Of a stretch of 64,000 nucleotides of DNA, positions 1 through 64,000 are shown piece after piece. How positions within the stretch are numbered: the first letter of the stretch is position 1; each line of letters starts with the position of its first letter. The stretch is from an uncultured Methanosarcinales archaeon (GTDB taxonomy: Archaea > Halobacteriota > Methanosarcinia > Methanotrichales > Methanotrichaceae). The stretch is from contig CAWJKV010000005.1 in NCBI GenBank assembly GCA_963843555.1, positions 96,001 through 160,000 on the forward strand, given 5' to 3'. A program made the position numbers and the translations under genes. The notes beneath the pieces are model-generated. The model was not told the DNA's origin. It ran no database searches and saw only the letters and a list, made by a program, of their open reading frames with translations.

Positions 1-661
1 CAGGATTGTAGGTATTACGGCATCTCCCAGGCCCAGGAAAAAGGCGCCCCTCTCTTTGGCCTCCGGACGAGGTGGAAATCTCCTGATCTTTGCGGTAGCT
101 ATACTCCCGGCTCTTGGGCACTACAAAGAGTAGTGGGGCCTTCATTTTTATGACGCCCTCCGCCAGGGAGACCATATGGCGGGTCTTGTAGACGGATATG
201 GCATCATAGACCGCCAGGACCACTAATAGCAGCAGCGCTGGAAGTATGGCCATGCTCACGCCAAAGAGTGAGCTGATGCCTGCACATACCAGGATTCCAA
301 AGACGTCTACGATATACCACTCCGGATAGAAACGCAGCAATAGCATTATGGCCAGAGTAGGCACGAGCGCCAGCAAGGGCGGCAAATAGGCCACAATAAC
401 ATAATAAATGCTGGCGGCAATGGAGAGAAGTATGAAACCGCCAACGACCCATCCCCTCTTCAGTCTCATGGCCAGAAGAAGGAGACCCGTAAACACAAGG
501 ATAAGGAGCATATAGGCAAAGGGATTGGAGATCGATGTTGGGTCTTCAAAGACCCTGTTGCCGCTGGCAGAGATAGCAGGAGTGATGGCCAGAGCTATTA
601 TCTGCACTGCCACCACAAAGAGCAACATGACCAGTACCTGAATCTTTGAACTTTCCGACAT
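1..661 (-). CDS. Presenilin-family intramembrane aspartyl protease (PSH), runs off the left edge
   Basis: Manual minus-strand translation from ATG at 661 (MSESSKIQVLVMLL...). Hydrophobic, with catalytic motifs VLAVYDAIS and LGLGDAVIP (YD and GxGD). Confidence 0.85.
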   Translation of the reverse strand, partial: MSESSKIQVLVMLLFVVAVQIIALAITPAISASGNRVFEDPTSISNPFAYMLLILVFTGLLLLAMRLKRGWVVGGFILLSIAASIYYVIVAYLPPLLALVPTLAIMLLLRFYPEWYIVDVFGILVCAGISSLFGVSMAILPALLLLVVLAVYDAISVYKTRHMVSLAEGVIKMKAPLLFVVPKSREYSYRKDQEISTSSGGQREGRLFPGPGRCRNTYNP

Positions 662-696
662 GTGAGTGGAGTTTTAACTTTAGATCGAGATCGCTA

Positions 697-3273
697 TCAT
701 CTTCGCACCAGCACTGTGGCGACTTCCAGATTCAGGATATCAACCGCTTCACCTGCAGAAAGAGTCTCTACCTCGACCTCTGCGGCCTCTGGTGGAAGCT
801 CAATGATCTCCCCCTCCAGCTCGACCCGGATCTGCCCGGCAGCCTTCTGGCTGGCAACGAGACCCGGCTCCATGAGGCTTATGGCTCTTATGATCTTATG
901 GCTCTTATCCTTGAACCGGGGTCCGATGATCTTCATCTGTGGCTTGACGGACACGGGCTTCGTCTCGATCATGGGGTCTCCCGTTCTGCTCTCAACCGGA
1001 GAATTGGCCACGCCCATAAGATCGAAGGTCTCCAGGGCAGACTCCGAATACACTACTATCCCCGGCAGAGGCGAATTTAGAGCCATCCCTTTTTCGGCTT
1101 TGTAGCGACGAAGCGCTGCAGCAATCTCTTTTATGGCCCTCCCCGCAGGATCGATAGAGGTTTTGCTGACAGTTGGCCAGCTCTGCGTATGCACGCTCTC
1201 TCCCGTCAGGGAATGATAGATCTCCTCTGAGAGGAAGGGCGTGAAGGGTGCCATAAGCTTTGCAATCGTCTCCAGAGCCGTGTAAAGAGTATTTTGGGCG
1301 GCTCTCTTCTCTGGACCATCCGGGCCGTAAAGCCGGGCCTTGACCAATTCGATATAGTTGTCGGCCAGAATATCCCAGGCAAAGGCCCTTATGGCCTTCA
1401 TGGCCTCATCGAACTGGAAACCGTCCATGGCGATGGTGGCTTTGGCGATCAGCTGATCGAGCTCTCCCTGGAGCCAGCGGTCCACCTGCCCGGGATTAGC
1501 ATCTGCTCGGGCGATTAAAGGACGGGAGAAGCGAAAGATCGACCAGAGCTTCTGCTGGAATCTGCTGGCGGCAGTTATCTCCTTCCACTGGAACGGGATA
1601 TCGTTTCCAGGGCTGCCTCCAATGGCTGCCCACTGGCGAAGCGCATCTGCGCCATTGGTCTCGAAGACCTCCTCAGGACGGATGAAATTGTTCAGGGACT
1701 TGGACATCTTGTGACCATCTTCACCCAGAGCCATGCCATTGATGAGAATGGAGTCCCAGGGCTTGACCCCTTCCAGGGATTTCGTCCTCAAGATGGTATA
1801 GAAGGCCCAGGTGCGAATGATGTCATGGCCCTGCGGTCGAAGCTGGGTAGGCATGCGCATGTCTTTCCGATCGGGCCAGCCGGCCACGGCAAGAGCCGAG
1901 ATGGAGCTGTCCATCCAGGTGTCCAGGACATCCTGCTCTGGAATGAAATCGTCACTGCCGCACTTGCATTTTACAGGAGGACGGGTCTGGTTGGGGTCCA
2001 GAGGAAGCCATTTTTCGTCGGCTACCAGGACCCGATGGCAATCACGGCAATACCAGACGGGTATCGGGGTGGCAAATATCCTCTGGCGGGAGATGCACCA
2101 ATCCCATTCCATGGAGTCGGCCCAGTTATCAAGCCGGACCCTCATATGGGGAGGTACCCACTCGATCTCCTCTGCCGTCTTCTTAATCTCCTCGGAGTTG
2201 ATCCGGACAAACCACTGCTGCTCGGAGAGGATCTCAATAGGCGTCTTGCATCGCCAGCAAAGGCCCACATTCTGTTCCAGAGGCTCCTCTTTGAAGATGA
2301 TTCCCGAACCCTGCAGATCCTCGGTTATCCTTTTCTTGGTCTCATCTACGGAGAGCCCTCTGTATGGCCCGGCTATATCCGTCAGCCTGCCGCTGCGGTC
2401 TATGGCCTGACGGAGCGGGAGATGATGCTCCATCCACCATCTTACATCCTGCTTATCTCCAAAGGTGCAGATCATGACAAATCCGGTGCCAAAGCTTGAG
2501 TCAACGACCGGGTCGGAGATCACAGGAACGTCGTAGTCGAATATGGGAACCCTGACGGTCTTGCCGATGAATTTTTGATAACGCTCATCTTCGGGATGCA
2601 CAGCTACGGCAACGCAGGCGGGCAGGAGCTCCGGCCGCGAGGTAGCGATCTCGATATGGCCTTCTTCGGCTTTGAAGCGCATGTAGTTCAGAGTTGAGGT
2701 GCGGGAATCGTATTCCACTTCGGCAAGGGCTATGGCCGTACCGCAACGAGGGCACCAATTTACCGGGTGCTCTTCACGGTAGATCTGGCCTTTCTCGTAC
2801 ATGCGCACGAAGGAGGTTTGCGTCTTGACATAGTACTCCGGCTTCATGGTGGCGTACTCATTGGACCAGTCTATGGACAGGCCCAAACGGCCCATGGACT
2901 GATGGAAACGAAGGATTGCCTCATCAGTCAGCTTTTCACAGAGCCTTCGAAATTCCTCTCTCGGGACCTGGTTCTTGGTGATGTGGTTTAATTGCTCCAC
3001 CTTCACCTCTGTGGGAAGGCCGTGGCAGTCCCAGCCCTGAGGGAACATTACATTGTAGCCTTGCATGCGCTTGTAGCGAGCCACGAAATCTATGTAGCAC
3101 CAGTTGAGAGCGTTGCCGATGTGGAAGTTTCCCGTGGGATAAGGCGGGGGAGTGTCTATGATGTACTGCGGCTTCGTTGAGGCCCAGTCAAAGTAGTAGA
3201 TTGAACTGTCCCAGCTTTGCACCCACTTCTCTTCTACCTGCCTAAAGTTGTACTCCTTGGAGAGCTCGCTCAT
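697..3273 (-). CDS. valS: Valine--tRNA ligase
   Basis: DTPPPYPTGNFHIGN (HIGH-like), KMSKS, DWCISRQR motifs; 858 aa. Confidence 0.96.
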   Translation of the reverse strand: MSELSKEYNFRQVEEKWVQSWDSSIYYFDWASTKPQYIIDTPPPYPTGNFHIGNALNWCYIDFVARYKRMQGYNVMFPQGWDCHGLPTEVKVEQLNHITKNQVPREEFRRLCEKLTDEAILRFHQSMGRLGLSIDWSNEYATMKPEYYVKTQTSFVRMYEKGQIYREEHPVNWCPRCGTAIALAEVEYDSRTSTLNYMRFKAEEGHIEIATSRPELLPACVAVAVHPEDERYQKFIGKTVRVPIFDYDVPVISDPVVDSSFGTGFVMICTFGDKQDVRWWMEHHLPLRQAIDRSGRLTDIAGPYRGLSVDETKKRITEDLQGSGIIFKEEPLEQNVGLCWRCKTPIEILSEQQWFVRINSEEIKKTAEEIEWVPPHMRVRLDNWADSMEWDWCISRQRIFATPIPVWYCRDCHRVLVADEKWLPLDPNQTRPPVKCKCGSDDFIPEQDVLDTWMDSSISALAVAGWPDRKDMRMPTQLRPQGHDIIRTWAFYTILRTKSLEGVKPWDSILINGMALGEDGHKMSKSLNNFIRPEEVFETNGADALRQWAAIGGSPGNDIPFQWKEITAASRFQQKLWSIFRFSRPLIARADANPGQVDRWLQGELDQLIAKATIAMDGFQFDEAMKAIRAFAWDILADNYIELVKARLYGPDGPEKRAAQNTLYTALETIAKLMAPFTPFLSEEIYHSLTGESVHTQSWPTVSKTSIDPAGRAIKEIAAALRRYKAEKGMALNSPLPGIVVYSESALETFDLMGVANSPVESRTGDPMIETKPVSVKPQMKIIGPRFKDKSHKIIRAISLMEPGLVASQKAAGQIRVELEGEIIELPPEAAEVEVETLSAGEAVDILNLEVATVLVRR

Positions 3274-3349
3274 CTGAAACTCCTGGCTTCTTGATTGCTA
3301 AGGGAGTTGAACACAATGTTAATAGGATTATCGGTAGACCATAGCCAGG

Positions 3350-3841
3350 ATGGAACTCCTAATTTACCACGCCAATCAATGCGACCCCAAGAAATGCTCG
3401 GGAAAAAAGCTGGCCCGCTTCGAGCTGGTTCGAATGACCCGGCATATAAACCAGCTCAGGTCTTTCCTGGTTCTCAGCCCCTTCTCGGAAAAAGCGCTCT
3501 CACCGGAAGATAAGGGAACCAGAGGGCTTGCCGCCCTGGATTGCAGCTGGGCCCATGCTGAGGAAGTCTTCTCGCGCGTCCGGCTTCAGGAGAGGGCGCT
3601 GCCATTTCTTGTGGCGGCCAATCCCGTGAACTATGGGAAGCCGTTCAAGCTCTCCACTGTAGAAGCCCTGGCAGCGGGGTTGGTCATCCTGGGAGAACGG
3701 GGCCTGGCGGAGTTGATACTCTCCAAGTTCAATTGGGGGCATGTATTCCTGGAGCTCAACCGCGAACCCCTCGCGGAGTATGCTGCTGCCAGGGACTCGG
3801 CTGAGGTGGTCAGGATTCAAGCAGCATATCTATCGGAATAA
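3350..3841 (+). CDS. tsr3: 16S rRNA aminocarboxypropyltransferase Tsr3 (DUF367)
   Basis: QCDPKKCSGKKL, LDCSW, LPFLVAANPVNYGKP motifs. Confidence 0.92.
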   Translation: MELLIYHANQCDPKKCSGKKLARFELVRMTRHINQLRSFLVLSPFSEKALSPEDKGTRGLAALDCSWAHAEEVFSRVRLQERALPFLVAANPVNYGKPFKLSTVEALAAGLVILGERGLAELILSKFNWGHVFLELNREPLAEYAAARDSAEVVRIQAAYLSE

Positions 3842-3881
3842 ATATAAGCTGCCACTGCATATTATTTCATGGTGTTTTGAA

Positions 3882-4382
3882 ATGGCAGGATTGATCCCGG
3901 CAGATGAACTGAGAAAGCTGCAGAAGAGGATGAACAGGCTCATAGAAGAACTGGGGCTGGGGGAGCTCGAGTCCAGGTATATCGAGGAGATGGAGCGCAT
4001 GCAAAAACGCATGAGCGATCTTATGGAAGACGTGGAGAGTAAGGAAGAAGAAGAGGGCGTGGCAAAACCGCTGGCTGATGTCCTTGAGACTGAAGAGGCA
4101 ATAATTGTAACTATGGACATGCCTGGAGTGGACAAACAGGACGTTGATATCACTATCCTGGAAGACGAATTGCGTGTGGTGGCCGAGAGGAAGCGAGGAG
4201 CAGAGGTGGCAGAGAAGGACTACCACAAACGTGAGCGCACTTCCAAGAAATTCGATCGCAAGGTGTTGCTGCCGGCAAGAGTCAAGATGGATGAGGCCAA
4301 GGCAAGCCTTGCGGAAGGCGTCTTAGAGGTCACACTCCCGAAAGCTGTGATCGTCTCCCGGAAGCGCATAGTCATTGACTGA
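3882..4382 (+). CDS. Small heat shock protein, Hsp20/alpha-crystallin family
   Basis: Alpha-crystallin domain (DMPGVDK...AEGVLEVTLPK) and C-terminal I-x-I; start placed at MAGLIP. Confidence 0.92.
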   Translation: MAGLIPADELRKLQKRMNRLIEELGLGELESRYIEEMERMQKRMSDLMEDVESKEEEEGVAKPLADVLETEEAIIVTMDMPGVDKQDVDITILEDELRVVAERKRGAEVAEKDYHKRERTSKKFDRKVLLPARVKMDEAKASLAEGVLEVTLPKAVIVSRKRIVID

Positions 4383-4384
4383 CT

Positions 4385-5593
4385 TTAAGGCCCCTCATTT
4401 TGGAGAAGGAGATGGTGCATCTTGTCCCTCTTCGTCTCCAGATATCTTCTATTGATGCTATTGGGCTCTATCTCCAGCGGCACGCGCTCCACGATCTTGA
4501 GTCCATAGCCTTCCAGACCGATTACTTTGCGCGGATTGTTGGTCAAGAGCCGAATCTCTTTTATGCCCAGATCGACCAGGATCTGGGCGCCAATGCCGTA
4601 GTCTCTGAGGTCTGCAGCATAGCCCAATTCGTTATTGGCCTCAACGGTATCTGAGCCCGTATCCTGCAGGGCATAGGCGCGAAGCTTATTGGCAAGGCCT
4701 ATTCCTCTTCCCTCCTGGCGCATGTAGAGAAGAACTCCATTTCCCCTCTCGCTGATGAGCCGCATGGCCTGCCGGAGCTGTTCTCCGCAGTCGCAGCGCT
4801 TTGATGCGAATACGTCGCCTGTCAGGCACTCCGAATGAACGCGCACTAACGCCTCGTCACTTGCAGGGTTCCCGGCGACAAGGGCGATATGGCACTGTCC
4901 ATCCAGAATGGACTCGTAGCCAATGGCTTTGAAGTCACCGTACTCTGTAGGCATGCTCACAACCGACACCCTGCGTATCAGCTTCTCGCACTGCATGCGA
5001 TGGCGGATCAGTGCCTCAATGGTCACCATTCTGATGCCGTGCTCTTTTGCAAAACATTCCAGCTCAGGCAACCGGGCCATGGTGCCGTCATCGTTCATGA
5101 TCTCGACAATGACTCCGGCAGGCTCGAGTCCCGCCAGACGGGCCAGGTCGACGCAGGCTTCCGTGTGTCCTGTACGCTGCAAGACACCACCCTCTTTGGC
5201 CTGCAGAGGAAATAGATGGCCGGGGGTGACAATATCGGTCCGCTTCGTCTCCGGAGCGATTAAAATATGTACCGTTGTCGATCGATCGAAAGCGGATATG
5301 CCTGTGGTGGTATTGGCTCTGGCATCCACGGATACCGTAAAGGCCGTGCCCATGGACTCCGTGTTCTGGTTGGTCATGAGCGGGAGGCCGAGCTCGCGGA
5401 GGCGCATGGCTGTCATGGGCATGCAGATCAGGCCGCGACCAAAGCGAGCCATGAAGTTGATGGCTTCAGGAGTAACCATCCTTGCTGCCATCATCAGGTC
5501 GCCCTCATTCTCCCGGTTCTCGTCGTCCAATATTATTATAAAACGACCCGACCGGACATCCTGGATCGCTTCTTCCACGCTGCAAAATGGCAT
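4385..5593 (-). CDS. ribBA: Bifunctional DHBP synthase / GTP cyclohydrolase II
   Basis: [41 protein letters not shown]; start placed at MPFCSVEEA. Confidence 0.95.
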
Positions 5594-5633
5594 AGAAGAT
5601 GAAATCGCAACTGTCAGATACTTAAGAGTTTTG

Positions 5634-6666
5634 TCAGGACCAGACTCCCGGCAGAGCTGTGCCGCATTTGCCGCAATGCCCTTCCACAAGGGAATTTTTC
5701 GTGACCCTATATCCCTGCCGCCTGATTAGCACCTCTTTGCAGTTGGAGCAAAGAGTATCCTCGCTCTCGCCAGGAATGTTGCCCGCATAAACGTACTTAA
5801 GACCTGCCTTGCGACCGATCTCCAGGGCCAGTACGAAGAGATTCGATTCCGGCAGCGGGCACATTCAGCATCTTATGCATGGGATAAAAGGCAGAGACGT
5901 GCCAGGGCATATCAGGGCTCACGCCTGCCAGAAATTCGGCAAGGCCCGTAAGCATTTGCAGAGAATCGTTATAACCGGGAATGATGAGAGTAGTAACCTC
6001 CACCCAAACGCCTTCTTTCCAGAATTTCTCGATATTATGCTGAACCGGCTCGAGTTTTGCTCCGCAGACCTTGCGATAGAATTGATCATCTCCCTTCAGG
6101 TCTATGTTTATGCCATCAAGAACGGGAATGATCTTCTGCCCGGCCTCCTCGCCTATGTAGCCGTTACTGACAAAGACATTGCGGAGGCCGCCCTCGCGGG
6201 CCAAACTCGCCACATCAAAGGCGTACTCGAAGAAGATGGTGGGCTCAGAGTAAGTATAAGCTATGGACTGGCAGCCTTCGGCTCTGGCTGCAGCAACCAC
6301 CTCTTCCGGAGATACGAATGAACCGGGTATCTGCCCTGTTTCCCTGGGAAGCTGGGAGATGTCTGCATTCTGGCAATGCAGGCAGGTGAAGTTGCAGCCC
6401 ACAGTAGCTATGGAATAGGCCAGGCTTCCTGGCAGAAAATGGAAGAACGGCTTCTTCTCAATAGGATCTCTGTTGGCGGCTATGAGGTTTCCGTAAACCA
6501 GAGTCAATAGCTTTCCATTCTGGTTCTCTCGCACGTCGCATAGTCCCCTCTTGCCGGGGCGAATGCGACACTGCTGATAGCAGAGGCTGCACTTTACTGC
6601 CCCCTCCTGAGCTTCCCAGAACTGGGCCTCTCGAGTGCTCTCTATGGACATAATATCACCACACAA
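5634..6666 (-). CDS. AmmeMemoRadiSam-system radical SAM enzyme (frameshift near 5850)
   Basis: CxxC..C N-terminus, [19 protein letters not shown]-terminus ([17 protein letters not shown]) in a second frame. Confidence 0.85.
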
Positions 6667-6832
6667 TAGGACTTATCTCTCGCATTGTATATGCAGCTAA
6701 TGGATGTAATACTTTTGCAGACCGTCTTGCGAGCTATAATCGAGAATCCGATCTCTTTCAGAGCAGGGAAATTTTATATAAGATGTTTTTTTCTGCAAGA
6801 GAGAAGGAAAAGTACAAAGAATAGTAGGGTAT

Positions 6833-6872
6833 AAAAAAAGAGATAGTTCTGGAGAGCCGAAGCCCTCCAGCT
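6833..6872 (-). terminator. Hairpin plus T-tract downstream of the S-layer gene
   Basis: CTGGAG...CTCCAG inverted repeat, with an A7 run on + (T-tract on -). Confidence 0.55.
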
Positions 6873-6880
6873 ATTTGATC

Positions 6881-9085
6881 TTACTCTCTTCTGTTCAGTA
6901 CCAGGTAGGCTACTGCCAGAAGGCCGGTTAAGGCGAATACGCTGCCAAATCCGGGTGTTTCATTTGTCGCTGGTGCAGGGGTCTCGGCAGCAGCAGGGGC
7001 TGGCTCAGCCTCGGCTTTGGCTGCGGACACGTTCTCCGCGGCTGCGGCCTCAGCGGCCTTGGCTGCGGACACGTTCTCAGTGGCTGCGGCTTCAGCTGCC
7101 TTGGCTGCGGACACGTTCTCAGTGGCTGCGGCTTCAGCGGCCTTGGCTGCGGTTACGTTCTCTGCAGCTGCGCCCTCGATGGTTACTGGCTTGTAGATGT
7201 AGAACCTGAGAGTGTCATTGTCTGCGGTCTTGATGCTGACGCCAGGCATAAGCTCAGTGTCCTTGTTCTTGCTCAGCGTTACAGCGTTGTCCTTGTTATC
7301 CATGGTGATGGTGCCAGCGTTGGCATCAACGGACCTGATGGTCATCTTGCCATACTGTGTGTCAGCCTTGACCTCAGCGGGTGTGTCAGAGATCTGCCAG
7401 ATGCCGTCGATAGAGGCCAGGTTAGCATCAGCACCGCGGAAGGCATTCTTGAAGTGGACACCGATGGTCACAAGCTTCTTCTGATCGCCTACAGCGGGAT
7501 TCTTGTAGTAGTAGGTCTTGTCGGTTTCAGTCGCGCCGTCCTTGGATGGGGATATGACCTTGGAGTCAACGACCTGTCCATCCTTGGTCAGCTCCAGGTA
7601 GACCTTGTTGCCGTCAATGTCGATGGATTTGATAGCGAGCTCGTAGCCTTGTTCCAGCTTCAAGGGTGTGCCGGATGTGACAGTCATCTCATCTTTACTA
7701 TCAATCAGGATCTGTTCAAGCTGTTCGCTTGAGAGCGAATTCTTGTCCGTGGACTCAGAATAGAACAGATTCGAAGCCGCATCTTCGCCTGGATTGTATC
7801 CGGCGAAGTACGGTTCAGCACCGAAGCCGATAACCTTGTAGCTACCCCAGATAGCGCGCTCATATGCCTTGTCCTGGGTGGTGGTGAGGTATGTAGCACC
7901 GTAGGGCGAATCGCCGCTGAGCTTGTTATCTTCAGTGAGAACGAATTGGAGGTTCTCATTGCCGAGATCCTTCTTTATGTCGTAGTAGAAGCCGGCAAAG
8001 GTCTGTGGATTCCAGGTGAAGCTGTTGCCATCAACCAGATTGCTCGCTCCACTAACCGTGCCTGCAACTGCGCCTCTTACCTGAACTTCTCCGGGCTCAG
8101 TTATCAGCTTGTATATGTAGAACCGGAGTGTGTCATTGTCGGCAGTCCTGATATTAATACCGCCGGCCAGAGTTGTATCCTTGTTCTTGCTCAGTGTTAT
8201 GGCGTTATCCTTATTGTCCATGGTGATGGTGCCGGCGTTGGCATCAACAGACCTGATGGTCAACTTTTCATACTGAGTATCTGCCTTGACATCAGTGGGT
8301 GTGTCAGAGATCTGCCAGGTGCCGTCGACGGTAGCCAAATTCTGATCAGCGCCGCGGAAGGCATTCTTGAAGTGGACACCGATGGTCACAAGCTTCTTCT
8401 GATCGCCTACAGCGGGATTCTTGTAATAGTATGTCTTGTCGGCCTCAGTCGCGTCAGTCTTGGATGGGGATATGACCTTGGAGTCGACGACCTGTCCATC
8501 CTTAGTCAGCTCCAGATAGACCTTGTTGCCGTCAATGTCGATGGATTTGATGGCGAGATCGTAGCCCTCTTTGAGCTTCAAGGGTGTGCCGGATGTGAGA
8601 GTCATCTCTGTGTCGTCATCAATGAGAACCTTCTCGAGCTGCTCGCTTGAGAGCGAGTTCTTATCGGTAGACTCAGAGTAGAATAGATTCGAAGCCACAT
8701 CTTCGCCCGGGTTGTATCCGGCGAAGTACGGATCAGCACCGAAGCCGATTATCTTGTAGCTTCCCCAGGGTTCGAACTCAAAGTCCTTGTTCTGGGCGGT
8801 GCTTGTGTATTTAATGCCGTAAGGCGAATCGCCACTAAGTTTGTTACCCTCGGTGAGATCAAACTTCATGGTCTCCGTGCCTATGTCTTTCTTTATGTCG
8901 TAGTAGAAGCCGGCGAAGTTCTGCGGATTCCAGGTGAAGCTGTTGCCATCAACCAGATTGCTCTGGCCATTTATTGTTCCGGCAACCGCTCCCCGGACCT
9001 CCACACTGGGAACTGCACCGACTACCATCGCTGTTGCCAGTAACAGCATCATCGATGTAAGTGTAATTGCAGCCAATTTCTTCAT
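6881..9085 (-). CDS. Major S-layer protein (two DUF1608-type domains, PGF-CTERM)
   Basis: Signal peptide, two near-identical domains (WNPQxFAGFYYDIKKD), Ala-rich linker, TPGFG plus TM helix plus RR tail. Confidence 0.93.
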   Translation of the reverse strand: MKKLAAITLTSMMLLLATAMVVGAVPSVEVRGAVAGTINGQSNLVDGNSFTWNPQNFAGFYYDIKKDIGTETMKFDLTEGNKLSGDSPYGIKYTSTAQNKDFEFEPWGSYKIIGFGADPYFAGYNPGEDVASNLFYSESTDKNSLSSEQLEKVLIDDDTEMTLTSGTPLKLKEGYDLAIKSIDIDGNKVYLELTKDGQVVDSKVISPSKTDATEADKTYYYKNPAVGDQKKLVTIGVHFKNAFRGADQNLATVDGTWQISDTPTDVKADTQYEKLTIRSVDANAGTITMDNKDNAITLSKNKDTTLAGGINIRTADNDTLRFYIYKLITEPGEVQVRGAVAGTVSGASNLVDGNSFTWNPQTFAGFYYDIKKDLGNENLQFVLTEDNKLSGDSPYGATYLTTTQDKAYERAIWGSYKVIGFGAEPYFAGYNPGEDAASNLFYSESTDKNSLSSEQLEQILIDSKDEMTVTSGTPLKLEQGYELAIKSIDIDGNKVYLELTKDGQVVDSKVISPSKDGATETDKTYYYKNPAVGDQKKLVTIGVHFKNAFRGADANLASIDGIWQISDTPAEVKADTQYGKMTIRSVDANAGTITMDNKDNAVTLSKNKDTELMPGVSIKTADNDTLRFYIYKPVTIEGAAAENVTAAKAAEAAATENVSAAKAAEAAATENVSAAKAAEAAAAENVSAAKAEAEPAPAAAETPAPATNETPGFGSVFALTGLLAVAYLVLNRRE
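7015..7170 (-). repeat. 42-bp tandem repeat, about 3.5 copies, encoding ENV(S/T)AAKAAEAAA(T/A)
   Basis: Visible in both DNA and protein. Confidence 0.85.
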
Positions 9086-9620
9086 CTTTTAACCTCCTAT
9101 TTTCCCTTTCCGATCACTTTCAGCAGCATACAGTCTGATTATTCTTAAAACTATTGCCTGAATAACGTCTTCGATCGCCATGCTACATATTGTGGCACGT
9201 CCATTTCCAGCACTGCCATCGCTGCCTGGCGTCTCTCTGACATATGTATAGCTACGTCACCCTCCTAATCCCATAAGGGACTATAGGGTAGTGATAGAGT
9301 ATTTCCCTATTATATCTTTTTTGGTCACTAGTAGCAGCTTGGTACTGGTCTTTCCCACCCAGAGCTATCGTCGACCAAAGAGCTTTACAAGGCTCAGGGC
9401 TGCATTTGTCATACCTGCTTAAAAGCCTATTCTTCGCCCGAGGCAATAAGGACTGATAGAAAACCGGTGAAGGACAGGTCGAATGAGATTTCATATCATT
9501 TGAGACTGCGGGGGCAAACATCCAGAGGCAAGTCTCCTTGTGGCTGCATAATCCGGCAAAGCACTCTGCGTTGTGACAAGAGGAAAACAGTTTTACGAGA
9601 GGCGATATGATCTCAAAAGC

Positions 9621-10658
9621 ATGAAAAGATTCGGCCTTGTTTATCATCCTATTTATCTTCAGCACGAAACCGGGGGGCATCCGGAGAAGAAAGAACGCTT
9701 GACCGCGATCCTGGAAAGAATCAATTCTGAGAAACTAGATGTTGAATATATAACACCCCGGGCCGCGACCATCGATCAGGTTGCAGCGGTACACACACGA
9801 AGGTATATCGATCAGGTGAAAGCCATCTCCCAGAATGGCGGCGGCTATCTGGATATCGATACTATTCTCTCTCAGCACTCATATGACGCCGCCTTGATGG
9901 CGGCGGGCGGAGCCGTGACGGCAGTGGAGGCTGCGATCAACGGCTATGATGGCGCCTTTGCTCTGGTCAGGCCGCCCGGACACCATGCCATGCCGGACCG
10001 CGGCATGGGATTTTGCGTCTTCAACAATGTGGCCATAGCCGCGAAGCATGCTCAAGCTCTGGGTCTAAAAAAAGTGCTCATAGTGGACTGGGATGTGCAC
10101 CATGGCAACGGCACCAATGCCATATTCTATTCTGACAGGTCGGTACTGTACTTCTCCACGCACCAGCATCCTCATTATCCGGGCACAGGAAGGATAAATG
10201 AGGTCGGAGAAGGTGGTGCAGAAGGCACCAAGGTAAATGTGCCCCTGCCCTCAGGAACGGGTGACGAGGGCTACCTAATGGCATACAGGGAGATCTTAAA
10301 ACCCATAGCGCACGAATTTAAGCCGGACATAGTCCTGGTCTCGGCCGGCCAGGATCCACATCGAGACGACCCCCTGGGTGGAATGTGCCTAACAGCGGCG
10401 GGTTTTGGCGCCATCGCCGGCGTGGTGAAAGATGTAGCTAATGCTTGCTGCCAGGGAAGACTGGCCGCTGTCTTGGAAGGCGGCTACAACCTCCTGGCGC
10501 AGGGCGACGCGATTGTAGCCGAGATAGAAGCATTTCAGGGAGCTCTGCCCAATGTAGAAGGCTTTGACCCCAGGGTCGTCAGGCGAATTGAGGAGGTCAA
10601 GAATGTTCAAGAAGCCTACTGGAGCAGCTTGCGCAAGTCAGCCGGAGCGGGACCATAG
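9621..10658 (+). CDS. Histone deacetylase-family amidohydrolase
   Basis: HPE, RPPGHHA, GFCVFNN, DWDVHHGNGT, LEGGY motifs. Confidence 0.93.
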   Translation: MKRFGLVYHPIYLQHETGGHPEKKERLTAILERINSEKLDVEYITPRAATIDQVAAVHTRRYIDQVKAISQNGGGYLDIDTILSQHSYDAALMAAGGAVTAVEAAINGYDGAFALVRPPGHHAMPDRGMGFCVFNNVAIAAKHAQALGLKKVLIVDWDVHHGNGTNAIFYSDRSVLYFSTHQHPHYPGTGRINEVGEGGAEGTKVNVPLPSGTGDEGYLMAYREILKPIAHEFKPDIVLVSAGQDPHRDDPLGGMCLTAAGFGAIAGVVKDVANACCQGRLAAVLEGGYNLLAQGDAIVAEIEAFQGALPNVEGFDPRVVRRIEEVKNVQEAYWSSLRKSAGAGP

Positions 10659-11957
10659 CCTGAAAGTAATGTGCCAGAAAGATCCGGAAGCCGTCGTCTC
10701 TTATTTCAAGCATCTCCGGGCCCACATATATGTTGTGTTCACTACGAATGGCGAGGGAGAGATGCTTGCCCAGGGAGAGGTTTCCCATCTCTGCCGCCAG
10801 AAGATCCCACGCCAGAGTATATTTTCGCAGCTCCTCCACCACAACTTTGCCGTCTTGCTATGTAGGGGCCGGATAGAGGATGAGGGTGCGCGGCCAGGAA
10901 GCGGGCGGTGTGATCCGCCTCCCAGACAGGTGGACCCATGCGGCAGCTTGCCTTCGCGAGCTCCCAGACCTCCATTTCAAAGAGCATCACAGCCCGGTCA
11001 CGATACGCCGCGACATCGCTGCGCAAGACCCGGAAGCCGTTTCTCTCCAATAACGCTTTTATGGATTCTTCAGCTTTGCGCAGCTGTGGATAGAGGATAT
11101 CCTCTACCACCGCGGGAGCGGGGAGCTCCAGGAGGATCAGCTTTGTTCCCCGCATCGTTTATCAGGGCCTGCGATCTCCTCATCGGACAGAGGGCCTGGG
11201 CTTCTGGGGAAAGAAGAAATCAAGGCCCGGTTCTTTCAGAAATGCGTTGCGATACAGCTGCAAACTGGAGCATCTTATCCAGGGTTAATGCGGCTGCCAC
11301 ATTTCTATTCGGATCTACCGGATCCACAACAACCAGTGGCTCTTCATGCGTCTTTTTGCCCTTCCCTTCCAGGTCGATGTACGTTCCTGGCCTCCAGGAA
11401 GACGCTCCCTGGAGGACGCAGGAAAAGGAGCCATAGCATAGAACGAGCAATTCAGCCAGGTAACCGGAAAAGCCACCCACCTTCAACTCCGAGCCGTAGA
11501 CGTCTATGCCCTTCATGAACTGCTTGAGGAGGAGGACATCGTCCTCCCGACCGGCGACCGCTGCGCTGACATATCGGGTGTGAAAGGGGGTCCGATCCAC
11601 AGCCGATCTCAGCTGGGAGGCGTCCTCTACCAGATAGCATGGAACCAGGTCGACATCGAAGCCGTCCACCTGGGCATGAACATACGGATGCTCTGCATAT
11701 TTCTCCTCGTGATCAAAGGCGACAAGCCTTGCCACCTCCAGAGCAGCGAAAAGATCTCCCTCCGGGGGCACCCCCAAAAATATGTCCAGGTCGTGATCCT
11801 GGGCCAGCCAGGTGTTTCTGGCCGCGGAGCCCACCAGCATGGGCTTCATGCTCAATTTGCGCTCTCTTGCCAGCCGATCTATGTGGTCGATGATGGCGTT
11901 TGAGGTCTCAATCAATCGTGCTCTTTCGGCAAGACTGGGCCGGACCCTCCTGAGCAC
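10597..11957 (-). CDS. cca: CCA-adding enzyme, archaeal class I (at least two frameshifts, near 11200 and 10860)
   Basis: VGSAARNTWL..DLDIF, SAVDRTPFH, GGFSGYLAELL, DPVDPNRNVA; later parts (DILYPQL, GPPVW) in other frames. Confidence 0.9.
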
Positions 11958-11970
11958 CTCCTCCAGGACC

Positions 11971-12516
11971 CTAGAGAGAGAATCCTGCCAGGTCTTCGTA
12001 GATGGGGCCTCCGCGGGTCAACTTGCTCTTCTTAAGGCTGAATCGTTCTACGTTGAAGCGGCCCAGCTCCACTGCACCGAGGGAGGCGATCTTTGGCCTG
12101 AGCTCGCGATTCGTCTCCGGTCCTGGCCGGCTCACGCGACCCAGGGTCATATGGGGGCTGAAGCCTCTCGCCTCGCGCTCAAAGCCGACGGGGCCTAGAG
12201 CCGATTCCACCTTCTCATAAAGCTCATCGAAGTCTCCTTCCAGGCCCAGCCAAACGACACGCACGTCTCGACCGGGAAAAGTGCCCATGCCAGCGACGTG
12301 GGCGGGAAAGGGCGCCATCATAACTTTGCTGAGAGCCTCTTTCACCCGTCCCACCTCTGTTTCAGGCACATCTCCCAGGAACTTGATGGTGACATGCACT
12401 AACTCCGGCCGAACAAGCCGCAAACCTTCCGTCGCGATCTGGCTTTGCAGGCGCCCTATCGCGTCAAGCATCTCTCCCGGCAGGTCCACCGCCACAAAGC
12501 ACCTGATTCCGTTCAT
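11971..12516 (-). CDS. thpR: RNA 2',3'-cyclic phosphodiesterase (2H family)
   Basis: Two HxT motifs ([15 protein letters not shown]); its ATG overlaps the ilvD stop (ATGA). Confidence 0.9.
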
Positions 12517-14160
12517 CTGAGTACACTGCCTTTGCTGGCCGAAGTAACAGAATTTCTGTAGCGGGCCAGGACGCCCGTCTTTATCACGGGCTCCGGTGCG
12601 GTCCACGCCTTCCGGCGCGTCTCCAGCTCCGCGGCATCGACGAGCAGATCGATCTTGCGCGCAGGTATATCAATTCGGATCATGTCGCCCTGCCGGACCA
12701 GGGCAATTGGTCCACCCACTGCGGCCTCCGGCGAGACATGGCCAATGCAGGGACCGCGGGTTCCGCCGCTGAACCGGCCGTCGGTGATGAGGGCCACAGA
12801 CTCGCTCAGGCCTGCGCCCGCGATGGCCGACGTCGGTGCCAGTGTCTCCCGCATGCCCGGGCCGCCTTTTGGCCCTTCATATCTTATTATCACGACATCC
12901 CCGGGCTTCACGCCACCTGCCACGATGCCCGCCATGGACTCCTCCTCGGAGTCGTAGACCACAGCGGGGCCGGAATGCTTGAGCATGGAATTGGATACCG
13001 CCGTCTGTTTGACCACCGCCCCTTCGGGGGCCAGGCTGCCGTGCATTATGGCAATCCCACCTTCAGCGTGCACGGGCGCATCGAGGGTGGCGATGATGCT
13101 GGCATTGGCTTTGGGATTGATGGGCTTGAAGGCATCCAGGTTCTCGCCCAGTCCTTTGCCTGTGACCGTGAGTGCATCCAGAGAGAGCAGGGAGCGAAGC
13201 CTGCTCATGATGGCCGGAATGCCTCCCGCCCGGTCCAGATCGAGAATATGATGAGGGCCGCCCGGCCGGAGGTTGACCAGATGGGGTGTATCCCGGCTCA
13301 GCTGATCGAAGCGGTCCAAATTCAGATCCAGTCCGAACTCAGCCGCGATAGCCATCATGTGCAAAACGGTATTTGTGGATCCACCTATGGCCATATCCAC
13401 TCGAATGGCGTTGTCCAGTGAGGCATTCGTGACTATCTGCCGGGCAGTTATGCCGCGCTCTACCAGCTCCATAATCTTCATGCCCGACTGTTTTGCATAT
13501 CGAATCTTGCAGCGCGTCCACGGCATGAGTGGTAGCGCATCCCGGCAAGCTCAAGCCCATGGCTTCGGTGAGGCAGGCCATGGTATTGGCAGTAAAAAGC
13601 CCGGCGCATGAGCCGGCTCCAGGACAGGCCATCTCCTCCAGGGCGTTCAGCGTCTCGCCTCCCGCCTGCCATCCCTCGAAGACGTTGATCAGATCCAGCT
13701 CCTTGTCGCAGGCAAAGCCGGGCATCATGGGCCCGCCCGTGATGACGATGGTGGGCAGGTCCAGTCTTCCCGCAGCCATGATGTGGCCGGGCACTATCTT
13801 GTCGCAGGAAGGGATCATAACCAGCCCGTCAAGCTGATGGGCCTCGGCCATGATCTCGATGGAGTCTTCGATCAGCTCGCGACTGGGCAGAGAATATCTC
13901 ATGCCCTTATGGCCCATGGCAATACCGTCGCAGACGCCTATGGTCTGGAATTCGAAGGGCACGCCACCGGCAGAGCGTATGCCCGCCTTCACTGCCTGCC
14001 CCAGCTTGTCAAGGTGAATGTGCCCGGGTATAAACTCATTATAAGAGTTGACAACGCCGATGAAGGGACGGCGAATCTCTTCATCGCATAGGCCAGTGGC
14101 CTTGAAAAGAGCCCTATGAGGCGCCCTCTCTCTGCCTACTTTGGTGACATCGCTCCTCAT
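12513..14160 (-). CDS. ilvD: Dihydroxy-acid dehydratase (frameshift near 13515)
   Basis: [37 protein letters not shown] across two ORFs. Confidence 0.94.
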
Positions 14161-14362
14161 CCTAAAACCTCATTTGAGCCTTTGTCACTTTTCCGTTTAA
14201 GTAGTTGCTGATCTTCAATTTATCGATAAAAAGACTTGCTTCTACAACGAATTGCTTTTGCGAAGAATCAAAAGCATCATGATTTGCAGGAAGCCGTCTC
14301 TCCACCATCTCGTCCCACAAGTTAAATACCACGAGATACTAGCCGCCAGAGGTGGTTTAACC

Positions 14363-16255
14363 GTGGATGCCTACTCGTTCTTCCTGGTGTTCCTCGCAAT
14401 CTACATAGCCGTCTTGCTCGCCATCGGCCTCTACTTATCTCGTCGACAAAAGTCTGTGACGGACTTCTGGCTGGCAGGAAGAGAGCTCGGGCCGATCAGC
14501 ATCGGATTTTCTGCGGCATCCGCGTGGATAACGGCGAGTGCACTGCTCCTGGCCACAGGGCTGTTTCTTCTCATCGGCATAGGTTCGATATGGATCTGGG
14601 TCTTCCCCAACATTGCCGGGCTGATCATAATAGCCGCGATCTCAGGAAGGATCAAGAACATTCCTGCTCTGACCCAGCCTGAGCTCATGGAGATAAGATA
14701 CGACCCCATGATCCGGGCGCCGGTGGCCGTGGCCGTCACCATCATGATGATACTCTTCTCGGTGACTGATTTCATCGGTTTCAAGCTGGTCCTGGGGACC
14801 TTCTTCGGCATCGAGCCCTTCTTCGCCATCGCCATTATGGCCGTATCAGTCGCCCTTTACGTCAGTGTGGGCGGCTTTCGCGCCGTGGTCTGGACCGATA
14901 TTTTGCAGTATATTCTGTTGGCAGGCCTGGCGGTGTATGTGGCCACACTGGTTCTGGACCTATCTGCCAAGAAGGGTGTCTCTTTGATCGAGGCCTCTTC
15001 AATGCTTGGCACAGACTGGTGGGATCTCTTCGTCCTGGGAGGCTTGATGGGGGCTCTGGTCTTCATGGTGGCCCTCTTGCCGGGATGGGTTGCAGAGCAG
15101 GATCCCTGGCAGAAGGTCTGGGCGGCGCGCGACGAACGCTCCGCGAAGAGAGGGCTCTTGCTTGGTGCTGCACTGCTGGCTTTGGTCTATCTTTGCTGCC
15201 TGCTCACAGCCATCGGCCTTTCTGTGCTCTATCCCCGGCCTGCAGGAGAGGTAGAGGCGGAGATGCTCTACCTCAGAGTCATCAGCGATAACGTATCGGG
15301 ATGGCTCCTGGGCCTGCTGACCATAGGCTTTGCCGCAGCCTCGATGTCCTGCACGGACACCTTTGCCACGTCTGGAGCCTCCTGTATCTCCCGGGATCTG
15401 ATCCAGCGGCACCTCTGGCCCACAGCCACCATGAAAGAGATGCTGATTGTCAACAGGATACTGGTGATAATCATGATCGGCATCTCGGCGTTAATCGCGT
15501 TGAATGTGAACAGCATCATGGATGCGGTAATCATCGCCACGGTCATAGGCACCACATCCTACTTCTTCCCCATTATCGGCGGGCTCTACTGGAAACGAGC
15601 CACCAAGTGGGGGGCCATGGCAGCGCTCATAGTCGGCGGCGGAACGCAGATCCTGCTCGTCTCCTATGAGCAATTCTGGCTGAAACAGCCTCTGGACAGC
15701 ATCTCGCCTCTGCTCACGGAGCACGGAGTGCTTGTCGGCCTGACATTGAGCGCTCTATTCTTCGTCGGCGTCTCGCTGGTCACGCGACCGACAGAGGATA
15801 TTCGCCTCGCGCCGTTCTTTCCTGAGGTCGCAGAGAAGGTCTTTGACAGCGGCCTTCCAGGAGTGGACAAGAAGGGCGCGCGCTACCATGAGGTCATCAT
15901 GCAGATCGAGGAGAAGATGGCAGGAGACCGCACTCACCTCAACCTCGCTATCGCGCACGCGAACGTCGACGGCGCTGCCGGGGCAGAGGAGCTGAAATGG
16001 GAGCCGTTCGTGGAGAAGCTGAAGGACATGCATTCCTCCTGGTTCACGCCCACGGGGAGCCACATCGTCTACCGGCTCTCTCAGGCGGATATGCTGGCCT
16101 GCGTCAAGATGGTGCGCGGCGATTCCAGCCAGATCTGGCTCTCAGCCGAGCCGACGCGCGAACAGAACGAAAGACAAAAGGATGAGCTCTATTTGGCATA
16201 TGAGGAGATAGGGGATGCACTGCGGGAGTTCGGCATGACCATCCTCGATCCAGAC
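14363..16255 (+). CDS. Sodium:solute symporter family protein with soluble C-terminal extension
   Basis: Many TM helices, DFWLAGR, GGFRAVVWTD; GTG start after GAGGTGG. True stop uncertain because it reads in frame into the next gene. Confidence 0.85.
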
Positions 16256-17421
16256 ATGAGGGAAGATATTCAGGTAGCAGTGGTCGGCGCGGGGCCGGCG
16301 GGCAGCACTGCCGCAGAAGTTGCCGCGCAGGGATGCAAAGGTAGTGCTCATCGATCAGAAGAGCGAGATAGGAAGCCCCGTGCAGTGCGGTGGCTTCCTT
16401 CCTGAACCCTGCGAGCTGGTGCGGCTTATGCCCCGCGCCCGCCTGCCCCAGACGCTAATTGAGATTCCGGAACGCTGCATACTGCACCGCACCAGATTGC
16501 AGCGCATCTATTCTCCCTCTGGAAAGGGCAAGGAGTTTCCCGTGGCGGGCAGGGTTTTGGACCGCCGCGCCTTCGATCGCCACCTTGCCAGCCGGGCGGC
16601 TCGCGCGGGAGCTCGGATCCTTCCCGCGACGCGCGCAAATCTCAGCGAGGGCACATTGCAGCTTTCCGGACGCTTCTCCGGAGCCATGCGGCCGCAGGTA
16701 ATAATAGGTGCAGACGGTCCGCACTCGATCGTCTCCCGCGCCATGGGAAATCCTGGCCAGGAGCTGGGCATCTGCCTGGAATATGAGATGGTCGATGTAA
16801 AGATCGATGCCGATGCGGCAGAGATGTACTTCTCGGCAAATTTTGCTCCAGGCGGCTACGCCTGGATAATTCCTCTGGGACCGGACACGGCCAATGTGGG
16901 AGTAGGCGTTCGGGCATCGTACCTGGCGGGCCGAAAGCTTCCCGATATTCTGGACAGGTTTGTCAAAGAGCATCCTATTGCCGCGAAGAAGCTGGGATGC
17001 GGTGAAGTCTTGGCCGTCATGCGCGGTCTCGTGCCCGCGGGCGGGTCCCCAGGCAGTGATTCAGAAGAGCAACATGCTACTGGCCGGAGACGCTGCCGGC
17101 CACGTCATGGCCACCAGTGGAGGGGGCATACCCTTGGCCATGGTAGCTGGAAGGATAGCGGGCGATGCTGCAATCGGGCATTTGCAGGACGGGGTGCCTC
17201 TGCAGGAGTACCCGTCGCGCATCCGCGAAGAGTTTGGAATAGAGTTGTCGCGATCGGTGCAGATAAGGAAAATGGTGGATATGGCCATGAAGAGCGACTC
17301 TCTCATGAATGCCCTCTTTGCGACCTTGAGCCCCAGCCAGATGAAATCTGTAATGCGCGCCCAGATCCCCCTGCCTCTCCAGGCGTGCGAACGATCTGAC
17401 GATTCGTTCCGGACAGTCTAA
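16256..17421 (+). CDS. Geranylgeranyl reductase family protein (frameshifts near 16330 and 17050)
   Basis: VVGAGPAGS, IIGADG, APGGYAWI, LAGDAAG...GGGI spread over three frames. Confidence 0.88.
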
Positions 17422-17519
17422 TCAGGGAACGCACCAGGGGCAGAGTTATCCAGATTTTATAAAACCAAAAGAGAACACCGCGGAAGGATGGCATGACCAT
17501 CCCCGCCAAAATTGCAGAT

Positions 17520-17921
17520 CTATTCCTTTTTCTCTTCTTTGGGAGCCTTGCCCAGCAGCTCCTCCACGGACTTGGCCCCGATCTCCACTACCTTGACATT
17601 TATCTGGCCAATATCGGGAGAGATATCCCTTCCGTGAATGCTCATCCTCTTCTTCTTTCCTTCGGCGACAGGGTGATACCCGGTTCCAGTCGATAACAGG
17701 ATTTTTCTGCGCTTTGTGCCGGGAAGGTCTGCACGCATGGGAAATCCTTCGCGATCGCTACCGCCCGTGACCTGTACCGAATAGCCGGGCATGCCCAGGA
17801 TATCTCCTTCGATCTTGTCGCCAATGTGTTTTCCCAGAAGCTTGCCGGCTCCTGGATCCTTAAGCTCCACCTGATAGGCCTTACCGCTCTTGGGATCTGA
17901 GACTACAACCCTAAAATCCAT
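17520..17921 (-). CDS. rps6e: 30S ribosomal protein S6e
   Basis: TGGSDREGFPMR motif; 133 aa. Confidence 0.95.
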   Translation of the reverse strand: MDFRVVVSDPKSGKAYQVELKDPGAGKLLGKHIGDKIEGDILGMPGYSVQVTGGSDREGFPMRADLPGTKRRKILLSTGTGYHPVAEGKKKRMSIHGRDISPDIGQINVKVVEIGAKSVEELLGKAPKEEKKE

Positions 17922-17933
17922 CTTTCTTCCTCA

Positions 17934-19031
17934 TCATGTAAATGTGATGTTGAGTCTAGAGATCGATGCTCTATAAAACCTTATCTTGTCGGGAAAGGAG
18001 TTTTCCGAGCAGGATTGATGATTACGCCTTGCGCGAATCATTTCAGCATCTGTCATCCTGGAGTAGTCCACCAGCATGGATATGGGCGCGGTCTCGATTT
18101 TTCCTCCCAGCTCCTCGGCGGCCACCATCCCGTTGACACCAGCATAGAAGGCTATGCCGATCTTGCCCGAAGCCACGGGGCACCCCAGGATGGGCTCCGC
18201 TGGACCACCGATCTTTATGAGCCCGCCAAAGCCCGCGGCCTGAGACTCTTCCAGAAGCTCGCAGGCATGTTCCGCTGCCGCGACGGGCACCTCCCGAACG
18301 TTGGCCAGCACCCGTCCCGTGCCTTTAAAGATGGCATTTGCCACACTCGTCACCCTGCGGCCCATGAACACCTTAATGGGATCGAGGGACGAGCCAGCAT
18401 AGGCGATGAGGTCGGTGAACTCCCCTGGCTGCTTTTCCCTGACTTCCGCCAGCCCAGCGAAGCTGGTGAGAACTGGAATGCCCTTATTCAGGAGCATGCC
18501 GTCCAGAGTGATACTGCATACCGTCGCCACGCCCAAGGACCCTGCAGGAATCTCCAAAGAGGAGAGAGTATCTCCTTCATCCAGGACCAGCGCCCTCCGG
18601 CTTATGGTATAACCTGCATCGAAGGCATAGCCCAGGATCTCGAAAACCTCTTCAGCGTTCGCCTTATCGATGATGCTGGTATTGGCGATGACTTCACCTT
18701 GTCCGGTCAGAGGATCAAAACTGGTCTTGAACATATATTCTTCAATCCTCGTATTCACAAAACCGATCCGGTCGTCCACAAGGGCATCGCTCAGCTCCCT
18801 TGAGCCGAGAGGCGTAATCACCCGGCCGCTGTAGCCGCTCTTCATGGTAAATCCCAGCTCATCGAGGATCTTGAGGTTGTAGCGCACCGCCCTCTCCCCC
18901 AGGTCATAGCCGCGATTGCATAGAGAATCCGAGATCGCCCTCGCCCCGACTGGCGAGCCCGCGCTTTCGATAACTCTGAGGATCTCTATGAGCCTGCGCT
19001 GGCTCATATGCGTCTTGGTGAGCAGCTTCAT
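17934..19031 (-). CDS. NrpR-family transcriptional regulator (wHTH plus DUF128/NRD)
   Basis: IEILRVI..GARAIS..ERAVRYNL HTH, TVCSITLDG, YAGSSLDP; 3' end uncertain. Confidence 0.8.
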   Translation of the reverse strand: MKLLTKTHMSQRRLIEILRVIESAGSPVGARAISDSLCNRGYDLGERAVRYNLKILDELGFTMKSGYSGRVITPLGSRELSDALVDDRIGFVNTRIEEYMFKTSFDPLTGQGEVIANTSIIDKANAEEVFEILGYAFDAGYTISRRALVLDEGDTLSSLEIPAGSLGVATVCSITLDGMLLNKGIPVLTSFAGLAEVREKQPGEFTDLIAYAGSSLDPIKVFMGRRVTSVANAIFKGTGRVLANVREVPVAAAEHACELLEESQAAGFGGLIKIGGPAEPILGCPVASGKIGIAFYAGVNGMVAAEELGGKIETAPISMLVDYSRMTDAEMIRARRNHQSCSENSFPDKIRFYRASISRLNITFT

Positions 19032-19140
19032 CTCCTTTGATCCTCCGGGAAAGGCCATATATATCTTATGCGGATAACTAGCTGCCCGAGCTGGAGATGC
19101 CCGGGCCTGCAGACCAGCCAAATAAGCCTTGCAAGATTAT

Positions 19141-19213
19141 AGTCCCGTGGGGTAGCGGTCAATCCTGAGGGCCTTTGGAGCCCGCGACGGCGGTTCGAAT
19201 CCGCCCGGGACTA
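19141..19213 (+). tRNA. tRNA-Gln(TTG)
   Basis: AGTCCCG/CGGGACT acceptor stem, anticodon loop CTTTGGA, GGTTCGAATCC T-arm. Confidence 0.93.
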
Positions 19214-19307
19214 CTTTCAACTCAAGCGCATCAGAAACGTAGATATATCTGGCCGAGTATCATGAGGAGAGGGCCAGGCGGTTTGATTTATGATGCTAGA
19301 GTCAATT

Positions 19308-19382
19308 GCTCCGGTAGTGTAGCCCGGCCAATCATTTCGGCCTTTCAAGCCGAAGACTCGGGTTCAAATCCCGGCCGGAGCA
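19308..19382 (+). tRNA. tRNA-Glu(TTC)
   Basis: GCTCCGG/CCGGAGC acceptor stem, TCGGC-CTTTCAA-GCCGA anticodon arm. Confidence 0.93.
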
Positions 19383-19733
19383 TTTTTACCACAATTTTTC
19401 TTGATTATTATATCGCGGGATCGCCGACCCCATGATGGTCAGCCACTCTTGGGCATCGATTTGTGGCAAATTCACTTGGTTTGCGGCAAGTAATCTTGAT
19501 TTGCTGCCCAGGAGTATTTGCCCAGGAGTATTGAATGCCGAATATCCCGCTGCGAATTATCCACCCAGTATTCGGATACAGGACCTTTTTGGCGCGCATT
19601 ATCAAGGACTAATGCGGAGTGAAGAAGACGGCATCTTGGCAGCACCGCCCAGTAACAAAGACCCTTAGTTTCTACAACTTTGGATAGAAAAAGGACCTAC
19701 AAATATCGATTTTTAAAATAAATACCCGACACG

Positions 19734-19967
19734 TTTATATTCCATAAGCCGTTAAGAGGTGCTTGTGCCTGAGCAAAATACTCAAATATAAGCCGAGAAG
19801 CATGAGGATCAGGTACTCCACACCGCCAGCGGCATTTCAACTGCCTCTGCTTGGACCTAATGCCAAGCGAGGGTAATAACCCGTTGTCGGATGGTGCCAA
19901 TGGATTTGGGCCTCTGCGGACGGCTTAGATCTATGCATTGATGGTAAACTAAGGAGGTGGGAAAGAA
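19734..19967 (+). promoter_or_regulatory. TATA box plus ~200-nt structured 5' leader and RBS
   Basis: TTTATAT at 19734, TTGTGCCTGA near the inferred TSS, TAAGCCG/CGGCTTA closing stem, internal hairpins, AGGAGGTGG RBS. Confidence 0.6.
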
Positions 19968-20696
19968 ATGAGGAAACTAATAGCTGTTTTGGTTATTATC
20001 GCCATGGCCGTAGTAGGCATGGCCGGTGCAGCCAACTATATGTACGAAAAGGCATCGGTCAAGGGCGTTGGATACAAGAACGTAGAGATGATCGTTTCAA
20101 CCCAGACTGGTTTTGCAGGCCAGAAGCTGGTAGAGAAAGAGTCCGGATCCGGTAACGTAATCACCGAGAGGACTGAGCTCGAAGCCGAGAGGCAGCTTGG
20201 CAAGAATGGTCTCGTCCTAGCCGATTGCCTGTACCCAACCGGTGGCTGCGCCATGGACTACATCAACTTCACCAAGGAAGCTGAGTTCGAGTACATGCCC
20301 GTATCTTACCAGACCGGAACCTACGACCAGAAGTGGGTCGAGAAACTCTGCGTCCAGAACTACAGGATCGGCGCTGTGCTGACTGAGATGTACACCCATG
20401 CTGAGCACCTGCAGAAGACCACTGAGGTCAAGACCAGGGGCTACGCCAACAACTGCGTAACAAACTGCTGCACAGGTGTACTCGAGGCTAACCTCAACAG
20501 CAATGTAATCGGCGTTGCTCACATCGGATGGATCTCCAGGGATCCCATGGCTGACAACCAGCTCAAGGGTCGCCATGCCGAGTACGGCAGATCCGTCGAG
20601 GACCTGACTGGTGTCTTCTCCATCGAGAAGTTCATCCAGCTCTGGGGCAACTCCACATGCGGCGCAATCAGCGTTGACTGGCTGCCCTGCGTGTAA
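19968..20696 (+). CDS. Secreted Cys-rich beta-strand protein, paralog 1 (candidate sheath/filament subunit)
   Basis: Sec signal peptide, strong RBS, C-biased third codon positions, near-identical paralogs nearby. Confidence 0.85.
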   Translation: MRKLIAVLVIIAMAVVGMAGAANYMYEKASVKGVGYKNVEMIVSTQTGFAGQKLVEKESGSGNVITERTELEAERQLGKNGLVLADCLYPTGGCAMDYINFTKEAEFEYMPVSYQTGTYDQKWVEKLCVQNYRIGAVLTEMYTHAEHLQKTTEVKTRGYANNCVTNCCTGVLEANLNSNVIGVAHIGWISRDPMADNQLKGRHAEYGRSVEDLTGVFSIEKFIQLWGNSTCGAISVDWLPCV

Positions 20697-20724
20697 ATAG
20701 ATAAAACTGAATCGTCAGATTTGG

Positions 20725-20775
20725 CTCCGGGCTTGATTGCCCGGAGTTCATATTATATTTCGCGTTTTTATTGAA
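20725..20775 (+). terminator. Hairpin terminator
   Basis: CTCCGGGC-N6-GCCCGGAG followed by T-rich sequence; duplicated at 22021. Confidence 0.65.
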
Positions 20776-20975
20776 GTAGTAACCTTGCATCGAACGTTCT
20801 TTTTGCGAAAATATCGTCACCCAGATGGGGCGCCGATATATTAAGTGCATTATTCTGGATAACATGTCCCTAGAACCATGCGACCTCAGGTGAGTTTCGC
20901 CCTGCCCGGAGGTGAAAACAGGCATGTCGTGCGTGAATATTAGATGATCAAATTACAGAATTCATGCTCGATAGG

Positions 20976-21257
20976 TTTATATGTCAGTAATCTAATGTGG
21001 AAGGTTGTGCCTGAAGAACATTTTCAAATGCCCGATGAAAATCATGGGACCAGGCGCCTCACGCCGGATAGGATAGCACTTGACGCTTTCGGCAGATGTA
21101 TCAAAACTGAGCCGAACCAAGCGGTTTCACTCTTCTGGTGGAACGATCCCGGATCTTTGATCTGGGGCATATCTGATCCAATCGGGGTGATGTACTGAAG
21201 GATCATTCGTTGCTGTCAAGCAGCATTCGATCCTCATGTAAAGGAGGTGGGAAAGAA
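20976..21257 (+). promoter_or_regulatory. TATA box plus ~250-nt structured 5' leader and RBS
   Basis: TTTATAT at 20976, TTGTGCCTGA at the same spacing as in leader 1, CCCGAT/ATCGGG closing stem, multiple hairpins. Confidence 0.6.
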
Positions 21258-21992
21258 ATGAGAAAACTAATAGCTGTTTTGGTTATTATCGCCATGGCCG
21301 TAGTAGGCATGGCCGGTGCAGCCAACTATATGTACGAAAAGGCATCGGTCAAGGGCGTTGGATACAAGAACGTAGAGATGATCATTTCCACACAGACTGG
21401 CTTTGCCGGCCAGAAGCTGGTAGAGAAAGAGTCCGGATCCGGTAACGTGATCACCGAGAGGACTGAGATCGAAGCCGAGAGGCAGCTCGGCAGAGACGGC
21501 CTCGTTCTTGCTGGCAATTGCATTTACCCAACCGGCAATGCTTGCGCCATGGACTACATCAACTTCACTAAGGAAGCTGAGTTCGAGTACATGCCCGTAT
21601 CTTACCAGACCGGAACCTACGACCAGAAGTGGGTCGAGAAACTCTGCGTCCAGAACTACAGGATCGGCGCTGTGCTGACTGAAATGTACACCCATGCTGA
21701 GCACCTGCAGAAGACCACTGAGGTCAAGACCAGGGGCTACGCCAATAACTGTGTAACAAACTGCTGCACAGGTGTACTCGAGGCTAACCTCAACAGCAAC
21801 GTAATCGGCGTTGCCCACATCGGATGGATCTCCAGGGACCCCATGGCTGACCCACAGCTCAAGGGCCGCCATGCCGAGTATGGCAGATCTGTCGAGGACC
21901 TGACTGGCGTCTTCTCCATCGAGAAGTTCATCCAGCTCTGGGGCAACTCCACATGCGGCGCAATCAGCGTTGACTGGCTGCCCTGCGTGTAA
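21258..21992 (+). CDS. Secreted Cys-rich beta-strand protein, paralog 2
   Basis: Near-identical to 19968..20696 except for one loop and scattered substitutions. Confidence 0.85.
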   Translation: MRKLIAVLVIIAMAVVGMAGAANYMYEKASVKGVGYKNVEMIISTQTGFAGQKLVEKESGSGNVITERTEIEAERQLGRDGLVLAGNCIYPTGNACAMDYINFTKEAEFEYMPVSYQTGTYDQKWVEKLCVQNYRIGAVLTEMYTHAEHLQKTTEVKTRGYANNCVTNCCTGVLEANLNSNVIGVAHIGWISRDPMADPQLKGRHAEYGRSVEDLTGVFSIEKFIQLWGNSTCGAISVDWLPCV

Positions 21993-22020
21993 ATAGACAA
22001 AACTGAAATCTCAAATCAGG

Positions 22021-22062
22021 CTCCGGGCTCGATTGCCCGGAGTTCATATTATATTTTTGACT
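22021..22062 (+). terminator. Hairpin terminator
   Basis: CTCCGGGC-N6-GCCCGGAG followed by a T-tract. Confidence 0.65.
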
Positions 22063-22353
22063 TTATTATTATCTCAGAATCTATTTTAATCATTTCTGGA
22101 TTCAGTCTCAAATATGAGCGGTAGTAGTAATTCCAAAAGCACAATTGTGCTATTCTCTTCCAAGAAGCTCATCCGCATAGGCAGCTCCCCTGGCGCTAGC
22201 TGCCTTAAGTGTTGATTATGAACAACAGATAGATTTATATCAAATAAAAGCATCAGCTTATAATTGTAGCTCAAGTCTCGGCTTTACGGCCGAAAGGGAT
22301 CTACATCTAAAGGGATCAATAACTGTTACGTCAACATCGGGGGTGAATGTAGC

Positions 22354-23130
22354 ATGAAGGGAGTAGTAGTAGTAATTGCAATTGCCCTTATGGGGCTATG
22401 CGGCACTGTGGTGGCCACTCCGCCTTTAGTTCCGCCCGTACAGTATGAGCAATTCTGTGAAAACCAAAAAGTATCCGGAACAGGGATTATCGATGTCAGT
22501 AGCTCGATAATCGACAAAAAAATCGCTCTTGAATACTTCAGCACCATGAATGGTGACGGCGACCTCGAGCTCGATCAGGAGACCGCCTATTCGCAGAATG
22601 CTGACAAGCTCATGAGGAATATATCCACGGTCAACAATGGAAACAAGTCCAACCTGAACCTTGTCCAGGCTACCAAGATGACCTACAAAGGCGAAACGCC
22701 CTTGACCGGCGGAAAACTCATCAATTCCAAGGCCTTCTATGGAGGTATGGGCGCTAATGTGCAGGAGCTATTCTCGGTGAATGAGATGGAGCAGGATGAG
22801 ACCGCGTTCTTCTCCTCAACCACGCCATACAATCCACCAGGAATGACGCCCGAGAATCTCATTGGCGCGCTCAAGGATGCTGGTAGAGATACGGATGCAG
22901 TTGGCCAGCTGATGGGTAACAACCCGGCTCACCTGGTTGGAATCGAGACCAAGAACACCTTCAACGGCACATGGGGCACCGACGCAAGCTGGCACAAGAT
23001 ATTCTACAAGGATATCAAAGCTCACGAGATGTTCACAGGAACATTCGAAGCCGAGAAGACCATAAAGTTCCATGAGAATCCGGTACCTGAGACGGATTCA
23101 CAAGCACCTTGCGAAGGCATAGACTGCTAG
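22354..23130 (+). CDS. Secreted protein, divergent member of the same domain family
   Basis: Signal peptide, GGGGTGA RBS; motifs VSGTGII, MNGDGDL, GGMGANVQE, FTGTFEAEKTIKF; ends PCEGIDC. Confidence 0.8.
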   Translation: MKGVVVVIAIALMGLCGTVVATPPLVPPVQYEQFCENQKVSGTGIIDVSSSIIDKKIALEYFSTMNGDGDLELDQETAYSQNADKLMRNISTVNNGNKSNLNLVQATKMTYKGETPLTGGKLINSKAFYGGMGANVQELFSVNEMEQDETAFFSSTTPYNPPGMTPENLIGALKDAGRDTDAVGQLMGNNPAHLVGIETKNTFNGTWGTDASWHKIFYKDIKAHEMFTGTFEAEKTIKFHENPVPETDSQAPCEGIDC

Positions 23131-23183
23131 GCTGAAATAGCTCAGCAGTTTTTCTTTTTTTAGGGCTTTATTGGGGGATTAGC

Positions 23184-24401
23184 ATGAAAAGATGTCTGAT
23201 TACGTTAATGATAATATTTGTTCTAACAGCATGCCAGGCAATGGCCACTGTTGAGGACCCGGCCGAAGAAATAGATGATGTATCGGGCAATACCTGTGCT
23301 GGCAACACCTGTGCTGGACCCTCCACACCATCTCTGCCGACATATTTGCCCAGTCCATGTTCCGGGGATTCGGGTTCACTTTCCGTGAGCGTAAGCCTTA
23401 CTGGACCCGAATCAGAGCCTGATAAATCATACACGACCCAGGGCAAACCACTGAGTTTCATAGTCACCATAAGCAACAATGGCAAAACAGAGGCCGATGC
23501 TGAGGTGAATGTCAAGCCAGAGGGTTCGCCATTGGAATGGTTCAGCTGGACGACAACATCCATAAAGATCCCGGCGGGAGCCTCTCGATCCCAGAACCTG
23601 GAAGTCCAGCCGGATATGAATGCAGTAGCTGGAGTGTACAAGTTTTCCGTCCAGGCCTCTGCCAAATGCCGCAACTCGGCTGAATGTCTGGCCCAATTCA
23701 AGGTGCAGGCATTCGACTATGCATCAGAGACCGCCATCAGTGGTTCCGGTCAGTTCCAGATCAATAAGGATCTTCGCTCGATGAACTCAGGGATAAAGTC
23801 CACCAAAAATGTGATATTCAGCGGCACTGTGGATGCTATTGTAAAGAATGAATACCTGGTGGACGAGGCAAAGGGCAAAAATGCCAACTTCCAGGAACAG
23901 GACGCCGTTGACAACTACAACGCCGTTGCCAGTGGAGATGCACTTGTGGGAACAGAGAGCTTCAAGAGCTCCGCGGTCTTCGGAGGAGTGGGTGCTAAAG
24001 TAAGGGAGAGCTACGATGTGCAGCAGATGGAATTCAAGAGCCAGGACTTCACACTTCATCAGACTGGATCCTTAAAGAAGTCCGCGGAGTTCCAGACGGC
24101 GAACAACTTCACAGGATACTATCTGATAGACGCCAAGCAGACAATTCCCGGCCAGAAGAGCCTGAAAGAGCTTGAGGAGTATTTCGGCTCCTTTGAGATC
24201 AATAGGAGAATACTCTTCCGGAACGATGCCGAATCCACGACTCCATGCCAGGAGGGAGATTGCCTGAAAACACCTGGTGTAAAAAGCCCAAGCAGTCCTG
24301 CCTTCACCAGTCCCTGTTTGAGCGGCTCATGCAATGACTTCGTAAATAGGCTGAATACTTTCGACCAAGCCACCAGTATGAGCCCTTTCTTTTTTTCCTG
24401 A
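23184..24401 (+). CDS. Secreted protein: Ig-like domain plus the same family domain, Cys-rich termini
   Basis: Signal peptide, Ig-like segment (VTISNNG...AGVYKFSVQAS), ISGSGQF, GGVGAKVRE, YFGSFEINRRI. Confidence 0.8.
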   Translation: MKRCLITLMIIFVLTACQAMATVEDPAEEIDDVSGNTCAGNTCAGPSTPSLPTYLPSPCSGDSGSLSVSVSLTGPESEPDKSYTTQGKPLSFIVTISNNGKTEADAEVNVKPEGSPLEWFSWTTTSIKIPAGASRSQNLEVQPDMNAVAGVYKFSVQASAKCRNSAECLAQFKVQAFDYASETAISGSGQFQINKDLRSMNSGIKSTKNVIFSGTVDAIVKNEYLVDEAKGKNANFQEQDAVDNYNAVASGDALVGTESFKSSAVFGGVGAKVRESYDVQQMEFKSQDFTLHQTGSLKKSAEFQTANNFTGYYLIDAKQTIPGQKSLKELEEYFGSFEINRRILFRNDAESTTPCQEGDCLKTPGVKSPSSPAFTSPCLSGSCNDFVNRLNTFDQATSMSPFFFS

Positions 24402-24613
24402 ATTACGCACTATTCTTTCTATTTGAAAGTAAATCCACAATATAAATGGCAGCCAAAACCTTGAAATAGACTCCAGAGAACTAGATAACGGGTGTTAGGG
24501 TTCATCAGGAGAGTAATGGCCGTACATAAAGGTTACCGGCCCTGATTATTGTCAGAGGCCAAAGCGACCCCATAAATTTCCGGGGGCATCCGGCCAAAAG
24601 GAGGTAGTGTGGA

Positions 24614-25324
24614 TTGAAGAGAAAATTGATCGTTCTTGCGATTATCGCCATAGCTCTGGTGGGCATGGCGGGGGCTGCCAATTACATGTACGAGAAATCG
24701 TCTGTAAAAGGAGTAGGTTATCGGAGCCTGGAGATGGTTATCTCCACACAAAACGGCTTCAATGGACAGAAGCTGGTGGAGAAGCAGTCCGGTTCGGGAA
24801 ATGTAATTACTTCCAGGATAGAACTGGAAGCTGAGAGGCAGCCAACGAATCTGGATTGTCCCTGGCCGACCGGCAGCACTCCCATGGACTACATAAACTT
24901 CACCTCGGAACAGGAGCTGGAGTATATGCCCGTCTCATATCAGACCGGCACCTATGATCAGAAATGGGTGGACAAGCTCTGTGTGCAGAACTACAAGATC
25001 GGCGCCGTTCTGACTGAGATGTACACTCATGCTGAGCACCTGCAGAAGACCACCGAGGTCAAGACGAGAGGATACAATGGTCCCGTGACGAACTGCTGCA
25101 CAGGTGTTCTCGAGGCTAACCTCAACAGCAACGTAATCGGCGTGGCCCACATTGGATGGATCTCCCGGGACCCCACCGGCGACCCACAGCTGAAAGGCCG
25201 CCATGCTGAATATGGCCGCAGTGTCGAAGACCTCACCGGTGTCTTCTCCATTGAGAAGTTCATCCAGCTCTGGGGCAACTCCACCTGTGGAGCCGTCAGC
25301 GTTGATTGGCTGCCCTGTGTGTAA
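24614..25324 (+). CDS. Secreted Cys-rich beta-strand protein, paralog 3 (TTG start)
   Basis: Highly similar to paralogs 1 and 2; GGAGGT RBS; ends DWLPCV. Confidence 0.85.
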   Translation: MKRKLIVLAIIAIALVGMAGAANYMYEKSSVKGVGYRSLEMVISTQNGFNGQKLVEKQSGSGNVITSRIELEAERQPTNLDCPWPTGSTPMDYINFTSEQELEYMPVSYQTGTYDQKWVDKLCVQNYKIGAVLTEMYTHAEHLQKTTEVKTRGYNGPVTNCCTGVLEANLNSNVIGVAHIGWISRDPTGDPQLKGRHAEYGRSVEDLTGVFSIEKFIQLWGNSTCGAVSVDWLPCV

Positions 25325-25349
25325 ATACCTGAAGTGGAATAACAGAGAA

Positions 25350-25389
25350 GCGCCGCAGCAAAATTCGGCGCCAATCTTTTCTTTTTTTG
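25350..25389 (+). terminator. Hairpin plus T-tract
   Basis: GCGCCG...CGGCGC followed by CTTTTCTTTTTT. Confidence 0.6.
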
Positions 25390-25656
25390 ACTGCAGTTCT
25401 CGGGACTATTTTCGCCAATTTGGTCCAAAGACCACCTTCGTCTTGTACCGGTTACACTCACGATATCTCGTCCGGTTTGAAAGCCTTTGCATTTGGAATT
25501 CAAACTGGAGATCGTCCTTCAGGGGATTTTACTCCGAGGATCATACCCTATCACTCTGAAGCTTCAATACAATCGAGGTGTCTCATATTCTCCGGCATCA
25601 AGCGATTTAGAAAGAAAAGAAAAAAGAATCCGAAGATCGCTGAACCAATCCTTCGA

Positions 25657-26193
25657 TTATTTGATTTTTACTTTTTCTGCAGCTTTTGCACCCTCAGCCA
25701 GTTCTGCGCCAAGAGCTACCAGCGCCCCTGGCTGTATGAAACCTTCCGCCAGAACTACTCCATCTTGTTTTAGAACTAGCTCTTTCAATTTCTTGGCCCA
25801 AAGGTGCTCAACAAGCAAAAAGCCGGCCGCTGTACCTTTGGGGATGTCCTTCGCAATTTCCATTATCTTTTCCTGGCTAAGCCCGAATTCCTTCTGAGCT
25901 ACCCTCTCAGCGCCTGCCTTTGCTCCTGCCATAGCACCCTCTTTGCCAGCCGCGCCAAGGCCGATAAGTGCTCCTATTCCTGCACCTAATTTCATCCTAT
26001 CTTCGTCGGAAAGTTCGGTAATTTGAGCAGCCGCAATGTCTCCCTTTGCATCCTTCAGGATCGCCAAGAGTCCTATAACTCTTATGATCTTAGCTTCACT
26101 GAGCCTAAATATCTCTGTGAGAACATCGCCTTTCATCTTATTCACATCTGGGAATCCCAGCGCGATTATCTGTATCGGACCAAATTCAACCAA
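25657..26193 (-). CDS. DUF1269-like uncharacterised membrane protein
   Basis: Gly/Ala zipper (GAGIGALIGLGAAG), PKGTAAGFLLVEHLWA; GGAGG RBS before a TTG start. Confidence 0.7.
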   Translation of the reverse strand: MVEFGPIQIIALGFPDVNKMKGDVLTEIFRLSEAKIIRVIGLLAILKDAKGDIAAAQITELSDEDRMKLGAGIGALIGLGAAGKEGAMAGAKAGAERVAQKEFGLSQEKIMEIAKDIPKGTAAGFLLVEHLWAKKLKELVLKQDGVVLAEGFIQPGALVALGAELAEGAKAAEKVKIK

Positions 26194-26489
26194 TTAGACT
26201 CCTCCTGGTCTTGATATCCCCATTTTCAATGGTCAGGATATGTTTACAAGTACCATTATATATAGGTTCTTGAAGTGCGCTCAAATTCATCAGAAGTGGG
26301 AGGGAATTCAATTCAGCCCCAGCAACTCCGTTCCGTTTGAAAATGAGATCCAGTAGGCAAGGATACGATCTCTCAATTGCATTCTGCTTGCATGGTCTCA
26401 GCCCGGCGAACGCAGGCTGCAAGATGGGCGGACAGCAATCCAGGGATGCCAGGCAAAGAGATATATCGGAAGAAGCAAATTATAAATCG

Positions 26490-27242
26490 ATGAAAAGACT
26501 GACTGCCTTTGTCTCAGGAACGGTCCAGAAGACCGGCTACCGTGCAAAGGTAGTAAATCTGGCGAATTTTCTGGGACTTATGGGATTTGTGCAGAACCTT
26601 CCCGACGGCAGAGTGAAGGTTGTGGCGGAAGGTGATGATTCTATCCTAGAGCGTTTCCTCAATGATTTAAGGATCAAAGATCCTCTGATCGATGTGCAGG
26701 ACATCGAAAGTAATTACACTTCTGCCAGGGGTGACTTCATAAGATTTGAAAAGATGGTCGCCAATGGTGAAACGGATCAACGCCTGGACAAAGCAGCAGA
26801 ACTGCTCGGTGATCTAATCGTTGTCAACAAGCAGATTGTGGCCCAATTAATAATAAATAATGAGGAGACCAAGGGCGTCCGGGAAGAGGTCAGAGGCTCT
26901 CGCGAAGACATCCGAGCGGTTCATGAAGAAGTTAAAGGTGTTCGAGAAGAGGTCAGAGGCTCTCGCGAAGACATCCGAGCGGTTCATGAAGAGGTTAAAG
27001 GTGTTCGAGAAGAGATCAAAGGCTCTCGCGAAGATACAAACAAAGTCCGTGAATCCATCCAGGATGCTAGCCAGGAGATCACTTCCTCCTGTGAGATAAT
27101 CGCAGAGAAGATAGATGATGCCAGAGAAGAGATTGCAGATAGTGTTAAAGAGCTTCATTCTGATTTAAAAGATGATCTAAAAGAGAGATTGGTCCGAATG
27201 GAGGCAGATGTCTCGCAGATAAAAGCCAGGATCGGCCTGTAA
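26490..27242 (+). CDS. Acylphosphatase domain fused to a repeat-containing coiled coil
   Basis: VSGTVQKTGYR and GFVQNLPDGRVKVVAEG; heptad-repeat tail. Confidence 0.85.
   Translation: MKRLTAFVSGTVQKTGYRAKVVNLANFLGLMGFVQNLPDGRVKVVAEGDDSILERFLNDLRIKDPLIDVQDIESNYTSARGDFIRFEKMVANGETDQRLDKAAELLGDLIVVNKQIVAQLIINNEETKGVREEVRGSREDIRAVHEEVKGVREEVRGSREDIRAVHEEVKGVREEIKGSREDTNKVRESIQDASQEITSSCEIIAEKIDDAREEIADSVKELHSDLKDDLKERLVRMEADVSQIKARIGL
26862..27034 (+). repeat. 63-bp tandem repeat, about 2.7 copies (EEVKGVREEVRGSREDIRAVH)
   Basis: Directly visible in DNA and protein. Confidence 0.85.
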
Positions 27243-27311
27243 AGAAATCCACAAATCAACCCCCCCATTTCCTTCTATTCTGTGCAGTCCTAATTCCCAA
27301 AAAAATCAAGG

Positions 27312-27491
27312 TTATATAAAATATAAAACAATAATGAGAACGATGCGGGGAGAGTGAAGTCGAGGCCCTGTGCAGAATATTGCGCTCTCCAACACATCCG
27401 TCTTCGGACATGATTCCTGCAGAATCTCCAATCGTTTCAGCATCCGCCCCGCCGCCATGCACCTCTCCGCCCAGGAGACATCGACTGCCAT
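27312..27491 (-). CDS. Possible 59-aa small protein (MAVDVSWAERC...)
   Basis: Manual translation with a GGGGGT RBS-like motif; no recognisable family. Confidence 0.25.
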   Translation of the reverse strand: MAVDVSWAERCMAAGRMLKRLEILQESCPKTDVLESAIFCTGPRLHSPRIVLIIVLYFI

Positions 27492-27587
27492 CTACCCCCG
27501 GTCCAAAACGTCGATCTGAATCATAACTTCTACCAGAGCTCGACTTTCAACCGCAAACTACAAGTATCCATAACGACTAAATAGGTA

Positions 27588-28095
27588 GTTTGCCGCTTCA
27601 TGCAAAGGGCGGCGGGCGTGTCGTGGGCCTAACGTATGCCGATAATGCTCTGTTCGGCAAGGCTGATTCAATCGCTGTCCCTCCGAGGGGCAGTTTGCGG
27701 TCGCTTATAAGATCAGATCGCTTCCTTGTTCCAGGAGATGCATGCCGTCGTGGTACTGCATTCGGCTACGAGCCTGTGAGACTTGAACTTCGGCAGCCAA
27801 AAAAAAGTTGCGCACGGTAACAGGTGCAGCAATCTGCCGAAAGGATCTCGCGCTAATACACGACCGGGGCATGAAGCGGCACAAAGCCAAAGGCGAGAGG
27901 CGAGCATGAGGCCCAGTGAGTTCGGGTTCCCGTGAAACGGACGCTGTGTCAAATTCCAGCGCTGTGTCGCCTCCAAGCCCAGATTAAAGTCGAGCTTCGG
28001 GCAGGCCAGGTCATCACTTCTGTGATTGGCTCCTCCTAAAAGGGCGCTGTGGATTTCGGCGCTGGCCCGCCCGGGAATCGATTATGCAGTTTTTC
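27588..28095 (+). ncRNA. Candidate large structured non-coding RNA, unassigned
   Basis: 13-bp perfect closing stem and more than 10 nested helices; upstream BRE/TATA-like element, downstream T-tract; no convincing ORF. Confidence 0.55.
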
Positions 28096-28182
28096 TATTC
28101 TTCCCTCCCAGATGGTGGTTTTATACTCTTGATTCTTCCTAATCGAAAGCCTTAAATATCGGCAATCGACGTATAGTATATT

Positions 28183-28246
28183 GGCGAAAGTCAATGGCTA
28201 ATTTTCTCCCTCCTACACCCAGAAGACTTTTGCCTCCCTCCTTCTT
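28183..28246 (+). ncRNA. Candidate sRNA hairpin with anti-SD (CCCTCC) motifs
   Basis: CGAAAG-CCTTAAATAT promoter-like element ~30 nt upstream; GGCGAAAGTC/GACTTTTGCC stem; related copy at 32507-32538 on the minus strand. Confidence 0.5.
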
Positions 28247-28657
28247 ATGCATAAATGCTTTCAGGTGATGCACTATTACTCAGGAGACAAAAAATTATTA
28301 ATTTCTATCCCGTCTTGAAATCGGAATCCTTTACCTTCAGTCCTCCTCTTTCAGCCTGCAGGTCGCAGGGATCGCCTCGTGCCTTCATCACCTCTACTTT
28401 TCGTCCATCCAATTCAGTCTCGGCTGAGTCTTCTGATCTTTTTTCAGTCAATTCATTCACCTCAATCAGAAAGGAAATTCGCACCTGATGATGATTATTA
28501 AGGAATCCATATTGATAAAGTATTGCCTTAACAAGACAAATTTATTTAAGATTATCCAGAAAGCCAGCGAGACAGATTATGACCCGTGAGCACGTCTTTC
28601 ATTACAGAATCAGCGGCTTATGTGGACTGATAGAGATGTTGCCTGTCACCATAATGG

Positions 28658-31003
28658 CTAATTGTAAGATCCCAGGACAGTTCGCAACTCTTCAAGATTC
28701 ACCGGTTTGGTTATGTAATCGTTCATGCCTGATGCGATGCATTTCTCCCGATCGCCTTGCATAGCATAGGCAGTGATGGCGATGATCTTAGGCCATTCAG
28801 GCGACTTTTCACGGATCTTCCTGGCGGCATCCAGCCCGTCCATCTCAGGCATCTGGATGTCCATGAGAACTACATCATAGGGCTGACGTTCCAGGGCGGC
28901 CAAGACCTCCAGCCCATTGGCGGCGACATCTGCACGATAGTTCAGCTTATTGAGCATCTTCAAGATTACCTTCTGGTTGATAATATTGTCCTCCGCGACC
29001 AATATGCGCAGAGCACGATCATGATCTGTTTGCATCTTGGTGTCTATCAACGGGGCCGGTTCTCTGCTTGTCACAGGCTGGAAGGAAGATTCCTTCGCCA
29101 GTATCGTAAAATGGAATACTGAACCTTTGCCTGGCTCGGATTCAGCCCAAATTCTGCCGCCCATCAGCCCAACAAGCCTCTTGCTTATGGCGAGACCAAG
29201 GCCAGTGCCGCCGTATCTGCGCGTAGTTGAGGGTTCAACCTGGCTGAAAGATTGGAATAGGTGGCTCATCTTATCCGCAGGGATTCCAATTCCTGTGTCC
29301 CTAACTGCGAAGTGGATCTCATAGTTGTCTCCTTCGAGATTCTTGCTCGAAACCGAGATATTCACCTCGCCTGAATGCGTGAATTTAACCGCATTGCTGA
29401 GCAGATTGGCCAGGACTTGGCGTAATCTTGTTGGGTCGCATATGATCGTTTTTGGAGTGTTGTTATCTATGTCGTAGGCAATTGTCAAGCCTTTTTCAGA
29501 CGCATTCGAAGCTACCAGATCAATGGCGTCCTCTATGCTGCCTTTAATATCAAAGGACTGTATCTCCAATTCCATCTTGCCATTATCAATCTTTGAAAAG
29601 TCCAGAATATCGTTGATAATCGATAACAGGGCGTCACCACTGATTCGGATGGTCTCGACATAATCGAGCTGCTCACGAGTCAGATCGGTTCTGAGTAGAA
29701 GACCTGTCAGGCCTATGACCGCGTTCATGGGAGTTCGTATCTCGTGGCTCATGTTGGCCAGAAACTCGGATTTGGCAATCGTTGCGGCCTCTGCAGCTTC
29801 CTTGGACTTCCGTAGATCCTCCTCTATACGTTTGCGATCCTGGATCTCGTTTTGCAGCTCTATATTGGTCGCTTCGAGCTGTGCTGTGCGTTCAATGACC
29901 CGGTCTTCGAGATCCTCATTTAGCTTTCTGACCTCCCTTTCAGCTCGTTTGGATGCCTCGTATAGACTTTCGTTCTCTTTAAGAGCCACGATTTGGCGGA
30001 TGATGATCAAACCGATGATGCCTCCCACACCCCACGATAGATGAAGGGTGCTCACCGGAAGTGGGTGATCATAGCTCCAGAGGAGAAGGATGTAAGCTGC
30101 TCCTGCGCAAATATATGGCAGATAATGAGGTTTCATGAACTGAAAAATATCAATTTCAAGATAACGAGAAGAGGATGAGTCCGTAAGAGTGGATGTTGGA
30201 GAAGAGGACCCGGGTTTCAGGGAATTGGCCTGCAGTACACCTGCGAGTCCGACCAACGAATAGGCAATGATCCAACCCGTATCCAAAAGGCCTCCCGGAT
30301 CATAAGTACCCTGCAAAGATTGGCTCGTATAAGGGATATCCGTTCCAATAAACATAGCCGTTCCCATAACCAAAAGCATTAGTGGGCCCATCCGCCGGGA
30401 TTTGACCCTCCGGAACAGCAGCTCTATCAGAGCAAAGAACAGCATTAGATCCATAACCGTATAAGCTACAGAGAGAGTTTGAATAAGGATGTCTGAGCCT
30501 GCGTTGTATTCAATAGTCGGCGCGATCAACAAGGCCCAAAATAGCATGACTGAGGCAATCACCACTATTCCCTCATCCAGCATGACCTTTAGCCTCTCGC
30601 TGGAGGTCAAAGAAATGCTTGGCAAGAGAAGAATACCTATGATGAAAAGAGGATACTGCATCAGATACGGTACATCGGCCAGGGAGGGGAAGGGAGACTG
30701 ATGCAGTATAAGTTCGTAGAACGTCCAGATAATATCGCCAATAGCATGACTGATCATGGCCAAAGCCAAAACAGCCCAGGCCAATTGGACCTCTCTTCTG
30801 CAAATGGCAGACCTTTGGGCTGCAGAGAACAGAGCAAGAACAGCCAGCATATCGACCAAAATACATAGCAAATCATTCGCCGCGGTTCGAAGCTCGCCGC
30901 TCAAGAGGATGCTAAAGGCTATCGAGCTGAGGGTAAGGAAGGCTGCCAGTAACAGAGCCGTGCGGAAAGAGATAATCGGTATTGTGTATCGATCGGCGGT
31001 CAT
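28658..31003 (-). CDS. Membrane-bound hybrid histidine kinase/response regulator
   Basis: Multi-TM N-terminus, [16 protein letters not shown]-box, NAVKFT, GTGLGL, receiver domain (LMDIQMP). Confidence 0.95.
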
Positions 31004-31450
31004 CTGCGGAAGCCTTTAATTTTTTGCCGCTCTCCTATCGTATGCCTGAAAAGCAATGGCGAAACTATTTTCAAATATCGTCCTATATCCTTTTTCTAAT
31101 ATTGAGCTATGATCGATGATAAGATGAACTCCATCTTCCAACGGGGATAAAAAGCTTGCGTCAAGCTGGCAAAAGCTTTCCGAGATCGTCATTCGCAAGT
31201 TCGATTGCACTGACGATTGAACACTGCTTTGATTAGCTTATGAGGGCATAGGCTACGCCCTATCGCGAAGCACATCATTTCATCGACGATGACGAGCGCT
31301 GGCGGCAGTCCTTTGAGGACGCATCCCTTCTTACAGCGCAAGGCCTTTCAGGGGTGCACTCCAATTCATGAGCGTTGAATAATCAGAAAAACTTAACTAT
31401 AATGATATGAAATAAAGATTAGAGTTCAAAAGGGGATTCAAGGGATTTAA

Positions 31451-32282
31451 ATGAAGGCGAGGAATAATTCGGATTCTTTTAGCGTGCTCTTTGTTGATAG
31501 TGGTATTTATCTGCTCAGGTCAGGCCATCACCACCAAAGATCTTTTGTTCGCAGGAAATGATCAAAGCTCAGAACCTATCAAGTCTGTGGCGGCAAATGC
31601 CCTGAACCAGGCGCCTTCTGCCAAGAGTCTGACGCCGGATCAAGAAGGTCCGATAACAGCAGGCTCTACAGTCATTTGGACGGGAAATGCTTACGATCCG
31701 GATGGAGATAAGCTGTTTTATCAGTTCTGGTTGAATGGACCGATGACAGGAAACACCTGGCAACCTATGACCGGCTGGAGCGAGGATAACACATGGAACT
31801 GGACCACCAGCTCCATCGATGACGGCATAAATATCATAGATATGCGCGTCAAGGATGGACGCCATGCGCCAGCTGGAGGACATGATAGTCATATCAGTGC
31901 TGAATATGTTGTTATCAACTCGATGGGTATTGGAGGCAGCCCAGGAATAAACTCCAAGCCAACTATCCTGAGCCTCAAATCGGATAGACAGAGCCCTCAA
32001 GACAAAGGTGTCACAGTAACCTGGACAGCAAAAGGCTCTGATCCGGATAAGGATACAATTCTTTATCAGTATGTTCTCAAAGGGCCTTCGACTGAAGAGC
32101 AATGGCTGCCTGTGACTTCCTGGACCACAAACAACGTCTGGGTATGGAATACGGGTCAGTCAAAGGCTGGCGTATACATGATAGAAGTCTGGCTGAGAGA
32201 TGGATACCATGCAGATGTAGATAATTCGGATGCCTCTGTTAGGATGCCGTTTGTCGTAATGCAGAAAGGAATAATCCAATAA
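31451..32282 (+). CDS. Secreted protein with two tandem Ig/PKD-like repeats (probable frameshift near 31470)
   Basis: Two repeats of WT..A.DPD.D...YQ..L.GP....W.P.T.W...N.W.W.T; the ATG at 31451 is out of frame with the signal peptide. Confidence 0.7.
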
Positions 32283-32800
32283 ATCAGAAGAGATCGGAGT
32301 AAATTTGCAGCGGGCAAATCAAGGCGGGCAGACCGGCTAGAATAGTGAACGGTCTATGGGATGCTGCTCATGCGCGCGCGGGTCAAGCGGGCCGCGCGCC
32401 CCGGAGCCTGCCCCCGGTAGCCGGATGGCGAAAGATTAGGTTCGGCCAAAGAGCAAAACATTTTTCGCGTGATCACAAAGGAGTTTCCATTGCCAGGAGG
32501 AGGTCAGGAAAAGTACTGGCGTAGGAGGGACTTTGGCCTGCGACGTTCCATTTGGGTGGGCAGAGTGGAGAAGAAATTAATGAAAAAGAAATCAGAGGGA
32601 TGAATGAGAATTACCACTCCCACTTTGCGTCTGTAATGCCCCTGTGCTTTGAGCGTCTCTTTTAGCTTCTTGCGGGATTAAGTGTAAGACCCAGCAAGGT
32701 CAGACGAATAGGATATAGTATGTAACTATCAAATTATATAAATAAAAATATGTATTAATACATTGAGTTACCATTAGTAAATGGGGGTGTTGGTATTAAG

Positions 32801-33129
32801 TTGTTGATAATGCTTCCTCTATTGGCACTCGGATTGCTCTGCTCTATTGCCATCGCACAGTCGCAAGGGTATGAAAGTGCAAGCTATCAATCTCAAATGA
32901 CATCTACAGGTGGCTATGATTGGATGTCTCCGTGGTATCCCAGCCACTATAGCTATTGGTATCCCCAGTACAGCTACCCGTCTTACAGCTATTATTACCC
33001 ATATAGCTACTACTATTCATATAGCTATTATTACCCATATAACTACTACTACACTACCCATATAGCTATTATTACCCGTATAGCTACTACTATCCATACA
33101 AGTATTACAGCCACTGTACGTATTGTTGA
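32801..33129 (+). CDS. Secreted Tyr-rich low-complexity protein (YSYYYP repeats; frameshift near 33050)
   Basis: Signal peptide and 18-bp repeats; the alternative frame continues YPYSYYYPYSYYYPYKYYSHCTYC*. Confidence 0.65.
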
Positions 33130-33643
33130 CCGGATCTAAGAGAGTCGAAGTCGATAAGATCTTTATCCTGCCGATTCTGTATCGACTTTCCTATTTTTCA
33201 TACATTCCACAAAATTCAATCAAATATCCGGTATTTTTTTGAATGTTACTCCAGTGGACTTTCACTTTCACCATCAATACCCATTGGGGATGGATGTTTC
33301 ATACATCGATAGTAATTTGCCAGAGTTTGACCGACACACTTGTAGAAATCGCGGCTTTGATATGCCAGCTTCGAGAACTCAACCTTGCTTTAGGCAACGA
33401 CTTTGCGAGGACCAGTTGAAATGAATGTATCGACGAGAAATTCTGCATTCATGTTATTGTCCAATGCAGCGATGCTTTTCTCGTTTCCACAAAAGCTTCT
33501 GACTGATTTCATCTTTATCATGTCACCATCCTAGATTGGACTATAAAGCTGAATGGTTTCAATAACTCATGCCCGATGTGGGATATACCATTGCGACATT
33601 AACACTCCTAAAAAGGCAAAATCGACATCATAGAATACAATAA

Positions 33644-33727
33644 TGCGGGGTACGGGATTCGAACCCGCGAACTCCTGCGAGACAGGATCTTAAGTCCTGC
33701 GCCTTTGGCCAGCTTGGCAAACCCCGC
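33644..33727 (-). tRNA. tRNA-Leu(TAA)
   Basis: GCGGGGT/ACCCCGC acceptor stem, CAGGA-CTTAAGA-TCCTG anticodon arm, long variable arm. Confidence 0.93.
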
Positions 33728-33844
33728 GACTGCTGAAGACCGCCATTCGCAATGGTTCACGATGGATAAATTAGTTTCCCTTAAGAAAAGTCGAAGGGCC
33801 ATTTTTCAGGCCCATTCGTTTTGCTTGCTTTTTCCAGCTCGACG

Positions 33845-34477
33845 CTAATTCGTTGCAGGTGGCATATCTGTGCTGCCAGATGCAGGTGGCATGGCTGCCT
33901 GGCCCTTCACCACTTGCAGACTGCTGAGCAGGTTTTCGGTTACGTCCTGTGGGTAGGATGAGGTTATATCCACGCGAACTGTGCCCGCGGATACAGGTCC
34001 ATAATCCTTGCTGTCCATCCAGTAGCTGGCGCGGTAGAGCCTGACATCGGCAGGAACGGCGGTGTTTTCCGGTACTGGCTCGCTGGTGAGCAGGAAGCCA
34101 TCATTTCCATCTATGGTCCTATCTTCCACATTTGTTACATTGAAGTAGTTGAGAGCGGCCTGAAGGAGGAGCATTTGTTCATACGGTCCCAGAGTCGAAT
34201 CAACGGGGCTTGCAAACTCCTTAATGGTCACTACAGCATTCGTATCATTGTTGGTAAATATCTGCATGCCGTAATTTGTCGCAGATGGGATGCCGAAAAT
34301 ATCCGCAGCTGGCGTCTGTAGGGGCTCCATGACCCTTAATTCAGGCTGTGAATCGGTATTCATATCGAAAGAGACTGCATATGGTCCAAGCTGACCGCTT
34401 TCTGGCACTGCCAAGGCCAGAGAGGAGAGCATCAGCACTGATGCAATGGCTATTAACAATTTCACATAATTCACCAT
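33845..34477 (-). CDS. Secreted hypothetical protein
   Basis: Signal peptide, GAGGT RBS, 210 aa. Confidence 0.75.
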   Translation of the reverse strand: MVNYVKLLIAIASVLMLSSLALAVPESGQLGPYAVSFDMNTDSQPELRVMEPLQTPAADIFGIPSATNYGMQIFTNNDTNAVVTIKEFASPVDSTLGPYEQMLLLQAALNYFNVTNVEDRTIDGNDGFLLTSEPVPENTAVPADVRLYRASYWMDSKDYGPVSAGTVRVDITSSYPQDVTENLLSSLQVVKGQAAMPPASGSTDMPPATN

Positions 34478-34540
34478 AACCTCAATACTACCTCATCCTA
34501 GAAAAGTCTTCCTTTAATATGTGTCTCGTATTGCTCCTCC

Positions 34541-35011
34541 ATGGAAGCATTAAGCTCAAATAGGTGCCATCCAGAGCAGCTTTTCATGATCCTTGGATGC
34601 AGTGAGCCCGGAATTTATACTATTCTTCTAAATCTTGATAAGGCAAAGGAGATAGAGGTCGGATCCCTGGGCGCTATTGCCTTTGCAGCCGGATACTACG
34701 CTTACACCGGCTCGGCACGCGGTCCTGGCGGCTGCAAGCGCGTGGATCGCCACATAAGGGTAATGCAAGGCATTGAATCAACCCGGAGGTGGCACATCGA
34801 CTACCTCTTGCCCCAGGCCGGCTTTCAGGAGGTCTTCATCACCAAAACAGACCGCGACCTGGAATGCAGAATAGCATCAAAGGTCGCAGAGCGACTTTGG
34901 CCCATAAAGGGCTTCGGCTGCACGGATTGCGGCTGCATAAGCCATCTGCATTATGCCCAAGACCTGTGTTATATGCAGGAGGCAGTTCGTCTGGCTCACG
35001 AACAACAGTAA
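34541..35011 (+). CDS. DUF123 / GIY-YIG-like endonuclease
   Basis: GIY..., GYYAYTGSA, RWHIDYL, FGCTDCGCISHL. Confidence 0.85.
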   Translation: MEALSSNRCHPEQLFMILGCSEPGIYTILLNLDKAKEIEVGSLGAIAFAAGYYAYTGSARGPGGCKRVDRHIRVMQGIESTRRWHIDYLLPQAGFQEVFITKTDRDLECRIASKVAERLWPIKGFGCTDCGCISHLHYAQDLCYMQEAVRLAHEQQ

Positions 35012-35508
35012 TGACGTCGTTATCAAGAGAATTTTGTCGATAGCCATTCGATCTGAGCCTGATTCGTCAACATCGCAAATGAACAGTATTTTCCGCGCAG
35101 GACTCAGACCCCTGGGCACCGCTGAAATGCTACAAACGCCCCGAAAAGAAGATTCGTACCCTGCCCGGTATTACATATCCTGTCAGATCCCCGGCCTGTC
35201 CTGCCATGAAGGCAAAAGAGGTAGCAGAGACGACTAAACTCAAGATTTGCTCCATCCTACGCTGTGACCAAGTTGACTGGATTGAGGCTGCCCGAGAATA
35301 TGAAATGTGCTCATGAAATTACTGTATATATTTGTAGCTATAAAACAATAATTATGCATGCAAAGCCTTTTTCTCCCAAACATCCGAAACGCATTTATAG
35401 ATAGAAATATAAAAAATGAACTGAAGGGTTTAATCTTTATTAATTGTCAGGGATAACAAGTGGCGATCTATTGTAAGGGATAGATCAAGGGAAAAAGGGA
35501 GTAGTTGA

Positions 35509-38500
35509 ATGAGGAGGGGTAGGTTTAGGCTCAGACTACCTCGGGGGAGGCGTAGTCTAAAGGCAAGTCCCGCGTTTGCTGGGATTAGCCGCATTTCTGG
35601 TCATTCTAGTTCCAACTTTATTCTATCTCTTCCCTCATGCTCCGGATTCACGTTCCCTTGACTCCGATTTATCTGATTCTCAACCCATACTTCCTTCCGA
35701 CTCAGACGACCTCGAGGATGACCTGGTTGCCGAAGGTGCAATCCGACAATGCACCCGAGCCAGTTCTGAAAGTAGCATCCTCGGGTGCCTCTCTTCAGGC
35801 ATCGGTCAATTCCAGCAGAGACATCTCGCAGATCTACCTGGAGAACGCCGGCACCTCAAAGCTTCGTCAAGTGAAGGTCCAGAGCGACGGAAAAATCCTG
35901 GGGCTCCTTTCCGAGCTTGTCCCCGGGGAGAAGAAAGTGCTGGCCATCAGCGGCCCCGTGGACGAAATACTGGTGTCGGCCTTCGATTCATCCGGCCAGG
36001 AGATTGTGGGCCGGGTTCAGCATAACTCAGACAAAGGTGACTGTGTCCGCTTCAGCGGCTACAGGGGATACTATGCTGAACACTAAGGCCGCTCCAGAGG
36101 CTTCCGTTTCTTTTTCCGGTCCCTCGAAGATGACGGCACCAGCACCCAAGGCCCCCGCAAAGCCCACACCACCAGCGAAAATAGTTCCACCAATCGCGAA
36201 GAAGCCCGAGGTATCACTCTCTTTCGATAAGCATTGCCGCGAACAGATCAGAAGGCAGGGAAGGAGAGGTCGTGGGCTACAGCTGCAAAGCGGTAAACTT
36301 GGGGTCCATTGAACTCTCCGATGTACGGATCACCTGCGCTGGCAAGCTGGTTCCACCAGGTTCCTCCCTCCGCATAAGGAGCTATTTCTCGATGGAGTCC
36401 TGGTGATTGAGAATGTACCAATCTCTCGGCCAGAGTGGATGGAAAGGATGCCAACGGCAAGCGTCTACACAAATGATACCTCAACTGCCGTTCGGATGGT
36501 CTCACCTTTGATCAAGCTGGAGGTGACGGCCCCAGGCGTGGTGAGGCGTGGTGATATTGTCCGCTTCCAGATCCGGGTTGAAAATAGCGGGAAGGGGAAA
36601 CTCACCGATCTAATCGTCTCCGATAGCTTTGGTGAGATAGGCAGAATAGACATTATCAACCCGGGAGCTTTCCAGGTGCTGCAAACAGGAGAGAGTTGTG
36701 ACCCAGAGTCTGCAAGATGATGTAAGAGTCACCGCCCGGGACGATTCTGGCCAGGAGCTCTATGCCAGCCAGAGCCTGAGCCTTCGGGTGAGAAACTCCT
36801 CCCTGGAGATCCGGGGCGATCCGGCAGAGGTCAGGACGTATCCGGGAAATCCAGTTGGAGTGACCTGGATCCTGAGCAACACCGGTGAAGAGCTATTGAA
36901 GAACATAACTCTGGATGGAGACGGCAAGAGATGCATGCTGGCGGAAATGCCGCCGGGGCGATCCGTGCGCATGGCTGCGATCTATAGCAAGAACACTACC
37001 ACCTGGATAAACGTCACAGCCCATGGCGTTGACGAGAATGGATTTGATGCCACTGCCGAGGCTTCTGTGCTTCTGAAGTCCATTCAGCCCGGCATCAGTT
37101 TGCGGGTTATGCCCATAGAGATAGAGGCCTGTCCCGGAGATACGGCTGAAATAACAAGTCTCGTCACCAATTCGGGAGACGACAGCCTGAATGATGTGGT
37201 CATCACTCAAAATGGGTCCGATCTGGCAGCCATCGGCCGTCTGGAGCCGGGCGAGTTCCAAGTCGTTAACTCTCGAACTGTGATATCCAACAATTGCACC
37301 ATTCAATTTTCAGTCGAGGGAAAGGATTCGAGCGGCAAGATCTGGTCTGACGAGTCAAGCGTGAAGGCAAGGACGGCTGTCACTGCTCTCAAGGTATTCG
37401 TCAGCGCCTCGCCGCCTGTGGTTATGCCCGGAGCCCGCAGCAATCTTACCTGCACAGTGGCCAACACAGGCAGTGTCCCACTCTACAGCATCTTCGTCAT
37501 CAGCAAAAAGCTGGGCCCCCTGGGCAATATCGATTATCTCTCTCCCAAGCACCAGAAGGTGATCTATGCAGAAAAGGCGATCACAATAGCAGGGGATGAT
37601 ACTGTAACTGCAGAGGGATTCACTCAGGATAAGAAGCCCGTTCGAGAGTCTTGCACACTTAATATCGGCCTCTTGAGTGGCACTGCAAAGGGTTTGGAGG
37701 ACTCTGCGTCAGGCTCTCAGAATTCAGTCAGGATGGCCCCGGCAAACATCAGCTACGGCAACCTGAGCCTGCCTTTCAACCTGCCCGACGAGAAGGAGAC
37801 AGTCACTCAAATCTCGGGCGCCATTGGAAGGGATTTTGACCGCTCGGCAACCCAATCAAATAATGCGGTCGTTGACGGTATCACAAACCTCCTGAGATAT
37901 GTGGAAACGCTTCTGGGAATGTCCGGCAACGAGATTGAGAGTGAGAATGAGTCCGAATCTCATGCCGCCCAGGAGTTTGTGCCTCAGGCAAAAGATGGCC
38001 TGCCCGGTGCAAAGGATTACGAGCTGAGCATTGAGGGAGTGAAGAGCTCAGAGCACGGAGCCATAACCATTCTGGATGTGAACGCCATGCCCTCTCAGCC
38101 CGCATCCGGAGAACCGGTAAAAGTAACAGTGCATTTGCAGAGCCCGACCCCAATAACGTCCGCCTCGGTGAAATACGGGCTCTCTGAGTCTCCCCTAACC
38201 AAGCAGGATATGCTGGGTGTGGCGAGGGTTTATGATTCCAGTCTTAGCCTGGAATCGGGCAGCGCAAAAGATGGATACTGGAGCTGCACCATACCCGGAA
38301 AAGCCGCCGGTACTTACATGCCTCTCTCTGTCTGGATGACAGATGGGTCGAATACCGCGGAAGGCGGGCCGTACTTGATTCACTGGAGCACAGTCAAATC
38401 TGCGACCAGGGACGTAATCGCTCCCGTCTCTGGAAATGGCAGGCTCTTTATTGAGTCTTCATCGGTAAAGGGAACAGGAGAGGTCTCCATAAAGGATACC

Positions 38501-38932
38501 TTCGAGGGAACGGCGATGCACTACAATGAGAAGATGATGGGCAATGGCTCCATAAGCCTGGAGACCCAGAGAAGCCTTGACCGCAAGGCATCCGTCGACA
38601 ACTTCGTCGAGAAGAAGGATCTGGTCTTCACCGGCGGCAACCTCAAAGGCCGTCAGACGGTTGAATCACCCACCTTCGATGGCGGCATGGGAGCGTCCGT
38701 CACAGAGAGGTTCAACTTAAGCCATGTGGACAGAAGCGAGACCTCCAGCGTCTCCAGCGCCAGCTATACCAACAATACTCTGAACTTCAAGACGGAACAG
38801 GCCTTCAACGGAACCTGGAATATTCAAACCAAGTATGCCAAGTTCTTCAAGAAGATCAAGGCAGATCAGCAGTACAGGGGTTCCTTCCAAACCCAGAAGG
38901 AGATCCAGTTCCAGGACGCGGGACAAAATTAA
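35509..38932 (+). CDS. Large exported protein: Ig-like (DUF11/CARDB-type) repeats plus C-terminal domain of the 20-25 kb family (several frameshifts, 35.5-36.7 kb)
   Basis: N-terminal TM, repeated V.N.G...L..+.+....G.L.PGE units across overlapping ORFs, C-terminal SSVKGTG...GGMGASVTE...YRGSFQTQKEIQF. Confidence 0.7.
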
Positions 38933-38968
38933 TTAAAAAAAAGGCTCTGCTGAACCGGGGCCGACCTC

Positions 38969-39322
38969 TCAACGCCTCGCCTTCGCAGCTTTGCTCCAGA
39001 TTTCGTCACTATTGTCCATTGACTCGATCAGGTCATGAATATCGATGCGGTGCTGAACCTCGGCCGCTCGCAGCGTTTTTTCCATGGAGAGCCGCATCAT
39101 CTCCCTGGCCTCTTCTCGCAGCCGTTCCGCCTCCAGCCAGAGGATCTCCGCCTGCCCCGCGTCGGACGGCCTCGTATCCACCGATTCGCGACGTAGCTCC
39201 ACCTCTTTTTGGCTCGATGCCTCGCAACCCTCCCGCAGGCGCTTTGCATCCGCTAAGAGTTCCTCTACCTCGAGGGCCATATCTTCTGCGCTTCTGGCTA
39301 CCAGATCCTTTTCCGAGAACAT
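38969..39322 (-). CDS. Hypothetical charged coiled-coil protein
   Basis: E/R-rich 117 aa ORF immediately downstream of pdxT. Confidence 0.7.
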   Translation of the reverse strand: MFSEKDLVARSAEDMALEVEELLADAKRLREGCEASSQKEVELRRESVDTRPSDAGQAEILWLEAERLREEAREMMRLSMEKTLRAAEVQHRIDIHDLIESMDNSDEIWSKAAKARR

Positions 39323-39323
39323 C

Positions 39324-39905
39324 TCAATCCTCCAGCATCTTCAGGAATAATTGATGAATTCGCAAGTCACAGGTGAGCTCAGGATGAAACGCCAGAGCCA
39401 GCAGATTCTTCTGCCGGGCCGCAACAACGGCGTCCCCCACTTTCGCCAGCACCTGCACCCCATTGCCCACCTCTGCAATGGCAGGAGCCCGGATGAATAC
39501 CGCCCGGTAAGGTTGCTCCAGGCCCTCAATCTCCAGGTCCGCCTCGAAGGACTCTCTCTGCGGCCCGAAGGCGTTCCTGCTGATCCTGATATCCATCAGA
39601 CCGAGTGGCTTAACCCTTGAATCGCCCTCTATCTCTCTGGAGACCAGCACTAAACCCGCACAGGTGGCAAGGATCGGCTTGCCGGAGATCGCTGCAGCTT
39701 TCAGCTCCTCTGTCAGACCTGACCTTTCCAGCTGACGAATGATGGCAGTGCTCTCTCCTCCCGGCAGCACCAGGGCTGAGCAATGCTCCATTTGGCCGGG
39801 CTTTTTGATCTCCACCACCCGACCCTGGCCCTGCATTACCCTCTCCAGAACTGCGACATGCTCCGAGACATCCCCCTGCAGAGCAAGGACTCCGATCCTA
39901 TGCAA
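39324..39905 (-). CDS. pdxT: PLP synthase glutaminase subunit
   Basis: GVLALQG, PGGEST, TCAG, FIRAP, FHPEL. Confidence 0.95.
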   Translation of the reverse strand: MHRIGVLALQGDVSEHVAVLERVMQGQGRVVEIKKPGQMEHCSALVLPGGESTAIIRQLERSGLTEELKAAAISGKPILATCAGLVLVSREIEGDSRVKPLGLMDIRISRNAFGPQRESFEADLEIEGLEQPYRAVFIRAPAIAEVGNGVQVLAKVGDAVVAARQKNLLALAFHPELTCDLRIHQLFLKMLED

Positions 39906-40799
39906 TTACCATCCTCTCTTCTGCAGAACTTCTGCCTCAGGAATCGTTGCCGCATCCAGCCCTTTCATGGCCGCGCCCAGACCCTTGGATACATCGGCCA
40001 GGAGCGCTGGATCACTGTAATGATGCACTGCTTCGACAATGGCCTGTGCCATTGCCTCCGGATTCTCGGACTTGAATATGCCCGAACCTACGAAGACTCC
40101 ATCTGCACCAAGCTGCATCATCAGAGCCGCATCAGCAGGCGTAGCCACGCCGCCGGCAGCAAAGTTAACAACGGGCAGGCGTTGCATGCTGGCACATTCT
40201 CTGACCAGATCCAGGTCCGCTTCGATCTCACGCGCCACCTTCATGAGCTGCAGATCGTCCATGCCCTTCAGGCTCCTGATCTGGCCCAGGATCATCCTCA
40301 TATGCAGCACCGCCTGGCTCACGTCTCCCGTTCCCGCCTCGCCCTTGGTCCTGATCATGGCCGCACCTTCCTTGATGCGCCGGCATGCCTCCCCCAGGTT
40401 TCGAGCGCCGCAGACGAACGGAATGGTGAACTTGGTCTTCTCAATATGGAATTCATCCGCCGGAGTAAGGACCTCTGACTCGTCCACCATATCCACTCCC
40501 AGCGCCTCTAAAATCTGGGCTTCCACAAAGTGGCCGATCCTGGCCTTTGCCATGACAGGGATGGTCACAGCCTCGATGATCGACTCTATGACCATAGGAT
40601 CTGCCATCCTGGCCACACCGCCCATCTTCCTGATGTCCGCAGGCACGGCATGCAGGGCCATTACGGCTACAGCTCCCGCTTCTTCAGCTATTACGGCTTG
40701 TTTCGCGGTGGTGACATCCATGATGACGCCGCCTTTCTGCATCTTTGCGAAACCGCGTTTGAGCAGTTCCGTACCGAATCGAAGATTTTCAAGCTCCAT
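39906..40799 (-). CDS. pdxS: PLP synthase lyase subunit
   Basis: [37 protein letters not shown]. Confidence 0.96.
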
Positions 40800-40937
40800 G
40801 AATTGCCCCAAACGTTATTAAGTGCGAGGCTAACGCATTGAGAACATAAATAAACTTTGCCCCGACAGACTGCGATCTATGTCCAAAATCGGGGCAAGAA
40901 AAATGGAGGCGGCAGCCATAGACTGCCCCCATCTGTC

Positions 40938-43900
40938 TTATGGCATATAGTTTTCGTAGATGTAGATATCTTTGTCCCCATTCCGATCATCGGTCCAGAC
41001 GATTCTTCCCGTCCTTATGCGCGGTTCAGTCTGGTTCCCGGCATCCGTGCAGATGGCTTTCTCACTTGCCACATTCTGGTCGTAGACATAAATGTCCCAG
41101 TTACCGTTTCTCTTATCCTGCCACACAATGACGCCGTTTTCGACATCGGGATTGGTCTGATCCGTCAGATCCTTGGTTATCTGTGTCTCCTTACTGGTTT
41201 TGAGGTCGTAGGCATAAATATCCCAGTTCCCGTTCCGGTTATCCTGCCAGACCACAGTGTTCCCATCTGTCGCCGCATTGGTCTGATCGTTGGCATCGCT
41301 CACCAGCATTACGGGTTTCTGGCCCTGCTTCCACAGCCAGATATCCCAGTTCCCTTTCTTATTATCCTGATAGACGACAAGATCTTTTCCGGCCCGCGGA
41401 TTAGTGCCGCTGGGCGGAGCTTCAGGACTGACCTCCTTTTCGAAAAGAGGTCTCACATAGACCATCCTGCCAAAGTAAGTATTTCTCAGATAGGCCAGAT
41501 AATCTGGACTGAGGGAGATCGATGTCGCGTTCTCCAGTCCAAAAACCAGCTCCGAGGAGTTGTCAATGGATATATCAAATGTTCTGATAGACCAGTAGTC
41601 CTCGATTCCATATTGGTTCTGGGGATTGCGGGCAACCCAACCGATGATACTTCCTGAGATATCCGGATTCATATCCTCATAGGGGCTTGCCGCTATGGGT
41701 AGCTCGATCTCCTGGTTCAGGCTGTAGACATAGATATCCGGGTTTCCGGTACGGTTATCCATCCAGGCCACATAGTATCCCACCTGGTCGTTGCCGCCAA
41801 CAACAGGTTGGCTCTGGTCGCCGGGCGCTTTGCATATAACGCTGGTTTGACCCGCCGTCACAGGTACCGATCTCGGCCTACCACTCTCGGTGTTGAGCCA
41901 GACCAGTTTCTTGTCCATGCTGGGCTTGACCTGCCCTGGTCCCGCCTGAACCAGCTCATCCTTCCAGTTGCTCAGGTCCAGCTTGCGGATGGAGGCATTT
42001 GTCCCTGCGTCATCAACATAGGCGATGTACTTGCTCGATACCACGGGGTTCGTCTGCTCTCCTGGGCGGGGATAGGTCTTACCCCACTTCTGATCCCAGA
42101 AGTAATAGGAGATATCTTTGGTCTTGCCATCCTCCCAGGCGATGGTGTTTCCAGAGATGTCGGGATAAAGCTGGTCTCCATCGCCCGTCAGTTTGGTCTC
42201 ACTTCCCAAATTCAGGTCTTTGACATAAACGTCAAAGTCTCCGTTTCTGTTGTCCTGCCAGACCACCAGGTCACCGCTGATGATGGGATACATCTGCTGG
42301 CCTGATCCTTTGTAGACGGGAACGGTCTCGCCCGTGGATAAATCTCGCATGTAGACATCCCAGTTGCCGCTGGAGTTGTCCTGCCAGACGACCCGATCGT
42401 TGGAGATGGACGGCCAGATTTGATCACCTTTTCCCGTGACAAGGGCCGATTCGACACCGGTAGCCAGGTTCTTCAAATAGATGTCCCCATCCCCATTTCT
42501 GTAGTCTGCGAATACTACTTTGTCTCCGGAGGCTTTGGGGTAGAGCTGATCATATTCTCCTCGAGAGATGGGCCTTTCCGCTCTTGTGGAGAAATCAAAG
42601 CCAAATATGTTCCAGTTGCCTCTCCGGTTGTCGCTCCATACTAGGAGGCTGCCATTGGTGTTGGGGAAGTCGGTATTGAGTAGCAGCAGGGGATCGGAGT
42701 TGATATACCTCATCTTGATCTGCGAATAGCCATTGCTATTGTCCATCCATACGATCTTGTTGTCGCTTATGATCTTGGAAGATAGGTAAGGCTTGACCTG
42801 ATCGGGATCTCCTTTGCCGTCATTGGGAGTCTGCTGATTGGGAAGCGTGGCCAATGGTACTTCCACCCTCTTCGCCAGATCGTAGAGATATATATCCGAA
42901 TCTCCCTGTCTTACATCCAGCCAGGCTAAATAGTCTCCATAAACCATTGGGTTGCCCTGGTTAGCAGGGTTAATTATTACGGCCCGTTCCGTTTTTGTGA
43001 CTAGGTCGTAAACATATATGTCCCAGTTCTCATTTCTGCCATCGGCCCAGACCACGGTATCGCCCCAAATCCAGGGTTGGGCCTGGCGAGCCGGGTTTGT
43101 GCAGATGGGAATCTCCTTTCCGGAGGTCAGGTTGTAGAGATAGACATCCCATTTATCCTCACCACTCCGAGAGTCAATCCAGACTATCTTGTCGTCGTTT
43201 ATTACCGGCGAGAGCTTCAGAGACTGTACAGTTGTGATCTGCCGTTCCTTTCCCGTAGCTATGTCGTAATTGTAGATCTGCTCTCCGCCCGAGCGTTCAT
43301 CAATCCAGATGATATTATTTCCGTCGATCATTCCGTAGCGATGGTCGGACGAATCGGCGGTAACCTGGGTAGTCTCTTTGCTCAATAGGTTGTAGAGGAA
43401 TATGTTGAGGTTGCCCTTGCTCTTATCCGTCCAGATCACATTGTCCCCGCTTATATCAGGGCTGCTGTGGTCAAAATCGCTATTGGTTATGCTCGTCTCC
43501 TCATTGGTGGCCGTATTGAATAAATAGACGTTGAAGTTGCCGTTTCTATTGTCTGTCCAGACGATATTCTCTCCAGAGATGGAGGGATTGGTGTGGTTGA
43601 AAGGCTCACTGGTTATGGATACATCTGCCAGGATCTCGAAGTCGTACATTTGAATGTTCGAATCGGTCTGTCCTTGCCTGTAATCCGTCCAGACGACGCC
43701 CCGGTCACTGATGGCCGGTTCCATCTTGATGCTGCCGGGAGCGAGACCAGAGTCCGTGCCGGTCGAAATGTCATAGAGATTGATCTCGGTGTGGTTGTTG
43801 AGATAGACGATGTACTTGCCGTAAATCCTGGGATCGGTCTGCACGCCTGGTTTGGAAAGCGTCGTAGTCTTCTTAGTTGTCAAATCAATAAAGGCAATAT

Positions 43901-44582
43901 CAGACTCCCCTGTACGATTATCGGCCCAGACTACGTTGTTTCCGTTCACAGAAGGAAAAGATTGATCATTGGGCCCTGTGGAGACGGGTGTTTCTTGGCC
44001 GGATGCGATATCATACAGGTAGATATCAAAGTCTCCCGTACGCTTGTCCATCCAGACTATTTTGTCTCCGCTGATCCGAGGCTCGATCTGCTCTCCCTTG
44101 GCTGAGGATAAGACCTGCTCTTTTTTGGTCGACATGTCCAGAAGATGAATCTGGTAGGTGCCTGCGCGGTCATCAGCCCAGACTACGCGATCCCCGCTGA
44201 TATCCGGTTGGGTCTGGTTTCCAGCGGCGGTTGTAACCGCGGACTCAGTCCGGTTGATGACATCGTACATGTAGATGTCTCCATTCCCGGAGCGCATGTC
44301 CAGCCAGACAATGCGCTCGCCTGATACGGCTGGATTGATCTGGAAGAAGGGATTGATGCATACCCATCTCTCCACTCCCGTCTCCAGATCGTACATGAAT
44401 ATGTCGTAGTTTCCGCTCCGGTTATCCGACCAGGCTACAATATGTCCATCTATGGATGGTTGCATCTGCTCGGAGCCCCCCACAATGGCTATGGGGCGCT
44501 CTTTTCCAAACTCCGCCCCGATGGCAGCGCTTGTATAGAGAAGTGCCGCCGTCATGATCAAAATCAAGATTGCCTTTTGCAT
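40938..44582 (-). CDS. Cell-surface protein with Methanosarcinales-type beta-propeller repeats
   Basis: Signal peptide and over 20 repeats of Q..P.I.G..+VW.D.R.GN.DIY.YD. Confidence 0.9.
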   Translation of the reverse strand: MQKAILILIMTAALLYTSAAIGAEFGKERPIAIVGGSEQMQPSIDGHIVAWSDNRSGNYDIFMYDLETGVERWVCINPFFQINPAVSGERIVWLDMRSGNGDIYMYDVINRTESAVTTAAGNQTQPDISGDRVVWADDRAGTYQIHLLDMSTKKEQVLSSAKGEQIEPRISGDKIVWMDKRTGDFDIYLYDIASGQETPVSTGPNDQSFPSVNGNNVVWADNRTGESDIAFIDLTTKKTTTLSKPGVQTDPRIYGKYIVYLNNHTEINLYDISTGTDSGLAPGSIKMEPAISDRGVVWTDYRQGQTDSNIQMYDFEILADVSITSEPFNHTNPSISGENIVWTDNRNGNFNVYLFNTATNEETSITNSDFDHSSPDISGDNVIWTDKSKGNLNIFLYNLLSKETTQVTADSSDHRYGMIDGNNIIWIDERSGGEQIYNYDIATGKERQITTVQSLKLSPVINDDKIVWIDSRSGEDKWDVYLYNLTSGKEIPICTNPARQAQPWIWGDTVVWADGRNENWDIYVYDLVTKTERAVIINPANQGNPMVYGDYLAWLDVRQGDSDIYLYDLAKRVEVPLATLPNQQTPNDGKGDPDQVKPYLSSKIISDNKIVWMDNSNGYSQIKMRYINSDPLLLLNTDFPNTNGSLLVWSDNRRGNWNIFGFDFSTRAERPISRGEYDQLYPKASGDKVVFADYRNGDGDIYLKNLATGVESALVTGKGDQIWPSISNDRVVWQDNSSGNWDVYMRDLSTGETVPVYKGSGQQMYPIISGDLVVWQDNRNGDFDVYVKDLNLGSETKLTGDGDQLYPDISGNTIAWEDGKTKDISYYFWDQKWGKTYPRPGEQTNPVVSSKYIAYVDDAGTNASIRKLDLSNWKDELVQAGPGQVKPSMDKKLVWLNTESGRPRSVPVTAGQTSVICKAPGDQSQPVVGGNDQVGYYVAWMDNRTGNPDIYVYSLNQEIELPIAASPYEDMNPDISGSIIGWVARNPQNQYGIEDYWSIRTFDISIDNSSELVFGLENATSISLSPDYLAYLRNTYFGRMVYVRPLFEKEVSPEAPPSGTNPRAGKDLVVYQDNKKGNWDIWLWKQGQKPVMLVSDANDQTNAATDGNTVVWQDNRNGNWDIYAYDLKTSKETQITKDLTDQTNPDVENGVIVWQDKRNGNWDIYVYDQNVASEKAICTDAGNQTEPRIRTGRIVWTDDRNGDKDIYIYENYMP

Positions 44583-44748
44583 CTTATCACTCTGTGTTCA
44601 TCTGTGACGCTTTCCTTTTGCGATATCCATAATGGTGTTTCTGGCGAACTAATATATGGACTTTTCTCGACGTTTGTCGTGAATCGACTAAAGGGACAAT
44701 TCTATATGATTTTGACACAAGAGAAGACAATCTCTCCGGAATCCCGGG

Positions 44749-46562
44749 CTAACGGATCATGGTTCTTCCCAGAGTTACCAGGAAAAGGGCCAGGAGCAGC
44801 CAGCCCAAGATAGACTCTATTGTAGCCATGTAGCGGCAGGCGCCTACAGGATACCATTTCACCTGCGTCCTGGCTGTGAAGACCATGGCGCTGAAGTAGA
44901 GGTTGTCCAGGAAGGTGAGATTCTCCTGTGCGCCAAGGCTGGCGCCGGAGCCGTTCAACGGCTCCACCACAATTCCTTCTCCCTGCCAGAAAAGGAAAGC
45001 GAAAAGAAGGATCAAAAAGCAGCTCAAAAATATGGTGTACCTGGGGCGAACGCCGTAGCCGCAGGAGATCCAGGCCAGGCCGTCCAGGAGCTTGGACCAG
45101 TTTATCTTTGCCTCTCTATCGGCCCGAACGATTAAGGACTTGCTGGACTGGCTCATGCGCCGATAATGGTAGTAGCAGTCGTCTGCGTCCTCAAACCATT
45201 CCAGATTCTTGAAATTCTTGGTCAGAGCGAGATATGCTGCGCCGTCGTAGATCAGGTGATCAGATAGATTCGGCCATCTGGCCTCCAGACGGATGAATTC
45301 GGCGTTATGCAGAGATATCTGTCCGGTGAAACTGGCATCGGAGAGGCGCATAACTTGAATTTTTGCACTTTCAAGATCCAGATCCTTTCGAAATTTTGCG
45401 CCTGTGAAGTATGCCGTCTTTGTAAACTGTGTTCCCTGGAAGGATGCCTCTTCCTGGAAGTCTGCGGAGTCAAAGTGAGCTTTTGCCTGGAACTCTGATG
45501 AGGAAAAGGATGCGTCCCTGCAAAACCGGACATGTCTGAAGTCCGAATCCATTGAAAAGACAGCATCCTGGAATTGGGCCGCTCCACCAAAGATTGCCTC
45601 CTCAAAGATCACGACCCCCTGGAACCTGGCACGGGAGAAGTTGACACTTCCCTCGAAATGAGATCCCATAAAGCTGGATTCGCCAAAGACGGCTTCTCTG
45701 AACTGAACATCACCTTTCAGGACGGCATCAATGAAGTTGACATTATTCAGTTGAACACGAAAGAAGTTGGCATTTCCTGATATGGATGATCCAAGAAATA
45801 TGACATTTCCCTGAAACCTGGCAAATTCCATATTAAGCTCTTCTCCGAAGCTTGCGCCCCGAAAATCGGCGTTTCCGGAAAGTACGGCGCTCTGAAAGCT
45901 GGCGTAACCCACGAATTTGGCTCCCTGGAAGTTGGCGTCATTGAGGAAGTCTGCCTTCCAGAAACTTGCCGCCCGGTCGAAAGTCGCCAGCCTGAAGTTG
46001 GCAGTTCCTGAGAACCTGGTCCCGGTGAAATCGGCATCTTCCCGGAAGCTCGCCTCACCGAAGTTGGTGCATAGCTCGCAAAAGCTGGCGGAGCCAAAGC
46101 TGGCCAGGCAATCGAAAACGGCATTGCCGAAGTTAGCGATAGCCGAAAAGGAGGCCCCCTGGAATCGGGCCTCGCGGGCAAATTTTGCATCTCTGAAAGT
46201 GGCATATCTCTTGAAGCCTGCGGCCTCGAATCTGGCTCCATTCTGGAAGGATGCTCCTTTGAAGCGCACCTCCTGGCCGAAGATCGAGCCGCAGAAGTCC
46301 AGAGGCTCCTGAAACCGGGCACTGGGCAAAGCTCACTTTGCCATGAAATTCGCAGTTCCTTATCTGGATCCGGGAGGAGACAACCGAGGCCGTCTGTGTC
46401 TGGCCGGGCGGGCGCTCGCAGTGAACGAGGGGCAGATCGAGTTCGGATATGTCGATGTCACCGACTATTGCCACATGATCAAAAATAACCGGATCACCAT
46501 TTTCGATCCGGTCCAGAATCTCGCGGGCTTCAATTACAGGAAGATGCGACTCTTCAGCTATT
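44749..46562 (-). CDS. Pentapeptide-repeat protein with C-terminal 2TM pore-like domain (frameshift near 46330; start approximate)
   Basis: A.F..A.F repeats, CGYGVRP, LYFSAMVFT, IESILGWLLLALFLVTL. Confidence 0.8.
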
Positions 46563-46680
46563 TTTATCGCCTCGATGGATAGCAGATCGGTTAAGAGTTA
46601 TAATCCTGATTGTTGGCGCCCAATTAGCAATGACTATATATTCCTTCTGTCAACCCTAACCACACCGGGAGGAACTCTAG

Positions 46681-47905
46681 TTGAAGGATTATCTCACAAT
46701 GGATGACATCATACTCGATAACAAAAGGGTCCTGGTAAGAGTGGACTTCAACTCTCCCATGGACCCCAGCGGAAATATCCTGGATGATAAGCGCATCAAG
46801 AGCCATTTAGATACTTTGCGTGCTTTGGAGGACTGCCGGGTGGTCCTCATGGCGCATCAAAGCCGGGCCGGAAAGAAGGACTATACCACACTAGAGGCTC
46901 ATGCCCGCGTGGCGACGAGACTTTTGCGCCGCGATGTCGTCTATATTGACGACATCTTCGGATCTCACGCCCGGGAGGCTGTAAAGTCCCTGATGCCGGG
47001 AGAGGTCCTTCTCCTGGAGAATACCCGCTTTTATGCCGAAGAGAATATGAACCGCACGCCTGCGGATCATGCCAAGAGCCACATGGTGAAGAAGCTGGCA
47101 CCTTTATTCGATCTCTTCATAAACGATGCCTTTGCCGTTTCACATCGTTCTCACTGTTCCGTGGTCGGCTTCACCGAGGTGTTACCGAGCGTTGCCGGGA
47201 TTCTCATGGACAAAGAGATCACGGCGCTGGATAAGGGTTTGAAGGGGAATGAGCACCCAACGGTCTTCGCTCTGGGCGGCACGAAGGCAGACGATTCCAT
47301 TAAAGTCACTAAAAACGTTCTTGGTCGCGGCGGAGCCGATAAGATTCTGACCTCCGGGGTCGTTGCCACCGTCTTCCTGATGGCGGCAGGCATTGATGTT
47401 GGCGAAGCCAACCGCAAGTTCGTAGAGGATCAGGAGTATCTGGAGCAGATTCCCATTGCAGCAAAGCTGCTCAAGGATTATCCGGGCAAGATTGCCATGC
47501 CTGTCGATGTAGCCCTGAACAAAAATGGAGAGCGTGTCGAGGTCGCCGTGGATAAGATTCCCGCAGATCTGCCCATAGCGGACATTGGTCTTGAGACCAT
47601 CGTCAACTATTCCCGGGATTTGAAGGAAGCCAAGGTTACTGTTACTGAACGGGCCAACGGGGATATTCGAGCAGGAGAAGTTCCGGCTGGGCACGTCAGA
47701 GCTTCTAAAGGCAGCAGCAGAGTCGGGCTACTCCATTGCCGGCGGCGGGCATAGTGTAGCGGCCATCGAGCAGCTCGGCCTCGAGTCCCAGGTTCTCCCA
47801 TGTGAGCATGGGCGGAGGCGCGAGCATCACCTATCTCTCCGGCGAGCCATTGCCGGGCATTGAAGCCCTGAAGAAGGCCGCCATTCGCTGCGCAAGGCTT
47901 GATGA
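46681..47905 (+). CDS. pgk: Phosphoglycerate kinase (frameshifts near 47645-47800; end approximate)
   Basis: VLVRVDFNSP, LLENTRF, INDAF, DIGLET; AGGGH and SMGGGA lie in other frames. Confidence 0.93.
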
Positions 47906-47924
47906 GTTTGAAGGATGTCTTCAG

Positions 47925-48866
47925 ACCGGCTTGAAGTCTCTCTGCCACCTTTTTTTTGCACTCCAGCAAAAGGGCCCGGGACTCACCTCCCGCCTCCAGG
48001 GCGGCTGCGGCCCTGTGGCCCCCTCCATCGCCGCCGTGGGCCTTGCCAACCTCTCCCAGAAGTTCATTGAGGTTCAGGCCCGTTCTGACTGCCGCCCGGC
48101 TGGATCTGGCGCTGATGCGAACCCGGTCGCCATGCTTTCCGGCGGCAAAGGCCACATCTGCGCCCAGGTCCACCAGGGCCATAGCCGCGGAGCCCTCAAA
48201 GGAGTTGATCTCTGTGCTGGCGACCAGCCAGTCTCCCTGACGTTCGATCTCGGCGCGGGAGGCGGCTTTGAGGACGGCTATCCTCTGGGAGAGGTCCTGG
48301 GGAACGGACAGGGCTTGCAGCGCCTCTTCGTAATCAAATTTGCCCAGTTCCAGCAGCTCGGCCGCCGCCCGGAAGGACTCAGGTGTTGCCCTTTTGAAGC
48401 GGCCGGTGTCGGAGATCATGCCCACAAGAAGGCCCAGAGCCATGTTTCTGGTCACCATCTTCCCGTTCTCCTTTAAAATCGTCCAGACGATCTCAGCTGT
48501 GGATTTATTGGGCTTCTGTATGTAGAACTGCGCCCCATCCCGTATTCCTTCGTCCAGGTGGTGGTCTACCAGTGCATACTTCTCCAGGCGGATTTGGCCC
48601 AGCTGGAGACGGACAGCCGTGTCTACCACAACAGTGAGGTCGTATGCATCGGCCTTCGGGTTTATGAGGACCTCGGCTCCGATGATATTGGCCGCGGCTT
48701 CTCCTGCGCGGCTCAGGTCGTCCACGGCAGCTACTGTTCCGCCGAAGGCCCGGGCGAGGGCAAAAGCACTGCCTATGGCGTCGGGATCGGCGTTGCGGTG
48801 GCAGAGGTAGAGGACGTTGTTGTATTTGCCGATATGGATGCCAAACTCGGACTCGCTAATGCGCAT
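47925..48866 (-). CDS. DHH-family phosphoesterase with DHHA1 domain (3' end approximate)
   Basis: HRNADPDA, VVVD, DHH, SDTG, GGGH. Confidence 0.9.
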
Positions 48867-48982
48867 GGAATAGTTGGGATGTTTGAGAATTGATATAGGT
48901 TGTCCAGGCAGAGAATGATGAATTTATTGAGGGAAACTATAGAACCCAAAAATTTATGCACTTTGCCGCCGCAATAATAGTT

Positions 48983-49618
48983 ATGCGATTCGAGAATCGA
49001 GCTGAAGCAGGAAAACTGCTCGCAAAAGCCCTGGCCAAATATGAATCTCTTGATATGGTGATATTTGCGCTGCCCAGAGGCGGTGTGGTTTTGGGCTACG
49101 AGATCGCCCGTCGTCTCCATTCGCCCCTGGATTTACTTATAACCAGAAAGATCGGCTACCCGGGAAACGAGGAGTGTGCCGTCTGTGCGGTTGCGGAAGA
49201 TGGGGAGATGATATGCGACAGCAACGCTTCTCGCCTGGATCAGGAGTGGCTCCGACAACAGGCGGAAAAAGAGAGGGACGAGGCCAAAAGGAGGCGGCAG
49301 GTGTATCTCGCCGGCCGAGAACCCATTTCTGTAGATGGAAAGGTGGCCGTAATCGTTGATGACGGCGTGGCGACGGGCCTTACCATTCTGCTGGCCATTA
49401 TGGTGCTGAAGAACCGCCACCCCAAGAAGATCATCGTGGCGGTTCCAGTATCCTCTCCAGATGCGGCAGCGAGGATTCGAGCCGAGGCCGACGAGCTGGT
49501 TGCTCTGGATGTGCCCCAATACTTTATGGCCGTGGGTGAGCATTATGAGCAGTTTCCTCAACTCAGCGATGAGGATGTCATCCGCTATATGAATCTGGCA
49601 GAGGACTTGGGCTCTTGA
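48983..49618 (+). CDS. Phosphoribosyltransferase family protein
   Basis: ALPRGGV and VIVDDGVATG PRPP-binding motif. Confidence 0.9.
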   Translation: MRFENRAEAGKLLAKALAKYESLDMVIFALPRGGVVLGYEIARRLHSPLDLLITRKIGYPGNEECAVCAVAEDGEMICDSNASRLDQEWLRQQAEKERDEAKRRRQVYLAGREPISVDGKVAVIVDDGVATGLTILLAIMVLKNRHPKKIIVAVPVSSPDAAARIRAEADELVALDVPQYFMAVGEHYEQFPQLSDEDVIRYMNLAEDLGS

Positions 49619-49932
49619 GGTGGTGTCTTTTCAAAATCGACCGTACATCTTATGCGCATGCTCAATGGGGTAAGCTACCACGGAAACTCCACAAACTCGC
49701 CTTCTTCCACGATCCGTTCCATATCCCGAAAGAATCTGGGCCCTTTTCTCGAAGGAGAAAAGGAAAACAGATAAGCGTGCTGATGAAAGGCGGAAAATTC
49801 CAGCCTGTTTCCGGCAAGCTGGTGGACTTTGATGAATCTGCTCTTGTCCTTGAACAGAAGAATGGAGATCAATATCTGTTTGATATCGACTACGTGATCA
49901 GCGTGGCCGACTTCGAAGAGAAGACGGATTGA
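49615..49932 (+). CDS. Small hypothetical protein (start uncertain)
   Basis: C-terminal half resembles a small beta-barrel (GKLVDFDESALVLE); N-terminus doubtful. Confidence 0.45.
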   Translation: MRWCLFKIDRTSYAHAQWGKLPRKLHKLAFFHDPFHIPKESGPFSRRRKGKQISVLMKGGKFQPVSGKLVDFDESALVLEQKNGDQYLFDIDYVISVADFEEKTD

Positions 49933-50052
49933 GTGGTCAGGGCCCGAATGGAACGTTTATTTTGGCCTCTATTTTCTCATTTTGCACTTACTGTGATCTC
50001 TTCGGCCTTCCGAATCCATCCTGCCTTTTCCCCTCATCTCATTTTGCCGGAT

Positions 50053-50694
50053 CTAAGCACGGTAACCGATGCTGACTCGCCCGGACTGGCTATCCTTCTG
50101 CATGACGCTGCTTTTCGTTGCATCAATTACAGCGACGTTTCCGCCGGATGCGGTCCTTTCTTCCGCCATCTCTTTCAACAGGTTGCCCTTCGATCCTTCC
50201 GGGATGGCTGGCTCTTGCCACCAGGTGGTGGGATCGAATTCATTCTTTTTGTCGTCATCGAGCTTGGCATAGCCGGCGTCTACAATGATTCTGTTGACGG
50301 GCGGCCAGATAGGCCTGTATTCCGAATCCATCAGATAGACTACACAGATCAACTGGCTCCATTCATTCCGTCCGCTGGCGGTGCTGTTATCGATGTCGAT
50401 AAATACTGTCTTATTCTTCAGCAGGGAATTGGCATATTTCTTGGCAGCTTTCCCTTCCGGGGTTACCGTCGAGGGAGAGATGATATCGGCCAGCCTTATG
50501 CTGTCGACGTTGTTTGTCCTGGGGTCCGAAATAATGATTTCGATTCCCAGCGAGTCGCCGCTGATGACGCTTACGACGCGCCCTACTGCCTCTTCAGGAA
50601 CGCCCACCGCCACTGGAATAAATGCGGCTTGAATAAATAAAAATATTAATAATAGCGTACCAAATGATAATTCCCTAGACCACTTCATGTCCAC
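50053..50694 (-). CDS. Exported thermonuclease (SNase)-like protein
   Basis: N-terminal hydrophobic segment, VVSVISGDSL, IRLADI, VNRIIVDAGYA. Confidence 0.75.
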   Translation of the reverse strand: MDMKWSRELSFGTLLLIFLFIQAAFIPVAVGVPEEAVGRVVSVISGDSLGIEIIISDPRTNNVDSIRLADIISPSTVTPEGKAAKKYANSLLKNKTVFIDIDNSTASGRNEWSQLICVVYLMDSEYRPIWPPVNRIIVDAGYAKLDDDKKNEFDPTTWWQEPAIPEGSKGNLLKEMAEERTASGGNVAVIDATKSSVMQKDSQSGRVSIGYRA

Positions 50695-50847
50695 CTCGAC
50701 CCGTATCTCGATTTCCCTTATGTTGCAGGCATCCTGAAGAATTTGCCCCCCTGGAATTGCTTTATGGAATTCTGCTTAAAGACAATTCCGCCTGAATGGC
50801 ATTCATATTCGATTCAGATTCCGCCAGAGAAAACCGGACAGGATCAC

Positions 50848-51397
50848 TCAGGTATAGGCCAAACAGTACTTGCAGCTCGCCTGAAACGAACAGGAACTGC
50901 ATCTTCTCTTCTGATCGTGATCTCTCGTCGGGCATCCTGATCTCATGGATCTGCTTCATTTCTTTGACGACTCCAATCAGATCAGAGCGAAGAGGTTCAT
51001 CAAAAATTATTTTATTCTGTTTTCCGTCTGCGTATACGATAATCCCGTAGGGCACGGATTTGTGATAGGTCTCTTCAACGAGAAGACAGTATGCCGCCAG
51101 TTGCAGGACATGGTTTCTGTAGGGCTTGGCCGCCCGTCCGCTCTTGATCTCAATGGGAATCAAGCCACCGTATCTCTTATCGCTGATTATATAATCCGGC
51201 TTGCCGCTGATGCCCAATTTTTTGGAAAATAGAGCTTTTGCCGGGCGGTCCAGATCGGAGTAGATCACCCTTCCATGTGGAATCCCGTACTTCAGTCGAA
51301 TCGATTTTGCAGCACCCGATTCTCTATTGGAGAGAAAATGCGAGAATATTGCCAGAAGCAAGAGCGACAAAATCAGAAGCTCTGTCGTAAGAACCAC
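50848..51397 (-). CDS. Cas4-like PD-(D/E)xK nuclease, C-terminal half with N-terminal TM (frameshift near 50935)
   Basis: GKPDY, PIEIKS, QLAAY; the alternative frame gives RDHDQKRRCSSCSFQASCKYC* (CxxC-x5-C). Confidence 0.8.
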
Positions 51398-51645
51398 CCT
51401 ACGAGCAAAATCGCAAAGAGCGCTGAAGAGTACTCCAGGACGCGAAATGCCCTGGAAGCGCTATCCTTTTTCTGAAGGAGAGATAGCCTCTTGCCGGCTC
51501 CGATGTGCTCTCGAATTCCTCTCTCCAGGTAGGGAGATCTTGGTGATGCCCCCATTCTTTTCAGGTACCAGGAAACAGGGCAATACACGTATTGCGATAT
51601 CTCAGATGCTGCTATTACCTCGCTCTTGTTGGTACGCTTTGCCAT
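51373..51645 (-). CDS. Cas4-like N-terminal fragment with C-terminal TM
   Basis: IAASEISQYVYCP and LERGIREH, followed by a hydrophobic helix. Confidence 0.7.
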   Translation of the reverse strand: MAKRTNKSEVIAASEISQYVYCPVSWYLKRMGASPRSPYLERGIREHIGAGKRLSLLQKKDSASRAFRVLEYSSALFAILLVGWFLRQSF

Positions 51646-51740
51646 AATGATTTTTATGCAGACCCTGATTGCAGATAAAGCTATTTCAGATATTTTCCGG
51701 ATAGACATATTAATGATCTGCATTCATAGGTTTCCCTGAG

Positions 51741-52745
51741 ATGCCGGACAAATCCTTAGGTCTAAAGGTTGAACGAATCTATGGCGAACAATTTCGCAAG
51801 GCCCTGGTGGAGATGAATTCCTTCGACCGCTCCCGCAAGATAAGATCGGACAAATCCCATATCCATCTGCCCATTCTGGAGATGGGCGACCAATCGAAAG
51901 CCAGGCTTCGCCAGATAGCAGAGTTTGAACTCCTGCAACTGGATTTTGAGCAGGAAGAGCACATACAGACCCTCGAGGAAATGCTGGGCTTTCGGCCCAG
52001 TTTTGAGGTGGTGGGCGACATTGCCATGGTGGAGGATAGCGAAGCGGATAAGGTGGCTCTTGCCCTCATGTCCACCAGCAAAAACATAAAAACCGTAATT
52101 GCTCCCATCTCCGACGTGGAAGGGGAGTTTCGCACCCGTCGCTTCAGGCATGTGGCGGGAGAGCCGGGCACAGTTACCACCCATAAGGAGCACGGCCTGC
52201 GCTACCGGGTAGACCTGGAGGGAGCCTATTTCACGCCCCGCCTGGGTACGGAGCGGCTCAGGATCGCCGGCCTCGTGCAATCCACCGATGTCGTGCTGGA
52301 TATGTTCGCAGGAGTCGGGCCGTTCGCGCTGCTTCTGGCCAGGAGATGCTCCCGCGTTATTGCCATGGATAAAAACCCCGTTGCGGTGAAGTTCCTGCGC
52401 GAGAACGCCCGCCTGAATAAGATCGAGAACATCGAGATCCTGGTGGGAGATGCGAGTGTCCTGGCCTTGCCCTACGAGAATACGGCCGACCATGTCATCA
52501 TGAACCTTCCCCATAGCGCTTCTCTCTTCCTCCTTCCGGCAATTAGGGCAGCGAAGCCCGGAGGCGCAGTCCATTACTACTGCATAGCATCCGAAGATGA
52601 TCTCTACAAAGACGAGGCTCTGATAAAGGATGCAGCATTAAAGACGGGGGCCTCGGTCGAGGTTCTTTACAGGGGCATAGTGAGAAGCTATGCGCCTCAC
52701 AGACACAACGTGGTCTTAGACTTCGTGGTTCATAAATCCCAATAA
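51741..52745 (+). CDS. trm5: tRNA (guanine37-N1)-methyltransferase, Trm5/Met10 family
   Basis: FEVVGDIA, YFTPRLGTER, DMFAGVGPF, IMNLP. Confidence 0.88.
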   Translation: MPDKSLGLKVERIYGEQFRKALVEMNSFDRSRKIRSDKSHIHLPILEMGDQSKARLRQIAEFELLQLDFEQEEHIQTLEEMLGFRPSFEVVGDIAMVEDSEADKVALALMSTSKNIKTVIAPISDVEGEFRTRRFRHVAGEPGTVTTHKEHGLRYRVDLEGAYFTPRLGTERLRIAGLVQSTDVVLDMFAGVGPFALLLARRCSRVIAMDKNPVAVKFLRENARLNKIENIEILVGDASVLALPYENTADHVIMNLPHSASLFLLPAIRAAKPGGAVHYYCIASEDDLYKDEALIKDAALKTGASVEVLYRGIVRSYAPHRHNVVLDFVVHKSQ

Positions 52746-52896
52746 GGGTTATGGATTCTTTGCCGAACCTTTCTACCCATCTTTCCTCCCGAAAGACGCT
52801 TTTCCGCCTATTACCGAAAGAACTAATAAGCTTAGTCGATTAAATAATCCGAATCTGGAGCAACAAAATCGAGGCGTAAGAATAGCGAGGGAGCGG

Positions 52897-53631
52897 TTGA
52901 TTGTGGCAGTACAAAGCATCGAGTTTCCCCGGGCGAAGTCAGGTATACCCGGATACGACGAATTGGTCGATGGCGGTTTTCACAGGGGGACAGTCAATAC
53001 CATAACCGGGTCATCGGGTACGGGCAAGACCGTGTTTGCCAGCCAGTTCATCCATTCTGGAATCAAAGCGGGAGAGAAGGGAATGATCATCACTCCTTCA
53101 GAAAGCGCAGAATACCTGAAGCGTGAGATGATGTCCTCCTTTGGCTGGGACTTCTCGACTCTCGAAAAAGAGGGAAAATTGAGCATAGTCGATGTCACCG
53201 ACCCCGTGCTCCGCCTGCAGAAGAGCATCGATATAGATCCCGTGGAATTTCTCATAAACTTCAGAAAGCTTGTGGAGAGGAAGCTGGAGGAGGCAAAACC
53301 CGCCAGGCTCTTCATAGACGACCTGACTGCCTTTTTCATGGCTGTGGAGGCACCTTTCAAGATCCGGTCACTGACGGATGACCTCTTCGGCACCATTCGC
53401 GCCAGCGGCGTCACCTCGGTCATCACCATCGGAACTGCTTTCGGCACCAACCAGTTCCTGGAGTACGGCGCCGACTCCGCCACAGTGCTCAATCGGGAGC
53501 GCATAGGCAACACACTCATCAGATCGATATACATTATGAAGATGCGCGGCTCAAAGATCGCCAACAGCATAAGGGTTCTGGACATCTCCGACGAGGGACT
53601 GGCGGTCTCAGCGCTCTCCCCCTATCCCTGA
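52897..53631 (+). CDS. KaiC-like / RAD55-family single-domain ATPase
   Basis: SGIPGYDELVDGG, GSSGTGKT Walker A, KMRG motif. Confidence 0.9.
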   Translation: MIVAVQSIEFPRAKSGIPGYDELVDGGFHRGTVNTITGSSGTGKTVFASQFIHSGIKAGEKGMIITPSESAEYLKREMMSSFGWDFSTLEKEGKLSIVDVTDPVLRLQKSIDIDPVEFLINFRKLVERKLEEAKPARLFIDDLTAFFMAVEAPFKIRSLTDDLFGTIRASGVTSVITIGTAFGTNQFLEYGADSATVLNRERIGNTLIRSIYIMKMRGSKIANSIRVLDISDEGLAVSALSPYP

Positions 53632-53638
53632 GGTATGC

Positions 53639-55423
53639 ATGATCGAAAGATGGATCATTCTGGCCGCCGAGGAAGCGGGTCCAGCCTCGAACAAGATGGG
53701 CGGCATCTGGAATGTGGTGGACGCAGAGGCCATAATGCTGGCACGGCTTGTGGCAAAGGGAGATATTGAAAGCGGCCTTCGCATACTGGTGCTGGGGCCG
53801 AACTATCCCGCCTCGGGCTCGGACTGGAACACAGGCAAGAACCGGGTAACAGATCTCTCGGGATTCGATAAGCTGGATATGGGGCAGACGCTTGCGGCAA
53901 CACTTGCCACATTGAATCGGCTGGGCATTGAGACCGTCACCGGCCAGAGAACCGAACAGGGCGTTTCCATCGGCTATGTACTCTTCAATACCAACTACTA
54001 TCAGTCTCGCATGGTGCGCTGGATGAATCAGGAGATGACCCAGAACAATGCCATCAAAACGGAGGCTTTTGATCTGTTGGGCCTCGATTCCATGAGCTTT
54101 GAGAAGGAGCAGTATGGATGGGAGTATAATCACTACCTGAACCTCTCCCATGCCATATCCGAGCTGGTGCGAAACCTTGCCCTGGCCTCAGAAGAGAAGA
54201 CGCAGAAGTACAAAGACAAGGCCGTCTCGGAGTTTGCCAAGTCGGTGATGCCCAAAGTGAGAGTCTCTTTGCACTGCCATGAGTTTGGAGTATTTTATGC
54301 CGCAGCCAGGCTGGAGAAGATGGGCATCCCAGTAAAAACGGTCTGCACTCTTCACGCCACAGTTCCCGGTCGGACTGCTGGTTATAAGTCACTGGAAAAG
54401 ATCTCCCAAAACGACTCCGCAATGGAGCCCGGCACACCCCTGGGCTTTGCCACCCTGGAGGGATTGGCCCGCTATGCCGATGCCGTCACATTCGTAGGCG
54501 ACTCGACTATGAAAGAGGCCATGCTCTTCCACCATTTGAAGGGCATTGTCATCAGAAATGGGATCGATGTCGAAGCCGAGAAGATCGACTGGGACAAGAA
54601 AGAGCGTTGCCGGGCCAAAATTCAGGATTTCCTCTCCGAGAAAATCTATAAGCAGTGCGATGGCAATTGCGTGAGTGGGGAAAATATAGTTCCTATTTTC
54701 ACCATATCTCGCATAGAGATCGAGAATAAGGGATATCCCCAGCTTCTTGATGCCCTGGTCTTTCAGGATCACCTGCTCAAAAACAGATTAACCGGTCAGC
54801 GTCGTGCCGAGGACACCAAGGTGGTATGCTTCCTGATTGCGTCTCACGGACCTAAAGCTAAAGAGAAGCTTCCAGAGGGATTTCCCGTCAATCTGCCGGC
54901 AGAGGTTCTGGTGGGCGATGAGATCCGTCTGCAGAACATGATAAAGAATCGCGGTCTGGAAGCGAGGGAGCTGGTGTCAGGCAAGAGGATGGTCGTGGCG
55001 GTGCTTTATCCTCAGTGGTTGGGGCCGGATGATGGAGGCCTGGGCATGGGAGTCGATGAGATCATGGCCGGATGCGTTGCCGGGATATTCCCATCACAAT
55101 ATGAGCCCTTTCTTCTCACGGCACTGGAAGCAGGAAAGGAGGGCACACCCAATATCGTCAGCCGGGCGGCTGGCTACAGCGATGCCCTGAAGAAAGTCGA
55201 ACGCCGCGTGCCCGGCATGGGGGGCGTTGTGATTGTAGACAACATTGAGGCCCAACCTCAGGAGACTGTTCTGGACTATGCCCTGGCACTGGACTACTTC
55301 ACCTGGACCTATCTCGAGGATGAGGTCAAATACCGGCTGCTCTGCGAGGAGTCCTTCTCCCTGGCCAGGCAGTTCAGCTGGAAGGAGCCGGTTCTGGAAT
55401 ATTATAAAAATCTTGTAGTTTGA
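53639..55423 (+). CDS. Glycogen synthase, GT3-like
   Basis: NKMGGIWNV, HCHEF, TLHAT, RIEIENKG, GIFPSQYEPF. Confidence 0.8.
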   Translation: MIERWIILAAEEAGPASNKMGGIWNVVDAEAIMLARLVAKGDIESGLRILVLGPNYPASGSDWNTGKNRVTDLSGFDKLDMGQTLAATLATLNRLGIETVTGQRTEQGVSIGYVLFNTNYYQSRMVRWMNQEMTQNNAIKTEAFDLLGLDSMSFEKEQYGWEYNHYLNLSHAISELVRNLALASEEKTQKYKDKAVSEFAKSVMPKVRVSLHCHEFGVFYAAARLEKMGIPVKTVCTLHATVPGRTAGYKSLEKISQNDSAMEPGTPLGFATLEGLARYADAVTFVGDSTMKEAMLFHHLKGIVIRNGIDVEAEKIDWDKKERCRAKIQDFLSEKIYKQCDGNCVSGENIVPIFTISRIEIENKGYPQLLDALVFQDHLLKNRLTGQRRAEDTKVVCFLIASHGPKAKEKLPEGFPVNLPAEVLVGDEIRLQNMIKNRGLEARELVSGKRMVVAVLYPQWLGPDDGGLGMGVDEIMAGCVAGIFPSQYEPFLLTALEAGKEGTPNIVSRAAGYSDALKKVERRVPGMGGVVIVDNIEAQPQETVLDYALALDYFTWTYLEDEVKYRLLCEESFSLARQFSWKEPVLEYYKNLVV

Positions 55424-55448
55424 ATCCAATTTCAGGAGCGACTTGCCG

Positions 55449-56657
55449 ATGCGAATCGCGTATTTGAGCACCGAGTACCCACCGCTAATCTATGGCGGCC
55501 TGGGTGTCTATGTGGATAATATATCCCGCAATCTATCAAGCCTTGGCCAGAAGATCTCTGTCTTCTCCTGGGGGCTTGAGAGCCTTCCCAGGCATGAGAA
55601 TTTAGGAGGTGTGGAGGTATTCAGGGAGCCGCCGCTGCCCATGCAGGACGGCATGGAGGTCTTTCTTTCGCCCGAGACTCTGGCCTGGGGAGAGGGCCTC
55701 AAGTATCTGCTTGAGCTCCTCAGCTATAACCAGATGTCTCTGGGCGATATCTTCCGGGAAGGGCCTTTTCAGCTGGTCGTCGCCCATGACTGGCTCGGTC
55801 TGCCCGGGGGGATGGCCGCCAAGAGAAAAGGCATTCCCTTGATCTATCATGTGCACGGCCTGGAAAGCGGACGCTCAGAGAGGCCCAATCCCCAGCTGGT
55901 AGCCCTGGAGCGCAGAGGCGCTGCTGTTGCGGACCTGGTCATTACCGTATCTCTGGCCATGAAAAGAGAGCTGGCCTCGCTGGGAGTTCCGGCGGAAAAA
56001 GTCAGGGTATGCTACCACGGCGTAGATACCGAGTTCTTCGATCCAAACCGTGTCGATCCCAATGCACTGGAAGCTCTGCGAGAGAAGTACGGCTATGCAA
56101 AGGATGATATCATCGTCCTCTTCCTGGGCCGGCTGGAGCCGGTCAAAGGCGTCATAGAGCTATTTTCTGCTATGCCTCAAGTCCTGGCAGAGCACGAGCG
56201 GGTGAAGCTGCTGGTAGTGGGCAAGGGCAGCCTGGAGGAATGGGCCAGGGGAGAGTCGCAACGACAGAGCAACATATCGCTGGTAACAGACTTTCTCAAT
56301 GACGGGGAGAAGAGGCTCTACTACGCTCTGGCGGATTTGTGCGTTTTTCCCAGCCTCTACGAACCCTTTGGCATTGTAGCTCTGGAGGCGGCAGCCATGG
56401 GCAAGCCCTCCGTGGTAGGCGCCGCCGGAACCAGCGGCCTGGGGGAGATTGTACTGAACCCTGCCGCAGAAAAACCCACCGGTGTTCATGTTAACGCTCG
56501 CGATCCAGAGGATCTGGCCTGGGGCATCAACCTGGCTCTGAAAGATCTGATGAGGCTACGGATTTGGGGGAAGAATGCCCGAGAGCGAGCGAGTTCGGAG
56601 TTCAGCTGGCAGAAAGCGGCCGTGAGGACCCTGGAGATTTATGAAGAAGTGGTTTGA
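55449..56657 (+). CDS. GT4 glycosyltransferase
   Basis: EYPP..YGGLG, AHDWL, PSLYEPFGIVALEA. Confidence 0.9.
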   Translation: MRIAYLSTEYPPLIYGGLGVYVDNISRNLSSLGQKISVFSWGLESLPRHENLGGVEVFREPPLPMQDGMEVFLSPETLAWGEGLKYLLELLSYNQMSLGDIFREGPFQLVVAHDWLGLPGGMAAKRKGIPLIYHVHGLESGRSERPNPQLVALERRGAAVADLVITVSLAMKRELASLGVPAEKVRVCYHGVDTEFFDPNRVDPNALEALREKYGYAKDDIIVLFLGRLEPVKGVIELFSAMPQVLAEHERVKLLVVGKGSLEEWARGESQRQSNISLVTDFLNDGEKRLYYALADLCVFPSLYEPFGIVALEAAAMGKPSVVGAAGTSGLGEIVLNPAAEKPTGVHVNARDPEDLAWGINLALKDLMRLRIWGKNARERASSEFSWQKAAVRTLEIYEEVV

Positions 56658-56678
56658 GTCTTATGAGGAGACGACGGA

Positions 56679-57671
56679 ATGCCGGAGCTGAGACGCCACT
56701 ATTTCCTGGAAGAGTACTGCATCATCGCTAGCGAACGCAGTAAGAGGCCGTCCGACTTCCTGGTGGCAAAAGCCGTCCCGGGAGACGAAAAAACGTGTCC
56801 CTTCTGTCCGGGAAACGAGGACATGACTCCGCCAAATGTTGCAGTCTACACGGATAGAGGGGTTCTTTCTCTGGGTCCAAAAAGAGTCCCGGGCTGGCAG
56901 TTGAGAGTCTTTCCTAATGTATTCGCTGCCATGGTCCCAGGCCCCGCGCCTGCAACTGCCGAATGGATAGCTCTGCCGGGACATGGCTACCATGAGGTGA
57001 TTGTGGACTCACCTCTGCATAGGGAAAACCCGGCGGACTTCAGTCAGGAACACATGGAGCGGCTTCTCCTGGTTTATAGGGATCGCTATGTCCACTACAG
57101 CCACCTTGACGAGGTGAAATACATATCCATCTTCAAAAATTGGGGCAAGGAGGCAGGTGCATCTTTATCCCACAGCCACTCTCAGCTCATCACCCTTCCC
57201 ATACTGCCACCCCTGATGAAAAGGGAGCAGGACGCCATCTCCCAGGCATCTTTCTGCCCGTTCTGCAATATCGTGGAAAGGGAGAGAACATCGTGCCGCC
57301 TCATCGCCGAGGACGACCATTGGGAACTGATTGCTCCCTTCTATTCTCCTGCACCTTATGAGACCTGGATTCTCCCTAAGAGGCATCTTTGTAACCTTTC
57401 GGAGATGACGGCGCTGGAATGCAAGAATCTGGCCGCTCTGTTGAAAAGGATAATGGGAAGCTTGCGGTCCCTCTTAGACGATCCGCCATACAATCTCATG
57501 ATCTTCCAGCAATCTTCTGATTATCACCTCAACGTCAGAATTCAGCCTGCTGTGGCTAAGATTGCAGGATTTGAGAGAAGCACAGGCATATACATCAACC
57601 CCGTTCCGCCCGAGCGAGCGGCTGCAGAGCTTTCGGCGGAGATACACGCCGCCGAAAAGTTAATCAATTAA
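56679..57671 (+). CDS. galT: Galactose-1-phosphate uridylyltransferase family protein
   Basis: CPFCPGNE, FKNWG..AGASLSHSHSQ, CPFC. Confidence 0.85.
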   Translation: MPELRRHYFLEEYCIIASERSKRPSDFLVAKAVPGDEKTCPFCPGNEDMTPPNVAVYTDRGVLSLGPKRVPGWQLRVFPNVFAAMVPGPAPATAEWIALPGHGYHEVIVDSPLHRENPADFSQEHMERLLLVYRDRYVHYSHLDEVKYISIFKNWGKEAGASLSHSHSQLITLPILPPLMKREQDAISQASFCPFCNIVERERTSCRLIAEDDHWELIAPFYSPAPYETWILPKRHLCNLSEMTALECKNLAALLKRIMGSLRSLLDDPPYNLMIFQQSSDYHLNVRIQPAVAKIAGFERSTGIYINPVPPERAAAELSAEIHAAEKLIN

Positions 57672-57773
57672 CAATCCTCATAGTATCACAATTTGATATT
57701 TCGAGCTTCGTGACTTTCATAAAACGTGGAGTAAGATGTACAGAAAAAGCGCTAAAATAGATACGGTGAAGAG

Positions 57774-58937
57774 ATGAGAATTGCAATGCTCTCCTGGGAG
57801 AGCTTATACTCAATAAAAGTAGGTGGCGTTGCCCCCCACGTCTCAGAGATCTCCGAAGCTCTGGCCAGGAGAGGCCATGAAGTTCATGTTTTTACTCGCC
57901 GAGGCGATTATGAGACCTATGATAAGATCAATGGTGTACACTACCAGAGAGCGGATGTAGATAGCTCTGGAAACATCCTGGATCAGATGGATCGAATGTG
58001 TGATGCTCTCTATGATCGTTTCTGTGCGGTGCAAGAGCTCTTCGGCAACTTCGATATCGTGCATGGTCACGATTGGCATCCTGTGCTGGCTTTGGTCCGC
58101 ATAAAGAATGACTTTGGACTGCCCTTTCTCATAACTATGCACAGCACAGAATGGGGGAGGAATGGAAACAACTTTGGATACGGCATATCCCAGGAGATCT
58201 CCCGCCGAGAGTGGCTGGGCTGCTATGAGGCCTCTAAGGTGATTGTGACAACGATACGCATGCAGGATGAGTTGATGTGGATCTACAATCTGCCTCAAGA
58301 CAAGATCTCGATCATACCCAACGGCATCGTGCTGGGGAAGATGAAGCGGGAATTGGATGCAGGCCGGGTCAAGGAGAAGTACGGCATTCACCCCCTGGCG
58401 CCCATGGTACTCTTCTGCGGCAGGATGAGCATCCAGAAAGGGCCCGACCTCCTGGTGGAAGCAGTCCCTCATATCTTGTGGAACAGATCCGGTGTCTGTT
58501 TTGTCTTCATTGGAGAGGGAGACATAAAGGCGGAGTGCGAGCGCAGAGCTCGCGAGCTGGGCGTGGGGAATTCCTGCCGGTTCCTTGGCTATACTTCCAG
58601 CGCCGAGAAACAGGAGCTCATGAACGCATGCGACCTCATGTGCGTTCCCAGCCGCAACGAACCTTTCGGGGTAGTCGTCCTGGAGGCCTGGGATGCCTGC
58701 AAACCCGTGGTAGGGACGGAAGCTGTGAGCATCATCAAGAACTTCGAAGATGGACTGCTGGCCTATGTGCAAGCGGAGTCCATCGCCTGGTGCATTAACC
58801 GGCTGATTTCCAACCCCGAAGAGATGAAGAAGCTGGCCCGGGCCGGATACAACAGGATCAATAGCGAATTCAGCTGGGATCGAATCGCCAAGAATACGGA
58901 AGACGCCATGGAGCAGGCCATCGATCAGAGCCGCTAG
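57774..58937 (+). CDS. GT4 glycosyltransferase
   Basis: KVGGVAPHV, HGHDWH, PSRNEPFGVVVLEA. Confidence 0.9.
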   Translation: MRIAMLSWESLYSIKVGGVAPHVSEISEALARRGHEVHVFTRRGDYETYDKINGVHYQRADVDSSGNILDQMDRMCDALYDRFCAVQELFGNFDIVHGHDWHPVLALVRIKNDFGLPFLITMHSTEWGRNGNNFGYGISQEISRREWLGCYEASKVIVTTIRMQDELMWIYNLPQDKISIIPNGIVLGKMKRELDAGRVKEKYGIHPLAPMVLFCGRMSIQKGPDLLVEAVPHILWNRSGVCFVFIGEGDIKAECERRARELGVGNSCRFLGYTSSAEKQELMNACDLMCVPSRNEPFGVVVLEAWDACKPVVGTEAVSIIKNFEDGLLAYVQAESIAWCINRLISNPEEMKKLARAGYNRINSEFSWDRIAKNTEDAMEQAIDQSR

Positions 58938-59040
58938 TACCATTTTTCTCCATTTTTTATGTCCAGCATCAAAGTATTGGTGCATCATTTTGGGTTCTAA
59001 CCGAAAGGTTCATGAAGGGCTAACACAAGGGGCTCTTGGC

Positions 59041-59114
59041 GCCTCGATAGCTTAGCCCGGTATAGCGCGTCCTTGGTAAGGACGAGGTCGCGGGTTCGAA
59101 TCCCGTCCGAGGCT
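59041..59114 (+). tRNA. tRNA-Thr(GGT)
   Basis: GCCTCG/CGAGGC acceptor stem, CGTCC-TTGGTAA-GGACG anticodon arm. Confidence 0.93.
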
Positions 59115-59191
59115 TAATTAAATAATGTCTTCATTTTTAGTGACTTATTTCTCTTCATAGCTCTCCGGCCGTGAGACGTGAATCGTCTCTA

Positions 59192-60669
59192 TCATCTCCC
59201 TTTCGAGAGTGCGGCATTTACTGCCTTCAAGAGGCTCCGACGCAGTCTTTCGCCTGTGATCGATTGCATCCTGGCCATCTTCTCAGCCAGTGCCTCGTCT
59301 CCCAGGCTCGTCCTGGCCCAGGCGGCGAAATCACCTTCACTATTATGATACTCCAGGGAGGCCAACTGAACAGTTCCTAGAATCTCTTTCATCCCTCTCA
59401 GTGTCCAGGCGACTTCTCCCGTGAACTCATCGATTCCTGTGGCAAACAGGAAGGGTGAATCTGCCATATGGGTCTTATTCTTGAGCCGGTAATGCAGATC
59501 ACATAAAACGCTGAAGTAGGTAACCGAGGCTTCATAGGGATTACCGTACGGGCTGAAGTAGCTGTGCACCTCGCCAGGCCCACCACCATGAGTGAAGATG
59601 TAATAGAGATGATCGGAGAGGCCAAGGATCCTCCAGATCTCCAGTAGATCGGAATCGCAACTTTCCTTGACAGGTGCCTCCAGCCTCTTCTGGTATATGA
59701 AACAGGCCTGCTGCAGGGCATTTCCCAGCCAGCAGCTCGTATCCCTCTCCAGGTCCGCCCAGGAGACATATTCCGGTCACGGAAAGCTCTCTTCTGGGAG
59801 TTATATTCCTGGCAATCTCGGCAGGAGTTGCAAATTCTAGATTATCATATCGGATCACCTGTTCTGGCAGATAGCGGAGAAACTCAAAGATGCCCGTCTC
59901 CGTCCACTGGTGCTCGCCAAAGGTCTCGTAGTCGCAGAAGAGGTTTATGCACCTGCCCGGGGTCGCCGCCAGCCAGCGGGCATACTTGTCAGCAGTGAGA
60001 GGGTATTCTTCCCAATGTGAGAGGAGAAGCGAAAGCCAATATCGTCCGTGAGCTGATAGTTTCGCAGCAGCAGGGAAATGGAGGTTCCTTTGGGCCGGTA
60101 GACGATAGTTCGGATTCTCGACCACCCCCTCAGCGAATATGGCCTTGTATCCCATGGATTCTGACCATTAACGCTATCTCGTCGCTATAAATCAGCTCGG
60201 TATTCTCGAAGGTCGTCGGCTTCACGGCAAAGATATCCCAGATCAGCTCCTGGTGCATCTTAACCTGTTCGTAGAACTCCTGGGCATCCTCGTAGAGGCT
60301 GGCCAGAGAGTGATAGTAGGTCTGCTCCATCACCTCCACCTGCCCCGTCTCCACCAGCTCGACGAATGAGTCCAAAACCTCCGGGCGGTATCTTCGGCAC
60401 TGCTCCAGGAAGATGCCGGAAAAGCTGTATGCGACCTTGAAAGGCTTATCCGATCCCTCATGCTTTTGAATGCCTTCCAGGATCACCTTGTTGGCAGGCA
60501 GATAGCATTTATCGGATACGCGTTCGAAGATCCTTTTGTTCTCGGAATCGTCGAAATAAAACTCCCTCCAATCGGGCACGACCTCTCTATGCAGAGAACT
60601 ATCCCAGAAGAAATTTTTATTCAGCCGGAGGGGCTGGTGTACCTCGAAGCAGAGGGAAATAAGGGTCAT
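59192..60669 (-). CDS. GH57 alpha-amylase with DUF5752-like C-terminal domain (several frameshifts)
   Basis: FEVHQP, TYYHSL, NTELIY, DYETFGEH, YFSPY, GDFAAW over four ORFs. Confidence 0.88.
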
Positions 60670-60999
60670 GTCTTACTATCCGGCTGCAAATTATTTACAT
60701 CCTTCGCATTTGTTCCCTTCAGAGGCACCCTTATGTCTGCATGACACACCCTTTTAAGTGCATACTTCTGAGTAAAGGGCTGTATATCCTGGGCGAAAGA
60801 GGCATATCTTTGATCAAAAGGCTGCATAACTTCAGGTCAGAGGCAGCACAATCCCGAATTCTTTTACTTTTTGCCCGGACTCAAATATATATTTTTATTT
60901 ATTATTCAATTTACTCTTCGTCATTGGAGCAAAAAGTATATATATCCTACTATGAACCAAATGGTTGGCTTCAGTGGGGGAATTTGAATAGTAATAGGA

Positions 61000-61266
61000 T
61001 TGACAATGATCAAGGTTAGGTCCGGCCAGGAAAGGTCTGTCTATGCCGATCTGCAGAAAAGGCCGGAAGTGAGGGACGTCTATCGTCTCTTTGGTGAATA
61101 TAACTTCTTCCTGGTTATGCAGGCGGATGGCAAGAATGGGTTAGGTCAAATGCTGAGCCAGATCAAAGAAGAGCAGAACGTTATCAAGACGGGGCCCCTT
61201 CTTTTCACCACCGATAGCGATTTAGACAAAATCACCGAGAACGATTTAGACTTGGCCTTGGGCTGA
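61000..61266 (+). CDS. Stand-alone Lrp/AsnC ligand-binding domain protein
   Basis: PEVRDVYRLFGEYNF. Confidence 0.75.
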   Translation: MTMIKVRSGQERSVYADLQKRPEVRDVYRLFGEYNFFLVMQADGKNGLGQMLSQIKEEQNVIKTGPLLFTTDSDLDKITENDLDLALG

Positions 61267-61701
61267 ATTCTCAGCATCTTTGGCACTTTCCAGGCAAGAA
61301 GGTTCGACCAGAGGAGCGAACTTTGTGCCGTAGTAGATGATGCCCCGATCGCCCTCTTTTCCCAGGATACGAAATACAGGCTGAACGCGCATACCTATCT
61401 TCACGTCGGCTGAACTGGAGACGATCTGACCTGTGATCTTGGGCCCCTCATCCAGCTGGATGATGGCGAGATTGTAAGGTGTCAGCCTCTCGAACTCGTC
61501 GGTGGCATTATAGATTGTGGTATAGGTGACGATGGTGCCCGTCCCCTTGAAGGTATACTCCTCCAGATGCGCTCCGCGGCGGCAGTTGGGGCAAAGATTG
61601 CGAGGCGGAAAGAAGTATTCGTTGCAGCGATTGCAGTGCGTTCCCAGGAGGTTGTACCTCTGAGGTATGCTTCTCCAGAATCTAGGCGCTTGCGTTGTCA
61701 T
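61246..61701 (-). CDS. DUF35 Zn-ribbon/OB-fold scaffold protein
   Basis: CNRC..FFPPR..CPNC, YGTKF; follows the thiolase. Confidence 0.9.
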   Translation of the reverse strand: MTTQAPRFWRSIPQRYNLLGTHCNRCNEYFFPPRNLCPNCRRGAHLEEYTFKGTGTIVTYTTIYNATDEFERLTPYNLAIIQLDEGPKITGQIVSSSADVKIGMRVQPVFRILGKEGDRGIIYYGTKFAPLVEPSCLESAKDAENSAQGQV

Positions 61702-61703
61702 CT

Positions 61704-63902
<2,199 letters not shown>

Positions 63903-63908
63903 GAGACT

Positions 63909-64000
63909 TCACCCTTTGCTCAAAGCACTGGTGATTTCATCAACAGAAAAGTGTGTCGTCAAAAGAGGAATATTTTCGACCTCTGCGATCCTTTTCGCTA
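63909..64000 (-). CDS. 3' end of a gene, possibly a transcriptional regulator
   Basis: Manual translation AKRIAEVENIPLLTTHFSVDEITSALSKG*. Confidence 0.45.
   Translation of the reverse strand, partial: AKRIAEVENIPLLTTHFSVDEITSALSKG

Follow-up and report, generated by a model that had tools for sequence, protein, structure and literature searches.

A promoter-leader with a conserved fold and a likely translated upstream frame ahead of sheath-protein and pheS genes in Methanotrichaceae

In Escherichia coli the phenylalanyl-tRNA synthetase gene pheST is preceded by pheM, a short open reading frame (ORF) rich in Phe codons, and the long 5' untranslated region of ompA carries a 5'-terminal stem-loop that acts as a stabiliser of this abundant envelope-protein mRNA, with a free Shine-Dalgarno sequence (SD). 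The archaeal leaders described here have features of both. Those ahead of pheS share the layout of pheM, a Phe-codon upstream ORF (uORF) before pheS, but they are archaeal, start leaderless at a predicted GUG, have no conserved terminator/antiterminator pair that we could find and share their ancestry with leaders of sheath-protein genes; the sheath copies studied here, unlike pheM, lack a Phe cluster. With ompA the leaders have in common a hairpin at the predicted first nucleotide, a long leader, an abundant envelope-protein mRNA and a free SD, whereas their hairpin, P1, holds a start codon, and selection acts on the frame that follows it in one sheath type (type B) and in the pheS copies.

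A third relative is provided by the mycobacterial polycysteine leaderless sORF attenuators, in which, according to the accessible text of the report, a run of Cys codons is the sensor and release of the ribosome binding site (RBS) the output (10.1101/834739). As described there, they have a leaderless first ORF at a 5' AUG or GUG, structured RNA and control by ribosome position, to which the predicted leaderless start, the fold and the proposed ribosome control of our leaders would correspond, but the sheath copies have no sensing codons and RBS release is unsupported at pheS. The accessible parts of two further papers indicate that archaea have leaderless GUG mRNAs, leaderless transcripts being only about 15% in Methanosarcina (PMC7531240), and that a leaderless sORF is seen in M. 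mazei (PMC11456600).

The downstream genes belong to the sheath (SH) protein group of Methanotrichales, whose genes duplicate frequently and of which Mthe_0668 is the most transcribed SH gene of Methanothrix, as far as the accessible parts of the description go (PMC11576556; expression context in the accessible part of PMC10470525). The genes studied here are likewise tandemly duplicated near tRNA genes. The words UTR, leader, untranslated, promoter, non-coding and upstream are all absent from the main text of PMC11576556, and the literature searched, which took in few subscription papers, contains no description of this leader or of such attenuation in these archaea.

We hypothesise that these leaders are folded RNAs found family-wide, that the type-B frame is likely translated and acts by ribosome passage and not through its peptide, and that the pheS copy is a Phe attenuator; we judge this reading to be evenly balanced between right and wrong.

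The sheath-gene leaders and their promoters

The window is the whole stretch of DNA analysed, 64,000 nt from an uncultured Methanosarcinales archaeon (Methanotrichaceae; GCA_963843555.1, contig CAWJKV010000005.1, positions 96,001-160,000 of the forward strand), and G, C and L numbers are our handles for genomes, contigs and loci. Its two main SH genes each lie behind a long leader (Table 1). ABK14458.1, the homolog at locus L016, is identical to the gene 1 protein at 189 of 227 positions (83%) and is Mthe_0668, which the supplement of PMC11576556 names 'Sheath protein'; by protein sequence, both downstream genes are orthologs of Mthe_0668 within the SH group. The sheath protein was matched in 61 of 61 family genomes and has no match in Pfam, solved structures or the ESM Atlas, and two AlphaFold models, in which a core of two six-stranded beta-sheets was looked for, have a pLDDT of about 30. 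An identification of these genes as MspA was dropped, since they belong to the SH family.

Table 1. Features of the two sheath-gene leaders, in window positions.
Feature	Position	Strand	Basis or remark
Promoter 1: BRE-like CCGACACG and TATA box TTTATATT	19726..19741	+	sequence
Leader 1 (type A), 203 nt	19765..19967	+	model match 64.8 bits; predicted start at +1
Short leaderless uORF, leader 1: GTG...TAA, VPEQNTQI, 8 codons	19765..19791	+	no coding signal in clade
P1, leader 1: GUGCCUGA (19765-72) with UCAGGUAC (19809-16)	19765..19816	+	MFE and centroid
P2 domain, leader 1: 19818-32 with 19881-94, encloses variable hairpins	19818..19894	+	homologous to leader-2 P2
P3, leader 1: GGAUUUGGGCC with GGCUUAGAUCU	19902..19932	+	266/275 cells paired (25 same-genus copies)
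SD GGAGGTG, gene 1	19953..19959	+	sequence; nearly invariant in leader alignment
Sheath (SH) protein gene 1	19968..20696	+	242 aa; signal-peptide-like N-terminus, Cys-rich
Hairpin and U-rich tract 3' of gene 1	20725..20770	+	sequence; likely terminator, putative function
Promoter 2: BRE-like TCGATAGG and TATA box TTTATATG	20968..20983	+	sequence
Leader 2 (type B), 251 nt	21007..21257	+	model match 69.4 bits; predicted start at +1; 44 homologous type-B leaders
P1, leader 2: GUGCCUG (21007-13) with CAGGCGC (21051-57)	21007..21057	+	303/308 cells paired
Leaderless uORF, leader 2: GTG...TGA, 63 codons ending PIGVMY	21007..21198	+	stop depletion, stop-codon exchange
P2 domain, leader 2: 21059-74 with 21176-90, closes multiloop of variable hairpins	21059..21190	+	covariation
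P3, leader 2: GGAUC/GAUCC and inner GCUG/CAGC stem	21200..21233	+	starts 2 nt past uORF stop
SD GGAGGTG, gene 2	21243..21249	+	sequence
Sheath (SH) protein gene 2	21258..21992	+	244 aa; 96% identical to gene 1

The hairpin and U-rich tract downstream of gene 1 recur after gene 2 (about 22021-22062). Directly 5' of the cluster lie tRNA-Gln(TTG) and tRNA-Glu(TTC) (19141-19214 and 19307-19383), near which nrpR-like and rpS6e genes are found on the opposite strand; in other genera tRNA genes are likewise upstream of the SH cluster. The window also has a third SH paralog (24614-25324, TTG start), whose conserved leader at 24450-24613 is of another kind, AAAACCTTGAAATAG ... GGGTGTTAGGG ... CAGGAGAG, and occurs in several genera (L019, L030, L035, L037, L063, L066, L067, L070), and a further conserved type in genus g8, with a CGACGAAAAAGTATAACTAC promoter and a length of about 130 nt, precedes ACG-start SH paralogs (L043, L051, L056, L059, L062). 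Behind a good SD, eleven SH paralogs have ACG at the start-codon position (L023, L024, L028, L043, L046, L047, L051, L056, L059, L062, L064) and two have ATA (L048, L052); these are likely non-canonical starts that turn minor sheath subunits down. Two SH paralogs elsewhere in the source genome (G000:C15 80074-80941 and C11 66937-67687) are piecewise matches with a frameshifted look in the assembly.

An earlier, sequence-only reading of the window had taken the two upstream regions as one undescribed RNA motif. The elements it listed all lie where it placed them, namely TTTATAT (19734 and 20976) with GTGCCTGA 31 nt later (19765 and 21007), TAAGCCG (19789) and CGGCTTA (19921), CCCGAT (21031) and ATCGGG (21181), the two strings of the core and the arms of the hairpins, and the leaders are, as it held, more diverged than the coding sequences (159 of 229 aligned bases identical, against 694 of 729).

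From an alignment of 46 leaders from nine genera we built a covariance model of its first 83 positions (about 80 nt), with P2 and P3 outside the search. In the window the model scores 65-69 bits at the two leaders, both of which are in its training set, and at most 10.1 bits anywhere else. Within the family it finds matches in 83 of 101 genomes, spread over 15 of 16 genera; in the source genome three matches have E <0.05, leaders 1 and 2 and one on contig C14, and across 146 genomes of other families there was one weak match (21 bits) among the 30 candidates scored per genome. Viral contigs gave 90 pattern matches, none of them matched by the model. The first 30 loci have 46 gene starts, 33 of them with a TATA-plus-GTGCC pattern (one false and one duplicate row included), and many SH paralogs lack it. 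The leaders, 200-280 nt long across the family, fall into type A (leader 1; n=48), type B (leader 2; n=44 including two unclassified copies added) and type C (n=10). They were gathered with a GTG-like pattern, so the invariance of the start codon is partly circular; copies with other triplets there are TCG (L053, L058) and ATA (L122). The C14 match is a third type-B leader (44610-44860, minus strand; L031/L073) before a further SH copy, and its uORF is frameshifted early (22 codons) with the net length still in frame.

The TATA-to-GTG spacing of promoter 1 is kept across the 46 homologous leaders, and promoter 2 is near-identical to the pheS promoter of relatives. In leaderless genes of the source genome the distance from a TATA box of this kind to the gene start is 30-33 nt, so a GTG at 31 would lie at or adjoin +1, as at the start codons of the mycobacterial type; RNA contigs cannot give the start itself. 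The predicted +1 near 19765 and 21007 thus fits the promoter spacing of the source genome, and the ends of RNA contigs fit weakly. Specifically, contigs of relatives from two studies have 5' ends at 19772-19781, a weak hint of leader transcription, and one from a third study begins at 19808, but two contigs of a fourth study run across the leader-1 promoter, which counts against a start at the GTG. Leaders of relatives are covered by RNA contigs and 19400-19702 is uncovered, a gap that divergence could explain, expression levels not being readable from contigs. Two of these contigs, from two studies, have a library adapter joined exactly at 19781 (window 19780-19781), within a conserved GAGCAAAAUACUC hairpin; this junction may mark a site of processing or be an artefact of cDNA ends.

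A family-wide fold

Scored against shuffles, the minimum free energies of leader 1 (z -2.5) and leader 2 (z -1.9) are moderately better than expected. The one helix that RNAalifold finds common to all types is P1 (GUGCCUG/CAGGYRC), which joins the first 7 bases to CAGGYRC and begins at the predicted +1 in every leader type; this best-supported helix was absent from the earlier drawing. P2 and P3 were added to the consensus by hand before cross-type scoring. Together the three helices have 85% of 815 cells paired across types, with 67 two-sided changes; none of 500 shuffles scored as high and slid controls gave 31-43%. Within type B alone 91% of cells are paired. As shuffles ignore relatedness and the structure was drawn from the same sequences, we also counted events on a tree of the 44 type-B leaders, where the background is 0.11 compensatory events per pair.

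On this tree P1 has 3 compensatory, 14 one-sided and 4 breaking events, the outer helix of P2 has 5, 29 and 19 (330/351 cells paired), P3 has 0, 6 and 3 (211/215) and inner P3 has 4, 7 and 12 (135/146), so that P1, P2 and inner P3 change in a compensatory manner above background. In leader 1 and its relatives, P1 is paired in 199 of 200 cells of 25 same-genus copies, is invariant there and covaries across types; P2 has 3 compensatory events in these 25 copies, though in an alignment that is shifted there no more than 66% of its cells pair, and P3 has 21 one-sided pair-keeping changes and 8 breaks. The comparison with Rfam that had been proposed returned no match to either leader up to E 10, and Rfam 15 finds only four tRNAs in the window at the gathering threshold. 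These comparisons support P1, P2 and P3 as a family-wide, covarying structured 5' leader with no Rfam family.

The particular pairings on which the sequence-only reading rested fared otherwise. A closing stem shared by both leaders was proposed, but only its 5' arms align (columns 32-38), the 3' arms lying in different helices (columns 301-309 against 232-237). Its leader-2 form, CCCGAT/ATCGGG, has 0 compensatory, 18 one-sided and 29 breaking events, and the compensatory GGU/ACC to GGC/GCC change claimed for the core has 0, 10 and 5; taken together, CCCGAT/ATCGGG and GGC/GCC are paired in 71% of cells, a value reached by 92 of 500 shuffles. The leader-1 form, TAAGCCG/CGGCTTA, fails as a shared structure (0 compensatory and 15 breaking events); as a candidate alternative pairing it keeps 6-7 of 7 pairs in 19 of 38 leader-1-type copies and 145 of 175 cells in 25 same-genus copies, where it competes with P3. 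Among the inner multiloop hairpins two of leader 2 hold up to the extent of 4 compensatory events each, but breaks are about as frequent as background. What stands of that reading is an undescribed, covarying cis-acting leader; the covariations it cited do not, and a pure RNA motif misses both the uORF at +1 and the pheS version. An HDV-like or pseudoknot ribozyme, to which the P1-loop pairing had pointed, and a hammerhead were set aside, with no Rfam match and 0 compensatory events for the pairing that would make the pseudoknot.

The upstream frame in sheath and pheS leaders

The uORF of leader 2 begins at the predicted +1, with its start codon sequestered in P1 by predicted pairing, a point against our reading, and its TGA (21196-98) lies 59 nt before the AUG, the same spacing as at pheS. 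Relative to homologs it has a -1 shift near 21129 that is offset by a +1 shift near 21175, restoring the frame, and RNA contigs of relatives have the unshifted form at both places; such a compensating pair occurs in two type-B copies, the window's and L094. Read with a typical copy as reference, the frame of the 44 type-B leaders has 7 stop cells at 6 positions in about 2320 cells, against 35 at 14 positions or 30 at 12 in neutral tree simulations with generic or column-specific bases (P 0.000-0.013, under a crude mutation model), whereas the other frames have stops as simulated. At codon 64 a stop is found in 34 of 44 copies (TGA 16, TAA 13, TAG 5), and never TGG, with three more stopping at codon 63. 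The frame is kept in 28 of 44 copies and open from end to end in 24, with lengths of 43-68 codons, while 20 are broken by a frameshift or stop. The peptide itself is near neutral (pN/pS 0.87; changes by codon position 355/337/365), the conserved residues of the sheath uORF coincide with helices, and neither Cys nor any other residue is enriched in the sheath uORFs. We consider it likely, from this pattern of substitutions, that the type-B frame is translated from its predicted +1 GUG.

In type A outside the source genus (23 copies) none of the 515 cells, which span 24 codons, is a stop (P 0.007-0.037). Leader 1 and 25 same-genus copies have no coding signal, the leader-1 frame stopping at codon 9, nor have the 8 type-C leaders tested. 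The window's leader 1 has likely lost a long uORF and kept a stabilising fold.

Twenty further model matches, mostly weaker, were fetched, of which 19 lie before another gene, pheS, and one before an SH gene. We then chose pheS regions by protein and not by motif, giving 50 upstream regions, of which 31, in five genera, carry the uORF leader: all 26 from the source genus, all 5 from four other genera and none of the 19 from ten further genera. The promoter and 5' domain of these leaders resemble type B most. From the +1 GTG they hold an ORF that ends in Phe codons doubling as a U-tract, with 2-4 Phe in the last 8 codons (genome-wide Phe 3.6%). The alignment of 32 copies has no stop in any of its 1118 codon cells, against 86 and 63 in the other frames; changes at the third position number 131, against 71 and 49, and pN/pS is 0.30, against 1.2 and 1.6 in the other frames. 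Lengths are 35, 36, 39, 40 and 41 codons, stops alternate between TGA and TAA, and the GTG is retained where bases 4-5 change and break P1. These substitution patterns mark the pheS uORF as clearly coding. The consensus fold of the pheS leaders has no mutually exclusive terminator/antiterminator or sequestrator structures, and the modelled SD accessibility of 32 leaders is unaffected by ribosome position (0.43-0.48).

It is likely that pheS acquired a copy of the promoter-leader in one subclade. The pheS-type loci are L104-L121, L123 and L164-L193; that of the source genome (G000:C13, about 15360-15570, minus strand; L173) has an intact uORF, and the pheS ORF there has an apparent break after about 300 codons in the assembly. 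In G016:C12, G008:C10, G022:C1, G035:C80, G044:C71 and G046:C16 no more than about 5-10 kb separates pheS from the SH cluster, a proximity that may have allowed the promoter-leader to be copied locally.

A conserved uORF thus precedes the gene in type B and the pheS copies, but not in leader 1, and a cluster of cognate codons is present in the pheS copies only. As the sheath uORFs of the window lack such a cluster, we do not class these copies as amino-acid attenuators.

Ribosome passage as a possible means of control

That the frame is kept open in type B, and that a Phe-ended copy stands before pheS, suggests that the leader likely lets ribosomes control the downstream gene. In our proposal transcription would start at the GUG and a ribosome would load before the 3' strand of P1 is made; it may then trail RNA polymerase over a stretch of about 190 nt, which has a U-rich segment and would be naked with no ribosome on it, and in this way keep aCPSF1/FttA off the nascent RNA and bring the transcript to the SD, and P1 would close behind this first ribosome, limiting re-loading and protecting the 5' end. 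Sheath mRNA output would track translational capacity and, at pheS, a ribosome held up by a shortage of Phe-tRNA would conceal the terminator, with more pheS expression as the outcome. A gene of the aCPSF1/FttA family is present in the source genome (TIGR03675, over the cut-off), and cleavage by aCPSF1 follows U-rich tracts, as reported in the accessible text of PMC7515710. Control at the level of transcription is preferred because the pheS Phe codons form the U-tract and because access to the pheS SD does not change with ribosome position. The complete version, a portable Methanotrichaceae promoter-leader whose uORF, by way of aCPSF1/FttA, ties sheath transcription to the supply of ribosomes and which was later recruited as a Phe-sensing attenuator at pheS, with the Phe codons as U-tract terminator, is tentative, and we think it more probably wrong than right.

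One possibility is that the leaders are purely structural, stabilisers of mRNA or enhancers of translation in which a 5'-end hairpin and two domains protect a very abundant mRNA and keep its SD free; the sheath frame would be vestigial or incidental, and a true uORF would exist in the pheS copy alone. The position of P1 at the predicted +1 in all types, the standing of the downstream gene as the most transcribed SH gene (in the accessible part of PMC11576556), the lack of coding signal in type C and in type A of the source genus and the 20 of 44 broken type-B copies are all in keeping with this, and for leader 1 plain stabilisation is at least as likely as our own reading. However, it leaves unexplained the stop depletion in a single frame, the three interchangeable stops at one place and the compensating indels of type B, and for the family as a whole we regard it as unlikely.

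It is a shade less likely, in our estimate, that the uORF is translated but tunes translation, such that a ribosome at its stop melts the 5' arm of P3, GAUCCU is freed to pair with the SD and the dwell time at the stop sets initiation on the sheath gene. Only 2 nt separate the uORF stop from P3, and in each of 20 type-B sequences RNAalifold joins UCC in the 3' arm of P3 to GGA close to the SD. In 23 intact type-B copies the modelled accessibility from SD to AUG is 0.59, and 0.43 once a footprint covers the stop, and the mycobacterial leaderless attenuators use RBS sequestration, by the accessible account (10.1101/834739). Nevertheless, UCCU/AGGA keeps its pairs on the tree no better than background (0.35 against 0.42), and the 32 pheS leaders show no modelled change in accessibility.

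A ligand- or protein-binding RNA, either riboswitch-like or an autoregulatory site with P1, P2 and P3 as scaffold, could account for the conservation of the first 24 nt of type A even at third positions (a GAG...CUC hairpin) and for the GAGGGUA that types A and C have in common ahead of the SD. We think it improbable, as near-invariant columns across types are confined to P1, one strand of P2 and the SD and start, loops and junctions vary freely, Rfam has no match, and neither the invariant unpaired bases of a ligand pocket and the expression platform of a riboswitch nor a conserved terminator or SD switch was found in the leaders. That the likeness merely reflects duplication or gene conversion of a strong promoter and the DNA downstream of it, with a non-functional fold and frame, would suit the promoter DNA common to sheath and pheS copies and the frequent duplication of SH genes given in the accessible part of PMC11576556, but is very improbable given compensatory changes above background, a leader in 15 of 16 genera and the coding signature at pheS.

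If control by ribosome passage is correct, the leaders would be a natural archaeal example of attenuation mediated by ribosomes, one whose evolutionary origin is visible. With the pheS copy, codon-sensing attenuation would have a sharp archaeal case that lends itself to testing, and the sheath copies point to a way in which a codon sensor can arise from a translated leader that does not sense. For Methanothrix, a major acetoclastic methanogen, the leaders would offer a first handle on the control of its most transcribed sheath gene.

What the first reader, a model, noticed from the sequence alone, without database searches (positions are those of the whole stretch)
27588..28095. ~500-nt densely base-paired non-coding element: candidate novel large ncRNA
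Seen: a perfect 13-bp stem TGCCGCTTCATGC (27591-27603)/GCATGAAGCGGCA (27869-27881) encloses GTCGTG/CACGAC and hairpins TGCCGA/TCGGCA, CTGTCCCT/AGGGGCAG, ATGCA/TGCAT, GGCT/AGCC and TTCGGCAG (27789)/CTGCCGAA (27834), the last with an A8 bulge and an inner GTTGC-GCAC/GTGC-GCAAT stem. A second domain GAGGCGA (27897)/TCGCCTC (27967) contains CCGT-GAA-ACGG and CGCTG/CAGCG, and more hairpins run to a T-tract near 28090. A BRE/TATA-like CGCAAA-CTACAAGTA lies ~30 nt upstream. I found no RNase P, SRP or group II intron signature and no credible ORF. The alternative is a MITE-like element, but no target-site duplication is visible.
Basis: partly seen in the sequence, partly recalled or inferred. Interest (0 to 1): 0.8.

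Follow-up and report, generated by a model that had tools for sequence, protein, structure and literature searches.

The report
Large folded RNA of Methanothrix archaea
This is a gene for an elaborately folded RNA of about 500 letters, present in several copies in most methane-making Methanothrix-family archaea and often found beside genes of mobile DNA; it matches no catalogued RNA family and its job is still unknown.

Summary
Window 27587-28088 (+) is one copy of a conserved, multi-copy, structured non-coding RNA gene family of Methanotrichaceae. A covariance model finds it in 84 of 105 family genomes, up to 12 matches each, and in 0 of 150 other genomes drawn from the phylum. No Rfam family matches. 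In the 3' half, 48 of 59 pairs show two-sided changes across 100 sequences. Anatomy: conserved archaeal promoter, variable 5' domain, two homologous four-way-junction modules, T-tract, and usually a second promoter with a 66-nt hairpin RNA bearing CCCUCC motifs. Contigs from four metatranscriptomes cover it. There is no conserved ORF, no terminal inverted repeat and no consistent flanking duplication, so it is not a MITE. A short tyrosine integrase clade has the RNA within 10 kb in 16 of 22 genome loci and 2 of 3 viral contigs. Best reading: a GOLLD/ROOL-like ornate RNA spread by integrative elements and kept by the host. The molecular function is inferred, not shown.

The parts
27552..27586 (+). 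Promoter 1: BRE-like 27552-27557, TATA-like 27559-27566, AT-rich spacer. Start site inferred at 27587-27591.
   Evidence: Near-invariant in copies. Mean column conservation 0.93 against 0.84 for the RNA body in 54 copies, and 0.83 against 0.70 in 38 others. Present in 24 of 28 independent metagenome loci. Function as a promoter is inferred from position and from recalled archaeal consensus.
27587..28088 (+). Large structured non-coding RNA, about 500 nt (420-540 nt in 92 non-redundant copies; shorter forms in other genera)
   Evidence: lengths; shorter forms; RNA-library contigs from 27592 to about 28059.
27591..27881 (+). 5' domain: closing helix P1 (27591-27603/27869-27881), P2 (27620-25/27859-64), then a multi-way junction with a 2-bp hairpin, a long arm P4 (27648-27662/27724-27737) holding variable hairpins, P5 (27738-27761), and a long arm P7 (27776-81/27846-51) with the A-rich bulge and terminal hairpin 27807-27833
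   Evidence: 26 of 77 pairs with two-sided change in 27 sequences, 0 of 500 shuffles as high; the inner helix 27697-27721 is weak in that alignment (44.6% paired). The same helices pair in a second sequence class. Natural deletions shorten P4 to a plain hairpin (L025; L276, L283-L287).
27898..27972 (+). Module A: four-way junction (closing helix plus three hairpins); third hairpin has a T-loop-like loop
   Evidence: top covarying columns match the model. The T-loop label rests on a recalled motif definition.
27989..28082 (+). Module B: homologous four-way junction on a long closing helix
   Evidence: A model built from module A alone finds module B at 28.5 bits, E 1.3e-7; next best hit in the window 8.8 bits. 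Pair counts.
28090..28102 (+). T-rich tract, likely terminator
   Evidence: Sequence; T-rich in homologs. Function inferred.
28144..28182 (+). Promoter 2 (BRE/TATA-like) of the companion small RNA
   Evidence: Conserved in 38 aligned copies; position.
28183..28248 (+). Companion small RNA candidate: 10-bp hairpin 28183-92/28225-34 with CCCUCC in the loop and in the 3' tail (anti-Shine-Dalgarno-like)
   Evidence: Fold z -3.37. Follows the large RNA on the same strand in 61 of 95 loci (overlapping loci included) and 21 of 28 metagenome loci. Also stands alone in this genome (11 profile hits in all). Its transcription is not shown.
27384..27502 (.). Decayed remnant of the DNA that lies upstream of other copies (shared cassette sequence)
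   Evidence: 77.5% over 120 nt with the upstream region of the copy at G000:C5:226 kb; no significant protein match left.

Best explanation
A stand-alone gene for a large, ornately folded non-coding RNA. SHOWN: conserved promoter-like region, conserved and covarying + strand structure, two homologous junction modules, several dispersed copies per genome, presence in RNA libraries. INFERRED: it is transcribed from promoter 1 to the T-tract. It entered and spread through Methanotrichaceae genomes as cargo of integrative elements (proviruses or integrated plasmids) with a ~190-aa tyrosine integrase, in a cassette wHTH - DUF6036 nucleotidyltransferase - small ORF - MC1 - small ORF - DUF1699 - large RNA - small RNA. 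Hosts keep the RNA gene while neighbouring protein genes decay. COMMITTED GUESS on mechanism (about 35-40%): it acts in trans as a folded RNA body, like GOLLD/ROOL, with the T-loop-like loops of the twin modules making RNA-RNA contacts, either to assemble into a multimer or to hold other RNAs such as tRNA. The variable 5' domain is an accessory docking part.
For: Structure. Range and copy number: 36 of 36 same-genus genomes and 0 of 24 from other families by blastn; 84 of 105 family genomes, 12 of 16 genera; 57 of 74 family and 0 of 76 other class genomes with the module model. Promoter better conserved than body. Contigs of 4 metatranscriptomes from 4 studies cover it; one contig runs 27592-28022. 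16 RNA-labelled runs hold part of it. No fixed downstream gene. Integrase link: RNA within the fetched 10 kb in 16 of 22 genome loci and 2 of 3 viral contigs; the integrase lies downstream and convergent in 15 of the 16. One viral contig also has terminase, portal and head protease. Broken neighbours beside intact RNA: split nucleotidyltransferase, HTH, MC1 or DUF1699 matches. GOLLD is described as prophage-borne with a conserved 3' and less conserved 5' region (passages of 10.1101/2024.12.08.627333).
Against: No function was tested. All RNA data are contigs of relatives at 82% or more identity, unstranded, from runs picked because they hold the sequence, and none holds half of the words. Only 2 of 20 RNA-centred 20-kb loci carry this integrase clade, and no full-length copy in this genome has it within 10 kb. 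Loci are kin, so counts overstate independence. Covariation was counted on alignments partly fitted to the model without a phylogeny-aware test. No pseudoknot signal was seen in the 3' half, unlike ROOL. tRNA genes lay in only 4 of 49 loci scanned. 21 of 105 family genomes, including all 7 of one genus, gave no match, so it is not essential family-wide.
Confidence: 0.6

Rival explanations
1. Defence or addiction RNA: a cloverleaf-like decoy or antitoxin that neutralises a tRNA- or RNA-targeting toxin of the same elements, which would explain why hosts keep it.
For: A DUF6036 nucleotidyltransferase with a wHTH gene, a PemK-like gene and Mrr recur near copies. The modules have four-way cloverleaf order with a T-loop-like last arm.
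Against: The nucleotidyltransferase was near 6 of 49 and PemK near 4 of 49 copies, often broken. ARAGORN and Rfam do not call the modules tRNA, and the module model does not hit the window's four tRNAs. There is no repeat array as in type III antitoxins (feature recalled).
Confidence: 0.15
2. Ribozyme, or ligand-binding RNA acting in trans.
For: Size, multi-way junctions and invariant unpaired stretches such as 27853-27861 in the window's class are what structured catalytic or sensing RNAs show (general knowledge).
Against: No Rfam ribozyme or riboswitch match. Those stretches differ in the second 5' class. It interrupts no gene and has no fixed downstream gene.
Confidence: 0.1
3. RNA partner (guide or scaffold) of the short tyrosine integrase, by analogy with IS110 bridge RNAs.
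For: Strong linkage to one integrase clade. The 197-aa integrase is nearly all catalytic domain (Pfam Phage_integrase 12-174).
Against: Distance (0.1-8.5 kb) and orientation vary. Most copies lack it. No excess of 11-nt or longer matches between the RNA and flanking DNA in 5 of 6 loci; the sixth had 15 against a null maximum of 7 and stays unexplained. Integrase breakpoints are not fused to RNA ends. Short RNA-free tyrosine recombinases such as FimB exist (recalled).
Confidence: 0.07
4. MITE or other non-autonomous DNA repeat, folded by accident and transcribed passively.
For: Many dispersed copies with a sharp left boundary.
Against: No terminal inverted repeat of 8 nt or more in 92 of 92; flanking direct repeat of 6 nt or more in only 6 of 92. 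Folding is strand-specific, two-sided changes include G-U pairs, and the promoter is conserved.
Confidence: 0.04

Closest known systems
GOLLD RNA
   Same: Large ornate RNA of unknown function on prophages; conserved 3' region and less conserved 5' region (passages).
   Different: No Rfam match; archaeal; about 500 nt rather than often over 800; multi-copy on chromosomes; rarely near tRNAs; twin homologous modules.
ROOL RNA
   Same: Large ornate RNA on prophages and phages, no known protein partner (passages).
   Different: No Rfam match; ROOL has multiple pseudoknots, none detected here in the 3' half; cage formation untested.
OLE and raiA motif RNAs
   Same: Large or highly structured RNAs of unknown biochemical function; raiA is abundant in cells (passages of PMC12968392; OLE from search listings only).
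   Different: Bacterial; raiA is single-locus; no match to either model; no fixed partner gene found here.
tRNA and tRNA-like RNAs
   Same: Closing helix plus three hairpins, with a T-loop-like last loop (TGTTCGATTC in 3 copies; likeness to the tRNA T loop is recalled).
   Different: 3-bp middle stem with an 8-nt loop, variable first arm, linker before the closing strand; not called by ARAGORN or Rfam.
Archaeal RNase P and SRP RNAs
   Same: A domain of about 300 nt closed by an end-to-end helix.
   Different: The genome has its own genes elsewhere; the 3'-half model does not hit them.

Membership tests
Any Rfam 15 family (includes GOLLD, ROOL, OLE, HEARO by recall) | Covariance-model match | tested here: not met
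   None at gathering threshold in the window besides tRNAs; only 3 off-target chance hits at E up to 10; none on the RNA in 10 loci of other classes.
GOLLD/ROOL-like ornate RNA (works-like) | Large size with extensive covarying structure | tested here: met
GOLLD/ROOL-like ornate RNA (works-like) | Carried on virus or provirus DNA | tested here: met
   Two IMG/VR contigs, L206 and L207; L206's contig has terminase and portal. Most copies are chromosomal.
GOLLD/ROOL-like ornate RNA (works-like) | Often near tRNA islands | tested here: not met
   tRNA genes in 4 of 49 distinct loci scanned.
GOLLD/ROOL-like ornate RNA (works-like) | Pseudoknots | tested here: inconclusive
   No clear non-nested pairing signal in the 3' half, effective 69 sequences; 5' domain and cross-domain pairs not analysed this way.
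GOLLD/ROOL-like ornate RNA (works-like) | Protein-free multimer or cage | not testable with these tools
   Needs cryo-EM or mass photometry.
MITE | Terminal inverted repeats | tested here: not met
   0 of 92 copies with 8 nt or more at the ends of the promoter-plus-RNA unit; a larger unit with other ends was not tested.
MITE | Target-site duplication | tested here: not met
   6 of 92 with a flanking direct repeat of 6 nt or more; no empty site found for this locus.
RNase P RNA | Match to RF00373; role as the genome's P RNA | tested here: not met
   Single match lies on contig C14.
SRP RNA | Match to RF01857 | tested here: not met
   Match lies on contig C3.
tRNA / tmRNA | ARAGORN or Rfam call | tested here: not met
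Group I / group II intron | Interrupts a host gene; catalytic-core match; intron-encoded protein | tested here: not met
   Intergenic with own promoter; no Rfam hit; no conserved ORF, best cluster 17 of 92 on the antisense strand.
omega-RNA (IscB/TnpB) or IS110 bridge RNA | Cognate nuclease or transposase gene adjacent | tested here: inconclusive
   No such recurrent neighbour among ORF clusters of 49 and 28 loci; clusters were judged by eye and only 13 proteins went to Pfam; orphan copies acting in trans are not excluded.
omega-RNA (IscB/TnpB) or IS110 bridge RNA | Variable guide matching flanking or target DNA | tested here: inconclusive
   No excess exact matches in 5 of 6 loci; short split guides would be missed.
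Riboswitch / cis-regulatory leader | Consistent downstream gene on the same strand | tested here: not met
   Followed by a T-tract and a separate promoter; downstream genes vary.
Type III toxin-antitoxin | RNA repeat array upstream of a toxin gene (recalled) | tested here: not met
   No array or fixed downstream ORF.
Type III toxin-antitoxin | Commonest neighbour (DUF1699) has a toxin fold | tested here: inconclusive
   Model pLDDT 86; best Z 6.2, helix-turn-helix-like C-terminus; no Foldseek match at E 0.001.

The most novel reading that the evidence does not exclude
The RNA is a working part of the mobile element: a scaffold or guide for the compact ~190-aa tyrosine integrase with which it travels, which would be an RNA-assisted tyrosine recombinase. 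A milder and likelier novel reading (about 0.3) is an archaeal counterpart of the GOLLD/ROOL self-assembling RNAs, brought in by proviruses and kept in many copies by the host.
Probability: 0.07. Interest if true: 0.95.

Novelty: new variant of a known kind. Interest (0 to 1): 0.72.

Why it matters
Large ornate RNAs are rare, and the classes I found described (OLE, GOLLD, ROOL, raiA) are bacterial or phage-borne. This is a family-wide, multi-copy archaeal one in Methanothrix-type methanogens (major acetate-using methane producers, from general knowledge), present in wetland, soil and sediment RNA libraries and not in Rfam. It offers a compact target for cryo-EM, natural deletion variants that define a core, an internal duplication that shows how such RNAs grow, and a companion anti-Shine-Dalgarno-like small RNA. 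It may also be a marker of an uncharacterised integrative element family.

Tried and rejected
Rfam at two thresholds and on other classes: nothing. Plasmid and phage record collections: no match. Viral pattern scans: 1, 0, 1, 0, 0 hits, both the same contig. Two bacterial pattern hits and one out-of-family model hit are chance matches in what reads as coding DNA. Pairing between the small RNA and the large RNA: no better than shuffles, mean z +0.14 in 27 pairs, crude test. By-eye likenesses to a permuted group I core, group II domain V, a K-loop and a cobalamin core (all recalled) were dropped because other classes keep different pairings or lose the motif. The RNA as integrase attachment site: breakpoints are not fused to it. 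In one search the conserved promoter bin had no cover in 2 of 4 runs and the small RNA almost none; by the tool's terms this proves nothing, and depth was not used to rank genes. The skip joints in one run may be strain deletions or library artefacts. The metagenome scan gave only contigs of 1 kb or more, so no transcript ends. No covariance model of the 5' domain was obtained, so distant relatives sharing only that domain are untested. Structural alignment with Q-INS-i did not run. The sigma-70 promoter scan was uninformative. Literature: searches (listings and abstract starts only) showed no description of this RNA; two papers were read as passages only; no supplements were read, and motif tables in supplements or subscription journals could hold it. 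Earlier scan notes: nothing.

Full report
Observation. The stretch is intergenic, between an acylphosphatase-domain gene ending at 27242 and a convergent histidine kinase gene ending at 28658. The + strand folds better than all 100 shuffles (z -3.40); the - strand does not (z -0.75). Rfam and ARAGORN find nothing here.

It is a family. This genome holds 8 matches to a model of the 3' half, on six contigs; the two weakest, on C16, look partial. blastn finds it in 36 of 36 same-genus genomes and 0 of 24 from other families. The model finds it in 84 of 105 genomes of the family, 12 of 16 genera, up to 12 matches per genome, and in 0 of 150 others drawn from the phylum, 4 of which were family members of a genus that lacks it. 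A shorter model built from more divergent copies gives 57 of 74 family genomes and 0 of 76 other genomes of the class, and one weak hit among 150 phylum genomes that longer profiles do not support. A pattern scan of the named genome collection gave 64 stretches: 62 archaeal, titled Methanothrix, Methanosaeta, Methanotrichaceae, Methanosarcinales or uncultured archaeon, and 2 bacterial chance hits. So the host is a Methanotrichaceae archaeon; outside that family it was not found in the genomes searched.

Boundaries. Conservation starts about 8 nt upstream of the BRE-like element at 27552 and fades at the T-tract near 28090. The 35-nt promoter region is better conserved than the RNA body (0.93 against 0.84 in 54 copies, 0.83 against 0.70 in 38; about five copies of the first class were filed with the second by my regular expression). 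It is kept even in distant genera. Spacing puts the start at 27587-27591 (inference).

Structure. In the 5' domain 26 of 77 pairs show a two-sided change in 27 sequences, with 0 of 500 shuffles as high; one inner helix is poorly supported in that alignment. In the 3' half the figures are 23 of 59 pairs on a plain sequence alignment of 33 copies and 48 of 59 on 100 copies aligned to the model, which leans towards it. The strongest covarying column pairs are mostly model pairs. These controls do not correct for relatedness. The 5' domain comes in at least two sequence classes and in shorter forms; shared helices pair in both classes, and natural deletions reduce the P4 arm to a plain hairpin. 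The 3' half is a tandem duplication: a model of module A alone detects module B at E 1.3e-7 and none of the window's tRNAs. Each module is a four-way junction; the loops of the second and third hairpins resemble T-loops (loop counts; the motif definition is recalled).

Coding or MITE? The best conserved ORF cluster covers 17 of 92 non-redundant copies and is antisense. No copy has a terminal inverted repeat of 8 nt or more, and 6 of 92 have a flanking direct repeat of 6 nt or more. The genome has its own RNase P and SRP genes.

RNA libraries. 20 of 23 listed runs hold part of the stretch, 16 on record as RNA, from 9 studies; none holds half of the sampled words. Contigs of 4 runs from 4 studies lie across the element; listed pieces run from 27592 to about 28059, one of them 27592-28022. 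These are unstranded contigs of relatives from runs chosen for holding the sequence. They fit transcription but show neither strand, ends nor level.

Companion gene. A second promoter at 28144 precedes a 66-nt hairpin with CCCUCC in loop and tail. It follows the large RNA in 61 of 95 loci (some fetched twice) and 21 of 28 independent metagenome loci. It shows no special pairing to the large RNA. I read it as a candidate repressor of ribosome-binding sites (inference).

How it spreads. Neighbours vary, but one set recurs: DUF1699 (11 of 49 loci), two small ORFs, MC1, wHTH with a DUF6036 nucleotidyltransferase, and a PemK-like gene, complete in L177. One IMG/VR contig has the RNA 90 nt behind a 197-aa tyrosine integrase, with terminase, portal, head protease and an anti-restriction gene on the other side. 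A second viral contig has it beside the same integrase and a ParA-like gene (judged by eye). The integrase search gave 37 matches in 29 of 105 genomes. Of the 25 at 64% identity or more I examined 22 at up to 10 kb each side, leaving out 3 on short contigs or contig ends: 16 had the RNA, with an integrase downstream and convergent in 15. A few copies per 2.5 Mb would give about 4% by chance (rough estimate; loci are kin). Many of these integrases are truncated near codon 67, in what look like a few inherited events, and are not fused to the RNA. The reverse count is low: 2 of 20 RNA-centred loci carry this clade, and no full-length copy in this genome does. This fits cargo of an integrative element whose protein genes decay while the RNA gene stays. 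DUF1699 models as an alpha/beta domain plus a helix-turn-helix-like part with no clear structural match, so it gives no clue to the RNA's job.

Mechanism. I commit to a trans-acting folded RNA of the GOLLD/ROOL kind, whose twin modules make RNA-RNA contacts (35-40% for that step; about 85% that it is a functional structured RNA at all). Rivals are a toxin decoy, a ribozyme or sensor, an integrase partner (no guide-like matches in 5 of 6 loci) and a MITE.

Comparison and novelty. GOLLD and ROOL are described as prophage-borne RNAs of unknown function that form cages, GOLLD with a conserved 3' and variable 5' region (passages of 10.1101/2024.12.08.627333); raiA as abundant, single-locus and unexplained (passages of PMC12968392). 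This RNA is a member of none. Nine literature searches, seen as listings only, showed no description of it; supplements and subscription journals were not seen. Verdict: a new archaeal large structured RNA family, a new variant of a known kind. Interest 0.72.

Noticed in passing
G000: C5:340776-340880, C12:52835-52935, C16:78693-78794, C14:45534-45630, C4:104588-104691, C10:121141-121238: Further copies of the promoter plus CCCUCC hairpin small RNA gene, most without an intact large RNA beside them: a multi-copy small RNA family not in Rfam.
   Followed up: partly
L240:10330-10420 and L206:7280-7345: A second, convergent hairpin of the same small RNA type about 130 nt past the first; a loose pattern finds it in 11 of 38 loci. 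Absent in the window.
   Followed up: partly
L194, L208, L244-L247, L249, L251-L253, L258: Integrase fragments begin at nearly the same place, codon 67-69. It could be an attachment site inside the gene or a few inherited deletions.
   Followed up: partly
L197-L198 (IMG/VR contig G261): Probable Methanothrix provirus edge: terminase, portal, head protease, anti-restriction gene, integrase, RNA, MC1, DUF1699.
   Followed up: partly
L207:4836-4948: A decayed second integrase fragment lies right after the RNA's 3' end, besides the intact integrase upstream.
   Followed up: no
window 26337-27242: Acylphosphatase-domain protein with a repeated coiled-coil tail; the DNA has tandem repeats near 26870-27040.
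   Followed up: no
L010, L015, L017, L044, L045, L048 upstream of the promoter: A shared inverted-repeat insert of about 150 nt between DUF1699 or MoaA and the RNA promoter; may be a true MITE.
   Followed up: no
G000: C2:181814-181902 and C18:102986-103182: Isolated fragments of the 5' domain without the 3' modules.
   Followed up: no
L244: 15 exact matches of 11 nt or more between the RNA and the rest of the locus against a null maximum of 7; a follow-up blastn printed no alignment. Unexplained.
   Followed up: partly
L275, L277, L278, L288-L290; G000:C8:9030-9510: A third, shorter 5'-domain class with the same promoter and 3' modules.
   Followed up: partly
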